From contig CAWAWS010000029.1 of the NCBI GenBank assembly GCA_963785725.1, positions 85,138 through 149,137 on the forward strand: a stretch of DNA of 64,000 bases, written 5' to 3'. This document shows, in pieces, positions 1 to 64,000 of this stretch (position 1 is the first letter of the stretch; each line of letters begins with the position of its first letter). Origin of the DNA: an uncultured delta proteobacterium (GTDB taxonomy: Bacteria > Myxococcota_A > Polyangia > Palsa-1104). The notes beneath the pieces are model-generated. The model had not been told where the DNA came from. It made no database searches and worked only from the letters and a program-made list of their open reading frames with translations. Both the position numbers and the translations under genes were made by a program.

Positions 1-613
1 TCGCTCGCCACAAGCGCAGGGCCAGCGTGCGGGCGCGCAGCTGCAGCTCGCCTTCGGTCTTGTGCGCGATCCAATGGGCGCCGTGCGCGCCCAAGACGAC
101 GACCGTGAAGAGGCCGACGGTCATCGTGTAGCCGTCGAGCGCGCCGTCGCGGCCGCCGAATAGCGGCGCCGCGAAGCTGCCGTCGCTGCCGACGGGAACG
201 CCGCGGATGACGTTGGCGAACGAGACGCCGAGCACGAAGGCGAGCAGCGTCGAGGCGCCGGCGAAGCTGACGTCGAAGAAGGCGTGCCACAGCGGGTTCG
301 GCCACTGACCGCGGAACTCAATCGACAGACCGCGCACGATGAGGAGCCAGAGCACGATCATGAGCGGCAAGTAGAACCCGCTGAAGGCGGCGGCGTAGGC
401 GTGCGGGAAGGCGAAGACGAGCACGCCGCCCGAGCCGATGAGCCAGACCTCGTTGCCGTCCCAAATCGGGCCGATGGCGGCGAGAATCGTGCGGCGCTCG
501 CCGTCGTTCTTGGCGATGAGCAAGTGGGCGATGCCGGCGCCGAAGTCGAAGCCGTCGAGGACGACGTAGACCGTCAGCATCAGCGCCAGCAGCGCGTACC
601 AAACGGCTTCCAT
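1..613 (-). CDS. cydB: Cytochrome bd ubiquinol oxidase subunit II (runs off the window edge)
   Basis: Hand translation from ATG at 613: MEAVWYALLALMLTVYVVLDGFDFGAG...IGPIWDGNEVWL. LDGFDxG and PxWDGNEVW are CydB motifs; directly follows the cydA stop. Confidence 0.95.
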   Translation of the reverse strand, partial: MEAVWYALLALMLTVYVVLDGFDFGAGIAHLLIAKNDGERRTILAAIGPIWDGNEVWLIGSGGVLVFAFPHAYAAAFSGFYLPLMIVLWLLIVRGLSIEFRGQWPNPLWHAFFDVSFAGASTLLAFVLGVSFANVIRGVPVGSDGSFAAPLFGGRDGALDGYTMTVGLFTVVVLGAHGAHWIAHKTEGELQLRARTLALRLWRA

Positions 614-1975
614 CTAATGACCCTCGACGTCGGGGCCGCGCACGAGCTGCCGCGCGACGAGGCCGAGGAACGCCAGGCCGACGACCAAGTAGAGGCCGAG
701 CCAGCCGATCGTCGTGAACGCGACGCTGCCGGCCGAGACGTGCGGCGACGTGCCGGCGGACGTGCGCATGAGGCCCTAGACGAGCCACGGCTGGCGGCCG
801 AGCTCGGCGGTCATCCAGCCGGCGGTAGTGGCGATGTACGGGAACGGCAAGGCGAGCATCAGGATCCACAGGAGCCAGCGCGTCTGTGCGAGCTTGCGTC
901 GCCACAACAGGAGCGCCGACAGACCAGCGACGGCGAAGAGCAGCGTCCCGAGGCCGACCATCACATGGTAGCGTAATACAAGAGCTCGATGTTGTCGGGC
1001 CACTGGTCGCGCGGGAAATCCTCGAGCCCGTAGACGGTCGCGCCGAAGCTGCCGTAGGACAGCAAGCTGAGCACGCCGGGCACGAGGATGGGATTGTCGA
1101 GCTGCCGCTTGGCGACGTCGGGCTGGCCGATGAGCGCGAGCTCGGCGTGGTCGCTCGACGCGAACTTGCCCTCCATCGCCGCCAGCGCCGGCTGTTGATA
1201 CTGCGCCATCAGCTTGCCTTGGCGATCGCCGGTCGGGAACAGCTGCAGGCAGCAGGCGACGACGGCGGCGATGACGCCGACCGACAAGCAGGCGCCGGCG
1301 ACGTCGCGATGGCGGTCGAGCAGCAGCCAGCCGGCGCCGACGGCGGCGACGGCGAAGGCGCCGGTCATCACGGCGGCGCACATGACGTGCGGGAATTCCC
1401 AGAATCGCCCACGGGTTGAAGAGGTAGGTCCAGGCGTTGGCCAGCTCCAACGCCGGGCCGCCGTGGTTGCCGATGGCGTGGCCGACCGGGTGTTGCATGA
1501 AGGCGTTGGTGACGACGATGAAGTAGCCGGAGAGCCAGGAGCCGATGAGCAACATGACGGCGGCGAAGAGGTGGCCGCGCGGGCCCAGCTTTTTCTCGCC
1601 GAACAGGAAGAGGCCGAGAAAGGCCGACTCGGCGAAGAAGGCGAACATGCCTTCGAGCGCCAGCGTCAGGCCGATGACGCCGCCGGCGTAGCTGGAGAAG
1701 CGCGACCAGTTGGTGCCGAACTGGAACTCCATCGGCACGCCGGTGACGACGCCGACGGCGAAGTTGATACCGAAGATGCGCGCCCAAAAGCGCGCCGCAC
1801 GATTCCACCGGTCGTCATTGCCGGCGTCGCCTTTGGCGACGCTGCCGGGTCGCCGCAGCGCCAGCACTTTGAAGACGACGATGAGCAGCGCCAGCCCCAT
1901 CGAGAGCTGCGGGAACAGGTAGTGATACGTAATCGTGAAGGCGAACTGGAAGCGACTCCAGCCGATCGCGTCCAT
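614..1975 (-). CDS. cydA: Cytochrome bd ubiquinol oxidase subunit I, interrupted by two compensating frameshifts and one in-frame TAG
   Basis: RFQFAFTITYHYLFP, EFQFGTNWS, NAFMQHP and ELGRQPW motifs. Extra base near 1405, missing base near 972, and TAG at 776-778 where Tyr is expected; the frame continues to TAG 614-616. Confidence 0.92.
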
Positions 1976-2088
1976 GCCTCACGTATAACGCGTTCGCGCG
2001 GCGCCGCCACTTCGCGCGAAACGCTACGGCAAGCAAGGGTGGCGCCGCCTACTTCGACCAACGGTTGGCGCGGCGTACGGCGGGGCGG

Positions 2089-5317
<3,229 letters not shown>

Positions 5318-5367
5318 TCACGCTTCGCCCGTCGGTCAATAGCGCGACCCAAAGCAGAGTCGCGGGC

Positions 5368-5420
5368 TTGACACATTCGCGACAATGGCCATCTTGCTTT
5401 GCGTAACTGAAACAGTTTCA
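5368..5420 (+). promoter_or_regulatory. Putative sigma70-type promoter and palindromic operator upstream of hsp20
   Basis: TTGACA at 5368-5373, weak -10 (CATCTT, 5390-5395), inverted repeat TGAAAC-A-GTTTCA at 5408-5420. Confidence 0.45.
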
Positions 5421-5449
5421 TAACCGGGCTTTCCCGAGGAGGATTGAAC

Positions 5450-5857
5450 ATGCTCGTGCGTTGGACTCCGTTTGGCGACGTGGCTCGCCTGCAGCAAAAT
5501 CTCGACTCGCTCTTTGGTGCCGCCGGTCACGACAAGGTCGTGCGCGGCTTCGCTCCCGCCGTCGACGTCCAAGAGGATGCCGACAAGATCGAGCTACAAG
5601 CCGATCTGCCGGGCGTAAAGCAGGAAGACATCGACATTCAGATCGATAAAGGGGTGCTCACGATCAAGGGCGAGCGCAAGGTCGCGGCCGGTCGTGGCGA
5701 GCGCAACACCGGCGCCTTCTCGCGCGCGTTCACGTTGCCCGATACGGTCGACCTGGAGAAGATCGGCGCCGCGCTCAAGGACGGCGTGTTGACGTTGACC
5801 TTGCCGAAGCGGCCGGAAGAGAAGCCGCGCCAGATCAAGGTCGCGGTTCAGTCGTAA
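5450..5857 (+). CDS. Hsp20/alpha-crystallin small heat shock protein
   Basis: PAVDVQE, ADLPGV, GVLTIKGER, FSRAFTLP, ALKDGVLTLTLPK; GAGGA RBS. Confidence 0.95.
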   Translation: MLVRWTPFGDVARLQQNLDSLFGAAGHDKVVRGFAPAVDVQEDADKIELQADLPGVKQEDIDIQIDKGVLTIKGERKVAAGRGERNTGAFSRAFTLPDTVDLEKIGAALKDGVLTLTLPKRPEEKPRQIKVAVQS

Positions 5858-5881
5858 GTCTTCGGAAGTTGTCGGAAATGA

Positions 5882-5920
5882 GAAGGGCCGGCGGGAATTG
5901 TCCGCCGGCCCTTCGTTTTT
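5882..5920 (+). terminator. Rho-independent terminator after hsp20
   Basis: Stem GAAGGGCCGGCGG / CCGCCGGCCCTTC followed by GTTTTT. Confidence 0.85.
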
Positions 5921-5945
5921 GCGCCGCGACTTCCGCGAGCCTGAG

Positions 5946-6032
5946 CTAGAGCCCGCTGGCGCGAACGAGCATGAGCACCACCATGAGGACCAACACGCCG
6001 ACGATAACGAAGCCGACGCGCCGCTGCGACAC
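5946..6032 (-). CDS. Possible 28-aa single-pass membrane microprotein
   Basis: GTG start, (M)SQRRVGFVIVGVLVLMVVLMLVRASGL*; below the ORF-track length cut-off. Confidence 0.4.
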   Translation of the reverse strand: MSQRRVGFVIVGVLVLMVVLMLVRASGL

Positions 6033-6138
6033 GCCGGAGCGCCCGAAGTAAGAGGAGTTGGAAGTGAGCGCGGTCGTTGCAAACGCGCTGAAGAGATGGG
6101 GATCGATTACGCGGCGGCGCGTTTGCCGCGCCGAGCGG

Positions 6139-8148
6139 CTACTTCTTGTGCTCGAGGTGCTTCTTGACGCGCGCCGCGACCTGCGGGCCGGTCAAGCCGA
6201 GCTTCTCGGCGATGATGTTGGCGGGCGCCGAGTAGCCGAAGTCGTCGATGCCGATGGTGAGACCGCCGGCGCCGACCCACGACTTCCACAGGTTCGTGCG
6301 GCCGGCTTCGATCGAGACGCGCGTGCCGCCGTCGCCGAGCACCGACTGCTGCCACGCCTCATCCTGCGCCGCGAAGACCTCCAGGCACGGCAACGAGACG
6401 ACGCGGCACTTGAGGCCGCCTTTGCCGAGCTCGCGCGCCGCCTCGACGGCGACGCCGGCCTCCGAGCCCGTCGCCAAGAACGTGACGTCGGGCGCGCCGC
6501 CCTCTTCTTTGAGCATGACGTAGCCGCCCTTGACCGCGTCGACGACGCGCGTGCCCGCCGGCGGCTCGGCCACTTTCTGGCGCGACAAGATGATCTCCGA
6601 CGGACCATCCTTGCGCTCGAGCGCGTGCGCCCACGCCGCCGCGCACTCGATGGCATCGGCCGGACGCCACACGTGCACGTGCGGAATGAGCCTGAGCGCC
6701 GAGACGTGCTCGATCGACTGGTGCGTCGGCCCGTCTTCGCCGAGGAACACCGAGTCGTGCGTGAAGACGTGGATCGCCTGGAAGCGCGACAACGCCGCCA
6801 GGCGAATCGCCGGGCGCATGTAGTCGCTGAACGTCAAGAACGTGGCCGTGAACGGGATGAAGAGGCCGTAGGCGGTGATGCCGTTGGCCATGGCGCCCAT
6901 CGCGTGCTCGCGGATGCCGAAGCGCAGGTTGCGGCCGCCGTAGGTGCCGCCTTCGACCTTCGCCGAGTCCTTGAGCGGCGTCTTGGTCGAGCCGCCCAAG
7001 TCGGCGTCGCCGCCGATGAGCGACGGGATCAGCTTCGCCGCCGTTTGCAAGACCGCGCCCGCCAAGCTGCGCGTCGCGTCGGTCTGCTTGGGCGCCGCCG
7101 CGTCGAGCTGCTGCAGCAGGTCGGCGGGCACGCGCTTGTCGGACATCGCCGCGTAGGTCTTCGCGAGCTCGGGATGCGTGTTCAGCCACGTCTCTCTGTG
7201 CGCGTTCCAGCGCTCGTGCTCGGCACTCAACTCTTCGCCGCGCCTCTTCCACAGCGCGTGCACTTCGTCGGGCACCCAGAACGGCTTGTCGAGCGGCCAG
7301 CCGGCGGCCTCTTTGGTCAGCTTCGTCTCTTTTTCACCGAGCGGCTCGCCGTGCGCCTTGTTGCTGTCGTGCTTGTTGGGCGAGCCGTTGCCGATGTGCG
7401 TGCGACACAAGATCAAGAACGGCCGCTCGGTCTCGGCCACGGCGGCGTCCAGCGCCGACTCGATCTGCGCGTGGTCGTGCCCGTCGATGTGCAGGATGCG
7501 CCAGCCGTACGCTTCGAAGCGCTTGCCGACGTCCTCGTCCATGCTCTCGTCGAGCTTGCCGTCGAGCGTGATCTTGTTGTCGTCGTAGAGGTAGGTGAGG
7601 TTGCCGAGCTTCAAGTGGCCGGCGATCGACGCCGCTTCGTGCGAGATGCCCTCCATCATGTCGCCGTCGGAGACGATGCCCCAGATGCGATGATCGAAGA
7701 GGCCGGGGAAGCGCTCGTTGGCCATCTTCGCGGCGAGCGCCATGCCGACGCCGTTGGCGAAGCCTTGGCCGAGCGGGCCGGTCGTGACCTCGACGCCTTT
7801 GGTGATGTGGCTCTCGGGATGGCCGGGCGTCTTCGATCCCCACTGACGGAACTGCTTGAGCTGCTCGAGCGGCAGATCCTCGTAGCCGGACAGATGCATC
7901 AGCGAGTAGAGCAGCATCGAGCCGTGACCGGCCGACAAGACGAAGCGGTCGCGATCGGGCCAATGCGGATCCTTGGCGTCGTGCTTCAGATAACGCGACC
8001 ACAAGATGAAGGCGTAGTCGGCAGCGCCCATCGGCAGGCCGGGATGGCCGCTGTTCGCTTTCTCGATGGCGTCAATGGACAGGAACTTGATCGTATTTAC
8101 GGCCAAGAGTGTGAGGTCGGCAGGCGCTGCGGCAGCCTTTGGGAACAA
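6139..8148 (-). CDS. tkt: Transketolase
   Basis: [22 protein letters not shown] (TPP binding), [25 protein letters not shown] before TTG. Confidence 0.97.
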
Positions 8149-8238
8149 GAGTCACCTCCGTCGGTGCGCGAATGTTCATGCTTTGTCGGGCCCGAGTCAA
8201 CGCTTGTCCAGCGCCGATCGCGGCCTAACCTCGGAAAG

Positions 8239-8724
8239 ATGAAGATTGCGTTGCGCTGCGCGCTGGTTTTCGCGTCGTTCGGCTGCGCGCCCAAGCCGGT
8301 GCATGTGTCGCGGGCGGTTTGGCCCATCGGCCGTTCCCACCAGCCCTACTACGGAAAACCCGCGTATCTGGCGGAGGCGCACCCGCTCGTGGCCGTCAAC
8401 GCGACGACCGCGCCGCGCAACGATTGTCCACAGCGTTCGCGGGCTTGCGACGAGCGCTTGCGGGCGACGCTGGCGGCGCTCGACGGTCAGCTGCTGGCGC
8501 TGTCGACGCCGCCGCAAGAGGTGGAGATGCAGGCGCTGCAGCTGTCGATCGTCGAGCTGGAGCCGCTGTTGGTGCCTTATCCCGACCTCGTCGCCGAGCA
8601 AGAGGAGCTGAAGACGACGGTGCCGAAGCTGCCGACGCAGCCGCTGGCGATCCAGTCGTCGACGCGCAAACGACTCCTGGAATTGTCGGATCTGTTGCGG
8701 CTGCAGTTGGCCGCCGCCCAGTAG
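8239..8724 (+). CDS. Hypothetical lipoprotein
   Basis: MKIALRCALVFASFGC signal/lipobox; helical C-terminus; C-terminal part of track ORF 6058..8724. Confidence 0.65.
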   Translation: MKIALRCALVFASFGCAPKPVHVSRAVWPIGRSHQPYYGKPAYLAEAHPLVAVNATTAPRNDCPQRSRACDERLRATLAALDGQLLALSTPPQEVEMQALQLSIVELEPLLVPYPDLVAEQEELKTTVPKLPTQPLAIQSSTRKRLLELSDLLRLQLAAAQ

Positions 8725-8762
8725 TTACGGCGCTGTTGCGGGCGTGCTAGGCTCCGCGCCCG

Positions 8763-9749
8763 ATGGCCAGCGACAAGAAAAACGGCAGCGCATTTCAGCT
8801 CTGGTTCGAAGACGCGTGGGAGGGCTGGATTCGTCCGCTCGGGCTCATCGTCGTCCTCGCGATCGGCTACCTGCTCTACAAGTACGACCTGTTGAGCGAG
8901 ACGGTCATGGGCGCCCTGTTGGTGCTGGGCGTGATCTTGGGCGCGATCGGCGCCGGCGTTTTGCCGGCGCTTCCGCTGACGCGCGCGCCCTGGCAGCGGG
9001 CGCTGCTCGTGACGATGGCGCTGGCGGCGCTGGTGGCGACGGGCTATCCGACACTGCGCTTGGTGCTCCCGGGCGCGCCGCTGGCCGAAGCCACGCTGAC
9101 GACGGCGGCGCCGTCGGTGACGGTCACGCCGTCGGCGATCGGGCCCTACGACGTCACCGCGTCGGGCCACTTCAAGGACTCGAGCCGCGCCGAAGCCGAG
9201 GCCAGCTACACGCTCAAAGTCAGCGACAACTCGGGCGGCAGCGACGAGGTCGAAGGCGCCGTTCGCCGCAAGCAGCTGTCGTATCGCACGCGGCGCGGCT
9301 CGTCGACGTCGACCATGGAGCGCAACGAGCAGACGCTGCGCTTGCCGCACGTGCGCGGGCCGCAGGTGACGCTGGCGACGGACGTCGACGAGCAGCTCGA
9401 AGGCGGGCTCAAGCTGGAGCTGCGCCGCGGCAGCCTCAACCCGATCGTGTTCCTCGTGCTCGGCATCTTGGCGCTGTTGATGGCGCTGGTGCTCGACACG
9501 CGGCTCATCGACTGGAAGACCAACAAGAAGAGCCACGTGACGGCCTGCGTCGCCATCGCCTTCGCGTTCGCCGTCAGCTATCCCGACGAGGCGACGCCGC
9601 ATGCGCTGGTGCGCCCGGCGGTGTCGTCGTTCATTCTCGCGCTCGTCGTCGGCGGGCTTGGCGGCTGGCTCTTGGGCGGCATCGGGCGCGTCTTGGCCGG
9701 GCCGAAGAAGCCCAAAAAAGCGTCGTCCACGTCCGCTTCGTCGCGCTGA
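8763..9749 (+). CDS. Hypothetical multi-pass membrane protein
   Basis: About three N-terminal and three C-terminal hydrophobic helices around a soluble beta-rich domain. Confidence 0.75.
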   Translation: MASDKKNGSAFQLWFEDAWEGWIRPLGLIVVLAIGYLLYKYDLLSETVMGALLVLGVILGAIGAGVLPALPLTRAPWQRALLVTMALAALVATGYPTLRLVLPGAPLAEATLTTAAPSVTVTPSAIGPYDVTASGHFKDSSRAEAEASYTLKVSDNSGGSDEVEGAVRRKQLSYRTRRGSSTSTMERNEQTLRLPHVRGPQVTLATDVDEQLEGGLKLELRRGSLNPIVFLVLGILALLMALVLDTRLIDWKTNKKSHVTACVAIAFAFAVSYPDEATPHALVRPAVSSFILALVVGGLGGWLLGGIGRVLAGPKKPKKASSTSASSR

Positions 9750-9767
9750 CACAGCTAGGCCGTCGTC

Positions 9768-10589
9768 ATGGCCAGCCTCGTCGTCGACGGCAATGAAGTC
9801 GGCTACAGCGAATCGGGCGTCGGTCCGACGCTCGTCTTCGTGCACGGCCAGCTCTGCGATTATCGCTATTGGGAGCCGCAGCGCGCGGCGCTGGCGAAGT
9901 CGTATCGCGTCGTCGCCGTCAGCTTGCGCCACTTTTGGCCCGGCCACTGCGACGAGTCGTCGCGCACGTTCACGACCGACGTGCACGCGGGCGACGTGGG
10001 CGCGTTCATCGCCGCGCTCGACATCGGGCCGGTGCATCTGTGCGGCCACTCGCGCGGCGGTTACGTCGCGCTGCGCGTGGCCCGGCGGTTCCCGCGGCTG
10101 TTGCGCACGTTGACGCTGGCCGAGCCGGCCGGCCCCGTCGCCGATCCGGCGCGCGCGGAGCCGCCGGCGTCGCTGGCGCTCGAACGCGCGTTGCCGCAGG
10201 TGCTCGATCGCTTGCGCGCCGGTGACATCGACGCTGGGCTGACGCTGTTCGTCGATGTCGTCGCCGGTGCCGGCGCGTGGTCGCGCAGCGCGCCGGCGTT
10301 CAAGCGCATGGCGCGCGACAACGCGATGACGCTGTTGGCGCAGGCGAAGTACGAGCCGGTGCGCGCGCCCATCGCTTACGCCGACGTGCAGTCGATCGCG
10401 GTGCCGGTGCTGCTCGTCGGCGGCGAGCGGACGCCGGCGCCGTATCCGCAGACGCTGGCGACGCTCGAGCGGGCCTTGCGCGACGTGCGCCGCGTGCTCA
10501 TTCCGCGCACCGGCCACGCCATGAACGTCGAGAACGCGCCCGCCTTCAACCGCGAATTGCTGCAGTTTCTCGACGAGCCCGGCAGGTAA
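9768..10589 (+). CDS. Alpha/beta hydrolase
   Basis: VFVHG, GHSRGG nucleophile elbow, C-terminal GH. Confidence 0.9.
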   Translation: MASLVVDGNEVGYSESGVGPTLVFVHGQLCDYRYWEPQRAALAKSYRVVAVSLRHFWPGHCDESSRTFTTDVHAGDVGAFIAALDIGPVHLCGHSRGGYVALRVARRFPRLLRTLTLAEPAGPVADPARAEPPASLALERALPQVLDRLRAGDIDAGLTLFVDVVAGAGAWSRSAPAFKRMARDNAMTLLAQAKYEPVRAPIAYADVQSIAVPVLLVGGERTPAPYPQTLATLERALRDVRRVLIPRTGHAMNVENAPAFNRELLQFLDEPGR

Positions 10590-11288
10590 CTACTTCTTGC
10601 CGCCGCCCACGAGCGCGTCCGCGAAGTCGTGATAGGTCGCCGCGCAGGCCTTCTCGATAGGCACGGGACAGAGCGCGCCGGCCGACAGCGTCCACTCCTT
10701 GGTCTGCGCCAGCGTCGTCGCGTAGACGGTCGCGGGCAGGTCGCCGCGCGATGTCTGGAAGTGCGCGCCCAGGAACACGAGGCCCTGCGCCGACTCGAGC
10801 CCGATCTGCTTGAACGTCGCGTTCAGCTGCGCCGTCGCCGTCGCCGGCGGCAAGAGATCGGCGAGCGCGCGCGCGGCCAGCCGCTCGGCGACGAGTGGCA
10901 TCGGCTTGCCGCCCGCCGGCTGCTTGCAGCGCGGGCTGACGAAGATCTCGAAGACCGGCCACATGCCCTGAACGCTCGCTTTCGCCGTCAGCTGCAGTTG
11001 ATCCGGTCGCTCGCGGCGCACCGTCCAGCCCGGCGGCAGCTTCGCCTGAAGCTGCGCGAAGCCCGTGAGGTGAACGCGATTGTGGGCGCGGTCGTAGGTC
11101 CAATCGGGCATGACCGCTTGGGCGCAGTCGCTGCCGTTGGCCAGCGGGGCGTCAGCGCTCGTCGGCTTGGCCGCCGCCGGCGCGGGTGGCGCCGCGGCGG
11201 GTGACGGCGGCGGAAGCGGCGCGGCGTGCGCGCAGCCGCTGACTCCCGCGAGTAGGGCGAGGCTGATGACAAATCGAGTCAACTTCAT
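10590..11288 (-). CDS. Hypothetical lipoprotein
   Basis: Lipobox VSGC, Pro/Ala linker, four further Cys; GGAGG RBS. Confidence 0.7.
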   Translation of the reverse strand: MKLTRFVISLALLAGVSGCAHAAPLPPPSPAAAPPAPAAAKPTSADAPLANGSDCAQAVMPDWTYDRAHNRVHLTGFAQLQAKLPPGWTVRRERPDQLQLTAKASVQGMWPVFEIFVSPRCKQPAGGKPMPLVAERLAARALADLLPPATATAQLNATFKQIGLESAQGLVFLGAHFQTSRGDLPATVYATTLAQTKEWTLSAGALCPVPIEKACAATYHDFADALVGGGKK

Positions 11289-11348
11289 CCTCCGCTTAGC
11301 GAGAGCCGCGATTCGGCGCGATGTCGCAATAAATCGTCGCTCGACCGG

Positions 11349-12842
11349 TCAGCCGAGCAGCTTGGCGAGCACGTCGTCGCGCACCAGCGGCGCCAAGCCG
11401 CCGCCGCCCAAGATGTTGACGATGCGGCTCTCGGACGCGCGCACGGCGCCGCCCGACGGGCGCGGCGCGTCGCCGCTGTTGGTGAACGCCGAGAGATCGA
11501 CGTACAGGTCGCGCGCGTGCAGCTCGTTGCCGTCGACGCGCAGGTGGCGCTCGGTGGGCGCGGCGACGAACTCCTGCACGACCCAGGCGTCGCGATCGGC
11601 CAGCGCGAAGTCGCACAGCTCGTGCCAGCCGACGACGTGGCCGGCCGGACGACCGAGCAGCGGCGCCAAGCGCGCCTGCGCCGACTCGGCGGCGGCCAGC
11701 TCGGCGCCCAAGAAGACGCCTTTGCCGCCGTAATCCCAGCTGCGCTTCAAGACCAGCTGCGCGCCGTTGTCGCGCGTCCAGGCAGCCAAGTCGGGGATGG
11801 GCGCGCCGTCGGGGCCGCGCGTCGGGCCGTGCGCATAGAGGCGCGTCCACGGCACCGAGGCGGCGACGGCGTGGCGCTCGTCGTCGTCGAGGCCGATGCG
11901 CGCGGACTCGGCGTCGTCGATGGCGGCGGCCGACAGCAAGCCGAGCATGGCCTTGACCTCGAGGTGGCTCGAGATCGGGTTGAACACGTGAAAGCGGTCG
12001 GGATCGAGGCAGACGCGCGCGAAGTCGCCGGCCGGATCGAGGCGGCGGGCGAAGATGTGGCGATAGATGAGATCGGGGATGACGCCGTCGACGACCGCGC
12101 GGCCGTCGAGGATGCGCACGGTCTCGGGCGTGGCGATGAAGACGCGATGTCCGCGCGCGCTCCAACGCCGCACGTAGTGCATGAGCTCGCCGTACTGCGC
12201 GTCGCCGGCGCGGGCGACGATGGCGATCGACTGGGCGCCGTCGCGGCCGCCGAGCCGCGCGTGATGCGCGAGCAGCGACTGCAGGAGGTCGTCGCTGTTG
12301 CGGCCGTTGGAGTCGCTGAGCGCGGCGATGGCGCCGTCGGACAAGCCGCGCGCGCGTCCGACGGCGGCGAAGAACGCCGCGGCGATGGCGTCGGAGTAGC
12401 CCTGCATCGCCGGGATGGTCGAGTTGACCTCGAGCGCGCGCGCGTGGCCGTCGGCGTCGAGGAGAAAGTCGACGCGCACCGTCGCCAGCTGCTCCGACTT
12501 GCGCCAGGTCGCGCCCAGCGCCTCCTGCTCGAGCGCGCCGAACGCGCCGAACAGCCGCTGCTTCAAGGGCGCGCGCGTGTGATCGTCCATCAGATCCGCG
12601 GTCAGCTTCTGCAGCCCGCGCGTGATGGCGTGCGCGTCGGTGGAGACCGCCGCCATCTTGGCGCGATCGATCGACGCGGGCGTGATGATGGGCGGAATCG
12701 GCGTCTCGCCGCCGTCGGCGAGCACGACATACGCGCCGTCGGCCCGCGCCCGCGTCGCGTAATCACGCGCCAGCTTGGCCTGCTCGTCGGCGGAGAGCGC
12801 TTGCCAGAATGCGTCGAAGCGAGCGCGCGCGGTCGTCGTCAT
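11349..12842 (-). CDS. Circularly permuted ATP-grasp ligase (glutathionylspermidine/glutathione synthase-like)
   Basis: RVDFL...LEVNSTIP (RxD...ExN), LVLKRSWDYGGKGV, WVVQEFV, IVNILGGGG; ATGA overlap with the upstream gene. Confidence 0.75.
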   Translation of the reverse strand: MTTTARARFDAFWQALSADEQAKLARDYATRARADGAYVVLADGGETPIPPIITPASIDRAKMAAVSTDAHAITRGLQKLTADLMDDHTRAPLKQRLFGAFGALEQEALGATWRKSEQLATVRVDFLLDADGHARALEVNSTIPAMQGYSDAIAAAFFAAVGRARGLSDGAIAALSDSNGRNSDDLLQSLLAHHARLGGRDGAQSIAIVARAGDAQYGELMHYVRRWSARGHRVFIATPETVRILDGRAVVDGVIPDLIYRHIFARRLDPAGDFARVCLDPDRFHVFNPISSHLEVKAMLGLLSAAAIDDAESARIGLDDDERHAVAASVPWTRLYAHGPTRGPDGAPIPDLAAWTRDNGAQLVLKRSWDYGGKGVFLGAELAAAESAQARLAPLLGRPAGHVVGWHELCDFALADRDAWVVQEFVAAPTERHLRVDGNELHARDLYVDLSAFTNSGDAPRPSGGAVRASESRIVNILGGGGLAPLVRDDVLAKLLG

Positions 12843-14011
12843 GTCACCCTCAAGATCCAGCACTTCAGATACTCGGTTTCGGGCACGCCGAGAAGCGGCG
12901 GATGATCGCGACCGGCGCCGCGACGCTCGATGAGCTGCACGCGCCGGCCGGCGTCGCGCGCGGCGTCCTCGACGACGGCGCCGAAGCGTTCGGGCGTCAT
13001 CTTGCCCGAGCAGCTGCAGGTCACGAGGATGCCGCCCTCCTTGCACAAGCGAAGGCCGCGTAAATTGAGCTCTTTGTAGGCGCGCTCGGCCGCACCGTAG
13101 GCGCTCTTGCGCTTGGCCAGCGCCGGCGGATCGATGACGACGACGTCGAAGCTGCGCCCGTCGCCTTCGAGCTGCCGCAGCCGATCGAAGGCGTTGCCTT
13201 GCTCGACCGTCACCTGCGCCAGCTGATTGCGCTTGGCGTTCTCTTTGGCGCGCGCGACCGCCGGCGCCGCTTCGTCGATCGCCAGCACCGACGTCGCGCC
13301 GCCGCGCGCCAGCGCCAACGCGAAGCCGCCGTGATACGTGAACGCGTCCAAGCATTCGCCGCGCGCATACTCGCCGGCCCGCGCGTGATTCTCCGCTTGA
13401 TCGAGGAATCCGCCGGTCTTGCCGTCGGCCATGACGTCGACTTCGTAGGCGTTGCCGGCGTCGTGATAGCGCACCAGCGTCGGCCCGTCGCCGCGCAAGA
13501 TGGCGCGCCGGCGCGGCAGGCCCTCGAAGTCGCGCGCCGACGAGTCATCGCGCGCGACCACGAGCCGCGCGCCCGTGACCGCTTGAATGAGGCGCGCCAG
13601 CTCGTCCTCGCGCGCGTCCATCGCGCGCGCGCCGGTCTGCAGCACGCACACGTCGCCGTAGCGATCGACGACGAGGCCGGGCAGCCCATCGGCCTCGGCG
13701 TGCACCATGCGGTAGGCGTCGGCGTGCGGCATGAGCCGGCGGCGCAGCTCGTCGGCCGCGCGCAGCCGCGTCTCCAGCAGCGCCGCGTCGACCGTCACGG
13801 CCGCGCGCGCGACCAGGCGCAGCGGCAACTGCGCGCCCGGCGCCCACAACGCCGTGCCGAGCAGCTGACCGCGCGCGTCGTGCACGCGGACGACGTCGGC
13901 GCCGCCCGACGCGTCGCGGCTGACGTCGTCGGCATACACCCACGGATGGCCGGCGCGCAGGCGGGCCGCGCCTTTGGCCGAGACCGTGACCACCGACTCC
14001 GAAGCGGACAT
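12839..14011 (-). CDS. RlmI-like class I SAM-dependent rRNA methyltransferase with PUA domain
   Basis: GHPWVY, EADGLPGLVVDRY, KTGGFLDQ, DAFTYHGGF, VIDPP, TCSCS, PETEYLK. Confidence 0.9.
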   Translation of the reverse strand: MSASESVVTVSAKGAARLRAGHPWVYADDVSRDASGGADVVRVHDARGQLLGTALWAPGAQLPLRLVARAAVTVDAALLETRLRAADELRRRLMPHADAYRMVHAEADGLPGLVVDRYGDVCVLQTGARAMDAREDELARLIQAVTGARLVVARDDSSARDFEGLPRRRAILRGDGPTLVRYHDAGNAYEVDVMADGKTGGFLDQAENHARAGEYARGECLDAFTYHGGFALALARGGATSVLAIDEAAPAVARAKENAKRNQLAQVTVEQGNAFDRLRQLEGDGRSFDVVVIDPPALAKRKSAYGAAERAYKELNLRGLRLCKEGGILVTCSCSGKMTPERFGAVVEDAARDAGRRVQLIERRGAGRDHPPLLGVPETEYLKCWILRVT

Positions 14012-14029
14012 CCCGCTTGCTTAACACGC

Positions 14030-14045
14030 GGGCACGAGCAGTGCA
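14030..14045 (+). promoter_or_regulatory. Putative sigma54 -24/-12 promoter
   Basis: GGGCACGagcaGTGCA (GG-N10-GC) just upstream of ATG 14061. Confidence 0.45.
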
Positions 14046-14060
14046 TCTGGACTCATCCTC

Positions 14061-14930
14061 ATGAGCCTGACGCAGAGAGAGCTCGCGGAAAAACAGCGGG
14101 CACGCGAGCACGAAGACCAAGAAAAGCGGCTGATTTATGCCGCCGGGCTCAAAGCCCTGGTCGACGAGCGGGCGCCGTTCCTCGTCGGTGGCGGCTTCGC
14201 GCTCTACAGCTATCTCGGCCGCTGGCGAACGACGAAAGACGTCGACATCTTCATCCAAGCCGACGACTTGCACTCGGTCCTGCACATCATGATGCGCGCC
14301 GGCTTCCAGTGCGAGATCACCGACGTGGCCTGGCTCGCCAAAGCGCGTCAAGGCGACGCCTGCATCGACATCATCTTTTGCAGCTACAACGGCCTGTTTC
14401 CCGTCGACAAAGGCTGGTTCGACAACGCCCGCCGCGCGCTCGTCCTCGGCATGCAGTGCAAGGTCGTCGGCCCCGAAGAGATCATCGCCTCCAAGTCGTT
14501 CGTGGCCGCGCGCGATCGCTTCGACGGCGCCGACATCTCGTGGCTCATCCGCGCCACGGCGCACAAGCTCGACTGGGATCGCATCGAGCATCTGATGCGC
14601 GAGCATTGGGAGATCCTGCTCTGGCAAATGCTGCATTTTTTGTATGTTTTCCCGTCGGAGCGACATCTGTTGCCGGCGGCGATGATCGATCGCCTGACGC
14701 ACAAGCTGACGGCCGAGGTGCACTCGGACGACTACGAGCCGCTCATCTGTCGCGGGCCCATGCTCGATCCGCGGCTGTATCAGGCGGAGATCGTCGTGCG
14801 CGGCGCCGCCGATCCGCGACCGCGGCGCAACTTGGTGCCGCTCGACCAGCCGTTCGCCGATGGCTTCGACGACGAGTGCGAGCAGCAGGAAGAGCCGCCG
14901 CCCGCCGAGCTCGTCGCCGAAGGCTCGTAA
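14061..14930 (+). CDS. Nucleotidyltransferase superfamily protein (uncharacterised)
   Basis: FLVGGGFAL...RTTKDVDIF (GG plus DxD), IDIIF, RDRFDGAD. Confidence 0.8.
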   Translation: MSLTQRELAEKQRAREHEDQEKRLIYAAGLKALVDERAPFLVGGGFALYSYLGRWRTTKDVDIFIQADDLHSVLHIMMRAGFQCEITDVAWLAKARQGDACIDIIFCSYNGLFPVDKGWFDNARRALVLGMQCKVVGPEEIIASKSFVAARDRFDGADISWLIRATAHKLDWDRIEHLMREHWEILLWQMLHFLYVFPSERHLLPAAMIDRLTHKLTAEVHSDDYEPLICRGPMLDPRLYQAEIVVRGAADPRPRRNLVPLDQPFADGFDDECEQQEEPPPAELVAEGS

Positions 14931-14949
14931 TCGCGCCGGCCGAAACGAC

Positions 14950-14983
14950 GACGCCCGCTGGCGAGGCCGGCGGGGCGTTCTTT
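14950..14983 (+). terminator. Possible terminator hairpin
   Basis: Imperfect GC stem GACGCCCGCTGGC / GCCGGCGGGGCGTT followed by CTTT, between convergent genes. Confidence 0.45.
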
Positions 14984-15041
14984 GATGCAGCGGATGTGGC
15001 TGGAGTCGGCAGCCTAGCCGCGACGCGGCGTCGGCGAGAGG

Positions 15042-15200
15042 CTAGACGGTGCGCGGTCGCGTAAACAGCGTGGCCATGACGGCGACGATGGCGGCGATCA
15101 GCAAGAAGTGAACGCCGTTGCCGATCGGGATGACGCCCGCGACGCCGATCATCCACAAGAAGAGAAGCACGCCGGCCGTCATCCACATCAGATAGAGCAT
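15042..15200 (-). CDS. Small 52-aa membrane protein, lmo0937/DUF5670-like
   Basis: MLYLMWMTAGVLLFLWMIGVAGVIPIGNGVHFLLIAAIVAVMATLFTRPRTV; two TM helices with an LW..G...G.xH.LL pattern; not in the ORF track. Confidence 0.75.
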   Translation of the reverse strand: MLYLMWMTAGVLLFLWMIGVAGVIPIGNGVHFLLIAAIVAVMATLFTRPRTV

Positions 15201-15212
15201 GCCTACGTGCCT

Positions 15213-15260
15213 TACAAGCGGCGTGCCGCTCGATCGCGTTACCGTGGCCTCCTGATTGCA
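15213..15260. promoter_or_regulatory. Back-to-back putative sigma54 promoters
   Basis: Minus strand CGGCACGccgcTTGTA (15213-15228); plus strand TGGCCTCctgaTTGCA (15245-15260). Confidence 0.5.
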
Positions 15261-15275
15261 TCGACCATCGAAATC

Positions 15276-15641
15276 ATGCGTGTGCTGATCGTGGACGATT
15301 ATCCGGGGCTGATCGAGCTGTACGACTTGGCGCTGCGTGCCCGTGGCTTCGAGGTGGTCGGCGCGGCGACGGCCGGCGAGGCGATGACGCTGGCGGCGAC
15401 GCAGCCGTTCGATGCCGTGGTGCTCGATTTCGAATTGCCCGATGGCTCCGGTCCCGATCTGGCGATGCGCATGCGCTCTATTCCGTCACTGGAGAACGCC
15501 AAATTCGTCGGCATGTCGAGCTACGAGAGTGAAGTAGGGAAGCGCTTTGACGCCTTCTTGCCCAAGCCGTTCCATCCCAAGAAGCTCGCGTCGATCTTGC
15601 GCAAGCTGATGGCGCCGCCGAAGTCGAACGCCGCCGCGTAA
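15276..15641 (+). CDS. Single-domain response regulator
   Basis: RVLIVDD, VVLDFELPDGSG, FLPKPF. Confidence 0.9.
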   Translation: MRVLIVDDYPGLIELYDLALRARGFEVVGAATAGEAMTLAATQPFDAVVLDFELPDGSGPDLAMRMRSIPSLENAKFVGMSSYESEVGKRFDAFLPKPFHPKKLASILRKLMAPPKSNAAA

Positions 15642-15839
15642 TTGCGCGCGACGCGCCGCGGCTGTCACCGCCTGGCGCACGCCTGCCCACCGAATGTGCT
15701 CTTCGTGCGCATGCGCGTTTCGGCGTAGGTGCGGCACATTGAGCAATAATTTTCCATGGCTGCGCAAATCTTGCCGCGGCGGCCGGGCGCACGTCGGCCG
15801 CCCCATTGGCCGAGCGGCTGCGCGTGCTACGATCGCTTC

Positions 15840-17135
15840 ATGAGCGTGTACGCGCAGCGACGGCAGAGCTTCATGGAGCGCATCGGGCCGAAGGCGGTCG
15901 CCGTCATCGGCGGCAAGCGCCTCACCGTGCGCAACAGCGACGTGGAGCATCGTTTTCGGCAGACGTCCGACCTGTGGTATTTGACCGGCTTCACCGAGCC
16001 CGAGTCGCTGGCGGTCATCGCGCCCGGCCGCGCCGAGAAGCTGACGATGTTCGTCCGCCCGCGCGATCCCGAGCGCGAGACGTGGACCGGACGGCGCGCC
16101 GGCCTCGAAGGCGCGCGCAGCCGCTTCGGCGCCGACGCCGCGTTCTCGATCGACGCGCTCACCGCCGAATTGCCCAAGCTGCTCGACGGCGCCGAGGAAG
16201 TGCTTTTCATTCCCGGTGACGACCCGGAGCTCGATCGGGCCATTCTCGCGGCCGTGGCGTCGGCGCGTCAGGCCGAGCGGCGGGGCTTGCGCGCGCCGCG
16301 GCGGCTCGGCGATCTGCGCTGGACGTTGCACGAATTGCGGCTCATCAAAGACGACGACGCGCTCGGCAAGATGCGGCGCGCGGCGGCGGTGACGCGCGAA
16401 GCGCACACGGCGGCCATGCGCGCGGCGCGCGACGGCGTGCACGAATACGAGATCGAGGCGCTCGTCGATTACACCTTCCGCAAAGCGGGCGGTCATCCCG
16501 GTTACGGCACCATCGTCGGCGGCGGCGAGAACGCGACCATCCTGCATTACGTCGACAACGACCGGCCGCTCAAGCAGGGCGAGCTCTTGCTCATCGACGC
16601 CGGCTGCGAGATCGACGGCTTCACGGCCGACGTCACGCGCACGTTCCCCATCGGCGCGCGCTTCACGCCGGCGCAGCGCCGCTGTTACGAGCTCGTGCTC
16701 GCCGTCGAAAAGGCGTGCATCGCCAGCGTCGCGCCGGGCCACGACATCGACGCCATTCACGAGCAAGCGGTCGATTTGTTGACGCGCGGCATGATCGAGT
16801 TGGGCCTGCTCAAGGGCGACAAGGCGCAGCTCATCGCCGACGGCTCGTACAAGCGGTTTTACATGCATCGCACGTCGCATTGGCTGGGCATGGACGTGCA
16901 CGACGTCGGCATCTACGCGCCCGACGGCAAGTCGCGGCCGTTCGCGGCCGGCATGGTGCTCACCGTCGAGCCTGGGCTCTACATCGCCGCCGACGCGCAG
17001 GATGTGGCCGAGGAATATCGCGGCATCGGCATTCGCATCGAAGACGACATCCTCGTCACTGCGAACGGCTACGAGAACCTGACGATCGCCGTGCCCAAAG
17101 AAGTCGCCGACGTCGAAGCGCTGACGACCGCCTAG
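15840..17135 (+). CDS. pepP: Xaa-Pro aminopeptidase (aminopeptidase P)
   Basis: FRQTSDLWYLTGF, LHY, DAG, DVTRT, HWLGMDVHD, TVEPGLY, GIRIEDD. Confidence 0.95.
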   Translation: MSVYAQRRQSFMERIGPKAVAVIGGKRLTVRNSDVEHRFRQTSDLWYLTGFTEPESLAVIAPGRAEKLTMFVRPRDPERETWTGRRAGLEGARSRFGADAAFSIDALTAELPKLLDGAEEVLFIPGDDPELDRAILAAVASARQAERRGLRAPRRLGDLRWTLHELRLIKDDDALGKMRRAAAVTREAHTAAMRAARDGVHEYEIEALVDYTFRKAGGHPGYGTIVGGGENATILHYVDNDRPLKQGELLLIDAGCEIDGFTADVTRTFPIGARFTPAQRRCYELVLAVEKACIASVAPGHDIDAIHEQAVDLLTRGMIELGLLKGDKAQLIADGSYKRFYMHRTSHWLGMDVHDVGIYAPDGKSRPFAAGMVLTVEPGLYIAADAQDVAEEYRGIGIRIEDDILVTANGYENLTIAVPKEVADVEALTTA

Positions 17136-17144
17136 TCACGACGA

Positions 17145-17639
17145 TCAACAGACGACGAGCGCGATGCCCTCGACGGCCTGGATCGCTTCGGCGACCTCTT
17201 CGGGCGTCGAATCCTCTTCGTTCACTTGGTCCGCGAAATAGCCCTTCGACAGAATGACCATGTCGTAGGCGCCGGCGGCGGCTTCGTCGGCGATGGCCTG
17301 CGCGCCGCCTTCGGAGTCGGCCTCGTCGGCGAACAGGTAGTCGATCTGCCCGTCGACGACGTTGCGCGCGTAGAGCAGCGAGCGCGCCTCTTCGAGGCCG
17401 GCGATCTGGCCGTCGCGCCACGCCTCGAGGTCTTTGCCGTCGAAGTCGCCGGCGTTGGGGCTGACGTCGAGCTCGTCGGGCGAGCCGTCGGCGTCGTCGT
17501 CGTAGACCTGCTCGGGCGGGCGTACGCGGCAAAAGACGAACGTGATCAGCCCGCCTTCGGAGCCGACGATGTCACCGGCGCGCACGACCGAGTCGTAGAA
17601 CCGTTCGCTCGGATAAACCGGGACCAAGATCTTCTTCAT
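17145..17639 (-). CDS. Acidic universal-stress-protein-like protein
   Basis: MKKILVPV N-terminus, AQAIADEA...YDMVIL and a C-terminal ALVV strand. Confidence 0.6.
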   Translation of the reverse strand: MKKILVPVYPSERFYDSVVRAGDIVGSEGGLITFVFCRVRPPEQVYDDDADGSPDELDVSPNAGDFDGKDLEAWRDGQIAGLEEARSLLYARNVVDGQIDYLFADEADSEGGAQAIADEAAAGAYDMVILSKGYFADQVNEEDSTPEEVAEAIQAVEGIALVVC

Positions 17640-17760
17640 GTCGTTGTCCTCGCTCGAGGTCGCGGCGTGCGACCCGCGTCGCCGGCGCCCGGCGGCGCCG
17701 ACCCGAAGTCTTCGACGGATGTAGAAGCAAGGATGAAGCCGAATTGCGCGGTGTCGAGCG

Positions 17761-18159
17761 CTACTGCAAGTGCGTGAAGGCGTGCGTGATCTTGTGGATC
17801 GCCTTGCCGTTCGGATCGACGTGCGCGCGATCGGCGACGGCGAGCAGGACGCGACCGTTACCGAGCACGGCGGCCGTCGCGGCGCTGGCCGCCCAGGCCT
17901 CGCCCGCTTTCTTGCCGAGCGCCAGCGCGTCGAGCGAGCCGTATTCGCACACGACCGAGTCGACGCCCTCGATCTTGCCGGTCATGCACTTCTCGGCGTG
18001 AAACGCCGTCGCGTCACCGGCCGCGAAGTTCTCGGTCTTGAGATCGGCCTTGGCGAAGGCGTCCGACACTTTTTGCAGCTGCCCGTCGCCGTCGGTCTTG
18101 GCCTTATGACAACCGCCGCCGAGCAGCATCAGCGTCAACAGCGTGAGCGCGCGCTTCAT
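17761..18159 (-). CDS. Hypothetical lipoprotein
   Basis: MKRALTLLTLMLLGGGC lipobox; ATGA overlap with the upstream gene. Confidence 0.75.
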   Translation of the reverse strand: MKRALTLLTLMLLGGGCHKAKTDGDGQLQKVSDAFAKADLKTENFAAGDATAFHAEKCMTGKIEGVDSVVCEYGSLDALALGKKAGEAWAASAATAAVLGNGRVLLAVADRAHVDPNGKAIHKITHAFTHLQ

Positions 18160-19004
18160 CGGTGCCACCCGCCGTGCTTGCCTTCGTGGTGCTCGACGCG
18201 CTCTTCGTGATGGACGACGCGCTCTTCGTGGCGGACGACGCGCTCTTCGTGTCCCCAGCGGCCGCCGCGCTCGCGATGTTCCCAGTGGCCGTTGCCGCCG
18301 CCGACGAGCACCGGGCCGGGCGCGCCGACGACGACGCCGGGCGGACCGGGAACGCCGACACCGACGACGACATGCGGCGCCGGCGGCACGAACACGCCCG
18401 GGCCGTGCACTTCGACGGACACGCCGGGCGGTCCCGGCGGCATGAACACGCCCGGCCCGCGCACTTCGAGCGCCGGACCGGCGACGTAGACTTCGCCATG
18501 CCACTCCGGCGGCGGCGCCACTTCAATCGTCGGGCGGAACGAGACATAGGGCCGATATTCGGCGTTGACCAGCTTCACGCGATGCGGCTTGACGTAGACC
18601 TCGGGAATCGGCGCGACATAAAAGGCGACGCCGTTCTTCTGCGTGTACTCGGGCGTCGACGGCGCGGGATAGGGATGAAAGTGCGGCCCTTCGATCAAGC
18701 AGTAGACCGGCTCGGTCGCGCCTTCGACGACGATCGGATGATGGCCGTAAAACGGATGCTTCTCGCCGTCGTAACCGAAGGGCGTCGGATCGGCCGCGAA
18801 GACGTACTCGCCATCGACTTGCTGATACAGGTTCGGATGATCGGGCCCGTACAGATGAAGGTGCGGCGCCTCGATGTAGCAGTAACCACCACCATGCTTG
18901 GCGGCGATGGGATGCGGGCCCAAATAACGGACCTGCGCGGCGTCGGCGCGGGCGGCCAACAGCGCCAACAGCGTGAAAACGAACATGAGCGTACGTACTC
19001 GCAT
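18156..19004 (-). CDS. Secreted His/Pro/Tyr-rich hypothetical protein
   Basis: Signal peptide ending ARADA; duplicated Y.G.HP...YC.IE.PH.H.Y module; HEERV tail. Confidence 0.8.
   Translation of the reverse strand: MRVRTLMFVFTLLALLAARADAAQVRYLGPHPIAAKHGGGYCYIEAPHLHLYGPDHPNLYQQVDGEYVFAADPTPFGYDGEKHPFYGHHPIVVEGATEPVYCLIEGPHFHPYPAPSTPEYTQKNGVAFYVAPIPEVYVKPHRVKLVNAEYRPYVSFRPTIEVAPPPEWHGEVYVAGPALEVRGPGVFMPPGPPGVSVEVHGPGVFVPPAPHVVVGVGVPGPPGVVVGAPGPVLVGGGNGHWEHRERGGRWGHEERVVRHEERVVHHEERVEHHEGKHGGWHR
18183..18251 (-). repeat. 21-bp tandem repeat (about 3 copies) encoding HEERVV(R/H)
   Basis: cacgaagagcgcgtc recurs with period 21. Confidence 0.85.
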
Positions 19005-19016
19005 GCGACTCCCGTG

Positions 19017-19032
19017 AGCAGCGGCCGTGCCA
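19017..19032 (-). promoter_or_regulatory. Putative sigma54 promoter
   Basis: TGGCACGgccgCTGCT upstream of ATG 19004. Confidence 0.55.
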
Positions 19033-19173
19033 CCGCCAAGGCCATGATTTTATCAGGTGCGGACGCGTCATGCCGGCGCCGTTTTGCTCCGCGGCGCAAA
19101 AATGCGCCGGCGGCGGCGCGCAGAGTGACCCACGTCGACGCCGGCGCGATTCGGCGTGTTAGGATGCCGGCCC

Positions 19174-20371
19174 GTGTCGTCGGTCAATCTGTACGCGAAG
19201 GAGATCTCGCTCAAGATCGTTTATTACGGTCCCGGACTCGGCGGTAAGACGAGCTCGCTGCAATATATTCATCGCGCCATCAAGCCCGACGCGCGCGGCC
19301 AGCTGGTGTCGCTGTCGACGGGCGTCGATCGCACGCTCTACTTCGATTTCCTGCCGGTGAAGCTGCCCAAGCTGCGCGGCTACACGGTGCGCGTGCAGCT
19401 CTACACGGTGCCGGGGCAGGTGCATTACAACTCGACGCGCAAGCTGGTCTTGACCGGCGCCGACGGCATCGTCTTCGTCGCTGATTCGCAGAAGGCGCGG
19501 CGCGAGGCGAACGTAGAGAGCTTCCAGAACCTGCAGGAGAACTTGCGCGAGCAGGGGTTGGCGCTCGATCGCCTGCCGCATCTCCTGCAGTACAACAAGC
19601 GCGACATGCCGGAGCTGATGTCGACGTCGGAGCTGGACGCGGCGCTCAATCCTTACCGCGTGCTCGCGCTCGAGACGTCGGCGGCGACGGGGCTCGGCGT
19701 CTTCGAGGCGCTCAAGTCGATCACGACGCTCGTGCTGTCGGATCTGCGGCGGCGCGGCGTGTGGCGCGCCGATGGGCCGACGACGAATCCGGGCATGCCG
19801 GCGGCGCCGCCGTCTTCGGTCGACCCGACGACGACGCCGCTCTTGGGCGAGGTCGTGCCGCCGTCGGAGCTGCGCGACGAGCCGTCGACCGCGTCGATGC
19901 CGAAGGAGCCGGGGACCGAATCCGTCGAGCTCGATCGCGCAGTCGCTGCAGCTGTTGGCCGAGCGCGAGGAGCCGCCGCCGCCGTCGCTGTCGCCGCTCA
20001 AGCCGGAGGAGCCGGTCGTCGACGGCGGGAAGCTGGCGCGCGGGGCCGGCTTGTCGGAGATGCTGCCGCCGGGCGCGCTGCGCGACGCCATCGTCAGCGT
20101 CGAGTACCTCGTGCATCGCGGGGATTACGCGGGCGCGGTGGCGGCGGCGGCGCGCACGTTCAACGAGGCGGCGCGCGCGGGCGCGACGGTGGCGGGCGCG
20201 TCGAGCGGCGAAGGCCCGGCGTTGCACGCGCTCATGTTGGGCCTGCCGGGCGAGCGTTATTTGCGCTTTCGCGACACGGTGGCGCGGGCGGCGTCGGGCG
20301 GCGCGTCGTCGGCGGACGCGCTGTTCACGATCTTCTTCCTCGTCGACACGGCGCTGCGCACCAAGGGCTGA
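19174..20371 (+). CDS. MglA-family small GTPase with Pro-rich linker and helical C-terminal extension (probable frameshift near 19912)
   Basis: KIVYYGPGLGGKT, DRTLYFDFLP, YTVPGQVHY, NKRD, TSA; a plausible protein continues in the frame of track ORF 19772..20371. Confidence 0.8.
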
Positions 20372-20417
20372 GCCACGCGGCGCGAACGCGCTGGCGCGGC
20401 GTGAGCCGAGCGCGCCG

Positions 20418-21128
20418 TCAGGCGGGCGTGCGCGCGCGGCGTGACGCGTGGGCGATGGCGAGGCCGCGCGCCAGCATCGGCTGCATCGGGCCGCTCGCGA
20501 TCGCGGTCAAGGCCGGGCCGGCGCTGGCGGGCGAGCCGGCGTCGAACGGCGGCGCCGGGGCGTATTCCATCGCCAGCTGCGTCACTTTGGCGGCGATTTC
20601 ACCGCGCAGCTCGGCGAGCAACGTCAGGCCGAAGTCGATGCCGGCCGTGACGCCGCCGCCGGTCACGCGATTGCGATCGACGACGACGCGCGCGTGGACG
20701 CCTTCGACGCCGAGCGCCGCCAGCGCTTCGTAGGCCGCCCAGTGCGTCGCCGCTTTGTAGCCGTCGAGCAGGCCGGCGGCGCCGAGCACGAGCGCGCCCG
20801 AGCAGACCGACGTCACGTAGCGCGCGCGCGCCCCGCGATCGGCGAGAAAGCCGAGGACCTCGGCGTCCTCCATGATCTCGTTCGAGCCGAGGCCGCCGGG
20901 CACGAAGAGCACGTCGAGGTCGCGCGGGCAGTCGGCGAACGTCGTCGTCGGCAACAGCGCGATGCCGCCGTCGGTGAGGACGGGATCGCGCGTCTTCCAG
21001 GCGAGATGGGTGACGCCGTGCTGGCCGAGCGCGGCTTGCGGGCCGGCGAAGTCGAGCAGCGTCATGCCGGGATAGATGAGCATGCCGAGCTGCAGCGGGG
21101 GCGGATTGGCGGCGAGCGGTGTCGTCAT
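20418..21128 (-). CDS. DJ-1/PfpI family protein (isonitrile hydratase-like)
   Basis: LDFAGP, DVLFVPGG, TSVCSG, ATHW, GGGVTAGIDF, EYAPAPPF. Confidence 0.9.
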   Translation of the reverse strand: MTTPLAANPPPLQLGMLIYPGMTLLDFAGPQAALGQHGVTHLAWKTRDPVLTDGGIALLPTTTFADCPRDLDVLFVPGGLGSNEIMEDAEVLGFLADRGARARYVTSVCSGALVLGAAGLLDGYKAATHWAAYEALAALGVEGVHARVVVDRNRVTGGGVTAGIDFGLTLLAELRGEIAAKVTQLAMEYAPAPPFDAGSPASAGPALTAIASGPMQPMLARGLAIAHASRRARTPA

Positions 21129-21398
21129 CGAAGTCTCCTCGTGCGCGACGTGCGCGACGTCTCACGTGTACGCGGGCCGGCGGGCGCGAACGAGCGGCAT
21201 TACGGACAATGGTCGCGCGAATCGCGCCAAATTCGGCGGCGGATGCGGCGATGCGCGATGGCACCGAGGCCGCTCGCTGGAGCGCCGTCGGGCCGGCCAC
21301 CGGGGATCGAGCCGACACGTGATTGGTTTATGAAGGGCGCCGTATCGCAGCGCCGACGTCACGCCACCAGATCCGGACAGACGGGCGCGAATGAGCGG

Positions 21399-21980
21399 TT
21401 AGAACGCGAAGCGGGCGCCGATGCCGAAGTCCCACGTGCCGTAGAAGGCGGTGCCGCCGTTGGCGTTGTTGTAGAAGCCGGCGCCGAGCGTGAAGTTGGT
21501 CTCGAGGCCGACGCCGAGCCATTTCAGGAGGTAATAGTGCACGCCGCCGCCGAAGCGGAAGATGAAGGCGCCGAACGTCGGATCGTAGAAGAGCGCGTCA
21601 CCGCCGAAGCCGGCGCGCACGAACGGGACGAGCGGGATCGGGATGAGCTTCTCGAACGTCAACATCGCGAAGGCCCACAGCTGCAAGTCGCCGCCGCAGT
21701 TGTGGACGTCGCAGCTGAAGACGCCGGCCGTGTAGTTGATGCCGCCGCCGAGCCAGATGCCGCCGATCGACAAGGGCGCGATGAGGCCCGCGATGTCGGT
21801 GGTGAGCTTGTAGCCGGACGGGCTCAGGGTCTCGAAGCCGGCCTGCACGCCGACGACGCTGACGCCGACCTGCAGCTTGCCGGGAAAGAGCTCGGGACCG
21901 TGGCTTTGGACCTGCGCGCTGGCCGGCGCGCTCGAGGCAAGGATTACCGCGGCGGCCAATACGAGCGTCAGTGTACGCAT
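21399..21980 (-). CDS. Outer-membrane beta-barrel-like protein
   Basis: Signal peptide ASA-Q, amphipathic strands, C-terminal GARFAF. Confidence 0.7.
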   Translation of the reverse strand: MRTLTLVLAAAVILASSAPASAQVQSHGPELFPGKLQVGVSVVGVQAGFETLSPSGYKLTTDIAGLIAPLSIGGIWLGGGINYTAGVFSCDVHNCGGDLQLWAFAMLTFEKLIPIPLVPFVRAGFGGDALFYDPTFGAFIFRFGGGVHYYLLKWLGVGLETNFTLGAGFYNNANGGTAFYGTWDFGIGARFAF

Positions 21981-21996
21981 CAACGTCTCCTCGTCG

Positions 21997-22626
21997 TCAC
22001 AGGAAGAATTCGGCGCCGAGCATGAAGTCGACGTAGCCGAAGAAGTCGGTATACGAATGCTGAATTCCGCAAGCGGCGCCGGCGCCATGGAACGATGGGC
22101 CGCCGGCGAAGTCGATCTTGAGGCCGACGCCGATCTTCTTGGTCAAGAAGTACATGGCGCCGCCGCCGGTGCGGATGACGGGCACGCCGGCGCCGTTGTC
22201 GCCGCAGTCGCGGTTGTAGAGCACCTCGACGCCCGCTTGCACCGGCGCTTCGATGACGAGCGGAATGCGCTGCAACGCCCATTTCAGCTTGATGCCCGCC
22301 AAGAGCTCGAGCGCCCAGCCACCGCGATAACAGGTCGAGCCGACGACGCCGTTGGCGCACAGGCCGTCGCCGTTGCCGAAGCCGAAGTTGTTGCCGATGC
22401 TGACGTCGAACCAGATGAACGGGTGGAAGCGATAGGCGTAGTCGGCCTCGAGCTTGTAGCCGGAGGTGCCGGTGTCGTAGTGGCCGCCGAAGCCCGCTTG
22501 AAAGCCGGTGTGGACCGAGATCTCGTTGCGCGAAGGGAAGACTTCGGGGACGCCCGCTTGCACGTCGGCGCGCGCGACGCCGGCGAGGGCGCCGAGGATC
22601 AACAGAGGAAGCAGTAACCGGGACAT
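21997..22626 (-). CDS. Outer-membrane beta-barrel-like protein (paralog of the downstream gene)
   Basis: Signal peptide ARA-D; shares PE.FP, QAGF, SGYKL, IPLV and GVGL; ends GAEFFL. Confidence 0.7.
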   Translation of the reverse strand: MSRLLLPLLILGALAGVARADVQAGVPEVFPSRNEISVHTGFQAGFGGHYDTGTSGYKLEADYAYRFHPFIWFDVSIGNNFGFGNGDGLCANGVVGSTCYRGGWALELLAGIKLKWALQRIPLVIEAPVQAGVEVLYNRDCGDNGAGVPVIRTGGGAMYFLTKKIGVGLKIDFAGGPSFHGAGAACGIQHSYTDFFGYVDFMLGAEFFL

Positions 22627-22687
22627 GGGGCGGATTCTAGGCACCCGCGACGCGCGCGAGCAACTTTCGGCTACACTCGCGCACGAT

Positions 22688-24037
22688 ATGGAGAAAACGG
22701 CGACGACCGTCCTCTCCGTCGGCGATCGGCCGGTGGCGGTGGAGCTTCGTGGCTTCCGCGTGGAAGTGGTGGCCGGCCCCGACGTCGGGCGGACGGCGAC
22801 GGCGACGCGGCGGACCTTCGAGATCGGCACCCACCCGGCCAGCGACCTGGTGCTGACGGACGCGCATGTCTCGCGGCGGCACCTGCGCATCGACATCGAG
22901 GCGCGCGATTGCGTCGTCACCGACTTGGGCTCGACGAACGGCACGCGCGTCGGCGGCGTGCGCGTGCGCGCGGCGGCGCTCGACGACGGCGCCGTGCTCG
23001 AGTGCGGCGCGACGCGGCTGCGCTTCGTGCACACGGCGCAGCCGTTTCGCGTGCCGCTGGCCGAGCGCGACGACTTTCAGGGCCTGCTCGGTCGCTCGCT
23101 GGTCATGCGCGAGCTGTTCGCGATGTTGGAGCGCGTGGCGGCGACCGACGCGGCGGTGCTCATCCAAGGCGAGACCGGCACCGGCAAAGAGCGGGTCGCC
23201 CGCGCCGTGCACGCCTGCTCGCGGCGGGCGACGCGGCCGTTCGCCGTGTTCGACTGCGCCGCCGTGCCACCGACGCTCATCGAAGCGGAGCTGTTCGGCC
23301 ACGAGCGCGGCGCCTTCACGGGCGCCAGCGAGCGGCGCGCCGGCGTGTTCGAGCGCGCCGACGGCGGCACGGTGTTCTTGGACGAGCTGGGCGAGCTGGC
23401 GCTGGAGCTGCAGCCGAAGCTGTTGCGCGTGCTCGAGTCGGGCGAGGTGTTCCGTGTCGGCGCCAACAAGCCAACGCCGATCGACGTCCGCATCGTCGCC
23501 GCCACCCATCGCGATCTCTTGGCGCGCTTGAGCGAAGGGCAATTTCGCGAGGATCTGTATTATCGGCTGGCCGTCGTGACGGTGCGCGTGCCGCCGCTGC
23601 GCGAACGGCGCGAGGACATTCCGCTGTTGGCGTCGCACTTCGCGCGCGATCACATCGCCGACCAGCGCGGCGGCGGCGGCGGTCTCGGCCCGGCCGCGCC
23701 CGGCTGGGAAGCCATCTTCGAGTTCATGAAAGGCTACGATTGGCCGGGTAACGTTCGCGAGCTGCGCAATGTCGTCGAGCGCGCGGTCATCATGTCGGAC
23801 CCGAAGCTGCTCGCCGGCGATTTGTTGGATGCCGTCGCCGAGCTGCGCAAGCGGGCCGAGCCGGCGATGCACCGGCGCGTGTCGTTGCGCGCCGCGCGCG
23901 ACGCCACCGAGCGTGAATATCTCGAGGATCTGGTGCGCGCCACCGATTGGGACTTGGATCAGGCGGCCGAGATCGCCGAAGTTCACCGCAAGTCGCTCGA
24001 GCGGCTGCTGCGCGAGCACAGCTTGAAGCGGCGGTGA
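22688..24037 (+). CDS. FHA-domain sigma54-dependent transcriptional activator
   Basis: FHA VSRRH...GSTNGT; GETGTGKE, GAFTGA, FLDE, WPGNVREL; C-terminal HTH. Confidence 0.93.
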   Translation: MEKTATTVLSVGDRPVAVELRGFRVEVVAGPDVGRTATATRRTFEIGTHPASDLVLTDAHVSRRHLRIDIEARDCVVTDLGSTNGTRVGGVRVRAAALDDGAVLECGATRLRFVHTAQPFRVPLAERDDFQGLLGRSLVMRELFAMLERVAATDAAVLIQGETGTGKERVARAVHACSRRATRPFAVFDCAAVPPTLIEAELFGHERGAFTGASERRAGVFERADGGTVFLDELGELALELQPKLLRVLESGEVFRVGANKPTPIDVRIVAATHRDLLARLSEGQFREDLYYRLAVVTVRVPPLRERREDIPLLASHFARDHIADQRGGGGGLGPAAPGWEAIFEFMKGYDWPGNVRELRNVVERAVIMSDPKLLAGDLLDAVAELRKRAEPAMHRRVSLRAARDATEREYLEDLVRATDWDLDQAAEIAEVHRKSLERLLREHSLKRR

Positions 24038-24324
24038 GCCTGGGTTTGTGCGAGCGGCGGACGCGGAATGCGCGCGAGCGGCGCGGATTGCGGCGCGGCG
24101 GCGGTCGGGTTGGGTGTGCGGTCGGTGGACGGCTTGGCGGGCTCGCGCGGGCGGCTGTGCCCACGTCGGCTGTCGCCGACGGCCCGGTCCAGCGAGCGAT
24201 CGGCCGCGCGGGCTCGCTCCGTCGGAGCCGGCCATCGTGTAGTCGGGCAAACCGATCGATGGCTTATCGCGGGCGCACGCGCTCCGCACCCACGCGCGCC
24301 GCCAATTTCCGCGCGCGCTAGGAC

Positions 24325-25200
24325 TTACAGCGCCGCGATGCGCCGCTGCGTGAGGTCGAGATAGCCCGTGTCGACGTCGATGCCGACATAGCGCCGGCCG
24401 CTCGCGACCGCCGCCACGCCCGTCGTACCCGAGCCGTTGAACGGGTCGAGCACGATCTCGCCCGCGCTCGAGCCCGCGCGCACGATGCGATCGAGCAGCG
24501 CCAGCGGCTTTTGCGTCGGATGGCGCCCCGACTGCTTCTCGCGCTTCGCCGGCGTCGGCAGCGACCACACGACCTGCTCGCCCGCGGGCTCCGGAAACTG
24601 CCACAAATCGCGCATCTGCTTGCCGCCGTTCGCGGCCTTCATATCGCGATAGTGAAACGTGTGCGGCAGCGGCGCGCGCTTCTGCGGCGCGGCCCACAAG
24701 AGAATTTCCGTCGAGTGCGTGAAGAAGCGGCAGGCCAGGTTGGGGCTGGCGTTCGGCTTGAACCACGTGATCGTGTTCAGCAGGTGATAGCCGAGCGACT
24801 GCATGGCGAAGCCGATCGAGAAGATGACGTGATGCGTGCCCGACACCCAAATCGTGCCCGAAGGCTTGAGGACGCGCTGACACGCCCGCAGCCAGGCCAA
24901 GTTGAAGTCGTGATCGGCGGCGAGCCCGGCCGAGGCGTCCCATTTGCCCTTGTCGACGGAGACGCGCTTGCCCGACGAGCACGTGGTGCCGCCGTTGGAC
25001 AAGTTGTACGGCGGATCGGCGAACACGAGATCGACCGATTTGGCGGGAAGCTGATCGAGCAGCGCCAAGCAATCGCCGTGCAGGAGCCGACTTTCGCCCA
25101 CCGCATGCTGCGTGGACGAGCGCATACGCGCGTCGACGAAGCGAAAGAGATCTTCGTCTTGCGTCTGGGCCTGTAGCGGCGCCCGTTGCGGCCGTGCCAT
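24325..25200 (-). CDS. Beta-class DNA amino-methyltransferase, DpnA (M2.DpnII)-like
   Basis: FADPPY, VSVDKGKWD, PNLACRFFTHSTE, GKQMRDLW, HPTQKP, DPFNGSGTTG. Confidence 0.88.
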   Translation of the reverse strand: MARPQRAPLQAQTQDEDLFRFVDARMRSSTQHAVGESRLLHGDCLALLDQLPAKSVDLVFADPPYNLSNGGTTCSSGKRVSVDKGKWDASAGLAADHDFNLAWLRACQRVLKPSGTIWVSGTHHVIFSIGFAMQSLGYHLLNTITWFKPNASPNLACRFFTHSTEILLWAAPQKRAPLPHTFHYRDMKAANGGKQMRDLWQFPEPAGEQVVWSLPTPAKREKQSGRHPTQKPLALLDRIVRAGSSAGEIVLDPFNGSGTTGVAAVASGRRYVGIDVDTGYLDLTQRRIAAL

Positions 25201-25239
25201 TCGGCGATCATCGAGTCGCCGATGCCGCGGGTCAAATTT

Positions 25240-25896
25240 TTAGACGTGAGGATGCGCTTTGTAGGCGCGAATCCGCGAACGCAAGAACCAAATGGCCGCG
25301 ATGAGGATGACGGCGGCCAGCACGGCGTCGAACTTGTGGAACCACGGGCGCAAATACTCCCAATTCGACCCCGCCTTGGCGCCGGCGAGCGCCAGCACAA
25401 AGCACCACGGCAGCGATCCGAGGAACGTATAGACGTGAAAGCGCACCTGATTCATGCGCGCGATGCCGGCCGGCAGCGCGATGAACGTACGCACCGCCGG
25501 CAGCAAGCGCGCGGCGAACACCATGATCGCGCCGCGACGCTCGAACCAGCCGTCGACGCGGTTGAGCTCGTGCGGCGTCACGAAGAAGCGCACCCAGCTC
25601 GTCCTCTCGAGGAACGGCCGGCCCAGCTTCGCGCCCACCCAATAAGCGGGAATCGAGCCCAAGTTGCAGCCGATGGCGCCGCACAGCGCGACCAGCCACA
25701 GGTTGAGCGGCTGCTTGCCGACGGCCAGCGCGATCGCCGGCAGCGTCACCGAGCCGGCAAACGGCATGATGATTTCGGAAGGCAGCGGGATGCACGCCGA
25801 CTCGATCGCCATCAAGAGGACGACGCCCAAGTAGCCGAGCGCGAGGATGACACTCTGAATCCAAAGTCCTAAGTGCTCTAAAAGATTTGCAATCAC
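25240..25896 (-). CDS. DedA family membrane protein
   Basis: LMAIESACIPLPSEIIMPFAG, RLLPAVRTFIALPAG; GTG start overlapping the upstream stop. Confidence 0.9.
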   Translation of the reverse strand: MIANLLEHLGLWIQSVILALGYLGVVLLMAIESACIPLPSEIIMPFAGSVTLPAIALAVGKQPLNLWLVALCGAIGCNLGSIPAYWVGAKLGRPFLERTSWVRFFVTPHELNRVDGWFERRGAIMVFAARLLPAVRTFIALPAGIARMNQVRFHVYTFLGSLPWCFVLALAGAKAGSNWEYLRPWFHKFDAVLAAVILIAAIWFLRSRIRAYKAHPHV

Positions 25897-27356
25897 GTGA
25901 GGCTCTCCGCGCTTGGTCGTGCAGGAGTACCAGTCCGCGGCCAGCTTTTCAACGCCGGCGGACCGTCGAAGTGGCGCCGTGCCCAGGCGCGGTCGTAGAT
26001 CGCGAGCAGGATGAGCGCGCCCAAGAACGTGTAACCCGTCTTCAAATTGGGCGGCAGGACGAAGAGCGCGCTGATGAAGAGGATCCAGCCGACGGCGAGC
26101 GTGTTGACGATCGTCGACCAGCGGCCGACGTGCCACGGGCCGCGTTCGAGGCGGCCTTGGCGGCGGGCGCGCAACGCCGCGACGATGGGAATGCCGTAGG
26201 AAACGTAGAAGCCGATGGTGCTGACGGAGACGATGACGTTGTAGGCGCCGCTCCAGAGCGCGAGCAAGAACGCGGTGGCGACGCAGGTCCAGACGGCGAC
26301 GGCGGGCGTGCGATGGCGCTCGCTGACGCGCTTGAGCCACGCGGAGCCGGGCGTGCCGCCGTCGCGGGCGAAGGCGAAGAGCATGCGCGAGCTCGACGTC
26401 ACCGAGCCGAGGCCGCAGAACCACATGGCGCCGATGACCATCCAGACGAGCGCGCCGCCGAGGCGACTGCCGAGCGCGGTGCGCAAGACGTAGACGAACG
26501 GGTTGTCGGCGGCGGCGGCGGCCGGCAAATCGCGGATGGCGAGCGTGATGGCGACGAGCATGACGAAGCCGACGACGCCCGAGACCCAGACGGCGTTGAC
26601 GATGCCGCGCGGCGCGGCCTCTTGCGCGCCTTTGGTCTCCTCGGCGACGTGGGCCGACGCGTCGTAGCCGGTGAACGTCCATTGCGCCTGCAAGAGCCCG
26701 ATGAGGCAGGCGTAAGCGAACGGATAGAGCACGCCGTCGCTGGCTTTGGCGACGAAGCGCGTCGTCAGGAACGTCAGCGGCTGCAGCGGCGCCAGCCAGA
26801 TCAGCGCGCCCACGAGCAGCGCCGTGCCCGCGAGGTGATACCAGGCCGACAGCTCGTTGAGCGCCGTGACGACGCGAATGCCGACATGATTGAGCACGCC
26901 GTGACTGACGAGCACCGCGACATAGATCGCCAGCACGTTCAGCTTCGTATTCGGCAGGCCGAACGCCTCGCGCATGAAATCGGCGAGCGCGTAATCGACG
27001 CCCGCGAGCACGGCCACTTGGCCGATGACGTTGAGCCACGCCGTCCACCAGCCGACGCGCACGCCGCCCAAGATCGTCGCCCAGTGATAGAGCGCGCCCG
27101 CTGTCGGATACGCGGACGCCAACTCCGCGAGGCTGATGGCGACGAAGAGCGTCATGAGGCTGACGAGCGGCCAGCCGATGGTCATTTCGATCGGGCCGCC
27201 TTGCGTCAGACCCCAGCCGTACAAAGACACGCCGCCGGTCAGAATCGAAATGACCGAGAACGACAGCGCGAAGTTGCCGAACGCGCTCATGCCGCGTCGG
27301 AGCTGCTGCGCGTAGCCGAATCGGCGGAGCTCCGCCTCGTCGTCGAGCACGATCAT
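25893..27356 (-). CDS. APC-family amino acid permease
   Basis: GYAQQLRR, FSVISILTG, ELASAYPTAG, FTGYDASAHVAEET, FAFARDG; about 12 TM helices. Confidence 0.92.
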   Translation of the reverse strand: MIVLDDEAELRRFGYAQQLRRGMSAFGNFALSFSVISILTGGVSLYGWGLTQGGPIEMTIGWPLVSLMTLFVAISLAELASAYPTAGALYHWATILGGVRVGWWTAWLNVIGQVAVLAGVDYALADFMREAFGLPNTKLNVLAIYVAVLVSHGVLNHVGIRVVTALNELSAWYHLAGTALLVGALIWLAPLQPLTFLTTRFVAKASDGVLYPFAYACLIGLLQAQWTFTGYDASAHVAEETKGAQEAAPRGIVNAVWVSGVVGFVMLVAITLAIRDLPAAAAADNPFVYVLRTALGSRLGGALVWMVIGAMWFCGLGSVTSSSRMLFAFARDGGTPGSAWLKRVSERHRTPAVAVWTCVATAFLLALWSGAYNVIVSVSTIGFYVSYGIPIVAALRARRQGRLERGPWHVGRWSTIVNTLAVGWILFISALFVLPPNLKTGYTFLGALILLAIYDRAWARRHFDGPPALKSWPRTGTPARPSAESLT

Positions 27357-27357
27357 C

Positions 27358-28995
27358 TTATGGCACGACGCCGGCCGCGACCCAAGCGTCGTGCACGGTC
27401 GTTTCCGCGCCGTTTCCGAGATCTTTGGCGGCGGCGATCGTGGCGTCGGCGGCGGCCGCGAAATCCGCGTCGCTGTAGAGGTACCAAGCGAGCGCGCGAT
27501 ACCAAATCTTCTCGACGGTGGCGAGTGGCAGCGCGGCGTCACCGACGGTCATGAGGTAAGCGGCGTGCGACGCGATCGTGCTGTTGACGTGCACGCCGCC
27601 GTTGTCCTCCGCTTGCGTCACCCATTCGGCGAGCGCGGCCGGGTTTCCCGACGCGTGCGGATCGGCGATATCGCGGATGGCGACGTTGCTGCCGCTCGGG
27701 TGAAAGACGGTCTCGCCGATCTGCCAATTGCCCTCGATGAAGCAGGCGAAGATGTCGGCGATGGCCTCGTTGAGCGCGCCGGTCTCGCCTTCGGCGCCGA
27801 GCGCGGCCGAGTGTGCGGTGACGCCGTGGGTGAACTCGTGCGCGACGAGATCGAGCGCGCCGGCCAGCGGCGAGAACAGCGCGCCGTCGCCGTCGCCGAA
27901 GACGAGCTGTGTGCCGTCGAAGAAGGCGTTGTCGTAGCCGTTGCCGTAGTGGACGGTCGTGTGCACGCCTTTGCCGCTGCCGTCCCAGCCGACGCGATCG
28001 TGGACGATGGCGAAGTAGTCCCAGCTGGCGGCGACGAAGGCGTGCGCGTCGACGGCGGCGCCTCTGCCGTCGCCGGTCGTGTCCCACGCCTGCGGATCTT
28101 TGCTGCGCACGGCGGTGCCGGGCAGCTTCGTCGTGTTGCCGTTGCCGTAGGTGCGCGTCGGCGGCGAGCCGCGGGTGTCGTCTTCGAGGATATAGCTGGC
28201 GCCGTCGGCGGCGACCGCGAGCGGCTGGCGATCGCCGAACACGCCGACGCCGCTGCCGTCGAGATAGTCGGTGATGTCGGCGGCATGCAAGATGGTGCCG
28301 TCGGCGGCGTCGACGAAGGATTCGAGCAGCGCCGTGCCCGAGACGTCATTGGCGGCGATTTGGACGCGCCAGGCCAGCTTCACGGTCTGCGCGTCGACGG
28401 GATAGGCGTACAGCTTCGGCACATAAGTCGTGAACGCGTCGGGTGACCACGGGCCGGCGCTGCGCGCGGCGGCGACGGCGGCGACGAGCGCCTGCTGCGA
28501 CGTCAGCGCGGGCGTGCCCAGCTCGTTCGTGACCGGGATGTAGCGGCCGTTGATGCGCACGAGCGCGCCGTCGCTGGCGAAGTGCAGGACGAGCTGGCCG
28601 CCCCACACGTCGTAGTCTTGCGCCTTCTCGGCGAAGCGCGCGTGCGTCATGCCGAGCTCGTCGGTGCCGCCGTCGGTCGATGCGACGTCGTCGGCATCGG
28701 CGAGCGAGAACAGCGCGGCGTGCGCGCGAATGAAGACGCGGCCGGCGCGCGCGGCGTCGACGGCGGTGTTGGCGAGCGGCGCCGTTCGCCCTTCGAGGAA
28801 CGCCGGCGTGTGAATGTCGGAATACCAGCGCGCGGTCCACGTCACGCCGGTCTCGGCGTCGAGCTGGGCGAGCGCGTCGAGCGCGCCTTGGTCGCCGTGG
28901 GTCGTCGAGAACAGCGACGGTCGGCCGCAGCCGGCGACGGCGAGCGCGGCCGTGAGCGTGAGCGTCATCGTAACGATCGAGTGGCTACGGAACAT
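27358..28995 (-). CDS. M4 (thermolysin-family) metallopeptidase lipoprotein with propeptide
   Basis: Lipobox VAGC; NAFFDG, HEFTH, GALNEAIAD, DNGGVHVNS. Confidence 0.93.
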   Translation of the reverse strand: MFRSHSIVTMTLTLTAALAVAGCGRPSLFSTTHGDQGALDALAQLDAETGVTWTARWYSDIHTPAFLEGRTAPLANTAVDAARAGRVFIRAHAALFSLADADDVASTDGGTDELGMTHARFAEKAQDYDVWGGQLVLHFASDGALVRINGRYIPVTNELGTPALTSQQALVAAVAAARSAGPWSPDAFTTYVPKLYAYPVDAQTVKLAWRVQIAANDVSGTALLESFVDAADGTILHAADITDYLDGSGVGVFGDRQPLAVAADGASYILEDDTRGSPPTRTYGNGNTTKLPGTAVRSKDPQAWDTTGDGRGAAVDAHAFVAASWDYFAIVHDRVGWDGSGKGVHTTVHYGNGYDNAFFDGTQLVFGDGDGALFSPLAGALDLVAHEFTHGVTAHSAALGAEGETGALNEAIADIFACFIEGNWQIGETVFHPSGSNVAIRDIADPHASGNPAALAEWVTQAEDNGGVHVNSTIASHAAYLMTVGDAALPLATVEKIWYRALAWYLYSDADFAAAADATIAAAKDLGNGAETTVHDAWVAAGVVP

Positions 28996-29036
28996 GAGCG
29001 TCTCCTTCGCGTTCGCGATGCGATGGAGGGCCGCTT

Positions 29037-29052
29037 AGCAGTCCGCGTGCCG
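29037..29052 (-). promoter_or_regulatory. Putative sigma54 promoter of the M4 peptidase
   Basis: CGGCACGcggaCTGCT, AT-rich tract just upstream, GAAGGAG RBS downstream. Confidence 0.55.
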
Positions 29053-29354
29053 AAATCGGCAGCAGTCGTTATCGATAGTTATGAGAAGCAATACGCGAAT
29101 TGGAGCGAAGCCGTGTCCGGCTGCCGGATCTTGTCCGGTATACGAACCGTCTTCTCACCGCGCGTTCCGTCGCTGTGGAACTGGATCCTAAGGAAGTCTT
29201 TCGTCGAGAGTCATATCCCGAGAAGTCGCGCGCGACGTTGCCGAGCACAGACGCAGAGCCGACTAGATCGTGCGAGAGGCGGCCTGTCAAAGGCGAACCC
29301 GATTGCGCTGGCTCTGCTCGCACGTTTGGGAGTAAAGACAGCGAACACCACATA

Positions 29355-29507
29355 GCGCTCGGGTAAAGGGAAGCCGGTGCAAAGCCGGCGCGGTCCCGCC
29401 ACTGTAAGCGACGCGCGTCTCCGTTGTTCCACTCGCAATCGCGGGGAAGGAGGAGATGCCGAGGCCGAGCCGCCTCACGTCGCGAGCCAGGAAACCTCCC
29501 CGAGCGC
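29355..29507 (+). ncRNA. Cobalamin riboswitch
   Basis: AGGGAAGCCGGTGCAAAGCCGGCGCGGTCCCGCCACTGTAA core, GGGAAG, B12 box GAGCCAGGAAACCT; closing helix GCGCTCGGG / CCCGAGCGC. Confidence 0.93.
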
Positions 29508-29537
29508 ACAACGCCTCAGTTCTCCGCGGAGGGAACG

Positions 29538-30254
29538 ATGAGCACCGTCACCATCACCGGCCTGTGTCTCGGTGTGCTGCTCGGCATGCGGCACGCGCTC
29601 GAACCCGATCATATCGCCGCCGTCTCGACGCTGGTGTTGGAGAGCGGCAGCAGTCGTCGCGGCATTTGGCTGGGCGCATTTTGGGGCATCGGCCATTCGC
29701 TGTCGCTGCTCATCGTCGGCTGCTTGTTGGCGGTGTTGCACGCGGAGTTGCCGTCGTGGCTGGGCGAAGTCTTCGAGCTCGCCGTGGCTGTCATGCTGGT
29801 GACGCTCGGGCTGCGCGCGTTTCGGCAGGCCGCGCGACCGCAGCTCGTTCGGGTGCATACGCACAGGCACGGCCATTCGCATCATCACGCGGACGGCCAT
29901 TCGCATCATCACGGCGCGCTTCAGCCGCTGCGCCGCCGGCGCTCGATGGCGTCGCGGCCGCTGCTGTTCGGCATCATCCATGGCCTCGCCGGCAGCGGCG
30001 CGTTGACGGCGCTCGTCGTCGCGGAGTTGCCGTCGACTGCCGCGCGCGTCACTTACATCGTGCTCTTCGGGCTCGGCTCGATCGTCGGCATGGCGTCGCT
30101 GTCGGGATTGGCGGGCTGGCCGATCGCGCGGCTCGGTCGCCAGCGCGTCGCAGCCATCGCCATCTCGCTCTTGACGGGCTCGCTCTCGTTCGGGCTCGGC
30201 CTCGTGCTCGTGTGGCCGTTCGGGCTGCGCGCGCTGCATTCGCTGGCGCGCTGA
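29538..30254 (+). CDS. UreH/NicO-like nickel/cobalt transporter
   Basis: GMRHALEPDH, WGIGH, His-rich loop, HGLAGSG; directly downstream of the B12 riboswitch. Confidence 0.88.
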   Translation: MSTVTITGLCLGVLLGMRHALEPDHIAAVSTLVLESGSSRRGIWLGAFWGIGHSLSLLIVGCLLAVLHAELPSWLGEVFELAVAVMLVTLGLRAFRQAARPQLVRVHTHRHGHSHHHADGHSHHHGALQPLRRRRSMASRPLLFGIIHGLAGSGALTALVVAELPSTAARVTYIVLFGLGSIVGMASLSGLAGWPIARLGRQRVAAIAISLLTGSLSFGLGLVLVWPFGLRALHSLAR

Positions 30255-30346
30255 GCGTCGGCGGGGCACTGGCAATTCGCGGGCGTGAAATAGATCCGGC
30301 TACGAATCGTCCGCAGCGGACGCTGCTCGCGGATGCTTGTCGATGG

Positions 30347-31177
30347 CTACGATCGGTCGAGCAGCTTGCGCTTGAGCTTCGCCATCGCCTCGCGCTCCGG
30401 TCCCCACAACACGCGGTTTACGACCCTCTGCACGGGACCGTCGCTCGGTCGCGTATAGAGGATGTCCTCCAATCGGAAGTCACTGCCGAGCGCGAGCGTG
30501 CCGCGCTCGATCGCGACGAAGCCCGGGAAAACCTCGACATTGGCGACGGCACCGCGCCCCGTGCCCGTGGCTGCGATCAGCTCCATGACGAGCTTGGTCG
30601 GCGGAAACGAGGTGGACCACTCGCCGGGCCGCACGAAATCGCGCCAATGTGCCCAGGCCCAATCTTCGATGATGTAGAAGCCGCCGGCGCGTAACCGCGG
30701 GAACAGCGTCTCGAATGACGCTCTCGTCTGTGTATAGAGATGAGAGGCGTCATCGAAGACGAGGTCGATCGGTCCGTCGAACTCCTGCACGCAGATTTGC
30801 TGCAGTCGCGCCACGTCCGCCTGGTTCGTGCCCCAATAGGTGCTGATGCGCTTGCCGAGGTTTCGCGCGGCGACATAACGTCTGAAATACTGGCTATCGA
30901 CGCGCTCTTCGATGTCGAGCCCGACGATCTTCTTGGGCTTCAGCACTTCGCACCAGAACGCGAGACTTCCGCAGTCCCACAGTCCCAGCTCCAAGACATT
31001 GTCCGAAGGCGGCGCGGTTCGGCGAAAGAACTTCGCATAGGCGTCGACCAGCTCTTTGGTCTTGAAGAAGCGAAAATGGTCGGACTCGCCTTGCGCATCT
31101 CTTTGCCCCGGTTCGAGCCTGAAGAGGAAGCCGTCGAGCGTCAGGCGGTCCGATTGCCATTGTGCGTTCGAGAACAT
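30347..31177 (-). CDS. Class I SAM-dependent methyltransferase (CmcI/Methyltransf_24-like)
   Basis: VLELGLWDCGS, GLDI, DLVFDDASH, GGFYIIEDW. Confidence 0.82.
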   Translation of the reverse strand: MFSNAQWQSDRLTLDGFLFRLEPGQRDAQGESDHFRFFKTKELVDAYAKFFRRTAPPSDNVLELGLWDCGSLAFWCEVLKPKKIVGLDIEERVDSQYFRRYVAARNLGKRISTYWGTNQADVARLQQICVQEFDGPIDLVFDDASHLYTQTRASFETLFPRLRAGGFYIIEDWAWAHWRDFVRPGEWSTSFPPTKLVMELIAATGTGRGAVANVEVFPGFVAIERGTLALGSDFRLEDILYTRPSDGPVQRVVNRVLWGPEREAMAKLKRKLLDRS

Positions 31178-31296
31178 GGCCGCGCATACTAGCAGGTGTG
31201 GCCGGACGCGGTCGCATGAGCGCTTGTGTGCGCGGTCACCGCGTCGGCGCGGCCGCGGCAGCTAGATTCCCTCCGCTCGATCGAGAGGATTGGCTC

Positions 31297-31519
31297 ATGT
31301 CGCGTACGTTCCGGCTGCTCGGTTTCGTCGGTTTCGTCGGCTGCGGCGGCGACGGCTCCGACGGACGGGCGACCGATCCCGACGCCGGCCGCGACGGCGT
31401 GCAAGACCTCGCGCCGGCGCCCGCCGCCGATCTCGCCGAAGACGCCGCGCCGCCGGCCGCGGCTCGTGGGACAGCTTCGAGGACTCACGGCCGCTGCGAC
31501 GGCGCCGGCAGCGTGACGG
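31297..31519 (+). pseudogene. Possible lipoprotein N-terminal remnant
   Basis: MSRTFRLLGFVGFVGCGG...DAG...DLA...DLA linker with no folded domain; runs into the convergent gene. Confidence 0.3.
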
Positions 31520-32368
31520 TCACTCGAACAAGGCTATGCCCGCGCCGCCGTTGCGCACCATCTTCTTGCGCGCCAGCGCCGGCAGTGCCCTGATCGGCTT
31601 CCGCGCGGCCTCGCACGCGTCCTGCGCTCCCTGGCCGATGCTGGCGCGCGCGCCCACGGTCAGGCTGGAGTGGTCGACGGCGAACTTCCCGAGCGCCGTC
31701 CAGTCGTCGCTGCGCCAATAGCGAAGGCAGCGGATCGCGAGCAAGATTCTCTCGGGGCCCACGCGCTGGACGCAGACTTCGGCCGCCTCGGCGTTGGCCT
31801 TGGCCAGCGCGCGCGCGCCGCCGGCAGCACCGATCCCCTGATAGGCGATTTGCTGCTGCACGAACTGGGTATTGAAGAAGGGATCGCCGTGCCGCAGCCA
31901 CACGGCATAGATCCACGTGGGATCGTCGTTCAGTCGTCCGTTCTCGCCGGCGTTGATCAGCGGAAACAGGATCGCGGATTCGATGGCGGGGCTGAGACAG
32001 ACGGTCGTCAACGGATAGACGTCGCTCTCCGCGCAGCGCCACACCGGCGCCGCCAGATCGCGGATACGCGGCTCGAAGCCCTCTTTCATGATGGTGCCGG
32101 GCTCGCGCGTATCGGCGCGCCACGCGACGACGCCCGTCTTCTGCACGGCCGCCGGCAGCGAGACATATCCGGGAAACCAAGCCGGCGGCGGCAGCAGGTA
32201 ATGATCGCGTTGGTTGAGTCGGCTGAACTCGTCGACGCTGCCGGTCTGGGTCACCGTTCGAGTGGTCTCGACCTCCGTACGGCCGTGCACCAACTCCACC
32301 GTCCGAATGTTCGTCACCTTGTGATTGACGATATCGATCCGCTTATTCCCATAGACGAACGTCTGCAC
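31520..32368 (-). CDS. Putative ADP-ribosyltransferase of the cholera/pertussis/scabin-like (R-S-E) fold
   Basis: AWRADTREPGTIMKEGFEP, VCLS, WIYAV, EAAEV...VGPERI; GAGGAGG RBS before GTG 32368. Confidence 0.65.
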   Translation of the reverse strand: MQTFVYGNKRIDIVNHKVTNIRTVELVHGRTEVETTRTVTQTGSVDEFSRLNQRDHYLLPPPAWFPGYVSLPAAVQKTGVVAWRADTREPGTIMKEGFEPRIRDLAAPVWRCAESDVYPLTTVCLSPAIESAILFPLINAGENGRLNDDPTWIYAVWLRHGDPFFNTQFVQQQIAYQGIGAAGGARALAKANAEAAEVCVQRVGPERILLAIRCLRYWRSDDWTALGKFAVDHSSLTVGARASIGQGAQDACEAARKPIRALPALARKKMVRNGGAGIALFE

Positions 32369-32523
32369 TGTTCGGCCTCCTCGAGACCAAGACCGGCGGC
32401 GGCGTTCGTTTGGTAAAGGCGACACGTTGTCAGACGACGTCGCGTGTCTAGGTTGGCGTGGCCGCTGCGAGCGCTGTGCGCGTTCGTCGGCTGGCAGCAC
32501 GAGACGATGCGAAAGGAGAGCCC

Positions 32524-33003
32524 ATGCGGCCACAGACGGTTCTGCTCCTCGGGGTTTTGCTGTACGGATCGGTCGGTCTGGTGCGCGCCGACGAGCCGGC
32601 GGCCCACACGATGGTGACTCCGGCCGAGCTCAAGTGGGGTGACGCGCCGCCGGTGCTGCCGCCCGGCGCCAAGCTGGCGGTGCTGGCCGGCGATCCGAGT
32701 AAGCCGGGACTGTTCATCATGCGCCTCAAGCTGCCGGCCGGATACAAGATCCCCGCGCATTGGCATCCGACCGACGAGCACATCACGGTGGTGTCGGGGT
32801 CGTTCGCGGCCGGGATGGGCGACAAGCTCGACACGGCGAAGCTGACGGCGCTGCCGCCCGGCGGCTTTGCGACGATGCCGGCCAAGATGCACCACTTCGC
32901 GATGGCCAAGAAGGACACGATCATCGAGCTCACGGCGATCGGTCCCTTTCAGATGACCTATATCAATCCGGCCGACGATCCGACCAAAGCCGCGGCCAAA
33001 TAA
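32524..33003 (+). CDS. Secreted cupin-domain protein (DUF4437-like)
   Basis: Signal peptide; LAGDPSKPG, PAHWHPTDE, MHHFA; AAGGAG RBS. Confidence 0.85.
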   Translation: MRPQTVLLLGVLLYGSVGLVRADEPAAHTMVTPAELKWGDAPPVLPPGAKLAVLAGDPSKPGLFIMRLKLPAGYKIPAHWHPTDEHITVVSGSFAAGMGDKLDTAKLTALPPGGFATMPAKMHHFAMAKKDTIIELTAIGPFQMTYINPADDPTKAAAK

Positions 33004-33208
33004 TCAATTGAGCCACTGACCAGGCGATTAGCCGCTCGTCGGTAATGCTCCGGTCGCGCCGATCGTCGAATGGCGGCGCCGCCAGCGCCGGATGAGCGCC
33101 AACAGGTAGGCGGAAGTCGTCTCCTACTCTTGGGCGGTCGCGGTCGCCGCGCCCCGTCGCGCACTTTTCCGGCAACACTCGCGCGCGCGGCGGCAACAAT
33201 AACGGGCG

Positions 33209-36200
33209 ATGCAGCCGCGCGACGACCTCTCCGCCGAGCAGATCTTGTCCGACAGCGCGTGGCTGCGGCGGCTGGCCGCGCGGCTCGTCAGCGACGCCGC
33301 CGAGCGGGACGAGGTCGTGCAGCGCGTGTGGCTGGAGGCGCTCGCGCACGCGCCGCCGACGGCGAACCTGCGCCCATGGCTGACGACCGTCGCGCGTAAC
33401 GTCGCGCGCATGCGGTTTCGCTCGGACGCGCGCCGGCGCTCGCGCGAAGAGGCGGCCACCGAGCCCGCGCGCGTCGTGACGCCGGAGGAGCTCGTCGATC
33501 GCGTCGAGACCGAGCGCGCGGTCGCCGGCGAGCTGTTGGCGGTGAGCGAGCCCTATCGAACGACGCTGCTCCTCCGCTATTACGAGGATCTGTCGGCGGC
33601 GGACATCGCGCGGCGCCTCGGCGTGCCCGCGGCGACGGTGCGCTCGCGGCTCAAGCGCGGGCTCGACGAGCTGCGCGGCCGGCTCGACACGCGCGCGGGC
33701 GGCGATCGCCGCAGCTGGAGCCTGGCGCTGGTGCCGACCGCGCTGTTGGCGCGCAGCAGCCACGCCATGGCCATTGGAATCGGAGGGCTCTTGATCATGA
33801 AGACGTCGGCGAATCTCGTGGCTGCGGTGGCGCTTCTCGTGGCGTTCGCGCTCGGCGTCGTCGCGCTGCAGCGCCGGCAGTCGCTGTCGGCGGCGGAGCT
33901 GAGTCGGGCGCACGCCGGCGTCGCCTGGCACACCGCGCGCGGTATCGGCACCAGCCTGCGGGCGCCGGCGACGCTCGGCGGCGTCGCCATCCCCGACTGG
34001 TTCGGCCAGCGCGGCGCGCCGATTCGCCGCATCGCCGGCCGCATCACCGTCGACGGCGCGCCCGTCGCCGACGCGCTGGTCGAGCTCGGCAGCGGGCTCT
34101 CCGACGCCGGTGTCTTGCCGACGGCCACGCGGCGAACCGCAGCCGATGGCCGCTTCGATTTCGGCGTCCTGCCACCGGCGCGCTATACGCTGGCCGCGAG
34201 CAAAGCCGACCACAGCCCGGCGGTGCGCGAGCTCGACACGCGCGATCCGACGATCGCCGCCGATCGCGTCGAGCTGCGTCTCGGCGGCTGCGCGGCGCGC
34301 CTGTTCGGCCAGGTGAGCGACACCTCGGGCGGACCGATCGTCGGCGCGCGCCTGTGCTACGCGCCGCCGCGGGCGGCCGCGTGCGTCCTCAGCGACGGCA
34401 GCGGCGCCTATCGCATGTGCCTGACTCCGGCGCAGCAGTGGGTCGAGGTGACGGCCAAAGGCTACGGCGCCGTCGACGCCAGCGTCTACCCGATGAATCG
34501 TCCGGCGCGGCGCGACTTCTCGCTCACGCCCGAGTCGATCGTCGTCGGCCGCGTCGTGCGCGCCGACGACGGCAGCCCCATCGCGCGGGCGAGCGTGCGC
34601 AGCGCCTCGGGTGAGCTCGGCCGGCGCGTGGCCGCACCCAACGCCGCCGTCACCGACGAGCGCGGCCGCTTCACGCTCAGCGGGCTGGCGCCGGGAAGAC
34701 ATCGGCTGTTCGCCTTTGCCAATGGGCTGGCCGCCGTCGATCCGACCGAGGTCACGGTCGAGGCGGGCAGGACCTCGGCCGAGATCGTCCTTCGCCTCGG
34801 CGCCGCGGCGCGCATCAGCGGCGTCGTCACCGATGGCCGGCAGCCGGTCGCCGGCGCGCGCATCTCCGTCGACGGCGGCACGCCCATCATGGGCGGCGCG
34901 GTGGCCGTCGCCCGCGTCGACGCCGTCACGCAGCCCGACGGGACCTTCACGCTCGAAGCCGCCCCGCGTGGCAGCGTGCGCTTCTTGGTCGACGGCTACG
35001 AGGTGGCTTCGCCGACGACGCTCGTCCTCGATCGCCCGCAGCTGGAGGGCGTGCGCGTCGTCGTGCGGGCGCTCGGCTCGATCGCGGGCCACGTCACGCG
35101 CAAGAACCGTCCGGTCCCGGACGTCAACGTCGACGTCGGCCTCTTCGTGGGCGACGGCACGCCGGTCGTCAGCGACGATGACGGCGCCTACGTCGTGCGC
35201 GGCCTGCGCGCCGGCAAATACATCGTCAACGCCGAGCAGCACGCCGCGGGCATCGGCGGCCTGTCGTCGCCGGTCATGCTCGCCGCCGGTGAGCAGCGGA
35301 CGGGCGTCGACCTCGAGCTGAGCTATGCCGGCGCCATCTCCGGCACCGTCGTCGAGCAAGACGGCACGCCGGCGAGCGGTGTCCGCGTCAACTTCACGGC
35401 GCTGCATAAGCCCGACATGGGCGAGGCGCTCACCGGCGCCGACGGCACCTTCCGCTTGGGCACGCTCGGCGGCAACGACGACTACCGTGGCGACGTGCGC
35501 TCGGTGCTCGACGAGCGGCACCACTTCGCGCCGGCCGACGGCGCCTATCCGACCGTCTTCGTGCCCGACAACGACAGCGAAGTCAGCGGCGTCACTATCG
35601 TCATCAAGCGCCAGCACCTCTCGATCGAGGGCACGACCGTCGACGGCAATGGGCAGCCGGTGAGCGACGTGCACGTCGTCGCCTTCCGCGCCGCCGACGA
35701 CAGCGAGCGCTTCAACATGAGCGTCGTCGAGCGTCCCAGCGCCATGTCCGCGGTCGACGGAACCTTCAGCATCGGCGACGTCGACTCGGGCCGCTTCGTC
35801 CTGCGCGCCCGCGCCGGCGACGGCAGCGAAGGCAGCGTCAACGCCAGCGCCGGGCAGAAGGGCGTCGTCGTGCCCTTGTCGGCGTCGGGCGGCATCGACG
35901 GCACGCTCATCGGCTTCGCCACGCCGCCGCAGGTCTACGCGCGCCTCGACGTCTCCTACATCCCGGCGCCGCGAAACTTCGCCACCGTCGACGACACCGG
36001 CTTCCATGTGCGCGGCCTGCCGCCCGGGCCCTATCTCGTCGACGCCGGCGGTGACGCGGCGACGGTGCAGGTCGACAGCGGCCAGATCGCCAACGTGACA
36101 CTGACCAATCGCGGCGGCGGCACGATCCGCGGCCGCGTCGTCGATTGGCGCTCGGGCGCGCCCGTCGAAGGCCTGCGCTGCACGCCGTCGCTCATCGGCC

Positions 36201-36682
36201 AACAGACCTTCGCCTTCCCCAACGGTCAGCCCGGCTACAGCGACGCCGACGGCAACTTCACGATCGAAGGCGTCACCGCCGGCGAGCTCATCGTCCTCTG
36301 CTACGGCTCGCCGACGTGGTCCGACGGCGACGCCAAGGTCACGCTCGCCGGCGGCGGCAGCGCGAGCTGCGAAGTCCCGGTCGTCCACAGCGAGCTCGGC
36401 GGCCTGGGCGCGGTCGCTTGGCTCGGCGCCGAGATCGGGATGGACACCGCGCTCGTGGTCAGCCTCATCGGCGTCAAGCCCAAGAGCCCCGCCGATCGCG
36501 CCGGCCTACGCAAAGGCGACGTGCTCGCCAGCGTCGACGGAAACTCTGTCAGCAAGCTGACGCCGCTCGGCAACGAGCTCGCCATCCGCGACCACGCGCC
36601 CGGCACGCACGTCAGCGTCGGCGTCATGCGCGGCGGTCAGCCGCTCGCCTTCGACGTCGTCCTCGGCACCGAGAACGAGTAG
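33209..36682 (+). CDS. ECF sigma factor fused to a TM helix, carboxypeptidase-regulatory/Cna-B-like repeats and a C-terminal PDZ domain
   Basis: Region 2 DEVVQ...WLTTVARN; region 4 LRYYEDLS..DIA..LG...TVRSRLKRG; TM near aa 200-220; repeated I.G.V...G.P.....TD..G.F; PDZ SPADRAGLRKGDVLASVDG. Confidence 0.85.
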   Translation: MQPRDDLSAEQILSDSAWLRRLAARLVSDAAERDEVVQRVWLEALAHAPPTANLRPWLTTVARNVARMRFRSDARRRSREEAATEPARVVTPEELVDRVETERAVAGELLAVSEPYRTTLLLRYYEDLSAADIARRLGVPAATVRSRLKRGLDELRGRLDTRAGGDRRSWSLALVPTALLARSSHAMAIGIGGLLIMKTSANLVAAVALLVAFALGVVALQRRQSLSAAELSRAHAGVAWHTARGIGTSLRAPATLGGVAIPDWFGQRGAPIRRIAGRITVDGAPVADALVELGSGLSDAGVLPTATRRTAADGRFDFGVLPPARYTLAASKADHSPAVRELDTRDPTIAADRVELRLGGCAARLFGQVSDTSGGPIVGARLCYAPPRAAACVLSDGSGAYRMCLTPAQQWVEVTAKGYGAVDASVYPMNRPARRDFSLTPESIVVGRVVRADDGSPIARASVRSASGELGRRVAAPNAAVTDERGRFTLSGLAPGRHRLFAFANGLAAVDPTEVTVEAGRTSAEIVLRLGAAARISGVVTDGRQPVAGARISVDGGTPIMGGAVAVARVDAVTQPDGTFTLEAAPRGSVRFLVDGYEVASPTTLVLDRPQLEGVRVVVRALGSIAGHVTRKNRPVPDVNVDVGLFVGDGTPVVSDDDGAYVVRGLRAGKYIVNAEQHAAGIGGLSSPVMLAAGEQRTGVDLELSYAGAISGTVVEQDGTPASGVRVNFTALHKPDMGEALTGADGTFRLGTLGGNDDYRGDVRSVLDERHHFAPADGAYPTVFVPDNDSEVSGVTIVIKRQHLSIEGTTVDGNGQPVSDVHVVAFRAADDSERFNMSVVERPSAMSAVDGTFSIGDVDSGRFVLRARAGDGSEGSVNASAGQKGVVVPLSASGGIDGTLIGFATPPQVYARLDVSYIPAPRNFATVDDTGFHVRGLPPGPYLVDAGGDAATVQVDSGQIANVTLTNRGGGTIRGRVVDWRSGAPVEGLRCTPSLIGQQTFAFPNGQPGYSDADGNFTIEGVTAGELIVLCYGSPTWSDGDAKVTLAGGGSASCEVPVVHSELGGLGAVAWLGAEIGMDTALVVSLIGVKPKSPADRAGLRKGDVLASVDGNSVSKLTPLGNELAIRDHAPGTHVSVGVMRGGQPLAFDVVLGTENE

Positions 36683-36801
36683 GCGCCGCTTTCGCGTCCC
36701 GGCGGCAACGGTCGGTCCGGCACCCATGACGCCTGCCGAATTGTTGCGACATTCCCCCTCTGCCTGGCTCTTGCCATCGAACCAATAGTCACCGAGGGCT
36801 C

Positions 36802-38556
36802 ATGAACGACCGTAACTTGGCTTTTTCCATGCCGTACGCGACGGCGCATCGGCGCGCGCGGCGGCTCGATTGGCTGCTCGGCCCGCGCCGGCAGCGGCTC
36901 GACCGGCGTGCCTCAGTCGCGCTCCGTTCGCTCTGCCTCGTGACGGTCGCTCTCGCCGGCTGCGACGTGGCGCGCGGCCGATTCGGCGACATGACGCTGC
37001 CCGCCGACTGCAATTCGAGCTGCCCCTCCGGCTACAGCTGCGACAACGGGACCTGCGTCGGCGGCAACGCGCAGTCGCTCGACTTCGACCTCTCCACCTT
37101 TCCCGTCACGGCGACGCTGACCATCGACGGCCAGGCGCCGCTCGCCGGCAGCGGCTGCTCCGGCAACCAGGTGGACGTCGACTTCTCCGAAGGCGCGCCG
37201 CCCAAGAGCTTCTTCGATCCGATCGTCGGCTCGCTCGTCGACGCGCCCATGGCCTGCGACGACAGCGACGGCGCGGTCGCCACGCGCTTGCCGGCCGGGC
37301 AGTATCGCGTGCTGGCGTCGCGCGCCGACAGCAACACGTCGTTCCCCGAGGCCACCGTCACGCTGCAGAGCACGCTCGCCGTCAAAGCCGCGGTCACGCA
37401 GACGTGGGACGTGACGACGGTGCCGGTCAGCGGCGTGCTCACCATCGACGGCCAGCCGCCGGTGGCCGGCAGCGGCTGCTCGGGCAACCACGTCGATATC
37501 AGCTTCATCGACGACAGCGGCGGATCGTTCACGACCAGCATCCCGTGCAGCGACGCGAGCGGCACCTTCGGCACGCGCGTCGCTCCCGGCAGCTATCGCG
37601 TCATCGCCACGCGCGCCGACAGCAACACGACGTTTCCCGCGGCCAGCGTCGTCGTCAAGTCGAGCTTCCAGCTGTCGGGCGCCAGCGCCGGGTTGGCGTG
37701 GAACGTGGCGACGGTGCCGGTCAGCGGCGTCGTCACCATCGACGGTCAGCCGCCGGTGGCCGGCAGCGGCTGCTCCGGCGACCACGTCACGGTCGCCTTC
37801 GTCGACGACGCGGGCGCGTCCTACTCGGCCAGCATCGCCTGCGACGTCGCCACCGGCGCCTTCGCCACGCGCGTCGCCGCCGGCACCTATCGCGTGCTCG
37901 CCAGCCGCGCCGACAGCAACACCAGCTTTCCCGCCGCCACCGTCGTCTTGCAGAGCAGCTTCACCGCCGCCGGCGCCGTCAGCGGCCTCCACTGGAACGT
38001 CGACACGATTCCCGTCAGCGGCGTCGTCACCATCGACGGTCAGCCGCCGGTGGCCGGCAGCGGCTGCTCCGGCGACCACGTCACGGTCGCCTTCGTCGAC
38101 GATGCGGGCGCGTCGTACTCGGCCAGCATCGCCTGCGAGGTCGCCACCGGCGCCTTCGCCACGCGCGTCGCCGCCGGCACCTACCGCGTGCTCGCCAGCC
38201 GCGCCGACAGCAACACCAGCTTCCCCGAGGCCACGCTGGCGCTCGCTGGCGCCTTCTCGGCGACGAGCACGCCGCAGCAATGGAACGTCGTCACCGTTCC
38301 CGTCAGCGGTCACGTGCTCGTCGATGGCCAGCCGCCCATCGCCGGCAGCGCCTGCTCCGGCGATCAAGTGCGCGTCACCTTCTTCGATGCGATCGGCGGC
38401 TCGTACGACTACTCCATCCCGTGCACCGACGCGACGGGCGCGTTCGCGCTGCGCCTCGCCGCCGGGACGTATCACGCCTTGGCCTCGCGCACCGACTCCA
38501 ACACCAGCTTCCCCGACGCGACCTTCACGCTCGTCGACGCCATCGCCATTCACTGA
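36802..38556 (+). CDS. Lipoprotein with five tandem ~98-aa beta-sandwich-like repeats (start uncertain)
   Basis: Lipobox LAGC, Cys-rich motif, then repeats VSG..TIDGQPP.AGSGCSG...C...G.F.TR...G.YRV.A.RADSNT.FP. Confidence 0.8.
   Translation: MNDRNLAFSMPYATAHRRARRLDWLLGPRRQRLDRRASVALRSLCLVTVALAGCDVARGRFGDMTLPADCNSSCPSGYSCDNGTCVGGNAQSLDFDLSTFPVTATLTIDGQAPLAGSGCSGNQVDVDFSEGAPPKSFFDPIVGSLVDAPMACDDSDGAVATRLPAGQYRVLASRADSNTSFPEATVTLQSTLAVKAAVTQTWDVTTVPVSGVLTIDGQPPVAGSGCSGNHVDISFIDDSGGSFTTSIPCSDASGTFGTRVAPGSYRVIATRADSNTTFPAASVVVKSSFQLSGASAGLAWNVATVPVSGVVTIDGQPPVAGSGCSGDHVTVAFVDDAGASYSASIACDVATGAFATRVAAGTYRVLASRADSNTSFPAATVVLQSSFTAAGAVSGLHWNVDTIPVSGVVTIDGQPPVAGSGCSGDHVTVAFVDDAGASYSASIACEVATGAFATRVAAGTYRVLASRADSNTSFPEATLALAGAFSATSTPQQWNVVTVPVSGHVLVDGQPPIAGSACSGDQVRVTFFDAIGGSYDYSIPCTDATGAFALRLAAGTYHALASRTDSNTSFPDATFTLVDAIAIH
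37102..38550 (+). repeat. Five intragenic direct repeats of 288-321 bp
   Basis: Units start at about 37102, 37423, 37717, 38011 and 38299; units 3 and 4 are nearly identical in DNA. Confidence 0.9.
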
Positions 38557-38605
38557 CGCAGGTTAAGTCTCACCGCTAAGTAAACGCGTGTTTACTTGGC
38601 TGGCG

Positions 38606-39330
38606 TCAGGTGTCGGTCGAGACGTCGTCCCAGTCGCGGTCGAAGTAGCCGACGAGCCAGTTGAGCGCGTAGTGACGCTCTCTGACCACGCTCGATCGAG
38701 GCCGGCGCAGCCCGACTCGCCGTTCAACCTGGCCTCGCGCACGGCCCAGTGATAGCGGTAGACGAGGTCGGTCTCGTCGAGGATTTCCGTCGCCGATCGC
38801 AGCCGCGACTGCGCGCGCAGCTTCGCTTCGCCGCGATCGAGCAGCTCGCGGCCCACCAGCGCCGGATCGACCTGGCGTTCGGGCCGCGCCAGCGCCGGCA
38901 CGAAGCCGAGCGCCCACAACAGAACGTGCAGCCCCTCGTAGCGCCACGAAAGCTGCACGCGCGCGCGGTCGGTCGGCTCCGCGATCGAACGCGCGCTCGT
39001 CCGGCGTCAGCTTGGCGGCGACGCGAAACTCGTCCATGAAGCGCCGCATCACGGGCTCGGGCGCGTGGATCCCACGCCGCCGACAGCCAACAGCGCGATC
39101 GCCCGTCGACGCGCGTGCGCGCCAGCTCGCCGCTCCGCCACGCCCTCGATGTCCGGCAGATGATCGCATCGTCGGCACGCCTTCGCGCCGCCGGCCGCGC
39201 CAGCCAACGCGCCCTGCGCTCCAACGCCGCCCGAGTCGGAGTGCGCCTCCATTGGGTTGCTCCTCGCTGCGCGCCATCGTTGCTATCCGCCGTGGCAGGC
39301 GAGTCGATCGCGCCTTGAGCAACGACGTCA
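38606..39330 (-). pseudogene. DUF4272-like gene broken by multiple frameshifts
   Basis: Fragments in different frames: EGVP..HLPDIE, QLSWRYEGLHVLLWALG, EILDETDLVYRYHWA, VVRERHYALNWL...DWDDVSTDT. Confidence 0.7.
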
Positions 39331-39364
39331 TCCCCATCGCGCGCGGAAGATGGCGACGGGCGGT

Positions 39365-39533
39365 GAGGCACGTCGAGCACGACCAGATCGGGGCGATGGC
39401 GCAGCAGCAGCACGCCGACACCGAACGGCGAATGGTGGCTGATCACTTTGAGGCCGCGCTGCGTGAGATAGGCCGCCGCTTGACCGATGAGCACTTCGTT
39501 GTCGTCGACGAGCAAGATCGTGGCGCCGAGCAT
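39365..39533 (-). pseudogene. Truncated response-regulator receiver domain
   Basis: TILLVDDN...PDLVVLDV, after which similarity stops abruptly with no KP motif. Confidence 0.65.
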
Positions 39534-39826
39534 CACCCGCAGTATTCGTCAGCCTTCGCCGATCGCTGAGCCTTCGGGGAAATTGTCGCGAATCCGTCAT
39601 GCAGATGTCGCGTGCGTGTCGTCGCTTGTGGGTCGCCGTCGCAGCGGCGCCGACGCCGGCGATCGCGCCGTCTGCCGTCCGGCCATTCCGCGCGCCCGCA
39701 GTTATCGCCGAGATCGTCTCCAATGCGAGACAACCTACTGTTTTAATTGCGTATTCGTTGCAGAAGGTTTCGTTTGCGCTTGGACTGCGCTTGGTAGATC
39801 GGCTGACAATGGCTGGTGGAGCTCGC

Positions 39827-41068
39827 ATGAACGCGCGTCGTCTATCGATCGGGTCCGGAGTCGCAACGCTGGGGCTGCTGCTGGGCGCCTCTTGTCACGC
39901 GCCCGAGCACGGCGCGCCCGACGCCGGTCACGCGCAGCCGTCGCGCGATCTGTCGGTCACGCTGCCGACCGACGCGGCCGCGCCGTTCGACATGCCCGCG
40001 GCGCTGTCGTTCGACATGACGTCGTTCGACATGACGAAGCCGCCCGTGACGACGCTCGACATGACGCAGCCGCCGGCGCCGCGCGACGTGACGTTCTACG
40101 TCGTCGCCGACACGCACAACGATCCGGCGCCCGAGCCGCAAGCGTTCGACGAGCGGGCCACGGCGCGCGCCGTCGACGCCGTGGCCGCCAGCGGGCAGTG
40201 GCCGGCGACGATCGGCGGCACGGCGACCGGCTTCGTCGGCGGCAAGATCGCGCCGCCGTTCGGCGTCGTCTTCGCCGGCGACTTGACCGGCTGGGGCACC
40301 GCGCCCACCGAGATCCCCGAGTTTCGCCACTACTACGAGATGGGCAACAGCAGCGACAGCATCCATTATCCGGCCTATCTCGGGCTCGGCAACCACGACA
40401 TCGACACCGCCGATCGCACCGACGCCGTCGCCACCGCTTATCGCGCGACCTATTGGGCGTGGATCGACTCGCGGCATAACGGCGCCAACGCGCCCGTGCC
40501 GGCGGGCAACTTCGACGCCGCCAGCCACGCCTATTCGTGGGACGTCGGCGGCGTGCACTTCATCCAGGTGCACCGCTTCGCCGGCGACGCCGAGTATGGC
40601 TTGACCTCGGCGTTGCCGTTCTTGGCCTCCGATCTGGCGGCCCACGCCGCCGACGGCCGGCCCGTCTTCATCTTCCACCACTACGGCATGGACGCGTTCG
40701 GCACCAACGGCCAATGGTGGACGGACGCCGATCGCACGGCTTATCGGGCGGCGCTGAGCGGCTACAACATCGCCGGCATCTTCACCGGCCACACGCACTT
40801 CGCCGAGGACATGTACGTGTGGCAGGGCATTCGCGTCTTCCAGGTCAACAACGCCAAGGCCGAGATCAACACCGGCAACAACGACGGCAACGGCTCCTTC
40901 GCGGTCGTGCGCATCACCGACTCGCGGCTCGACGTCGTCACCTGCCGCTGGCTCGACGATCAGGGCAACTACGAGCTCATCACGCCGTTCTACAGCAGCG
41001 ACGCCAATCCCGGTCCGGCGTTGGTCGGTCCCGGCCCCAAGCGCAAGAGCTTCCCCGTCGGCGACTGA
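39827..41068 (+). CDS. Calcineurin-like metallophosphoesterase lipoprotein
   Basis: Lipobox GASC; DTH, GDL, GNHD, FHH, GHTH. Confidence 0.88.
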   Translation: MNARRLSIGSGVATLGLLLGASCHAPEHGAPDAGHAQPSRDLSVTLPTDAAAPFDMPAALSFDMTSFDMTKPPVTTLDMTQPPAPRDVTFYVVADTHNDPAPEPQAFDERATARAVDAVAASGQWPATIGGTATGFVGGKIAPPFGVVFAGDLTGWGTAPTEIPEFRHYYEMGNSSDSIHYPAYLGLGNHDIDTADRTDAVATAYRATYWAWIDSRHNGANAPVPAGNFDAASHAYSWDVGGVHFIQVHRFAGDAEYGLTSALPFLASDLAAHAADGRPVFIFHHYGMDAFGTNGQWWTDADRTAYRAALSGYNIAGIFTGHTHFAEDMYVWQGIRVFQVNNAKAEINTGNNDGNGSFAVVRITDSRLDVVTCRWLDDQGNYELITPFYSSDANPGPALVGPGPKRKSFPVGD

Positions 41069-41188
41069 GCCGCTCGGCGGTCGCCGCGGTCGCGCGCGGC
41101 GGCGCGGATCGGCGCGCGCAGCAGACCTGCGCTTCGTCGGTGGCGACGTTTTGCGCGCGTGTTTTCACGCCTTTGATATGATCGTGGG

Positions 41189-41779
41189 ATGTCGCGACTC
41201 ATCCACGTCCTCGTGATCCTCGTGATCGCGACGCGCGTCGTCTATGCCGCCGATGACCCGAACATGGCGCGCAAGCTGTTCATGTCGGGCACCAAGCACT
41301 TCGATCTCGGCGAATACGAGCAGGCGCTGAGCGACTTCAAGGAAGCCTATCGAATCAAGGACGATCCGGTGCTGCTCTTCAACATCGGGCAGTGCCATCG
41401 CATGCTGAAGCACAACGAAGACGCGGTGCACGCCTACAAGTCCTATTTGTCGCGGGCGAGCGACGCGGTCAATCGCGCCGACGTGGAGCGCAAGATCGCG
41501 GCGCTGCAAGAGGCCATCGACAAGCAGAATCGCGCCGCCGAGATGCCGTCGCACGATGTCATGCAGCACGATCAGGCGCCGCCGCCCGCGGTCGCGCCGC
41601 CGCCGGCGCCCGTCGTCGTGGTCGCGGCGCCGGTCGCCGAGCCGGAGCGCCGGCCGATCTATAAACGCTGGTGGCTGTGGACGGCCGTCGGTGGCGTGGT
41701 CGTCGTCGGGCTCGGTGTCGGGCTCGGCGTCGGCCTCACGCAGCACAAAGACAGCGTGTTTCCGGCGGTGAGCTACTGA
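41189..41779 (+). CDS. Secreted TPR protein with a C-terminal TM segment (myxobacterial type)
   Basis: Signal peptide, TPR LLFNIGQCHR, PIYKRWWLW followed by a hydrophobic helix. Confidence 0.85.
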   Translation: MSRLIHVLVILVIATRVVYAADDPNMARKLFMSGTKHFDLGEYEQALSDFKEAYRIKDDPVLLFNIGQCHRMLKHNEDAVHAYKSYLSRASDAVNRADVERKIAALQEAIDKQNRAAEMPSHDVMQHDQAPPPAVAPPPAPVVVVAAPVAEPERRPIYKRWWLWTAVGGVVVVGLGVGLGVGLTQHKDSVFPAVSY

Positions 41780-43415
41780 TGCGCGCGTCGGCGATTGCGC
41801 TCTTGGCGCTGGCCGGCTGCGGCGGCGTCGATCCCTGCAGCGGTCAGAGCGGCACCTGCGTGACGGTGACCGTGAGCTCGACGCACATCTCGCGGCTCGA
41901 TGATCTCGAGCTGACGGCGTCGGGCGTCGTCACCGGCCCGCGCTCGTCGAAGACGGGCAGCGAGCGGCTGCCGATCAAGCTGGCGCTGCATCTACCGGCG
42001 ACGGCGAGCGGCACGCTGAGCCTGAGCGTCGTCGGCGAGCTCGCCGGCACCGTCGCCGGCAGCGGGCACGGCAGCGTCGGGGTCACGCCGGGCGCGCACG
42101 TGGCGCTTCCGATCGACCTCGAGCCGGGCCAGCCGGCGGTCGGCGCCGACCTGTCGAACGGCGTCGCCGCCGATCTGTCGCTGCCGCCGGCGGGCGCCGA
42201 TCTGTCGGTGACCGGCGACGGTGCGCCGCCGCCGGTGACGTTCACGCCGACCGCGCCGGTCACGCAGGGCGACGTCGCCAGCAATCCGCTGCTCGGCGAC
42301 TTCACGCTCCCGGCCGGCAGCACGCTCTTCAACAGCGACACCGGCGCCATCAGCAACGGCGCGACCGCGCTGCGCGCCGCCAACGGCGTCTTCATCGAAC
42401 CGCGAGGTCAGCAGCGGCATCGCCTTCCACACGGCGGGCGGCGTCGGCATCTTCAGCTTCGCCACGCTGTCGGTTCCCGCGGGCGCGACGCTCAAAATCG
42501 TGGGCACGCTGCCGATCGCGCTCGTGAGCACGACGCACTTGAACGTCGACGGCATCATCCTCGCGCAGGCCATGGACATCAACGGCAACGTCTGCATCTT
42601 CACGGCCGATAGCGCGGGCGCGGGTGCGGGCGGCGCGGCCGGCATCACGCCCGAGCCGAACACGAAGAACGGCAAAGCCGGCGGCGGGCTCGGCGGCGGC
42701 GCCGGTGGCACCGCGGTCGGCGCAGGGTGGACCGAGCGTGTCGGGCGGCGGCGGTGGACATGCCGCGGCGGGTGGCGTGGCCGGTCAGCCGCAGACCGGC
42801 GAGAACGGCGCCGCCGGCGGCAAAGCCTACGACACGCCGACGCTGTCGCCCTATCACGGCGGCTCGGGCGGTGGCGGCGGCGGCGGCGCGGGCGCGAACG
42901 GCGGCGCGGCGGGCGGCGCGGTGCACTTGGTCGCGGCGCAATACGTCACCATCGGCTCGGCCGCGAGCGCGGGCGGCGTCAACGCCGGCGGCTGCGGCGG
43001 TCAATCGACCGGCAGTACCGCGGGCGGCGGCGGCTCGGGCGGCGCGATTCTGATCGAATCGCCGACGGTGCAGCTGGGCGCCGAAGCGGTGCTCGCGGCC
43101 AACGGCGGCGGCGGCGCGGGCATCCCGAGCAGCGGCACGTTCAACGGCGCCAACGCCAGCTTCGACGGCCAGGCGGCGCTCGGCGGCGGCAACCCGATCG
43201 CCGAGCCGACGCTGCAATTCGGCGGCAACGGCGGCGCCGGCGCCACGATCATCGGCGGCACGAACAACAGCGGCAGCGCCGGCCAATACGGCGGCGGCGG
43301 CGCGGCCGGCATCATCCGCATCAACTGCACGGGCGCCACGCCGTCGATCACCACCGGCGCCATCCTGTCGCCGAATCAGACGACGCCGGTGTGCACGTTC
43401 GGCGCCTTGATGTAG
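41779..43415 (+). CDS. Gly-rich lipoprotein (probable frameshifts near 42390 and 42730)
   Basis: MRASAIALLALAGC; TGATG coupling to the TPR gene; GGGSGGAILI-type Gly-rich blocks continue across track ORFs 41671, 42500 and 42624. Confidence 0.7.
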
Positions 43416-43430
43416 CCGGCTGACGGCGCG

Positions 43431-44199
43431 CTATTCGGGAATGTCGATCGCCATCAAGCCGACGGAGAAGCCGATGCCGAGATCGTCGGCGCGGATGACG
43501 TCGCCGAGGCGGCGGATGACCTCGTCCGCTTGGCGCCAGTCGGAGATGTAGACGTCGACCACGCGCTGGCCGTCGCCGCGACAGGAGTTGCCGAGGCCGA
43601 CGTTGACGTCCATCGGCGCGCAGGCGGCGGCGAGGCGGGCGCGAAAGCGGTCGATCCAGCGCGCTTGCGCGGGCGGATCGCTCGGCAGCGGCTGTTTTCC
43701 CAGGCCGTCGACCGCGAAGACCGATTCGACCTCGTATTTGGCGCAAGGCTGAACGCGGTAGCCGTCGTAGGCGCCGGGCTTCGTCGTGACGTCGCCGCGG
43801 CCGCCGCGATGGCTCGACGATCCACGTCGGGTCGCCGCTCGGCTTGCGCCACAGTCGCGGCGGACAGCCGCGCGGCAGCGGCGCGTCGTTGACGAAGGCG
43901 AGCGCGCCCGCTTTGACGGCGAGCTGCACGCTGCAGCCGGGCCACGGCGCGCCGCTCGCCGGCCCGAGCGCGACGCGATAAGTCCCGGGCGGCAGCGTAA
44001 AGTGCACGCGTCCCGACGGCACCGTCGCCGCCGCGCGCGTGCTGCCGTCGAGCGCGCGGATGGTCACCGTCAGCGGCGCGTTGGCGATCGGCGACGAGAA
44101 GTGGCCGGCGAGCTCGCCCATCGGCGGCGATTGCGCGGCCGCCGCACGCGTCACGCAAGCCACGCCGACGACGAGCGCCACCCACGCGTAGCGGCTCAC
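43431..44199 (-). CDS. Hypothetical secreted protein, frameshifted
   Basis: Signal-like [23 protein letters not shown] beta-sandwich; C-terminus in track ORF 43431..43613. Confidence 0.4.
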
Positions 44200-44439
44200 G
44201 ACGCGGCGGTCCGGCGCCGCGGCCGCTCGGCGCGGCGCCAACCAGGCGCCTCGCGACGCCGCCGCGCGCGGAGCTCGATCATGCGGCCGCGTCATCGGCC
44301 CATTGTCGTACGGGTGGGCGAATTCGCCCAGTCCTTGGCTTGATCCGCCCGCCGGCCTGCCTATGGCCATTGGCACGGAAAAGCGCGCCGCAGCGTCAGA
44401 TCGTGAGAGGAGCGCAGCCAATGTCCACTCGCTCGGTCG

Positions 44440-44834
44440 CCATCGCGACCGCTGCCTTCGCGTATTGGCCGATCGTTATCATTTGGTCGCGCCCGACTAT
44501 GTCGGCTTCGGTCAAAGCGCGGCGCCGCCGGCCGACAAATTCGCTTATACGTTCGACCACTGCGGCATTATGTCCTCTACATGCAAGACTATGGCGGTCC
44601 AATTGGGTTTGTTTGGCTCGCCGCTTATCCGAAGTGGCAGGCGTGGCTGCGCCAACGTCAGCCGCCCATCCTCGTCGTGTGGGGGAAATACGATCCGTCG
44701 TTTGCCGACGCCGGCGCGTCCGCCTACCAGCGCGACGTGCCAGGCGCAAAGTGCACATCCTCGACGCCGGCCACTTCGCGCTCGACGAAGAAGTCGACGA
44801 CATCGCCGCGCTGATGCGCCTGTTCTTGGCCAAA
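44440..44834 (+). pseudogene. Alpha/beta hydrolase (epoxide hydrolase-like) remnant with internal deletions
   Basis: [38 protein letters not shown] and LDAGHFALD in three frames within only ~400 bp; N-terminus and cap domain missing. Confidence 0.8.
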
Positions 44835-44946
44835 CAGCGCTCAATTCAGCCGTGATGGCGCTGCGATTCGCCGCTCGCGGCTCTTGACCGGCGCGGACAT
44901 TGACGGCTGGTAATGCCCGAATCCTTGGCATAGGCTGCCTGAACCA

Positions 44947-45780
44947 ATGATGGGCGCGTTGCGGACGTTGGGTTATCGCGCTTATCGGCGTGCGCAGCTG
45001 GTGACGTTGTGGAGCATGCGCCGCCGGCGGCTCAGCCTGCGCGCGACCGTCGGCGACTGCCCTATTTGCGAGCACGCGACCGTCTTCATGCCCCTTCACG
45101 ACTATGCGCGCGATGGTTATTTGTGCGCGCGCTGCTTGAGCATTCCGCGCTTTCGCGCGCTCGCCACCGTGCTCGCGCAGGCGCGTCCCGATTGGCGTCG
45201 CTGCGCGATCCTGGAAGCGTCGCCGGCGGGCGCGCTGTCGGAGAAGCTGCAGCGCGAATGCGCCGGCTATGTGGCCGCGAGTTATTATTCGAAGGTCCCG
45301 CGCGGCACGATTCATCGCGGATCGCGCAGTGAAGACTTGGAGGCGCTGACGTTTGCCGATCAGTCGTTCGACCTCGTCATTACGCAGGACGTCTTCGAGC
45401 ACGTCATGAATCCGGCGCGCGCCTTTGCCGAGATCGCGCGCGTGCTGCGTCCCGGCGGCGCACATGTTTTCACGGTGCCTTGGTATCACGAGCAAGTGAC
45501 GCGGCGGCGGGCGCACCGCGTCGGCGCGGGGCCGATCGTCCACGATTTGCCGGCCGAATATCACGCCGATCCGGTGGAGGGCGACGGCAGCCTCGTCGTG
45601 CACGACTGGGGCAGCGACTTTCCCGCGCTCGTCGCGCAATGGTCGGGCTTGCCGACTTCGGTGCATAGCGCGGAGCAGCGGACGCTCGGCATCATCGGTC
45701 AATTCATCGACGTCTTCGTCAGCCGCAAGGCGCCGCTCGCAAACACTGTTAGCGGTCCAACCATCGGTCGAGGAGGAAAC
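44947..45780 (+). CDS. Class I SAM-dependent methyltransferase with N-terminal CxxC pairs; no stop before the next gene
   Basis: CPIC...CARC, EDLEALTFADQSFDLVITQDVFEHV, RVLRPGG. Confidence 0.75.
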
Positions 45781-46773
45781 ATGCAAGCGCGAGTCTGGAG
45801 CGTGGCGACGGCGGGCGGTGCGTTTGGCGCGGAATCGCGGCCGCGACCGACGGTGCGCGAGCATGAAGTCTTGGTGCGGATCGCGGCCAGCGGCGTCAAC
45901 CCGCTCGACGCCAAGATCCGTCAAGGCCAAGCGGCGCACGCGCGACAGCCGCTGCCGGCCGTGCTCGGTCTCGACATGGCCGGCACCGTCGCCGAGGTCG
46001 GCGCGCGCGTCCAAACCTTCGCCGTCGGCGACGAAGTCTACGGCATGGTCGGCGGCGTCGGCGGTCTCCAAGGCACGCTCGCCGAGTGGATCGCCGTCGA
46101 CGCCGAGCTGCTCGCGCACAAGCCGAAGAACCTGTCGATGCGCGAGGCGGCGGCGCTGCCGTTGATCGCCATTACCGCGTGGGAGGGGCTGGTCGATCGC
46201 GCGCAAGCCCGGCCGAATCAGCGGGTGCTCGTGCACGCGGGCGCGGGCGGCGTCGGGCATATCGCCGTGCAGATCGCGCGCGCGTTGGGCGCGCAGGTAT
46301 TCGCCACCGTCTCGCCCGATAAGCGTCATTACGTCGAGCAGCTGGGCGCCACGCCTATCGACTACAAAGCGACGTCGGTCAACGATTATGTCGCGGCGCA
46401 TACGGCCGGCGAAGGCTTCGACGTCGTCTACGACACCGTCGGCGGCGCGACCCTGGACGCGTCATTCAATGCCGTCAAACGCTATACCGGACACGTCGTC
46501 AGCTGCCTCGGTTGGGGCTCGCATTCCTTAGCGCCATTATCGTTTCGCGGCGCCACTTATTCCGGCGTCTTTACATTGATGCCGCTGATCTCGAATCGCG
46601 GGCGCGCGCATCACGGCGAGATCTTGGCCGCGGTCGCGGCGCTCGCCGAGGCGGGCAAGCTGCGTCCGTTCATGCACCAGCGCCGCTTTACGACGGCCGA
46701 CATCGACGCCGCGCACGCGCAGCTGGCGGCCGGCGCAGTCGGCAAGATCGTCGTCGACATCAACGACGCTTGA
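45781..46773 (+). CDS. MDR-family NAD(P)H:quinone oxidoreductase / alcohol-dehydrogenase-like protein
   Basis: Own RBS GAGGAGG plus ATG 45781; VLVRIAASGVNPLD, HAGAGGVG, GKIVV. Confidence 0.88.
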   Translation: MQARVWSVATAGGAFGAESRPRPTVREHEVLVRIAASGVNPLDAKIRQGQAAHARQPLPAVLGLDMAGTVAEVGARVQTFAVGDEVYGMVGGVGGLQGTLAEWIAVDAELLAHKPKNLSMREAAALPLIAITAWEGLVDRAQARPNQRVLVHAGAGGVGHIAVQIARALGAQVFATVSPDKRHYVEQLGATPIDYKATSVNDYVAAHTAGEGFDVVYDTVGGATLDASFNAVKRYTGHVVSCLGWGSHSLAPLSFRGATYSGVFTLMPLISNRGRAHHGEILAAVAALAEAGKLRPFMHQRRFTTADIDAAHAQLAAGAVGKIVVDINDA

Positions 46774-46782
46774 GCGGGTTGG

Positions 46783-47913
46783 TCAGGGCGAAGGCTTGCC
46801 GATCTTCTCGATCGTCTGATCGGACGTGAAGTAGTAGAGGTTGCACGAATCGAGCGTCGCCATGGCCAGGTCGGGCACGTTGATCACCGTCTTCGCCGCG
46901 CCGCCGGTCAGCTTCGCCGCCATGATCGCCGACGTGCCCGCATCGAAGTCGAACACGGCCGCGTACGCGAAGTGCGCGTCGCCGAGCACCGTCACGCCCG
47001 GATCGGTGTTCTGCGGAAACGTCATCAGCGACGCGGGCGTGCCGCCGCTCACGGCCAGCGCCTGCACCAGCTCGTTCGGCGACTGCGTTGGAAACGGCCC
47101 GCCGGCCGGCCCGCCCTCGATTTGCTGGTTCGCCCACACGAGCTTGCCGCCGGCGAACGTCATGTTTTCGACGGCCAGCGTGTCCGACGCGTAGAACGTC
47201 GTCGCCGCGCCGCCGGCCAGCGGCGCCGTGCGAATGCCGGCGTCGCCGTTGCCGTCGCCGCTGCCCATCCAGTACAAGTTGCTGCCGTCGCTGGCGAGGA
47301 TGGCCGACGAAGACACCGCCTCGCCGTCGCTGGGAAACGGCAGCGGCGCCGCGCTCGTGCTCGCCGGCGCCGGCAGCTGCAGGATGCGCACGTTCTCGGT
47401 CAGCTCGCCGTCTTCGGTGACGATGTCCGCCTCCTGCCAATAGAGCGCGCCGCCGGCGATCACGATCGGCCCGAACATGTACGCGCTCTTGCCGTCGTAA
47501 GTCATGATCGCGCGCGGTGTGCCGCCGGCTTTGGGCACGGTGTAGATGCCGAGCGGCCCGGCCGCGTAGATGTTGGCGTCGTCGGCGGCGATCGACGCCT
47601 GCAAGCAGTCGACGGAGAAGCCGGGCTGGCCGCACGGGCCGCTCCATAACGTCGGGAACGTCGCCAGCGTCGTCACACTGCCGCCGGCGACCGGGACGAA
47701 GCTGACGGTGCCCCAGAATTTGTCGAGCCAGTAGAGGTTGTCGTCGTCGCTGAGCATGGCGTCGACGTTGCCTTTCCAGCTGGCCAAGAGCGTGGCGCCG
47801 TGCGCGCTCTGGCAGGTGATCGGCTGCGTGCCGTTCAGAAGCGGGCTGCTGCGACAAGCGGGTAAGGCGAGCGCGCAAACGAGCAGGGAAATGCGGCCAG
47901 CGCTGTTCGTCAT
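46783..47913 (-). CDS. Lipoprotein, probable beta-propeller
   Basis: Lipobox LPAC; repeated D..NLYW / IY blades and P..GG..T motifs. Confidence 0.7.
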   Translation of the reverse strand: MTNSAGRISLLVCALALPACRSSPLLNGTQPITCQSAHGATLLASWKGNVDAMLSDDDNLYWLDKFWGTVSFVPVAGGSVTTLATFPTLWSGPCGQPGFSVDCLQASIAADDANIYAAGPLGIYTVPKAGGTPRAIMTYDGKSAYMFGPIVIAGGALYWQEADIVTEDGELTENVRILQLPAPASTSAAPLPFPSDGEAVSSSAILASDGSNLYWMGSGDGNGDAGIRTAPLAGGAATTFYASDTLAVENMTFAGGKLVWANQQIEGGPAGGPFPTQSPNELVQALAVSGGTPASLMTFPQNTDPGVTVLGDAHFAYAAVFDFDAGTSAIMAAKLTGGAAKTVINVPDLAMATLDSCNLYYFTSDQTIEKIGKPSP

Positions 47914-48049
47914 GCGGGCGGCAGATTGCAACCGCCGCGCCGGCTGCGGTCGCCCGCGCGCGGCCAAGAAGCGTACGAAATTCAACGAAGGCGCAAACAC
48001 GCGAGCCTTGGAATTCCGCGGCCGGCGACGGATTTTCGCGGCGGCGCGC

Positions 48050-49738
48050 TTAGGGGATCGACCAGGCCGTGACGTGCGCGCTCGAGTCGGCGACGTAGAG
48101 AATGCCGTTGACGACGACCGGGCTCTGCCAATGCAGCGCGCCGATGGTCTTGTCGCTGAACAACGACGTGCCGGTCGTCGGATCGAGCGCTTCGACGATG
48201 TTGCTGCCCGCGAGATAGACGACGCCGTTGGCGACGAGCGGCGAGTTGCGCGCGTTGGTGTTCTTCCACTTCAGGTTGATGCTGAGCTTGCCGGTCGCGT
48301 CGGCGGTGACGGTGACGGCCGACGTGCCCGACTTCGTCGCCACGAAGATCCACGGCGTGCCGCTGCCGTCGATCCACAGCGCCGGCGCCGTCAGCATCTG
48401 CCCGCCTTGCGGGATCGAGATCTGCGCCAATTCGCCGCCGGTCTGCCCGGTCTTGGCTTGCCCGCTCAGGTTGGACAGGTCGACGAGGCGCAAGAGCGCG
48501 TCCTTGCCGCCTTGCAGCCCGATATGCGCGACGGTGCTGTTGGCGATCGCCGGCAACATGAGCGGCGCCGTGCTGCCCAAGTCGAGATCGTTCGTCTGCA
48601 GCGACGCGTAGCTCGCCGGCGTGTAGCTGTCGAGCGGTCCGCCATTGCCGGTGCCGTCGGCGTTGATGCTCATGAGCGAGTCGGCCCAGGCGCCCATCGT
48701 CGGCGCGAAGTTGCCGTTGCCGGTGGCGATGAACAGGCGGTCGAGCGTCGGCTCGTACATGCCGGCGCCGGCGCGCGCCCAAATCGCCGACTGCACGTTG
48801 GAGCAATCGGGCGTGCCCGGCGTCGTCACGAAGTGCACCGTCTGATCCGAGCACAGCGTGTTGAAGACGTTCTGCGCGCCCGAGCCGAGATCGATCGTCG
48901 TCAAGTGACCTTGGTAATCACCGTGATCGCCGGGATAGCCGCCGGCCGCGACATACAAATACGTGTTGCCGTTCTTCGCGGTGGCGAAGGCGAGCGGCGA
49001 CGCGCTCTTTTCGTCGAACGTCTTGGTCGACACGAGCTCGGGCCAGCCGCCGGTCGTGACCTCGGTGCCGTCGGCGATGGCGTGCTTGTGGACGTAGCCG
49101 TCGAGGCCGTAGCTGTAGACGAACTGGCGGCCGGGATCGAGCGCCGGCGACGACGTCGTGTAGCAGACGCTGGCGCCGTTGTTGATCTTGCAGCCGCTGT
49201 TACCGTGCGCCTTTTGCCACAAGATGGTGCCGGTGTGGCCGTCGAGCGCGACGATGTCGCCGGGACGCGTGGTGACGAACACGGCGTCGTGCACGGCGCC
49301 CATGACGGTCACGCCTTGCAAGACCACCGGCGCGCCGTCGACGTAGCTCGGCACCGTCGCGACGAAGAGCTGCTTCAGCGTCGCGACGGTGGTCGCCGTC
49401 AGCTTCGTCTCCAGCGTGTTGGCGCTCGTGTGCTGCGGCGAGCCGCCGAACTGCAGCCAGTCGTAAGGTCCGCTGCCGTTGGGCGCGGCCATGTCGGCGC
49501 TGCTCGCGCCGCCGCCACCGGCGTTGCCGGCCATGTCGCCGCTCGCGCTGCCGCCGGCGGAGCCGCCACCGCCCGCGGTCGAGCCGCCGGCTGCGCCGCC
49601 GCCGCCTGCGGTTGAGCCGCCGCCGCCCGCGGTCGATCCACCGGCCTGGCCGCCGGCTGCGCCGCCGCCGCTGCTTCCCGCGCTGCCGCAGCCCGCCGCG
49701 ACGAACAACAATGCCGCGCAGATTCCACTCGATCGCAT
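48050..49738 (-). CDS. PQQ-binding-like beta-propeller lipoprotein
   Basis: Lipobox AAGC, Gly/Ser linker, DWLQFGG, ALDGHTGTILW, DLDLGS, SPVVVNG. Confidence 0.8.
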   Translation of the reverse strand: MRSSGICAALLFVAAGCGSAGSSGGGAAGGQAGGSTAGGGGSTAGGGGAAGGSTAGGGGSAGGSASGDMAGNAGGGGASSADMAAPNGSGPYDWLQFGGSPQHTSANTLETKLTATTVATLKQLFVATVPSYVDGAPVVLQGVTVMGAVHDAVFVTTRPGDIVALDGHTGTILWQKAHGNSGCKINNGASVCYTTSSPALDPGRQFVYSYGLDGYVHKHAIADGTEVTTGGWPELVSTKTFDEKSASPLAFATAKNGNTYLYVAAGGYPGDHGDYQGHLTTIDLGSGAQNVFNTLCSDQTVHFVTTPGTPDCSNVQSAIWARAGAGMYEPTLDRLFIATGNGNFAPTMGAWADSLMSINADGTGNGGPLDSYTPASYASLQTNDLDLGSTAPLMLPAIANSTVAHIGLQGGKDALLRLVDLSNLSGQAKTGQTGGELAQISIPQGGQMLTAPALWIDGSGTPWIFVATKSGTSAVTVTADATGKLSINLKWKNTNARNSPLVANGVVYLAGSNIVEALDPTTGTSLFSDKTIGALHWQSPVVVNGILYVADSSAHVTAWSIP

Positions 49739-49881
49739 GGGTCGCCTCCGCACTGGTCGTCTCATCGACAACAGCGCGAGCGTACTCCGATGCCGATGCA
49801 GCGACCGCGTAAACTGCGCCGCGATCGGCCCAACTGTAAGTGCGCCACCTGTATGTTCGCGTGGCGCGTTCGCGAGCGCCG

Positions 49882-51102
49882 TTACATGAAGTTCGGCGTG
49901 TGCAGCATCGAGATGCGCTCGGCCTCGTCGCTGTTGAAGCCGGCGTGCATGAGACGCTTGGCGCGTCCGTCGTGCATCTCGGCCAGCAGCGCTTGGAACG
50001 CCTCGTGACCGCGGGCGAGCGCGCGCGGCTCGTCGCTGCCGGCGGCGAGCACGACGAGCGCGTCCTGAATCGGCGCCGGCACGCCGCCCACGCCATGCAA
50101 CGTCGCGCTGCGCCGGCGCACCGCGTCTTCGAGCCGCCGCGCCAACGTCGCGTCGTGCGCGAGCGCGTGGCGCACGTGCACGACGCCGAAGTGCACATGG
50201 CGCGCCTCGTCGCTGCGCGTGCGCCGCGCCAGCTCGGCCGTGGCTTCGTCGGGCGCAAAGCGCTCGACATAGCGCAACAGATCGAGAAAAGTCCCTTCGC
50301 CCAAGACCGACAAGAGAAAGGCGGCTTCGGTGAAGTCGTCGAGCGCGAGCAGCGACAGGAGCGAGCGCGACGTCGTGACGCTGGAGACGCCGAGCGCGCC
50401 ACCGCCGGCACGCGCCCGTCGCAAGAAGACGTCGATGTGGCGCGCTTCGTCGGTCATTTGCGTCGCCAGGAACTGCGCCACTTCGACGTAGGCTGGATGC
50501 AGCTTGGCCACGAAGCGCGCCGGAACATAGAGCGCCGACAGCTCGTTCTCGGCCAAGAACGTCATGATCTGCCCGACGGCGCGCTCGAGCGGCGGCGGCA
50601 GCGGGCGCACGAGCGACCACGGAATGTCGCGCGTCGCGTCCCACTGCGCGGCCGTCGCTTGCGCGTAGAGCTGGCGCGTCTCGGGCGCGGCCACGCGATC
50701 GCGCTCGATGAGGACGAACGGATAGCGCGGCCCGCCCGGCTCGACGTGAGCGCCGCGCGGCGCGAAGCCCGTGTCCGCGTCGGCGAGCGCCGGCTGCTCG
50801 GCGTCGGTCGGGTGCGGAACGTCGTGCGGACCGCGGCGAATGAGGTGATGATCGCGCGCATCAGTGGTATCGGGCCCGGCGTCGCAGCCGAGATAGTCGT
50901 GCCGCTCGATGCGGCACCAGGCCGGCAAATCCTGACGCAAGCCGCGGTTCGACGACGCCAGCGCGATGACGCCGCCCGGCGCCGCCGCCAGCAGCGCCGG
51001 ACGCAACAGCGCGAGCAGGCCGCCGCCGAGCGGCAGCGCGCCGCCGTCGAGCGCGATTGCGGCGGCGGCCGACTCGCTCACGCCGTCACCAGCCGGCACC
51101 AT
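49882..51102 (-). CDS. TusA-like N-terminal domain fused to a ferritin-like di-iron domain
   Basis: LDGG...PGGVIALAS...DLPAWCR...H; then ENE, DEARH, LGEG, DEARH; alternative GTG start at 51081. Confidence 0.8.
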   Translation of the reverse strand: MVPAGDGVSESAAAAIALDGGALPLGGGLLALLRPALLAAAPGGVIALASSNRGLRQDLPAWCRIERHDYLGCDAGPDTTDARDHHLIRRGPHDVPHPTDAEQPALADADTGFAPRGAHVEPGGPRYPFVLIERDRVAAPETRQLYAQATAAQWDATRDIPWSLVRPLPPPLERAVGQIMTFLAENELSALYVPARFVAKLHPAYVEVAQFLATQMTDEARHIDVFLRRARAGGGALGVSSVTTSRSLLSLLALDDFTEAAFLLSVLGEGTFLDLLRYVERFAPDEATAELARRTRSDEARHVHFGVVHVRHALAHDATLARRLEDAVRRRSATLHGVGGVPAPIQDALVVLAAGSDEPRALARGHEAFQALLAEMHDGRAKRLMHAGFNSDEAERISMLHTPNFM

Positions 51103-51901
51103 TGTTGGGCTCGTCGAGCGCGCGACGCAGGCTTTGATAACCCTCCTCGCGCGGCGGCATCCAGACGCGCAAGCCTTCGAGCTCGAGCAGCCGGCGATGC
51201 GTCGGATTCTCCCAGCTCATCGCGAACAGCGCCGTCTGAAACGCCTTCACTTTGACCTCGGACAGCGTCGGCAGCGCGTCGAACATGCAGTGGTCGAAGC
51301 CCGGCGTCGTCCACAAGACCTCGAGCTGTTGCGCGTCGACACGGCCCGCCGCTTGCTCGTTGATCCACACCAGATCGCCGAGCGCGCCCGCTTGCGCGCG
51401 ACCGTCGGCGAGCGCGCGCAGGACGTCGAGCTCGCTCGTGCCGGTGTCGCCGTGCTTGCCGAGATCGGTGTCGAACGGCAACAGCCGAATGCGCTCGATG
51501 GCCACGCCTTCGGCGCGCAAGAAATGCAGCGGCAGGATGCGCGCCTGCGTCGAGTCGCGGCTGCCGACGGCCAGCGTCTTGCCCGGCAGCTCGCCGATCG
51601 CGCGAATGCCGGCGTCGCGGCGCACGACGATCTTGGCGTGAAAGTCGCGATCGCTGTCGCGCATGCCGAGCGAGCGCGACTTGCCGCCGGTCTGCTTCTG
51701 CACGCGCACGTGGCCGAGCGGCGTATTCCAGGCGATATCGATCTTGCCTTCGAGCAGCATCGCCACTTGCCGCTCGTAATTCGAGAACAGCGCGAAGTCG
51801 AGATCGACGCCGGCGCCGCGGAAATAGTCGCGAATACCCTCCCAGATCGTGACGACTTTCGGATCGTAGGCGACCGCGCCCAATAGAATATTGTCTGACA
51901 T
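51086..51901 (-). CDS. PhnD/SsuA-like substrate-binding-fold protein without signal peptide
   Basis: NYERQV..L..GKIDIAWNTP, LPGKTLAVGSRDSTQA.ILP; TAAGGAG RBS. Confidence 0.82.
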   Translation of the reverse strand: MSDNILLGAVAYDPKVVTIWEGIRDYFRGAGVDLDFALFSNYERQVAMLLEGKIDIAWNTPLGHVRVQKQTGGKSRSLGMRDSDRDFHAKIVVRRDAGIRAIGELPGKTLAVGSRDSTQARILPLHFLRAEGVAIERIRLLPFDTDLGKHGDTGTSELDVLRALADGRAQAGALGDLVWINEQAAGRVDAQQLEVLWTTPGFDHCMFDALPTLSEVKVKAFQTALFAMSWENPTHRRLLELEGLRVWMPPREEGYQSLRRALDEPNNGAGW

Positions 51902-51913
51902 GTTTAGATCTCC

Positions 51914-53092
51914 TTAAAACAGCGGCAGACCGGTGAGCGCCTTGCCGATGAAGTCGTCGAGGTGATCGACCGTCGGCGCCATGACCCAGCCGGCGCGCGC
52001 GTCGCGGAACAGCCGCTCGACGGAAATGCCGCGCGTCTGCCGCGAGAAGGCCGCGCCGCCGCACGCTTTCAAGGCCAAGTCGGTGACGTCGACGGCCGCT
52101 TCCAGCGCCGCCTTGCGCGCCGAGAGCACGAACAGCGGCGCCTCGGCCGACGCCGCTTCGATCTCGCCCAAGGCGCGTTCGAGCAGCGCGCGCGAGGCTT
52201 CGGTGCGCACGCTCATCTGCGCCAGCCGCGCGCGCAAGACCGGTAGATCGCGCAGCGCCGTGCCGGTGTGCTCGAACGTCGTCGACGACAGGTGCGCGGC
52301 GGTCGCGCTCACGGCCGCGCGACACAAGCCGTGCGCCATCGCCGCCGTGCCGATGGCGAACCACGGCAAGATCACCTGCAGCATGGTGTCGGCGCCGGCG
52401 CCGGGCTCGGTCACGAGATCGCGTCGCGTCAGCGCCAAATGCTCGATGGTGACCGGCGCGGAGTCGTTGCCGCGCAGGCCGAGGCCGTCGAAGCCGGGCT
52501 GCGGGCGAATCGCGGCGGCGTCGGTGCGCGCGACATACAACGTCGACTCGAGCGGCGATTGCGCGTTCGGCTTCTGCGCGCTGGCGACATACGAATCGGC
52601 GAAGTTGGCCGACGTGACCCACGATTTCGCGGCGCTGGTGACGAAGCCGTCAGGCGTCGCCGTCAGCTGTGAGACCGGCGCCCAGAATTGCGAGCGCGAG
52701 CCTTTTTCCGACAGCGCCAGCGTCGTCAAGTGCTTGCCGGCGGCGATTTGGCGCAACAGCGGCTCGCGATCGCCGAGGATCTGCGACGCTCCGATCGCCT
52801 GCGCGCCGCTCGTGTGCATGACGAAGATCATCGCCGTCGACGCGCAGCTGCGCGCGAATTCCTCGGCGACGGCACAGAACGCGCGCGGGCCGCCGCCCAA
52901 GCCGCCCAGGTCGCGCCCGATGCACAGGCCGTAAAAGCCGGCGGCGGCGATGGCGCCCAGGTTCTCCTCGGGAAATTTCGCCTGCTGATCGGTGACGGCG
53001 GCGTTGCGCGTGAGCGGGCCGTCGGACAGCGCGATCGCTTGCGCGACGAGATCGGACGACGACGAGTCGAGACCGTAGGGGTGACGCATCAT
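51914..53092 (-). CDS. Acyl-CoA dehydrogenase-fold flavoprotein
   Basis: CASTAMIFVMH, LALSEKGS, KSWVT, GLRGNDS, ERLFRDARAG; GAAGGAG RBS. Confidence 0.88.
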   Translation of the reverse strand: MMRHPYGLDSSSSDLVAQAIALSDGPLTRNAAVTDQQAKFPEENLGAIAAAGFYGLCIGRDLGGLGGGPRAFCAVAEEFARSCASTAMIFVMHTSGAQAIGASQILGDREPLLRQIAAGKHLTTLALSEKGSRSQFWAPVSQLTATPDGFVTSAAKSWVTSANFADSYVASAQKPNAQSPLESTLYVARTDAAAIRPQPGFDGLGLRGNDSAPVTIEHLALTRRDLVTEPGAGADTMLQVILPWFAIGTAAMAHGLCRAAVSATAAHLSSTTFEHTGTALRDLPVLRARLAQMSVRTEASRALLERALGEIEAASAEAPLFVLSARKAALEAAVDVTDLALKACGGAAFSRQTRGISVERLFRDARAGWVMAPTVDHLDDFIGKALTGLPLF

Positions 53093-53404
53093 GACGCTCC
53101 TTCGCCCCGCGGGGCGCGGAGCGTTGTTACGAGGAAATGGGAAGTGGCGAAGAGATCGACACGCGACTCGATGAGCCGCGTCAGGAGAAGCCGGGTCGCT
53201 GGTACAAAGCGAGCACGCGCCGACGACGTTAAACGAGGAAGGCGCGGCTCGCAACGTGCGACCGCCGGGCGCGCGCCGCGACTTGCGCGCGAAAGCCCAG
53301 CTGCGACGAGCGGATGGGCGACGGTCTCGGCCGGTTCAAGGTTCCGCACGATCGACCGATGGACCTCCTACGGTCGGACATCTTCGTCCGCCAAAGGGGG
53401 CCTG

Positions 53405-53644
53405 GTGAGACGATCGCTGTTGCTGGTCGCGCTATCGACGCTGTTGTTGGGAGGCTGCGGCGGCTCGTCGCAGGGGCAATCGGGAGGCGGTGGTGGCGGC
53501 AGCGGCAGCCAAGGCGGCGGCAGCGGCAGCCAAGGCGGCGGTAGCGGCAGCCAAGGCGGCGGCAGCGGCAGCCAAGGCGGCGGCAGCGGCGCGACGACCG
53601 GCCACACCGGCAAGCTCACGCTCGCGCTCAAGAAGGCCCACTAA
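53405..53644 (+). CDS. Small Gly/Ser-rich lipoprotein (79 aa)
   Basis: GTG start, LLLGGC lipobox, (GSGSQGG)x4, ends GKLTLALKKAH; TAATG coupling to the next gene. Confidence 0.6.
   Translation: MRRSLLLVALSTLLLGGCGGSSQGQSGGGGGGSGSQGGGSGSQGGGSGSQGGGSGSQGGGSGATTGHTGKLTLALKKAH
53498..53590 (+). repeat. 21-bp tandem repeat, about 4.4 copies
   Basis: ggcagcggcagccaaggcggc unit. Confidence 0.9.
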
Positions 53645-54681
53645 TGCGCCGCCACATTGCCGGGCTGGCGGCGAGCTTGGGGCTGCTCGTGAGCGCGCAG
53701 TCGGCGCATGCCGGCGCGACGCAGTCGAGCTTCACGCCCACGGGCTATCAGTATCCGATCATGAGCATCCAGCTGTCGAAGGCCGACGGCAGCGGCGCGC
53801 AGCAGCTGTACACGTGCACGGGCGCGACCGCCGCCGACTGCTTGATCGATCTCGCCGATCCGGCTGCGCTGGCGACGATTACGGCCGCCGCCACCGACGT
53901 CGACATCGACGAGGGCGAGTACACGCAGCTGCGCCTGTCGACCTGCCCTGCGGGCACGAGCGGCAGCGACACCATGACGGTGCAGATCGAGGGCGCGGTC
54001 ACCGTCGGCAGCGACAGCTTCAACACCGACGACGGCGCGCTCGGCGGCATGTCGGCGTCGGGCACGCCCGGCTTCGCCGCCGTCGCGCTCGGCTGCGGCG
54101 GCGCCGTCGTGCAGCTGCTGCAGCCGCTCGAGGTCACCGCCGGCTCGACGCAGACGCTGACCTTGCTCGTCGACCTGACCGACATCGTGTGGACCGACGC
54201 CAACGTGCCCAACCCCGGCCAAGGCGGCTGCCGCTCCGACGGCGATCCGAACGGCCAGGACTTGTGCACGACGGTGCCGAAGGTCGTGCCGTATGTCGGC
54301 GACGGCATGCCCACCTTCGAGCGCTATCTCATTTCGCACTTGGCCGAGGCGACCGGCACGGCGGCGCTGGCCGACGCCAACGCCGCCGTCAGCCTGGCCG
54401 TCGACGAGAACGACGAGGTCTTCTACGTCATCGTGCAGCCTTGGTACTCGATCACGTCGCCATCGGAGTACGACGCGGCCAAAGGCGGTCCCGACTACAA
54501 CGCCAGCGTGCGCACCTTCTCCAAGAACGCCGACGGCTCGATCGCGTTCTTGAGCGGCGGCGACGCCATGGACAACCGCGCCGGCTTTCCCGCCTTCCAG
54601 CGCATGACGCACGAGGGCACCTGCAAGAACGAGCTGCCCACGTCGCCCAACTGGTACTACCAGGCGTTCCTGCAGCCGTAA
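53644..54681 (+). CDS. Secreted Cys-containing acidic hypothetical protein
   Basis: Signal peptide ending SAHA; beta-rich; GEYTQLRL resembles DUF4382-type domains. Confidence 0.75.
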   Translation: MRRHIAGLAASLGLLVSAQSAHAGATQSSFTPTGYQYPIMSIQLSKADGSGAQQLYTCTGATAADCLIDLADPAALATITAAATDVDIDEGEYTQLRLSTCPAGTSGSDTMTVQIEGAVTVGSDSFNTDDGALGGMSASGTPGFAAVALGCGGAVVQLLQPLEVTAGSTQTLTLLVDLTDIVWTDANVPNPGQGGCRSDGDPNGQDLCTTVPKVVPYVGDGMPTFERYLISHLAEATGTAALADANAAVSLAVDENDEVFYVIVQPWYSITSPSEYDAAKGGPDYNASVRTFSKNADGSIAFLSGGDAMDNRAGFPAFQRMTHEGTCKNELPTSPNWYYQAFLQP

Positions 54682-54724
54682 AAGCCCGCGAGCGCGCCCA
54701 CCTCGTTCCGCTTGCTGGTTTCGA

Positions 54725-55123
54725 TTACCAGGTGATGCGCAGGCGCGTGGCGTCGATGAGCAGGCGGGCGCGCGCGCGGCGTGCGTCGCCCTCGGCGAAG
54801 AGCGGGATGCCGGTGCCGATCGCGGCCGCGGCGAAGGCGCCGGCGGTCAGCGCCGCCACGCCCATCGGCGCGCCGAGTGGCGGCTCGTAGCGACCGACGG
54901 CTTGAGTGGGGTGTCCGATCTCCAGCGCCATCGGCCCGATCACCGTCGCCAGCAGCGCGGCCACGCAGCCGAGGCCGACCAGCACCTGCCCTGCGCGGCG
55001 CAGCTGTCGGCCCGACGTCAGCTGCTGATCGATCAGCCGACCGTCGGTATTCGGCGACGCCACCGCCGGACCGGCCAGCAACACCAGCAACGCCGCCACG
55101 AGCAAGGCCCGCACGATCGCCAT
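54725..55123 (-). CDS. Hypothetical membrane protein
   Basis: Signal peptide plus two hydrophobic helices, GIPL motif, terminal W. Confidence 0.6.
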   Translation of the reverse strand: MAIVRALLVAALLVLLAGPAVASPNTDGRLIDQQLTSGRQLRRAGQVLVGLGCVAALLATVIGPMALEIGHPTQAVGRYEPPLGAPMGVAALTAGAFAAAAIGTGIPLFAEGDARRARARLLIDATRLRITW

Positions 55124-55267
55124 GTCGACCACGCTAGCACCGCCGCCCGCCGCGCGCTGCGATCGCGCGCACACCCGCCGCGAGGCGCGAGCGACAGCGC
55201 TGTCGCGCCGCGTAGCGCGCTCGTCCACAAATGGTCGCGTCTGGCGCGCGATTCGCTCGCGTTCGGC

Positions 55268-55284
55268 GCGGCACGCCGCTTGTA
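55268..55284 (+). promoter_or_regulatory. Putative sigma54 promoter
   Basis: GCGGCACGccgcTTGTA, identical to 15213-15229 on the minus strand. Confidence 0.55.
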
Positions 55285-55319
55285 TGGTGCAGCTGCGACC
55301 CTAGCCGAAGGAGCCCGAC

Positions 55320-55808
55320 GTGAAAGCCACTCGACTATTGCCTTGCATCGCCCTCGCGATCGTCGCCTGCGGCGGTAGTGACCCGGGCACCGCGACGTTC
55401 GAGGCCGCTGGCAAGGCGGAAACGATCGTCAATCCCAAAGCCAGCAATCAGAAGCAGGGCAGTCAGACCTTGGACATTCAGATCGAGGGCGATCGCGCCA
55501 ACGACGATCCCGAACATACGGTGGTCTTCTTCGTGGACCTGCCGACGACGCCCGGCGCTTTCGACTGCACGGCCGCGATCCCGGCCGTGACGTACTACGA
55601 GCCCTCCGGTAGCACGCCGGGCGCGCCGCCTTTCGTCGCGCCGACCTGGGCCGCGACCAACGTGACGCCGGGCTCGTCCTGCTCGGGTGAGTGGCAGCAG
55701 CAGGGCTCGCGCCTGGTCGGCTCCTTCAGCGCGACGATGACGCAGCTCCTCGTCACCTCCACGCAGACGCTCACCGCCTCCGGCACCTTCGACGTGCCGA
55801 TGCCCTAA
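55320..55808 (+). CDS. Hypothetical lipoprotein
   Basis: GAAGGAG RBS, GTG start, IVAC lipobox, GSFSAT...GTFDV beta-rich C-terminus. Confidence 0.75.
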   Translation: MKATRLLPCIALAIVACGGSDPGTATFEAAGKAETIVNPKASNQKQGSQTLDIQIEGDRANDDPEHTVVFFVDLPTTPGAFDCTAAIPAVTYYEPSGSTPGAPPFVAPTWAATNVTPGSSCSGEWQQQGSRLVGSFSATMTQLLVTSTQTLTASGTFDVPMP

Positions 55809-56641
55809 AGCGGCGTGGCCGAGGTTTGATACCAGTTGGCCTTGCCGTGTTGATGCTTGTGGAATTCGCCGTCGAGCGTCACCGTCGTCTCGGCGCTGCC
55901 GAGAAAGAGACAGCCGAGCGGGCTCATGCGCCGGCGAATGCGCGCCAAGATCTGCTTCTTGCTGTCGGTGTCGAAGTAGATGAGCACGTTGCGCACGAAC
56001 ACCAGGTCGATCGCGGCAAAGGGCGGCCACGCCTCCGACAGATTGAGCTCGCTGAACTCGATCATGTCGCGCAGCTCGTCGACGACTTCGTAGCGGCCTT
56101 GGCTCGCGCGGAAGTATTTGGCGAGCATCGGCGCCGGCATGCCGCGGTTCACTTCCATGGCCGAATAGCGGCCTTCGCGGGCGCGCGTCACCATCTCGCG
56201 CGATAGGTCGGTCGCCAAGAAGCGAATGTCCCAGCGCGGCGCGCACAGGCCGAGCTCGCGCAAGATCATGGCGATGCTGTACGGCTCTTGTCCGCTCGAG
56301 CTGGCCGCGCACCAAATGCTCAGCCGGTGATCATGGCCTTTGTGCGCCATCAAGCGCGGCAAGATGTGTTGGCGCAGCGCTTCGAACGGATGTTGATCGC
56401 GAAAGAAGCTGGTCTCGTTGGTCGTCATCGCTTCGATGACGGTCTGGCTCAGTCGATCGTGCGGGTTGGCGCGCAGCTGCGCGACGAGCGCGGCCAGCGA
56501 CGGAAAACCCTCGCGCTTGGCGACGGCGCCCAGGCGGAACTCGGCCAAGTATTCCTTGCCAGACTCGAGGACGATGGCCGAGCGCCGGCGCAACAGGTCG
56601 CGGATGAAGCCGAAGTCTTGACGAGTCAACGGCGTGCTCAT
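55805..56641 (-). CDS. cheR: Chemotaxis protein-glutamate methyltransferase
   Basis: MTTNETSFFRD, IWCAASSSGQEPYS, RNVLIYFD. Confidence 0.95.
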   Translation of the reverse strand: MSTPLTRQDFGFIRDLLRRRSAIVLESGKEYLAEFRLGAVAKREGFPSLAALVAQLRANPHDRLSQTVIEAMTTNETSFFRDQHPFEALRQHILPRLMAHKGHDHRLSIWCAASSSGQEPYSIAMILRELGLCAPRWDIRFLATDLSREMVTRAREGRYSAMEVNRGMPAPMLAKYFRASQGRYEVVDELRDMIEFSELNLSEAWPPFAAIDLVFVRNVLIYFDTDSKKQILARIRRRMSPLGCLFLGSAETTVTLDGEFHKHQHGKANWYQTSATPL

Positions 56642-57723
56642 CGCGCCGACCCGCGCGTGAACCGCTCGCTGGCGGCGCTCATGCGCACGCGGCGCACGAT
56701 GGCGTCGGCGAGCGCCTCGGGCGGCAGCACCTCCGACGCCAGGCCGCGGCGCACGACGAAGCCGGGCATGCCCCACACGACCGAGGTCGCCTGATCTTGC
56801 GCGAGCACGTCGCCGCCGGCTTCGCGGATGAGCTCGGCGCCGCGCAGGCCGTCTTGCCCCATGCCGGTCAAGATGACGCCGAGGACGCCGTCGCCGTAAG
56901 CGTCGACGACCGACTCGAAGAGCACGTCGACGGCGGGGCGGCACGAGTTGCGCGGCTCGGTCTGATCGAGCGACAGCCGCGGTCGCGGGCCGCGCTGGAC
57001 GCGCATGTGGAAGTCGCCGGGCGCGAGGATCGCCGCGCCGGCCCGCAATTCCATGCCCAGCGTGCCTTCGGCCACGTCGAGGGTGCACAAGGAGTCGAGC
57101 CGCTCGGCCAAGAGGCGCGTGAACAGCTTCGGCATGTGCTGCACGATGACGATCGGCACCGACAGATCCGCCGGCAGCCGCGGCAACAGCGTCGACAGCA
57201 CGTTGGGCCCGCCGGTCGAGCAGCCGATGGCCACGACGCGCACCGGCGGCTGCAGCCGCGGCACCGTCGAGCGCGGCGGCGCCGGCGAGAGGGTGCGCAG
57301 CGTCGCCGTGTCCGGCCGCGCGCACAAGGCCTTGATGCGCGGCACGAGCTCGGCGCGAATATGATCCATCGCCGCCGTGAAGTTGCCGGCGTGATCGGGC
57401 TTGGTGACGTAGTCGTTGGCGCCGAGCGTCAGCGCCTCCACCGTCGCCGCGGCGCCGCGCCGGGTCATCGTCGAGAACATGACGACGGGCAGCTTCGGCT
57501 TGAGCCGTCGCAGGTGCCTGAGCGCCGTCAGCCCGTCCATCTCCGGCATTTCCACGTCGAGCGTCACGATGTCGGGCGACAGCTGCGCGACCTTCGCCAG
57601 CGCCACCATGCCGTTGGCGGCCACGCCGACGACCTCGAGCTCGGGATCGGCGTCGAGCACCTCGCTCACCAGACGGCGCACGACGACGGCATCGTCGACC
57701 ACCAGCACGCGAATCTTGCGCAT
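56638..57723 (-). CDS. cheB: Chemotaxis methylesterase response regulator
   Basis: Receiver domain plus GCSTGGP, VQHMP, RPAVDVLF, LTGMGQDG. Confidence 0.96.
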   Translation of the reverse strand: MRKIRVLVVDDAVVVRRLVSEVLDADPELEVVGVAANGMVALAKVAQLSPDIVTLDVEMPEMDGLTALRHLRRLKPKLPVVMFSTMTRRGAAATVEALTLGANDYVTKPDHAGNFTAAMDHIRAELVPRIKALCARPDTATLRTLSPAPPRSTVPRLQPPVRVVAIGCSTGGPNVLSTLLPRLPADLSVPIVIVQHMPKLFTRLLAERLDSLCTLDVAEGTLGMELRAGAAILAPGDFHMRVQRGPRPRLSLDQTEPRNSCRPAVDVLFESVVDAYGDGVLGVILTGMGQDGLRGAELIREAGGDVLAQDQATSVVWGMPGFVVRRGLASEVLPPEALADAIVRRVRMSAASERFTRGSAR

Positions 57724-57742
57724 GTGTTTGAGCGGCTGCCTT

Positions 57743-58129
57743 TTACGCTTCGAGGTCGGCGAATCCGAGCGCCGCCAGCTTGCCGCGCAAGACTTCGGGG
57801 GTGAACGGCTTCATGACGTACTCGTCGGCGCCGGCCTGCAGCGCGCGGTCGACGTTGGCCGTCTCCGACTCGGTCGTCACCATGACGATGCGCATGCGAT
57901 CGAAGTCGTGCAGCTGGCGAATCGCGGTCACGAAGTCGATGCCCGACATCTCCGGCATGTTCCAGTCGACGAGCGCCAGCGCCGGCGAATCCGACGTCGG
58001 GCCGGTCAGCGTCGCCAGCGCCTCTTTGCCGTTGCCCGCCTGCGCCACGCTGAAGCCGAGCTGCTCCAAGCTGCGCGACAAGATCGAGCGCATGGCCCGC
58101 GAATCATCGATTACGATCGCTCGTTTCAT
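57743..58129 (-). CDS. cheY: Chemotaxis response regulator
   Basis: IDDSRAMR, LVDWNMPEMSG, MVTTE, YVMKPFT; inside the che operon. Confidence 0.92.
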   Translation of the reverse strand: MKRAIVIDDSRAMRSILSRSLEQLGFSVAQAGNGKEALATLTGPTSDSPALALVDWNMPEMSGIDFVTAIRQLHDFDRMRIVMVTTESETANVDRALQAGADEYVMKPFTPEVLRGKLAALGFADLEA

Positions 58130-58140
58130 TTTAGTTTTCC

Positions 58141-59934
58141 TTAAACCGCCGCCAGCTTGGCCCGCTTGACGCGCGCGTTCTCGTTGGCCGCCGCGCCGCC
58201 GGCCGCCAGCGCCGGCGCGTTCATCTTGACGACGCCGAGCGCCTCGAACGTGCTGAACTGCGCCACCAGCGACTGCATCTCCGTCGACATCAGCGCCAGC
58301 TCCGCGGCCGCGCCTTGGCATTGCCCGGCGCCCGACGACGTCGACTGCGCCGCTTCGGCCACGCCGGCGATGTTCTGCGCGATGTCGCTCGACGCCTGCG
58401 CCGCCTCCGAGACGTTGCGGCCGATCTCGTTCGTCGTCGCCGCCTGCTCTTCGACCGCGCCCGCGATCGTGCTCTGAATGTCGTTCACTTGATCGATGGT
58501 CCGGCTGATCTGCGCGATCGCTTCTACGGCCTCTTGCGCGTCGCCTTGAATGGCGGCGATCTTGCGCCCGATGTCTTCGGTCGCTCGCGCCGTCTCTTTA
58601 GCCAGCTCTTTGACCTCGTTGGCGACGACGGCGAAGCCGCGGCCGGCCTCACCGGCGCGCGCCGCTTCGATCGTGGCATTCAGTGCCAATAAGTTGGTCT
58701 GCTCGGCGATGGACGTGATGACCTTGATGACCTTGCCGATCTCGCCCGACGAGTCGCCGAGCTTGGTGACGATGACGTTGGTGCGGCTGGCGACCTTGAC
58801 GGCCGTCGACGCCACGCGCGCCGCTTCGGCGGCGTTCTTCGCCACCTCCTTGATCGACGCGCTCATCTGCTCGGTGCTCGACGCCACCGTCTGCACGTTC
58901 ATCGACACTTGCTCGGCCGCGGCCGCGACGACGCTGGCTTGGCTCGACGTCTCCTCGGCGTTGCCGCCCATCTGACGGCTGACGGCGCCTAGCTCTTCCG
59001 CGGCGCTGGAGAGCGACACGCTCGTCTCGGCCATGCGCAACATCGTTGCCCGCAAAGACTGCACGGCATCCTGGAAGCTCTTCGACAGCTCATCGGCGTC
59101 CGACTTCGGCGCGATCTCGACCATGAGATCGCCGGCTCCGAGCTGCTTACAGCCTTCGGCGACGCCGTGGATGTACCCGAGCGTCTCGCGAAAGGAATCG
59201 GCGAGCACCCCCAACTCGTCTTTGCTGCGGTAGTGAATGGTCTGCTGCAGATCGCCCACCGCCAGCTTCTTGGCCACCGCCGTCAGCTCGCGAACGGGCG
59301 ACGAGATACCGCGCGACATGCTCACCGCCAGCACGAACAGGAGCAGCACCAGCAGCGCCATCACTTCGTAGCTGAAGCCGCTCATGGCCGAGGCCATCGC
59401 GTCCGCTTCCAGCGAGGCCTTTTCGCCGCGCGTCGACTTCTTGGCGATGATGCCGTCGAGGTGGCCGACCGCGCGCGCGAACTTGTCGGCCGCGTCACCG
59501 TCGAAGAGCGCCACCGCTTCGGCGCGCTTGCCCGCGCGCGCCAGCGCCGTCATCGCCTCGTCGGCCGCCAAATAGCCGGCCCACGCGGCCTTGAATTCGC
59601 TGTAGGCGCGGCGCTCGCCTTCGCTCGTCGCCGTCGGTAAGTAGCGCTCGAGCTCGCTGTCGATCTGCACGAGCAGCGCGGCTTTCGCTTTGTCGTCGGC
59701 CGCCGGCGTGGCCAGGCGGCGCAGCTCCTCCAAGCGCAGCTGCGTCATCGCCAGCCGCGCCGCGCCGACGTGCTGCATGCCTGGCAAGTCGTCGAAGCCG
59801 AGCTCGTGCACGGTCGCGTTCATCGCCGACTGTCGATTGACCGCCAGCGCGCCGCCGACCACGAGCACGAGCGCCGTGAAGGCATAGCCGGTGATGATCT
59901 TCGTAAATATGGAGCGGTCAGTGAACCATTTCAT
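58141..59934 (-). CDS. Methyl-accepting chemotaxis protein (four-helix-bundle sensor, HAMP, signalling domain)
   Basis: Two TM helices, [45 protein letters not shown]. Confidence 0.95.
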
Positions 59935-60422
59935 CGGGAGGATCCTTGTGTGGGTCCAAGTGTCAGCGCGGCGGCGCGGGTGGCGTCTTCGGCCCAATCG
60001 CCGACGGTGCGTTCGATATCGAGGATGAGCAGCAGGCGATCGGCGAGCTTGTAGGTGCCGGCGATGAGCTCGCGGCCGACGCCTTGCAGCGTCGCCGGCG
60101 GCAGCTCGAAGAGCGCGTCGTCGACCTCGATGACGTCGCCGATCTCGTCGACGCGCAGGCTGACGACGCCGCCACCGGAGTCGGGCGCGGCGACGATAAC
60201 GTGGATGGGGCTGGCCGCTTCGCCGTCGTGGTCGAGCGCCAAGCGCCGGCGTAGATCGAGCGTCGTGACGATCTGGCCGCGCAAGTTGACGAGGCCGAGC
60301 ACGACCGGCGGCGCCGTCGGCACGCGCGTCAGCGGCAGACAGCGGATGACCTCGCGCACGTGGGCGACGTCGATGCCGAAGTAGAGGCCGCGCAAGAAAA
60401 ACGTGGTGAATTGCCGCGTCAT
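59931..60422 (-). CDS. cheW: Chemotaxis coupling protein
   Basis: [26 protein letters not shown]. Confidence 0.93.
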
Positions 60423-62605
60423 TGGCCGAGCCCGGCGGCGCGCATGATGCCGCGCAGATCGAGCAGCTCGGTGACGCGCTGCTGAATGATGGCCGCACCC
60501 GCGTGGTCGCTCGTCAGCGGCCCCTGCACGATGTCGAGCACGCGATCGACGACGAGCCCGACGCTGCGGCCGCTGTCGTCGGTGTGCACGACCACTTGCA
60601 AGCGCTCGCCTTTGCCGATGACGCCGTCGCCGAGCCGCACCAGCGGCAGAATCCGCCCGCGATATTGCACCGTCTCGCGCGCGCCCGACAGCTCCAGCGT
60701 CGCCGGATCGAGCTCCTCCAAGCGCGCCACTTGATCGAGCGGCATCGCCGCGCGGCGATCGCCGACGCGCAGCACCAGCAGCGTCTGCAGCGCCGCCGTC
60801 TCGGCCGGCGCCGGCGCCGGCTTGGCCGTCTCGACCGCCAGCTGCGACTGGCGCGCGATGGCGCGCACGTCGAGGATGATGACGACGCGCCCGTCTCCGA
60901 GGATGGTGGCGCCGGCGAACGGCCCGACGCTCATCATCTGGCGCTCCAGCGGCTTGACGACGATCTCCTCGGTGTCGACGATGTCATCGACGACGAGCCC
61001 GAAGTTGCGCTGCTCCGTCTGCACCACGACGATGTTCACCGCGTCACCGACGCAGCGCGTGTGCGTCAGCGTCTGATGCAGATAAATGAGCGGCAATAAA
61101 TGTCCGCGCAGCCGATAGACCGGGGCGCCGTGAATGTGCTCGATGCCGCGCGTGCTCGTTTGATCGACGCGCACCAGCTCCTGCACGCACGTCTGTGGAA
61201 TGGCATAGCGGTCGCCGCCCGACTTGATGATGAGCGCGGGGATGATCGCCAGCGTCAGCGGAATCTTCACGCGCAGCGACGTGCCCTGGCCGGTCGTCGA
61301 TTGCACTTCGACGGTGCCGCCGAGCTTTTGCACGTTGGTCTTGACGACGTCCATGCCGACGCCGCGACCGGAGATGCTGCTCAGCTTGGCCGCCGTCGAG
61401 AAGCCGGGCAGGAAGATGAGGTCGACGCGCTCGCGATCGCTCATGCGCTGCGCGTCGGCGAACGTCGTAAGGCCGCGCTCGACCGCTTTTTCGGCGACGC
61501 GCTCGGGATCGATGCCGGCGCCGTCGTCGACGATCTCGATGTTGACCTGTCCGCTCTCGTGAAACGCGCGCACGCGTAAGGTTCCCTGCGCCGCTTTGCC
61601 GGCGGCGACGCGCGTCTCCGGCGTCTCGATGCCGTGATCGACCGCGTTGCGGATGAGGTGCGTCAGCGGATCTTTGATGCCTTCGAGCACGGCGCGATCG
61701 AGGTCGGTGTCCTGCCCTTCGAGCTCGACCTGCACCTGCTTGCCGCAGGCCACCGCCAAGTCGCGCACGACGCGCGGCAGCTTGGCGAACAGATGGCCGA
61801 TCGGCTGCATGCGCGTGCGCATCACGCCTTCGCGCAGCTCCGACGTAATCAGGTTCAGCTGCTGACACGTGCTCGTGAAGGCGGCGTCGTTCAGCCGTCC
61901 CGCCAGCTGCATCATCTGATTGCGCGCCAGCACCAGCTCGCCTGCCAGGTTCATCAGCTTGTCGAGCACCGCGGTGTCGACGCGCACCGAGGCTTCGGCG
62001 TGCGGCAGCGGCTCCGGCGCCGTCGCGGCGACGACGGCGGCGCGCTTTTGCGCGGCCAGCGCCGAGCCGACCGCGGCCGGCGATACGCCCTTGTCCTCGA
62101 CGAGAATTTGCCCCAGCTTGCGCCGATCGCCGTGCTCTTGCGCGTCGAGCGCGGCGGCGACGTCGCTCGGCTGCGCCTCTTCGCGCCCGACCAGCACTTC
62201 GCCGAGCTTGCGCGGCGGCTGCTGTAGGATGAGCTGCGACAAGCGCGCCGTCAGCGCCGAATAATCGCCTTCACCTTCGTCGTGGCTCGACTCGATCGAC
62301 GCCAGCATCTCGCGCACGGCATCGACCAGCTGCAACAGCGCGCTCGCGATCTGATCGTCGATGCGCAGCTCGCCGTCGCGCATCTTCGACAAGAGGCTCT
62401 CGCCCGCGTGCGTCAGCTCGCCCAGCTTCTCGAAGCCGAAGAAGCCGCACGTCCCCTTAATGGTGTGAATGGTGCGAAAGATGCTCGCCAGCGTGTCCTG
62501 TGCGTCGGGATCGCGCTCCAATTCCACGAGCTCCCGATCGAGACGATCGAGGTTCTCGTGGCTCTCCACGAGAAACTCATGGAGCACGTCGTCGCTGGTA
62601 GCCAT
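60419..62605 (-). CDS. cheA: Chemotaxis histidine kinase with MshEN-like insert and two CheW-like domains
   Basis: FRTIHTIKG Hpt, [37 protein letters not shown]. Confidence 0.96.
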
Positions 62606-62615
62606 CCGACTAGGC

Positions 62616-62642
62616 ACATCGGCCCCGCGGCGCAGCACTTGA
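62616..62642 (-). promoter_or_regulatory. Putative sigma28 (FliA-type) promoter of the che operon
   Basis: TCAA-N15-GCCGATGT, 10 nt before the cheA ATG. Confidence 0.65.
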
Positions 62643-62709
62643 GCAAGCGCCGGGTTTACTTACATGTCCCGCTTACACTTGCGTGTCCGCCCGTAATTTC
62701 CGCTGTGGC

Positions 62710-62736
62710 TTTAGTCTTCCGCATTACTGCCGATGA
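62710..62736 (+). promoter_or_regulatory. Putative sigma28 (FliA-type) promoter of the EAL/HDOD gene
   Basis: TTTA-N15-GCCGATGA, 8 nt before ATG 62745. Confidence 0.55.
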
Positions 62737-62744
62737 GACTCTCG

Positions 62745-63962
62745 ATGAACACGTACGTCGCCCGGCAACCCATTCTCGATAGCGAAAAAAACATCTTTGG
62801 CTACGAGCTGCTCTTCCGCGCCGGCGCTGCCAACATCTTCGGCACCGACGACTTCGAGCACGCCACGGCGTCGGTCATCGACGACTGCGTGTCGGTGTGG
62901 GGGCTCGGGCAGCTGGTGCCGACGGGGCGCGCGTTCGTAAACTTCGGCCGCCAGGCGCTCCTGCGCGAAGGCCACCGCGTCCTGCCGCGCGAGCGCGTCG
63001 TCATCGAGATCTTGGAGAGCGTCGAGATCGACGCCGAGGTCCTCGCCGCCTGCCGCCAGCTGCGCGACGACGGTTACACCTTGGCGCTCGACGACTTCGT
63101 GTACACGCCCGACAAAGCGCCGCTGCTCGAGCTGGCCGACATCGTCAAAGTGGACTTCCTGGCGATGACCGGCGCCGATCGCGCGCAGCTGGCCGAGCTG
63201 TTGCGCTCGCGCGCCGTGCGCATGCTGGCGGAAAAGATCGAGACGCAAGAGGAGCATGCCGCCGCGCGCGCCCTCGGTTTCACGCTGTTTCAGGGCTATT
63301 TTTTCTGCAAGCCGGAGATGCTGTCGCGGCAAGAGGCGTCGGTCTCGAAGCTGAATTACCTGCGCCTGACGAGCGAGGTCAATCAGCCCGACATCGACCT
63401 CGAGCGCCTCGAGCAGATCATCAAGCACGACGTGGCGCTGTCGTTGAAGCTCCTGCGCTACTTGAATTCGTCCGGTTTCGCATTGCGCGCCAAGGTGACG
63501 TCGATTCGGCATGCGTTGAGCCTGCTCGGCGAGCGGCCGTTCAAGCGCTGGGCGACGGTCATGGCGCTGCGCATGCTCGGCAGCGACAAGTCGCCGGAGC
63601 TGATCACGCAGGCGCTGTTGCGGGCGCGCTTCTGCGAGCTGTTGACGTCGGAGCTGCCGGCCGGCGGTCGCGAGGTCGAGCTGTTCTTGGTCGGCCTCTT
63701 GTCGACGGTGGACGCGCTGCTCGATCGGCCGATGCCGGACATCGTCGGCGAGCTGCCGTTGGCGCCCGAGCTGCGCGACGTCCTGCTCGGCGAGCCGACC
63801 CCGCGCGGCACGATCTTCCGGCTGGCGCTGGCCTGGGAGCGCGGCGATTGGGCCGAAGTGCAGCTGAACGCCAAGGCCGCCGGGATCGCCGAGCGCGACC
63901 TGAGCGTCGACTACAAGAAGGCGCTCGAGTGGGTCGAGCAGTTCACGCGGGCGGCCGGGTGA
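62745..63962 (+). CDS. EAL and HDOD domain protein (YuxH/PdeH-like putative c-di-GMP phosphodiesterase)
   Basis: VARQPIL, YELLFR, AFVNF, EILE, ALDDF, KVD, LAEKIET, FQGYFF; HDOD LSLKLLRYLNS. Confidence 0.9.
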   Translation: MNTYVARQPILDSEKNIFGYELLFRAGAANIFGTDDFEHATASVIDDCVSVWGLGQLVPTGRAFVNFGRQALLREGHRVLPRERVVIEILESVEIDAEVLAACRQLRDDGYTLALDDFVYTPDKAPLLELADIVKVDFLAMTGADRAQLAELLRSRAVRMLAEKIETQEEHAAARALGFTLFQGYFFCKPEMLSRQEASVSKLNYLRLTSEVNQPDIDLERLEQIIKHDVALSLKLLRYLNSSGFALRAKVTSIRHALSLLGERPFKRWATVMALRMLGSDKSPELITQALLRARFCELLTSELPAGGREVELFLVGLLSTVDALLDRPMPDIVGELPLAPELRDVLLGEPTPRGTIFRLALAWERGDWAEVQLNAKAAGIAERDLSVDYKKALEWVEQFTRAAG

Positions 63963-64000
63963 GCACGACCGCGCCGGCGGCAGTCGTCGACGCCTGGCTG

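Follow-up and report, generated by a model that had tools for sequence, protein, structure and literature searches.

The three genes at positions 49,882 to 53,092 of the window (the whole 64,000-nucleotide stretch of DNA analysed here) were identified by sequence comparison as the di-iron variant of the catalogued, functionally uncharacterised Rv1679-Rv1681 gene set. They encode an ACAD-fold flavoprotein, a PhnD-fold protein (hereafter the carrier) and a fusion of a TusA-like domain with a dimetal-carboxylate domain. The third gene is swappable between lineages, being of di-iron, radical SAM or zinc methyltransferase-like type. We tentatively propose, at confidence short of even, a conserved module working in the cytoplasm: selenium would be cut from carbon while bound to a carrier capped by cysteine, and then supplied for the synthesis of selenocysteine. 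The following features were assigned:

51914-53092, minus strand: gene 1, ACAD-fold flavoprotein, Rv1679/FadE16-like, 392 aa; a second ATG at 53089 is a possible start
51086-51901, minus strand: gene 2, PhnD-fold protein, Rv1680-like, 271 aa, PF12974
49882-51102 (406 aa) or 49882-51081 (399 aa), minus strand: gene 3, TusA-like and dimetal fusion
50830..51081, minus strand: N-terminal TusA-fold domain of gene 3, by fold match to 3lvj_C
49882..50800, minus strand: R2/ADO-like dimetal-carboxylate domain of gene 3, by fold and ligands
51902..51916, minus strand: gene 2 ribosome-binding site, which overlaps the gene 1 stop codon
53093..53125, minus strand: gene 1 leader, with the ribosome-binding site within a GC-rich hairpin

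As originally predicted, the genes are co-oriented and closely packed. Genes 1 and 2 are separated by 12 bp (51902-51913), and gene 3 either overlaps gene 2 by 17 bp (ATG start) or follows it after 4 bp (GTG at 51081); judged by where close homologues begin, the GTG is the likelier start. Upstream of both gene 1 and gene 2 lies AAGGAG, in keeping with the strong ribosome-binding sites claimed for them. Overlap of the gene 2 ribosome-binding site with the gene 1 stop codon suggests translational coupling; across the family, the stop-to-start gap at this junction had a median of 11 bp and was ≤45 bp in 117 of 133 loci. No sigma-70 promoter or terminator was matched at the locus, and no upstream 8-mer was common to more than 10 of 130 leaders. 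The leader hairpin of gene 1 (folding z -2.1) was ruled out as a conserved RNA element because only 29 of 132 family leaders fell below z -2.

Gene 1 passed the Pfam cut-offs for PF02771, PF02770 and PF00441 (three-domain ACAD fold) and keeps the FAD-binding motifs (S128, E129, K156, T160, R287, G345-G346 and R363, invariant in 70 rows). It scored 375.5 bits against NF049984 (Rv1679 family ACAD; cut-off 600), the best of 17 families (next, 103), which places it as a sister group to that family. The MCAD glutamate position is occupied by A372 (Ala in 139 of 145, Glu never), the position that we take to hold the IVD catalytic glutamate by F245 (Phe in 142 of 142), and the Ch1DH aspartate position (D91) by S95, a variable small residue in the alignment. 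As aligned, the family is without a catalytic base at any of the three known ACAD positions, and the earlier description of an atypical ACAD-fold flavoprotein was apt. His93 was considered as a substitute base and rejected, since ordinary ACADs commonly have a His at the aligned position. Where CoA-using ACADs have the segment L-D-x-x-R, gene 1 has L-P-W-F-A.

Gene 2 begins MSDNILLGAVAYDPK; with an open frame of 275 codons, it could gain at most 4 residues at the N-terminus. No signal peptide or lipobox was found in it, and when the N-termini of 158 carrier homologues were scanned for hydropathy, 100 proved to have room for at most 20 residues ahead of the first strand, and the other 58 all lacked a hydrophobic stretch in that region (0 of 158 overall). 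No permease or ATPase recurred in the neighbour clusters of carrier loci, and an ATPase-like motif lay ≤4 kb from the cassette in 5 of 168 loci (rough gene calls). The claims that the protein lacks an export signal and has no ABC permease or ATPase nearby were both borne out. Its model (pLDDT 97) has a type II binding-protein fold with PhnD1 (7s6g, TM 0.74) as best structural match. Gene 2 scored 317.9 bits against NF049985 (Rv1680 family; cut-off 400), the best of 6 families, and on these scores is a sister group to the SBP-like proteins of that family; PF09084 was matched at 26.2 bits over residues 24-144 only. The analogy drawn earlier with MqnA/MqnD and THI5 is no more than a general one: PhnD1 and PtxB head the fold matches listed, among which MqnA, MqnD and THI5 were absent, though they may still be kin.

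Pocket residues were assigned by alignment to 5LQ5, with ligand roles taken from PMC5700983. Y42 and S117 are kept, H158 is replaced by E157, D205 by H204 and the cap Y206 by C205. Two of the seven residues of the oxyanion set (Y46, S126, T127, S128, H158, D205 and cap Y206) are kept throughout the carrier family, and T127 is kept in 79 of 170 carriers, the window's protein included. C205, at the PhnD1 ligand-capping position, is present in 163 of 171 homologues. Relative to PhnD1 and PtxB, a G-K-H-G-D loop is inserted.

For gene 3, fold searches matched the N-terminal domain to 3lvj_C (Z 11.4, rmsd 2.5, 74 aligned) and the remainder to 6d9f_A (Z 22.3, rmsd 3.0, 257 aligned). The complete E / DEARH / E / DEARH ligand set read from the sequence was confirmed as E187, E219-x-x-H222, E269 and E299-x-x-H302, each ligand being kept in 153-159 of 154-160 aligned homologues. 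No Pfam or NCBIfam model passed for the R2-like domain. Of the TusA-like/di-iron fusion originally described, both folds stand; "di-iron" denotes an assignment by fold and ligands, and the metals may instead be Mn/Fe, and the CPxP cysteine is missing from the TusA-like domain (Cys is not one of the commonest residues at any of positions 22-25 across 88 aligned rows). A different cysteine, C63, occurs in 84 of 100 aligned rows. A profile of this domain also matched the N-termini of 5 of 5 radical SAM partners (E 4e-14 to 3e-5), and the domain may serve for docking. In 112 of 119 rows, what is presumably the R2 tyrosyl-radical position, four residues beyond the first His, is occupied by Phe (Phe226 in gene 3), and Tyr is not among the five commonest residues there. 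The C-terminus is conserved as H-T-x-N-F-M, and the last residue is Met in 140 of 145 locus ORFs.

Of 80 named loci, spread over four phyla, 69 have the trio in the same order, far beyond chance, and no permease recurred; the original suggestion of a compact, uncharacterised pathway rather than transport is supported by this synteny, by the lack of export signal and permease, and by the failure to match any characterised pathway in the literature searched. All three genes were present in 132 of 185 loci, a radical SAM partner in 7 and both partners in none. The radical SAM partner occurs in two separate carrier clades (quick tree, descriptive). Five in-frame carrier-radical SAM fusions, all without the TusA-like domain, add support for a cytoplasmic role of the carrier. 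The third variant pairs a PF01717 zinc methyltransferase-like enzyme with an OsmC-like gene (L157, L172), and neither di-iron nor radical SAM partners were found in genomes of this variant. Long ACAD-carrier and carrier-di-iron "fusions" (P0399-P0402, P0405, P0406) appeared frameshifted and were left out. The trio is widespread in soil phyla, distant homologues occur in Actinomycetota and Campylobacterota (taxa from Atlas summaries), and no di-iron gene was found on plasmids.

selD was present in 36 of 37 carrier-positive genomes versus 227 of 364 others of the phylum (Fisher p 2e-6), and in 29 of 30 (p 4e-5) with stand-alone carriers left out; these statistics ignore kinship, and the background of selD is 66-80%. 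The control family TIGR04282 showed no enrichment in the same type of test (17/30 vs 177/271, p 0.42). Among further carrier genomes, selD was found in 53 of 55, both misses having selA. Pooled, and with a high background among related genomes, 89 of 92 carrier genomes had selD; two of the three misses had selA, and in the third (G564, of radical SAM type, whose cassette lies on a contig of 9.9 Mb) neither gene was found. To our knowledge M. tuberculosis also lacks selD, and together these cases indicate that the core pair is able to work without selenium. In Planctomycetota the difference was not significant (18/20 vs 113/151, p 0.17), and Acidobacteriota discriminates poorly because its listed selD-negative members are small genomes. 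selA was present in 10 of 10 genomes tested and selU in 0 of 10; the window's own genome has selD, selA and selB. The co-occurrence with selD is compatible with selenium supply and with selenophosphate use alike.

At the level of loci, sel genes lay near the cassette in 7 of 166 loci from four lineages, with a tRNA-Sec beside the di-iron gene in an additional locus (L245). The cassette lies inside a sel cluster in L069/L070 and adjoins one in L197/L198/L200 and L205. About 95% of loci have no nearby sel gene, and the crude chance expectation is 0.3-1.8 loci. A tRNA-like gene in L078 was not confirmed as tRNA-Sec and was removed from the linkage count. The radical SAM partner in L102, with selA and selD nearby, ends F-R-UGA-A, versus F-x-C-A in five others, and its C-terminal UGA is a candidate selenocysteine codon; the RNA 3' of this UGA folded no better than shuffles (z -0.19). 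In the three window-type proteins, no conserved Cys was replaced by an in-frame UGA, and the single TGA flagged in each of G192 and G634 is a true stop.

In the proposed module, the PhnD-fold protein would bind a small oxidised or methylated, oxyanion-like selenium compound, with selenium held by Cys205 at the position that faces the ligand carbon or lone pair in PhnD1. The dimetal enzyme, docked via its TusA-like domain, would make a one-electron oxidant with O2 and so cleave the carbon-selenium bond, a role that the radical SAM or zinc methyltransferase-like protein would take in other lineages. The base-less FAD protein would move two electrons, either setting the selenium oxidation state or resetting the cysteine, and selenide would be passed to SelD. 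We infer the substrate, the direction, the protein-protein binding and every chemical step of this scheme. It is doubtful, though worth stating, that the genes constitute an undescribed selenium pathway with a new enzyme architecture, in which a transporter-type binding fold was turned into a cysteine-capped selenium carrier served by any of three unrelated catalytic partners, much as ribonucleotide reductases draw their radical from either oxygen-dependent or oxygen-independent sources (an O2-dependent dimetal enzyme, a radical SAM enzyme with a C-terminal Cys or selenocysteine, and a zinc alkyltransferase), with docking by a cysteine-less TusA domain.

Several other readings were weighed. 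It is unlikely that a sulfur compound (sulfinate, methylthio or thiol) is handled, the selenium link then arising from a shared redox lifestyle or common ancestry, or from selenium confined to a partner protein. Such a function would suit G564 with its missing selD and selA, the thiol-redox neighbours in L100 and the MoeB gene after the di-iron gene in L078, and the known Glu-less ACAD, 3-sulfinopropionyl-CoA desulfinase (PMC9293079), shares the ACAD fold minus the catalytic glutamate; that family is the third-ranked NCBIfam match of gene 1, which differs in scoring 95.6 bits of 600. It is opposed by the enrichment of selD where the control family has none, by the cassettes within or beside sel clusters, and by the lack of any recurring cysteine-synthesis or sulfonate-use gene among the neighbours. 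Use of selenophosphate is unlikely: the carrier would bind it with selenium facing Cys205, the flavoprotein would turn it into a bound selenosulfide by oxidation, and joining of selenium to carbon by the third enzyme would give a new organoselenium metabolite, possibly a seleno-sugar. Carbon-chalcogen bonds are formed by radical SAM enzymes, O2-dependent metal enzymes and zinc alkyltransferases alike. The selD statistics apply equally here, the shape of selenophosphate would suit a PhnD-type pocket, and one genome (G409) has selD with no selA found. Seven loci (L034, L037, L044, L102, L153, L180, L181) have TIGR04282, GT2, GT87-like, epimerase or DoxX genes beside the cassette, but such sugar-type genes are absent at most loci, and a genome-level link to those of TIGR04282 was ruled out by the absence of enrichment. 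The tested di-iron types also accompany selA rather than an orphan selD, and senB was not found in the window's own genome (88% complete).

An enzyme for phosphorus or arsenic compounds, in which the dimetal or radical SAM partner would generate a Cys205 thiyl radical attacking phosphonate, phosphite or a methylarsenical in the manner of C-P lyase, is improbable. Phosphite, methylphosphonate, arsenate or arsenite is the ligand of the structures nearest to the carrier, the name of TIGR04282 refers to arsenosugar synthesis, and in having Glu as first ligand together with Phe226 the dimetal domain is like the Mn/Fe R2c radical initiators. Against these points, the His and two residues of the S-T-S oxyanion set have changed, phn, pho and ars genes do not recur in neighbour clusters, and the zinc-enzyme variant is ill-suited to radical chemistry. 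Improbable too is a pairing for N-oxygenation in secondary metabolism (VlmH-like flavoprotein with VlmB/AurF-like di-iron enzyme), as is the view of gene 2 as an orphan binding protein of a transporter whose neighbours are unrelated to it. VlmB ranked 4 among the Foldseek matches of gene 3, but the AurF fold matched at Z 13.6 versus 22.3 for the best match, PF11583 (AurF/CmlI N-oxygenase) reached 14 bits against a cut-off of 29.6, and the di-iron enzyme is replaced by radical SAM elsewhere. Rv1680 has been listed, from structure prediction, as a putative phosphonate transporter component (PMC8562490); no permease or biosynthetic cluster recurs and no export signal was found, and the transport reading of the PhnD-fold protein is largely refuted.

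The bacterial route of selenium from oxidised or methylated compounds into SelD is poorly understood, and new selD-linked clusters have each yielded new chemistry, selenoneine being an example. If the selenium module is real, the Rv1679-Rv1681 genes would gain a function and a new selenoprotein family would be added. The labels that databases offer (fatty-acid enzyme, phosphonate transporter part, sulfurtransferase or ferritin) each fail their defining test. The cassette is small and self-contained, and is therefore testable from one expression plasmid, with C205, the metal ligands and M406 as clear residues for mutation. Mycobacteriales have the same core; the literature searched, chiefly open-access papers, gave it no function there and contained no functional study of the cassette. 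The original statement that no function is described holds in that no characterised pathway was matched in these papers, but the catalogued gene set Rv1679-Rv1681 had been overlooked. Neither the exchange of third genes between lineages nor the association with selenium was part of the original observation.

Among known systems, gene 2 resembles the phosphite and phosphonate binding proteins PhnD1 and PtxB (7S6G, 5LQ5) in fold, Y42 and S117, and differs in having neither signal peptide nor permease and in the changes of Tyr cap to Cys, Asp to His and His to Glu; it also reaches 94 bits of 250 against the putative selenate-binding protein TIGR04553. Gene 3 shares the four-helix core, six ligands (Z 19-22) and Phe at the tyrosyl-radical site with R2lox, class Ic R2c and the aldehyde-deformylating oxygenase-like 6D9F, and is set apart by ≤24% identity, the TusA-like N-domain and the conserved C-terminal Met. 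In the accessible part of PMC5322559, the selenium accessory genes YedE, YedF, DUF3343 and LysR_Se were found because they lie close to sel genes and occur together with selD, which is the kind of evidence used here for the trio; these four candidates are different proteins and do not include the trio, and YedF likewise has a TusA/SirA-like domain but, unlike gene 3, keeps CPxP. The closest counterpart is Rv1678-Rv1681 of Mycobacteriales (NF049986, NF049984, NF049985, NF049973), which has the same order of flavoprotein, carrier and third gene, the last with a homologous TusA-like N-domain; the window proteins are 42-45% identical to the Mycolicibacterium vanbaalenii plasmid copies. The window differs in lacking an Rv1678-like membrane gene, in genes 1 and 2 falling below the family cut-offs, and in a third gene of dimetal-carboxylate rather than radical SAM type.

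The three genes lie on the reverse strand, each present in one copy in the genome to which the window belongs:

51914-53092 (-), gene 1, ACAD-fold flavoprotein
51086-51901 (-), gene 2, PhnD-fold carrier
49882-51102 (-), gene 3, di-iron partner with a TusA-like N-domain (alternative GTG start at 51081)

Genes 1 and 2 were separated by 12 bp, and genes 2 and 3 overlapped by 17 bp or lay 4 bp apart depending on the start chosen, in agreement with the tight, co-oriented packing of the original prediction; the N-termini of homologues favour GTG 51081 as the probable gene 3 start. The ribosome-binding sites proposed for the first two genes were recovered as AAGGAG upstream of both, that of gene 2 overlapping the gene 1 stop. 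The gene 1 site lay within a GC hairpin (window 53093-53125, -), also present at cassette loci L008 and L009. The closest named relatives were Polyangia and Myxococcales assemblies (79-90% identity), for which reason the phylum is taken to be Myxococcota. The flanking genes of the window, including a downstream PQQ-type propeller protein, did not recur at other loci. Elsewhere in the window, a single 608-codon frame (44947-46773, +) held a class I methyltransferase domain together with a zinc-binding dehydrogenase/quinone reductase, either as a fusion or as two in-frame genes, and an ordinary chemotaxis cluster (CheA, CheW, MCP, CheY, CheB, CheR; 55805-62638, -) was read from translations only.

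Relatives of gene 2 were collected by a scan (299 in total) and the best 80 of 299 retained. The expected synteny of homologues was borne out at 69 of these 80 loci, where the trio was in order, in Myxococcota, Acidobacteriota, Planctomycetota and Bdellovibrionota according to record titles. In six of the remaining 11 the cassette ran to the end of its contig or close to it, four had no flavoprotein gene and one was decayed (L040:7800-9100), with an intact carrier and only the last flavoprotein codons and both di-iron gene ends left. The set was then extended by genome regions, by three regions from plasmids and by 60 loci from metagenomes; with two duplicates and the decayed locus excluded, it came to 185 loci. 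Many of the partial cassettes lay on short contigs, and the di-iron and radical SAM partners were never found together (0/185).

Cassette content of the 185 loci.
Complete trio: 132/185
Carrier and di-iron: 21/185
Di-iron alone: 11/185
Carrier alone: 8/185
Flavoprotein, carrier and radical SAM: 7/185
Flavoprotein and carrier: 6/185

The trio is real, conserved and mis-annotated. The carrier family was present in 37 of 401 genomes of the window's own phylum and in 7 of 251 Acidobacteriota. Seven stand-alone carriers (L110-L113, L177, L178, L158) had neither flavoprotein nor third gene; six of them formed one long-branch clade adjoining phosphoesterase and kinase genes. Small RelE/ParE-type toxin-antitoxin-like genes lay between carrier and di-iron gene at L033, L036, L065 and L086 (antitoxin-like gene only at L036). 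TIGR04282 (DUF2064), GT2, GT87-like, NAD-epimerase, radical SAM/SPASM and DoxX genes adjoined the cassette in varying subsets in three phyla (L034, L037, L044, L102, L153, L180, L181); these flanks resemble arsenosugar and methylthioxylose gene sets. The L063 record, titled Rickettsiales, had the same contig and place as genome G127 of the own-phylum sample.

Gene 1 was closest to family NF049984 (Rv1679/FadE16; 375.5 bits, cut-off of 600 not reached), and its FAD-binding motifs were invariant in the alignment. Among the catalytic-residue positions, the MCAD-type Glu position held Ala in 139/145 and Glu in none, the IVD-type position held Phe in 142/142, and the alternative Asp of Ch1DH was absent (compare PMC9293079). 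Because all three residues are missing, the product is unlikely to be an acyl-CoA dehydrogenase. In sequence, true ACADs were nearer to gene 1 than were DszC or HpaH-type monooxygenases, from which we infer a role in two-electron redox.

No family model exceeded its own cut-off for gene 3. Its model (pLDDT 94.8) comprised a TusA-fold N-domain, in which the CPxP cysteine was absent, followed by a core of R2/ADO type in which the six metal ligands were all present, upholding the complete ligand set ascribed to it. Phe226 stood in place of the R2 tyrosine, a substitution also known from Mn/Fe R2c and R2lox, and the metal pair may accordingly be Fe/Fe or Mn/Fe. The C-terminal residue was Met in 140 of 145 gene 3 locus ORFs, and several distant homologues ended in Cys or Met.

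The third gene was exchangeable. Of the 45 carrier genomes searched, 4 had an Rv1681-family radical SAM partner instead, as did plasmids of Mycolicibacterium, Rhodococcus and Miltoncostaea; in a quick tree of 88 carriers, radical SAM types fell in two separate places amid di-iron types. The N-domain of the radical SAM partner was homologous to that of gene 3 (5/5 tested), and five clean in-frame carrier-radical SAM fusions (P0394-P0398) went without the TusA-like domain, which suggests that this domain may dock the partner on the carrier. Five radical SAM copies ended in F-x-C-A and the Miltoncostaea copy in F-R-UGA-A, near selA and selD. In the latter (L102:3744-4580, +; Miltoncostaea oceani plasmid NZ_CP064357.1) the annotated end was a UGA aligned to the conserved family C-terminal Cys, ~2 kb from selD and selA; the gene is a candidate new selenoprotein, and its SECIS-like fold was no better than shuffles. 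The fusions, available as protein sequences only, all ended at F-T, one residue short of the conserved Cys, and were possibly cut at a selenocysteine UGA. On a Mycolicibacterium plasmid (L100:3336-14856) the cassette had deiodinase-like, AhpD-like and TrsS-like radical SAM neighbours, each the Cys form of a family that elsewhere includes selenoproteins. A third variant contained the flavoprotein, a cysteine-poor OsmC-like gene, the carrier and a PF01717 zinc enzyme resembling cobalamin-independent methionine synthase; neither di-iron nor radical SAM partners were found in these genomes:

L157:1993-5784, OsmC-like gene and PF01717 zinc enzyme
L172:4687-7141, OsmC-like gene and PF01717 zinc enzyme, flavoprotein gene cut off
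L183:32-2463, cut locus, of these two genes only the OsmC-like one

In one own-phylum sample selD was present in 263 of 401 genomes: 36/37 carrier-positive versus 227/364 others (p 2e-6, hand count, related genomes not being independent), and 29/30 after seven stand-alone carriers were dropped (p 4e-5). TIGR04282, a control family of similar frequency, was counted in the first 301 genomes only and was present in 17/30 carrier genomes versus 177/271 others, while selD was present in 30/30 of those carrier genomes; genome size and completeness by themselves therefore do not account for the selD excess. A second search covered 50 of the 80 named loci and five further genomes. In Acidobacteriota selD was found in 35/35 (34/34 leaving out unpublished G859), against a high background, a few positives included, of 121/151 (119/149 leaving out unpublished G643 and G618). 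In Planctomycetota it was found in 18/20, both misses having selA, which did not differ significantly from the background, high here too, of 113/151, a few positives included. The window's own genome (88% complete) carried selD, selA and selB, whereas searches of it for selU and senB gave no hit. Sel genes occurred at 7/166 cassette loci, representing four lineages by carrier identity (crude expectation 0.3-1.8), and at L245 tRNA-Sec adjoined the di-iron gene. For the di-iron type, a genuine role in selenium is slightly more likely than not.

The cassette very probably encodes a cytoplasmic enzyme module, not a transporter. As predicted, the PhnD-fold protein had no signal peptide: its open frame allows at most 4 extra N-terminal residues, 100 of 158 homologous ORFs cannot hold more than 20 residues ahead of the first strand, and the other 58 had no hydrophobic stretch there. 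The expected lack of transport partners also held, no permease or ATPase family recurring among cassette neighbours and an ATPase-like motif lying within 4 kb at 5/168 loci; N-oxygenation or transport is the most doubtful reading. Making or breaking a carbon-chalcogen bond is chemistry that dimetal oxidases, radical SAM enzymes and zinc thiolate alkyltransferases can all carry out, and would be the common job of the three partners. Radical chemistry on phosphorus or arsenic is improbable, and sulfur-only chemistry unlikely. Recovery of selenium, in which the swappable partner would break the bond and the released selenium would pass to selenocysteine, is tentatively favoured over these and over synthesis from selenophosphate, because of the shared chemistry of the partners, the oxyanion pocket with its cysteine cap and the association with selA instead of with an orphan selD. 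Synthesis from selenophosphate is likewise unlikely. Ten carrier genomes chosen for unusual SelD had selA in 10/10 and selU in 0/10. Against a selenium link, neither selD nor selA was found in G564, a genome of the radical SAM type, selA was not found in G409, which has selD, and related genomes in the counts are not independent.

No described function for the trio was found in the papers searched. Rv1680 is called a phosphonate transporter component, predicted from structure, in the available part of PMC8562490, and the Rv1679 protein was reported in hypoxia in one strain (PMC5017210, available part); literature on Rv1681 and fadE16 among the matches listed covered diagnostics and omics only. 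The accessible text of PMC5322559 names four selenium candidates, the trio not among them. In a term search of the accessible text of PMC9312934 and PMC13188914, 'ferritin' and 'acyl-CoA dehydrogenase' were both absent; the radical SAM selenoproteins listed there are different ones.

Gene 2 was closest to NF049985 (Rv1680; 317.9 bits, cut-off 400), and its model (pLDDT 97) best matched PhnD1 and PtxB. In a profile alignment with the ligand residues of Prochlorococcus PhnD, as described in the available text of PMC5700983, Y46 and S126 were retained and T127 was Thr or Pro in the family, whereas S128, H158 and D205 were replaced by Gln, Glu and His and the capping Y206 by Cys. This Cys205, found in 163/171 aligned carrier copies, is predicted from sequence alignment to sit at the ligand-capping position of PhnD1, whose cap points at the hydrogen or methyl of the ligand's central atom. 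Compared with the mycobacterial Rv1679/Rv1680/Rv1681 genes, the di-iron trio represents a new form of a catalogued cassette, carrying a testable selenium lead.
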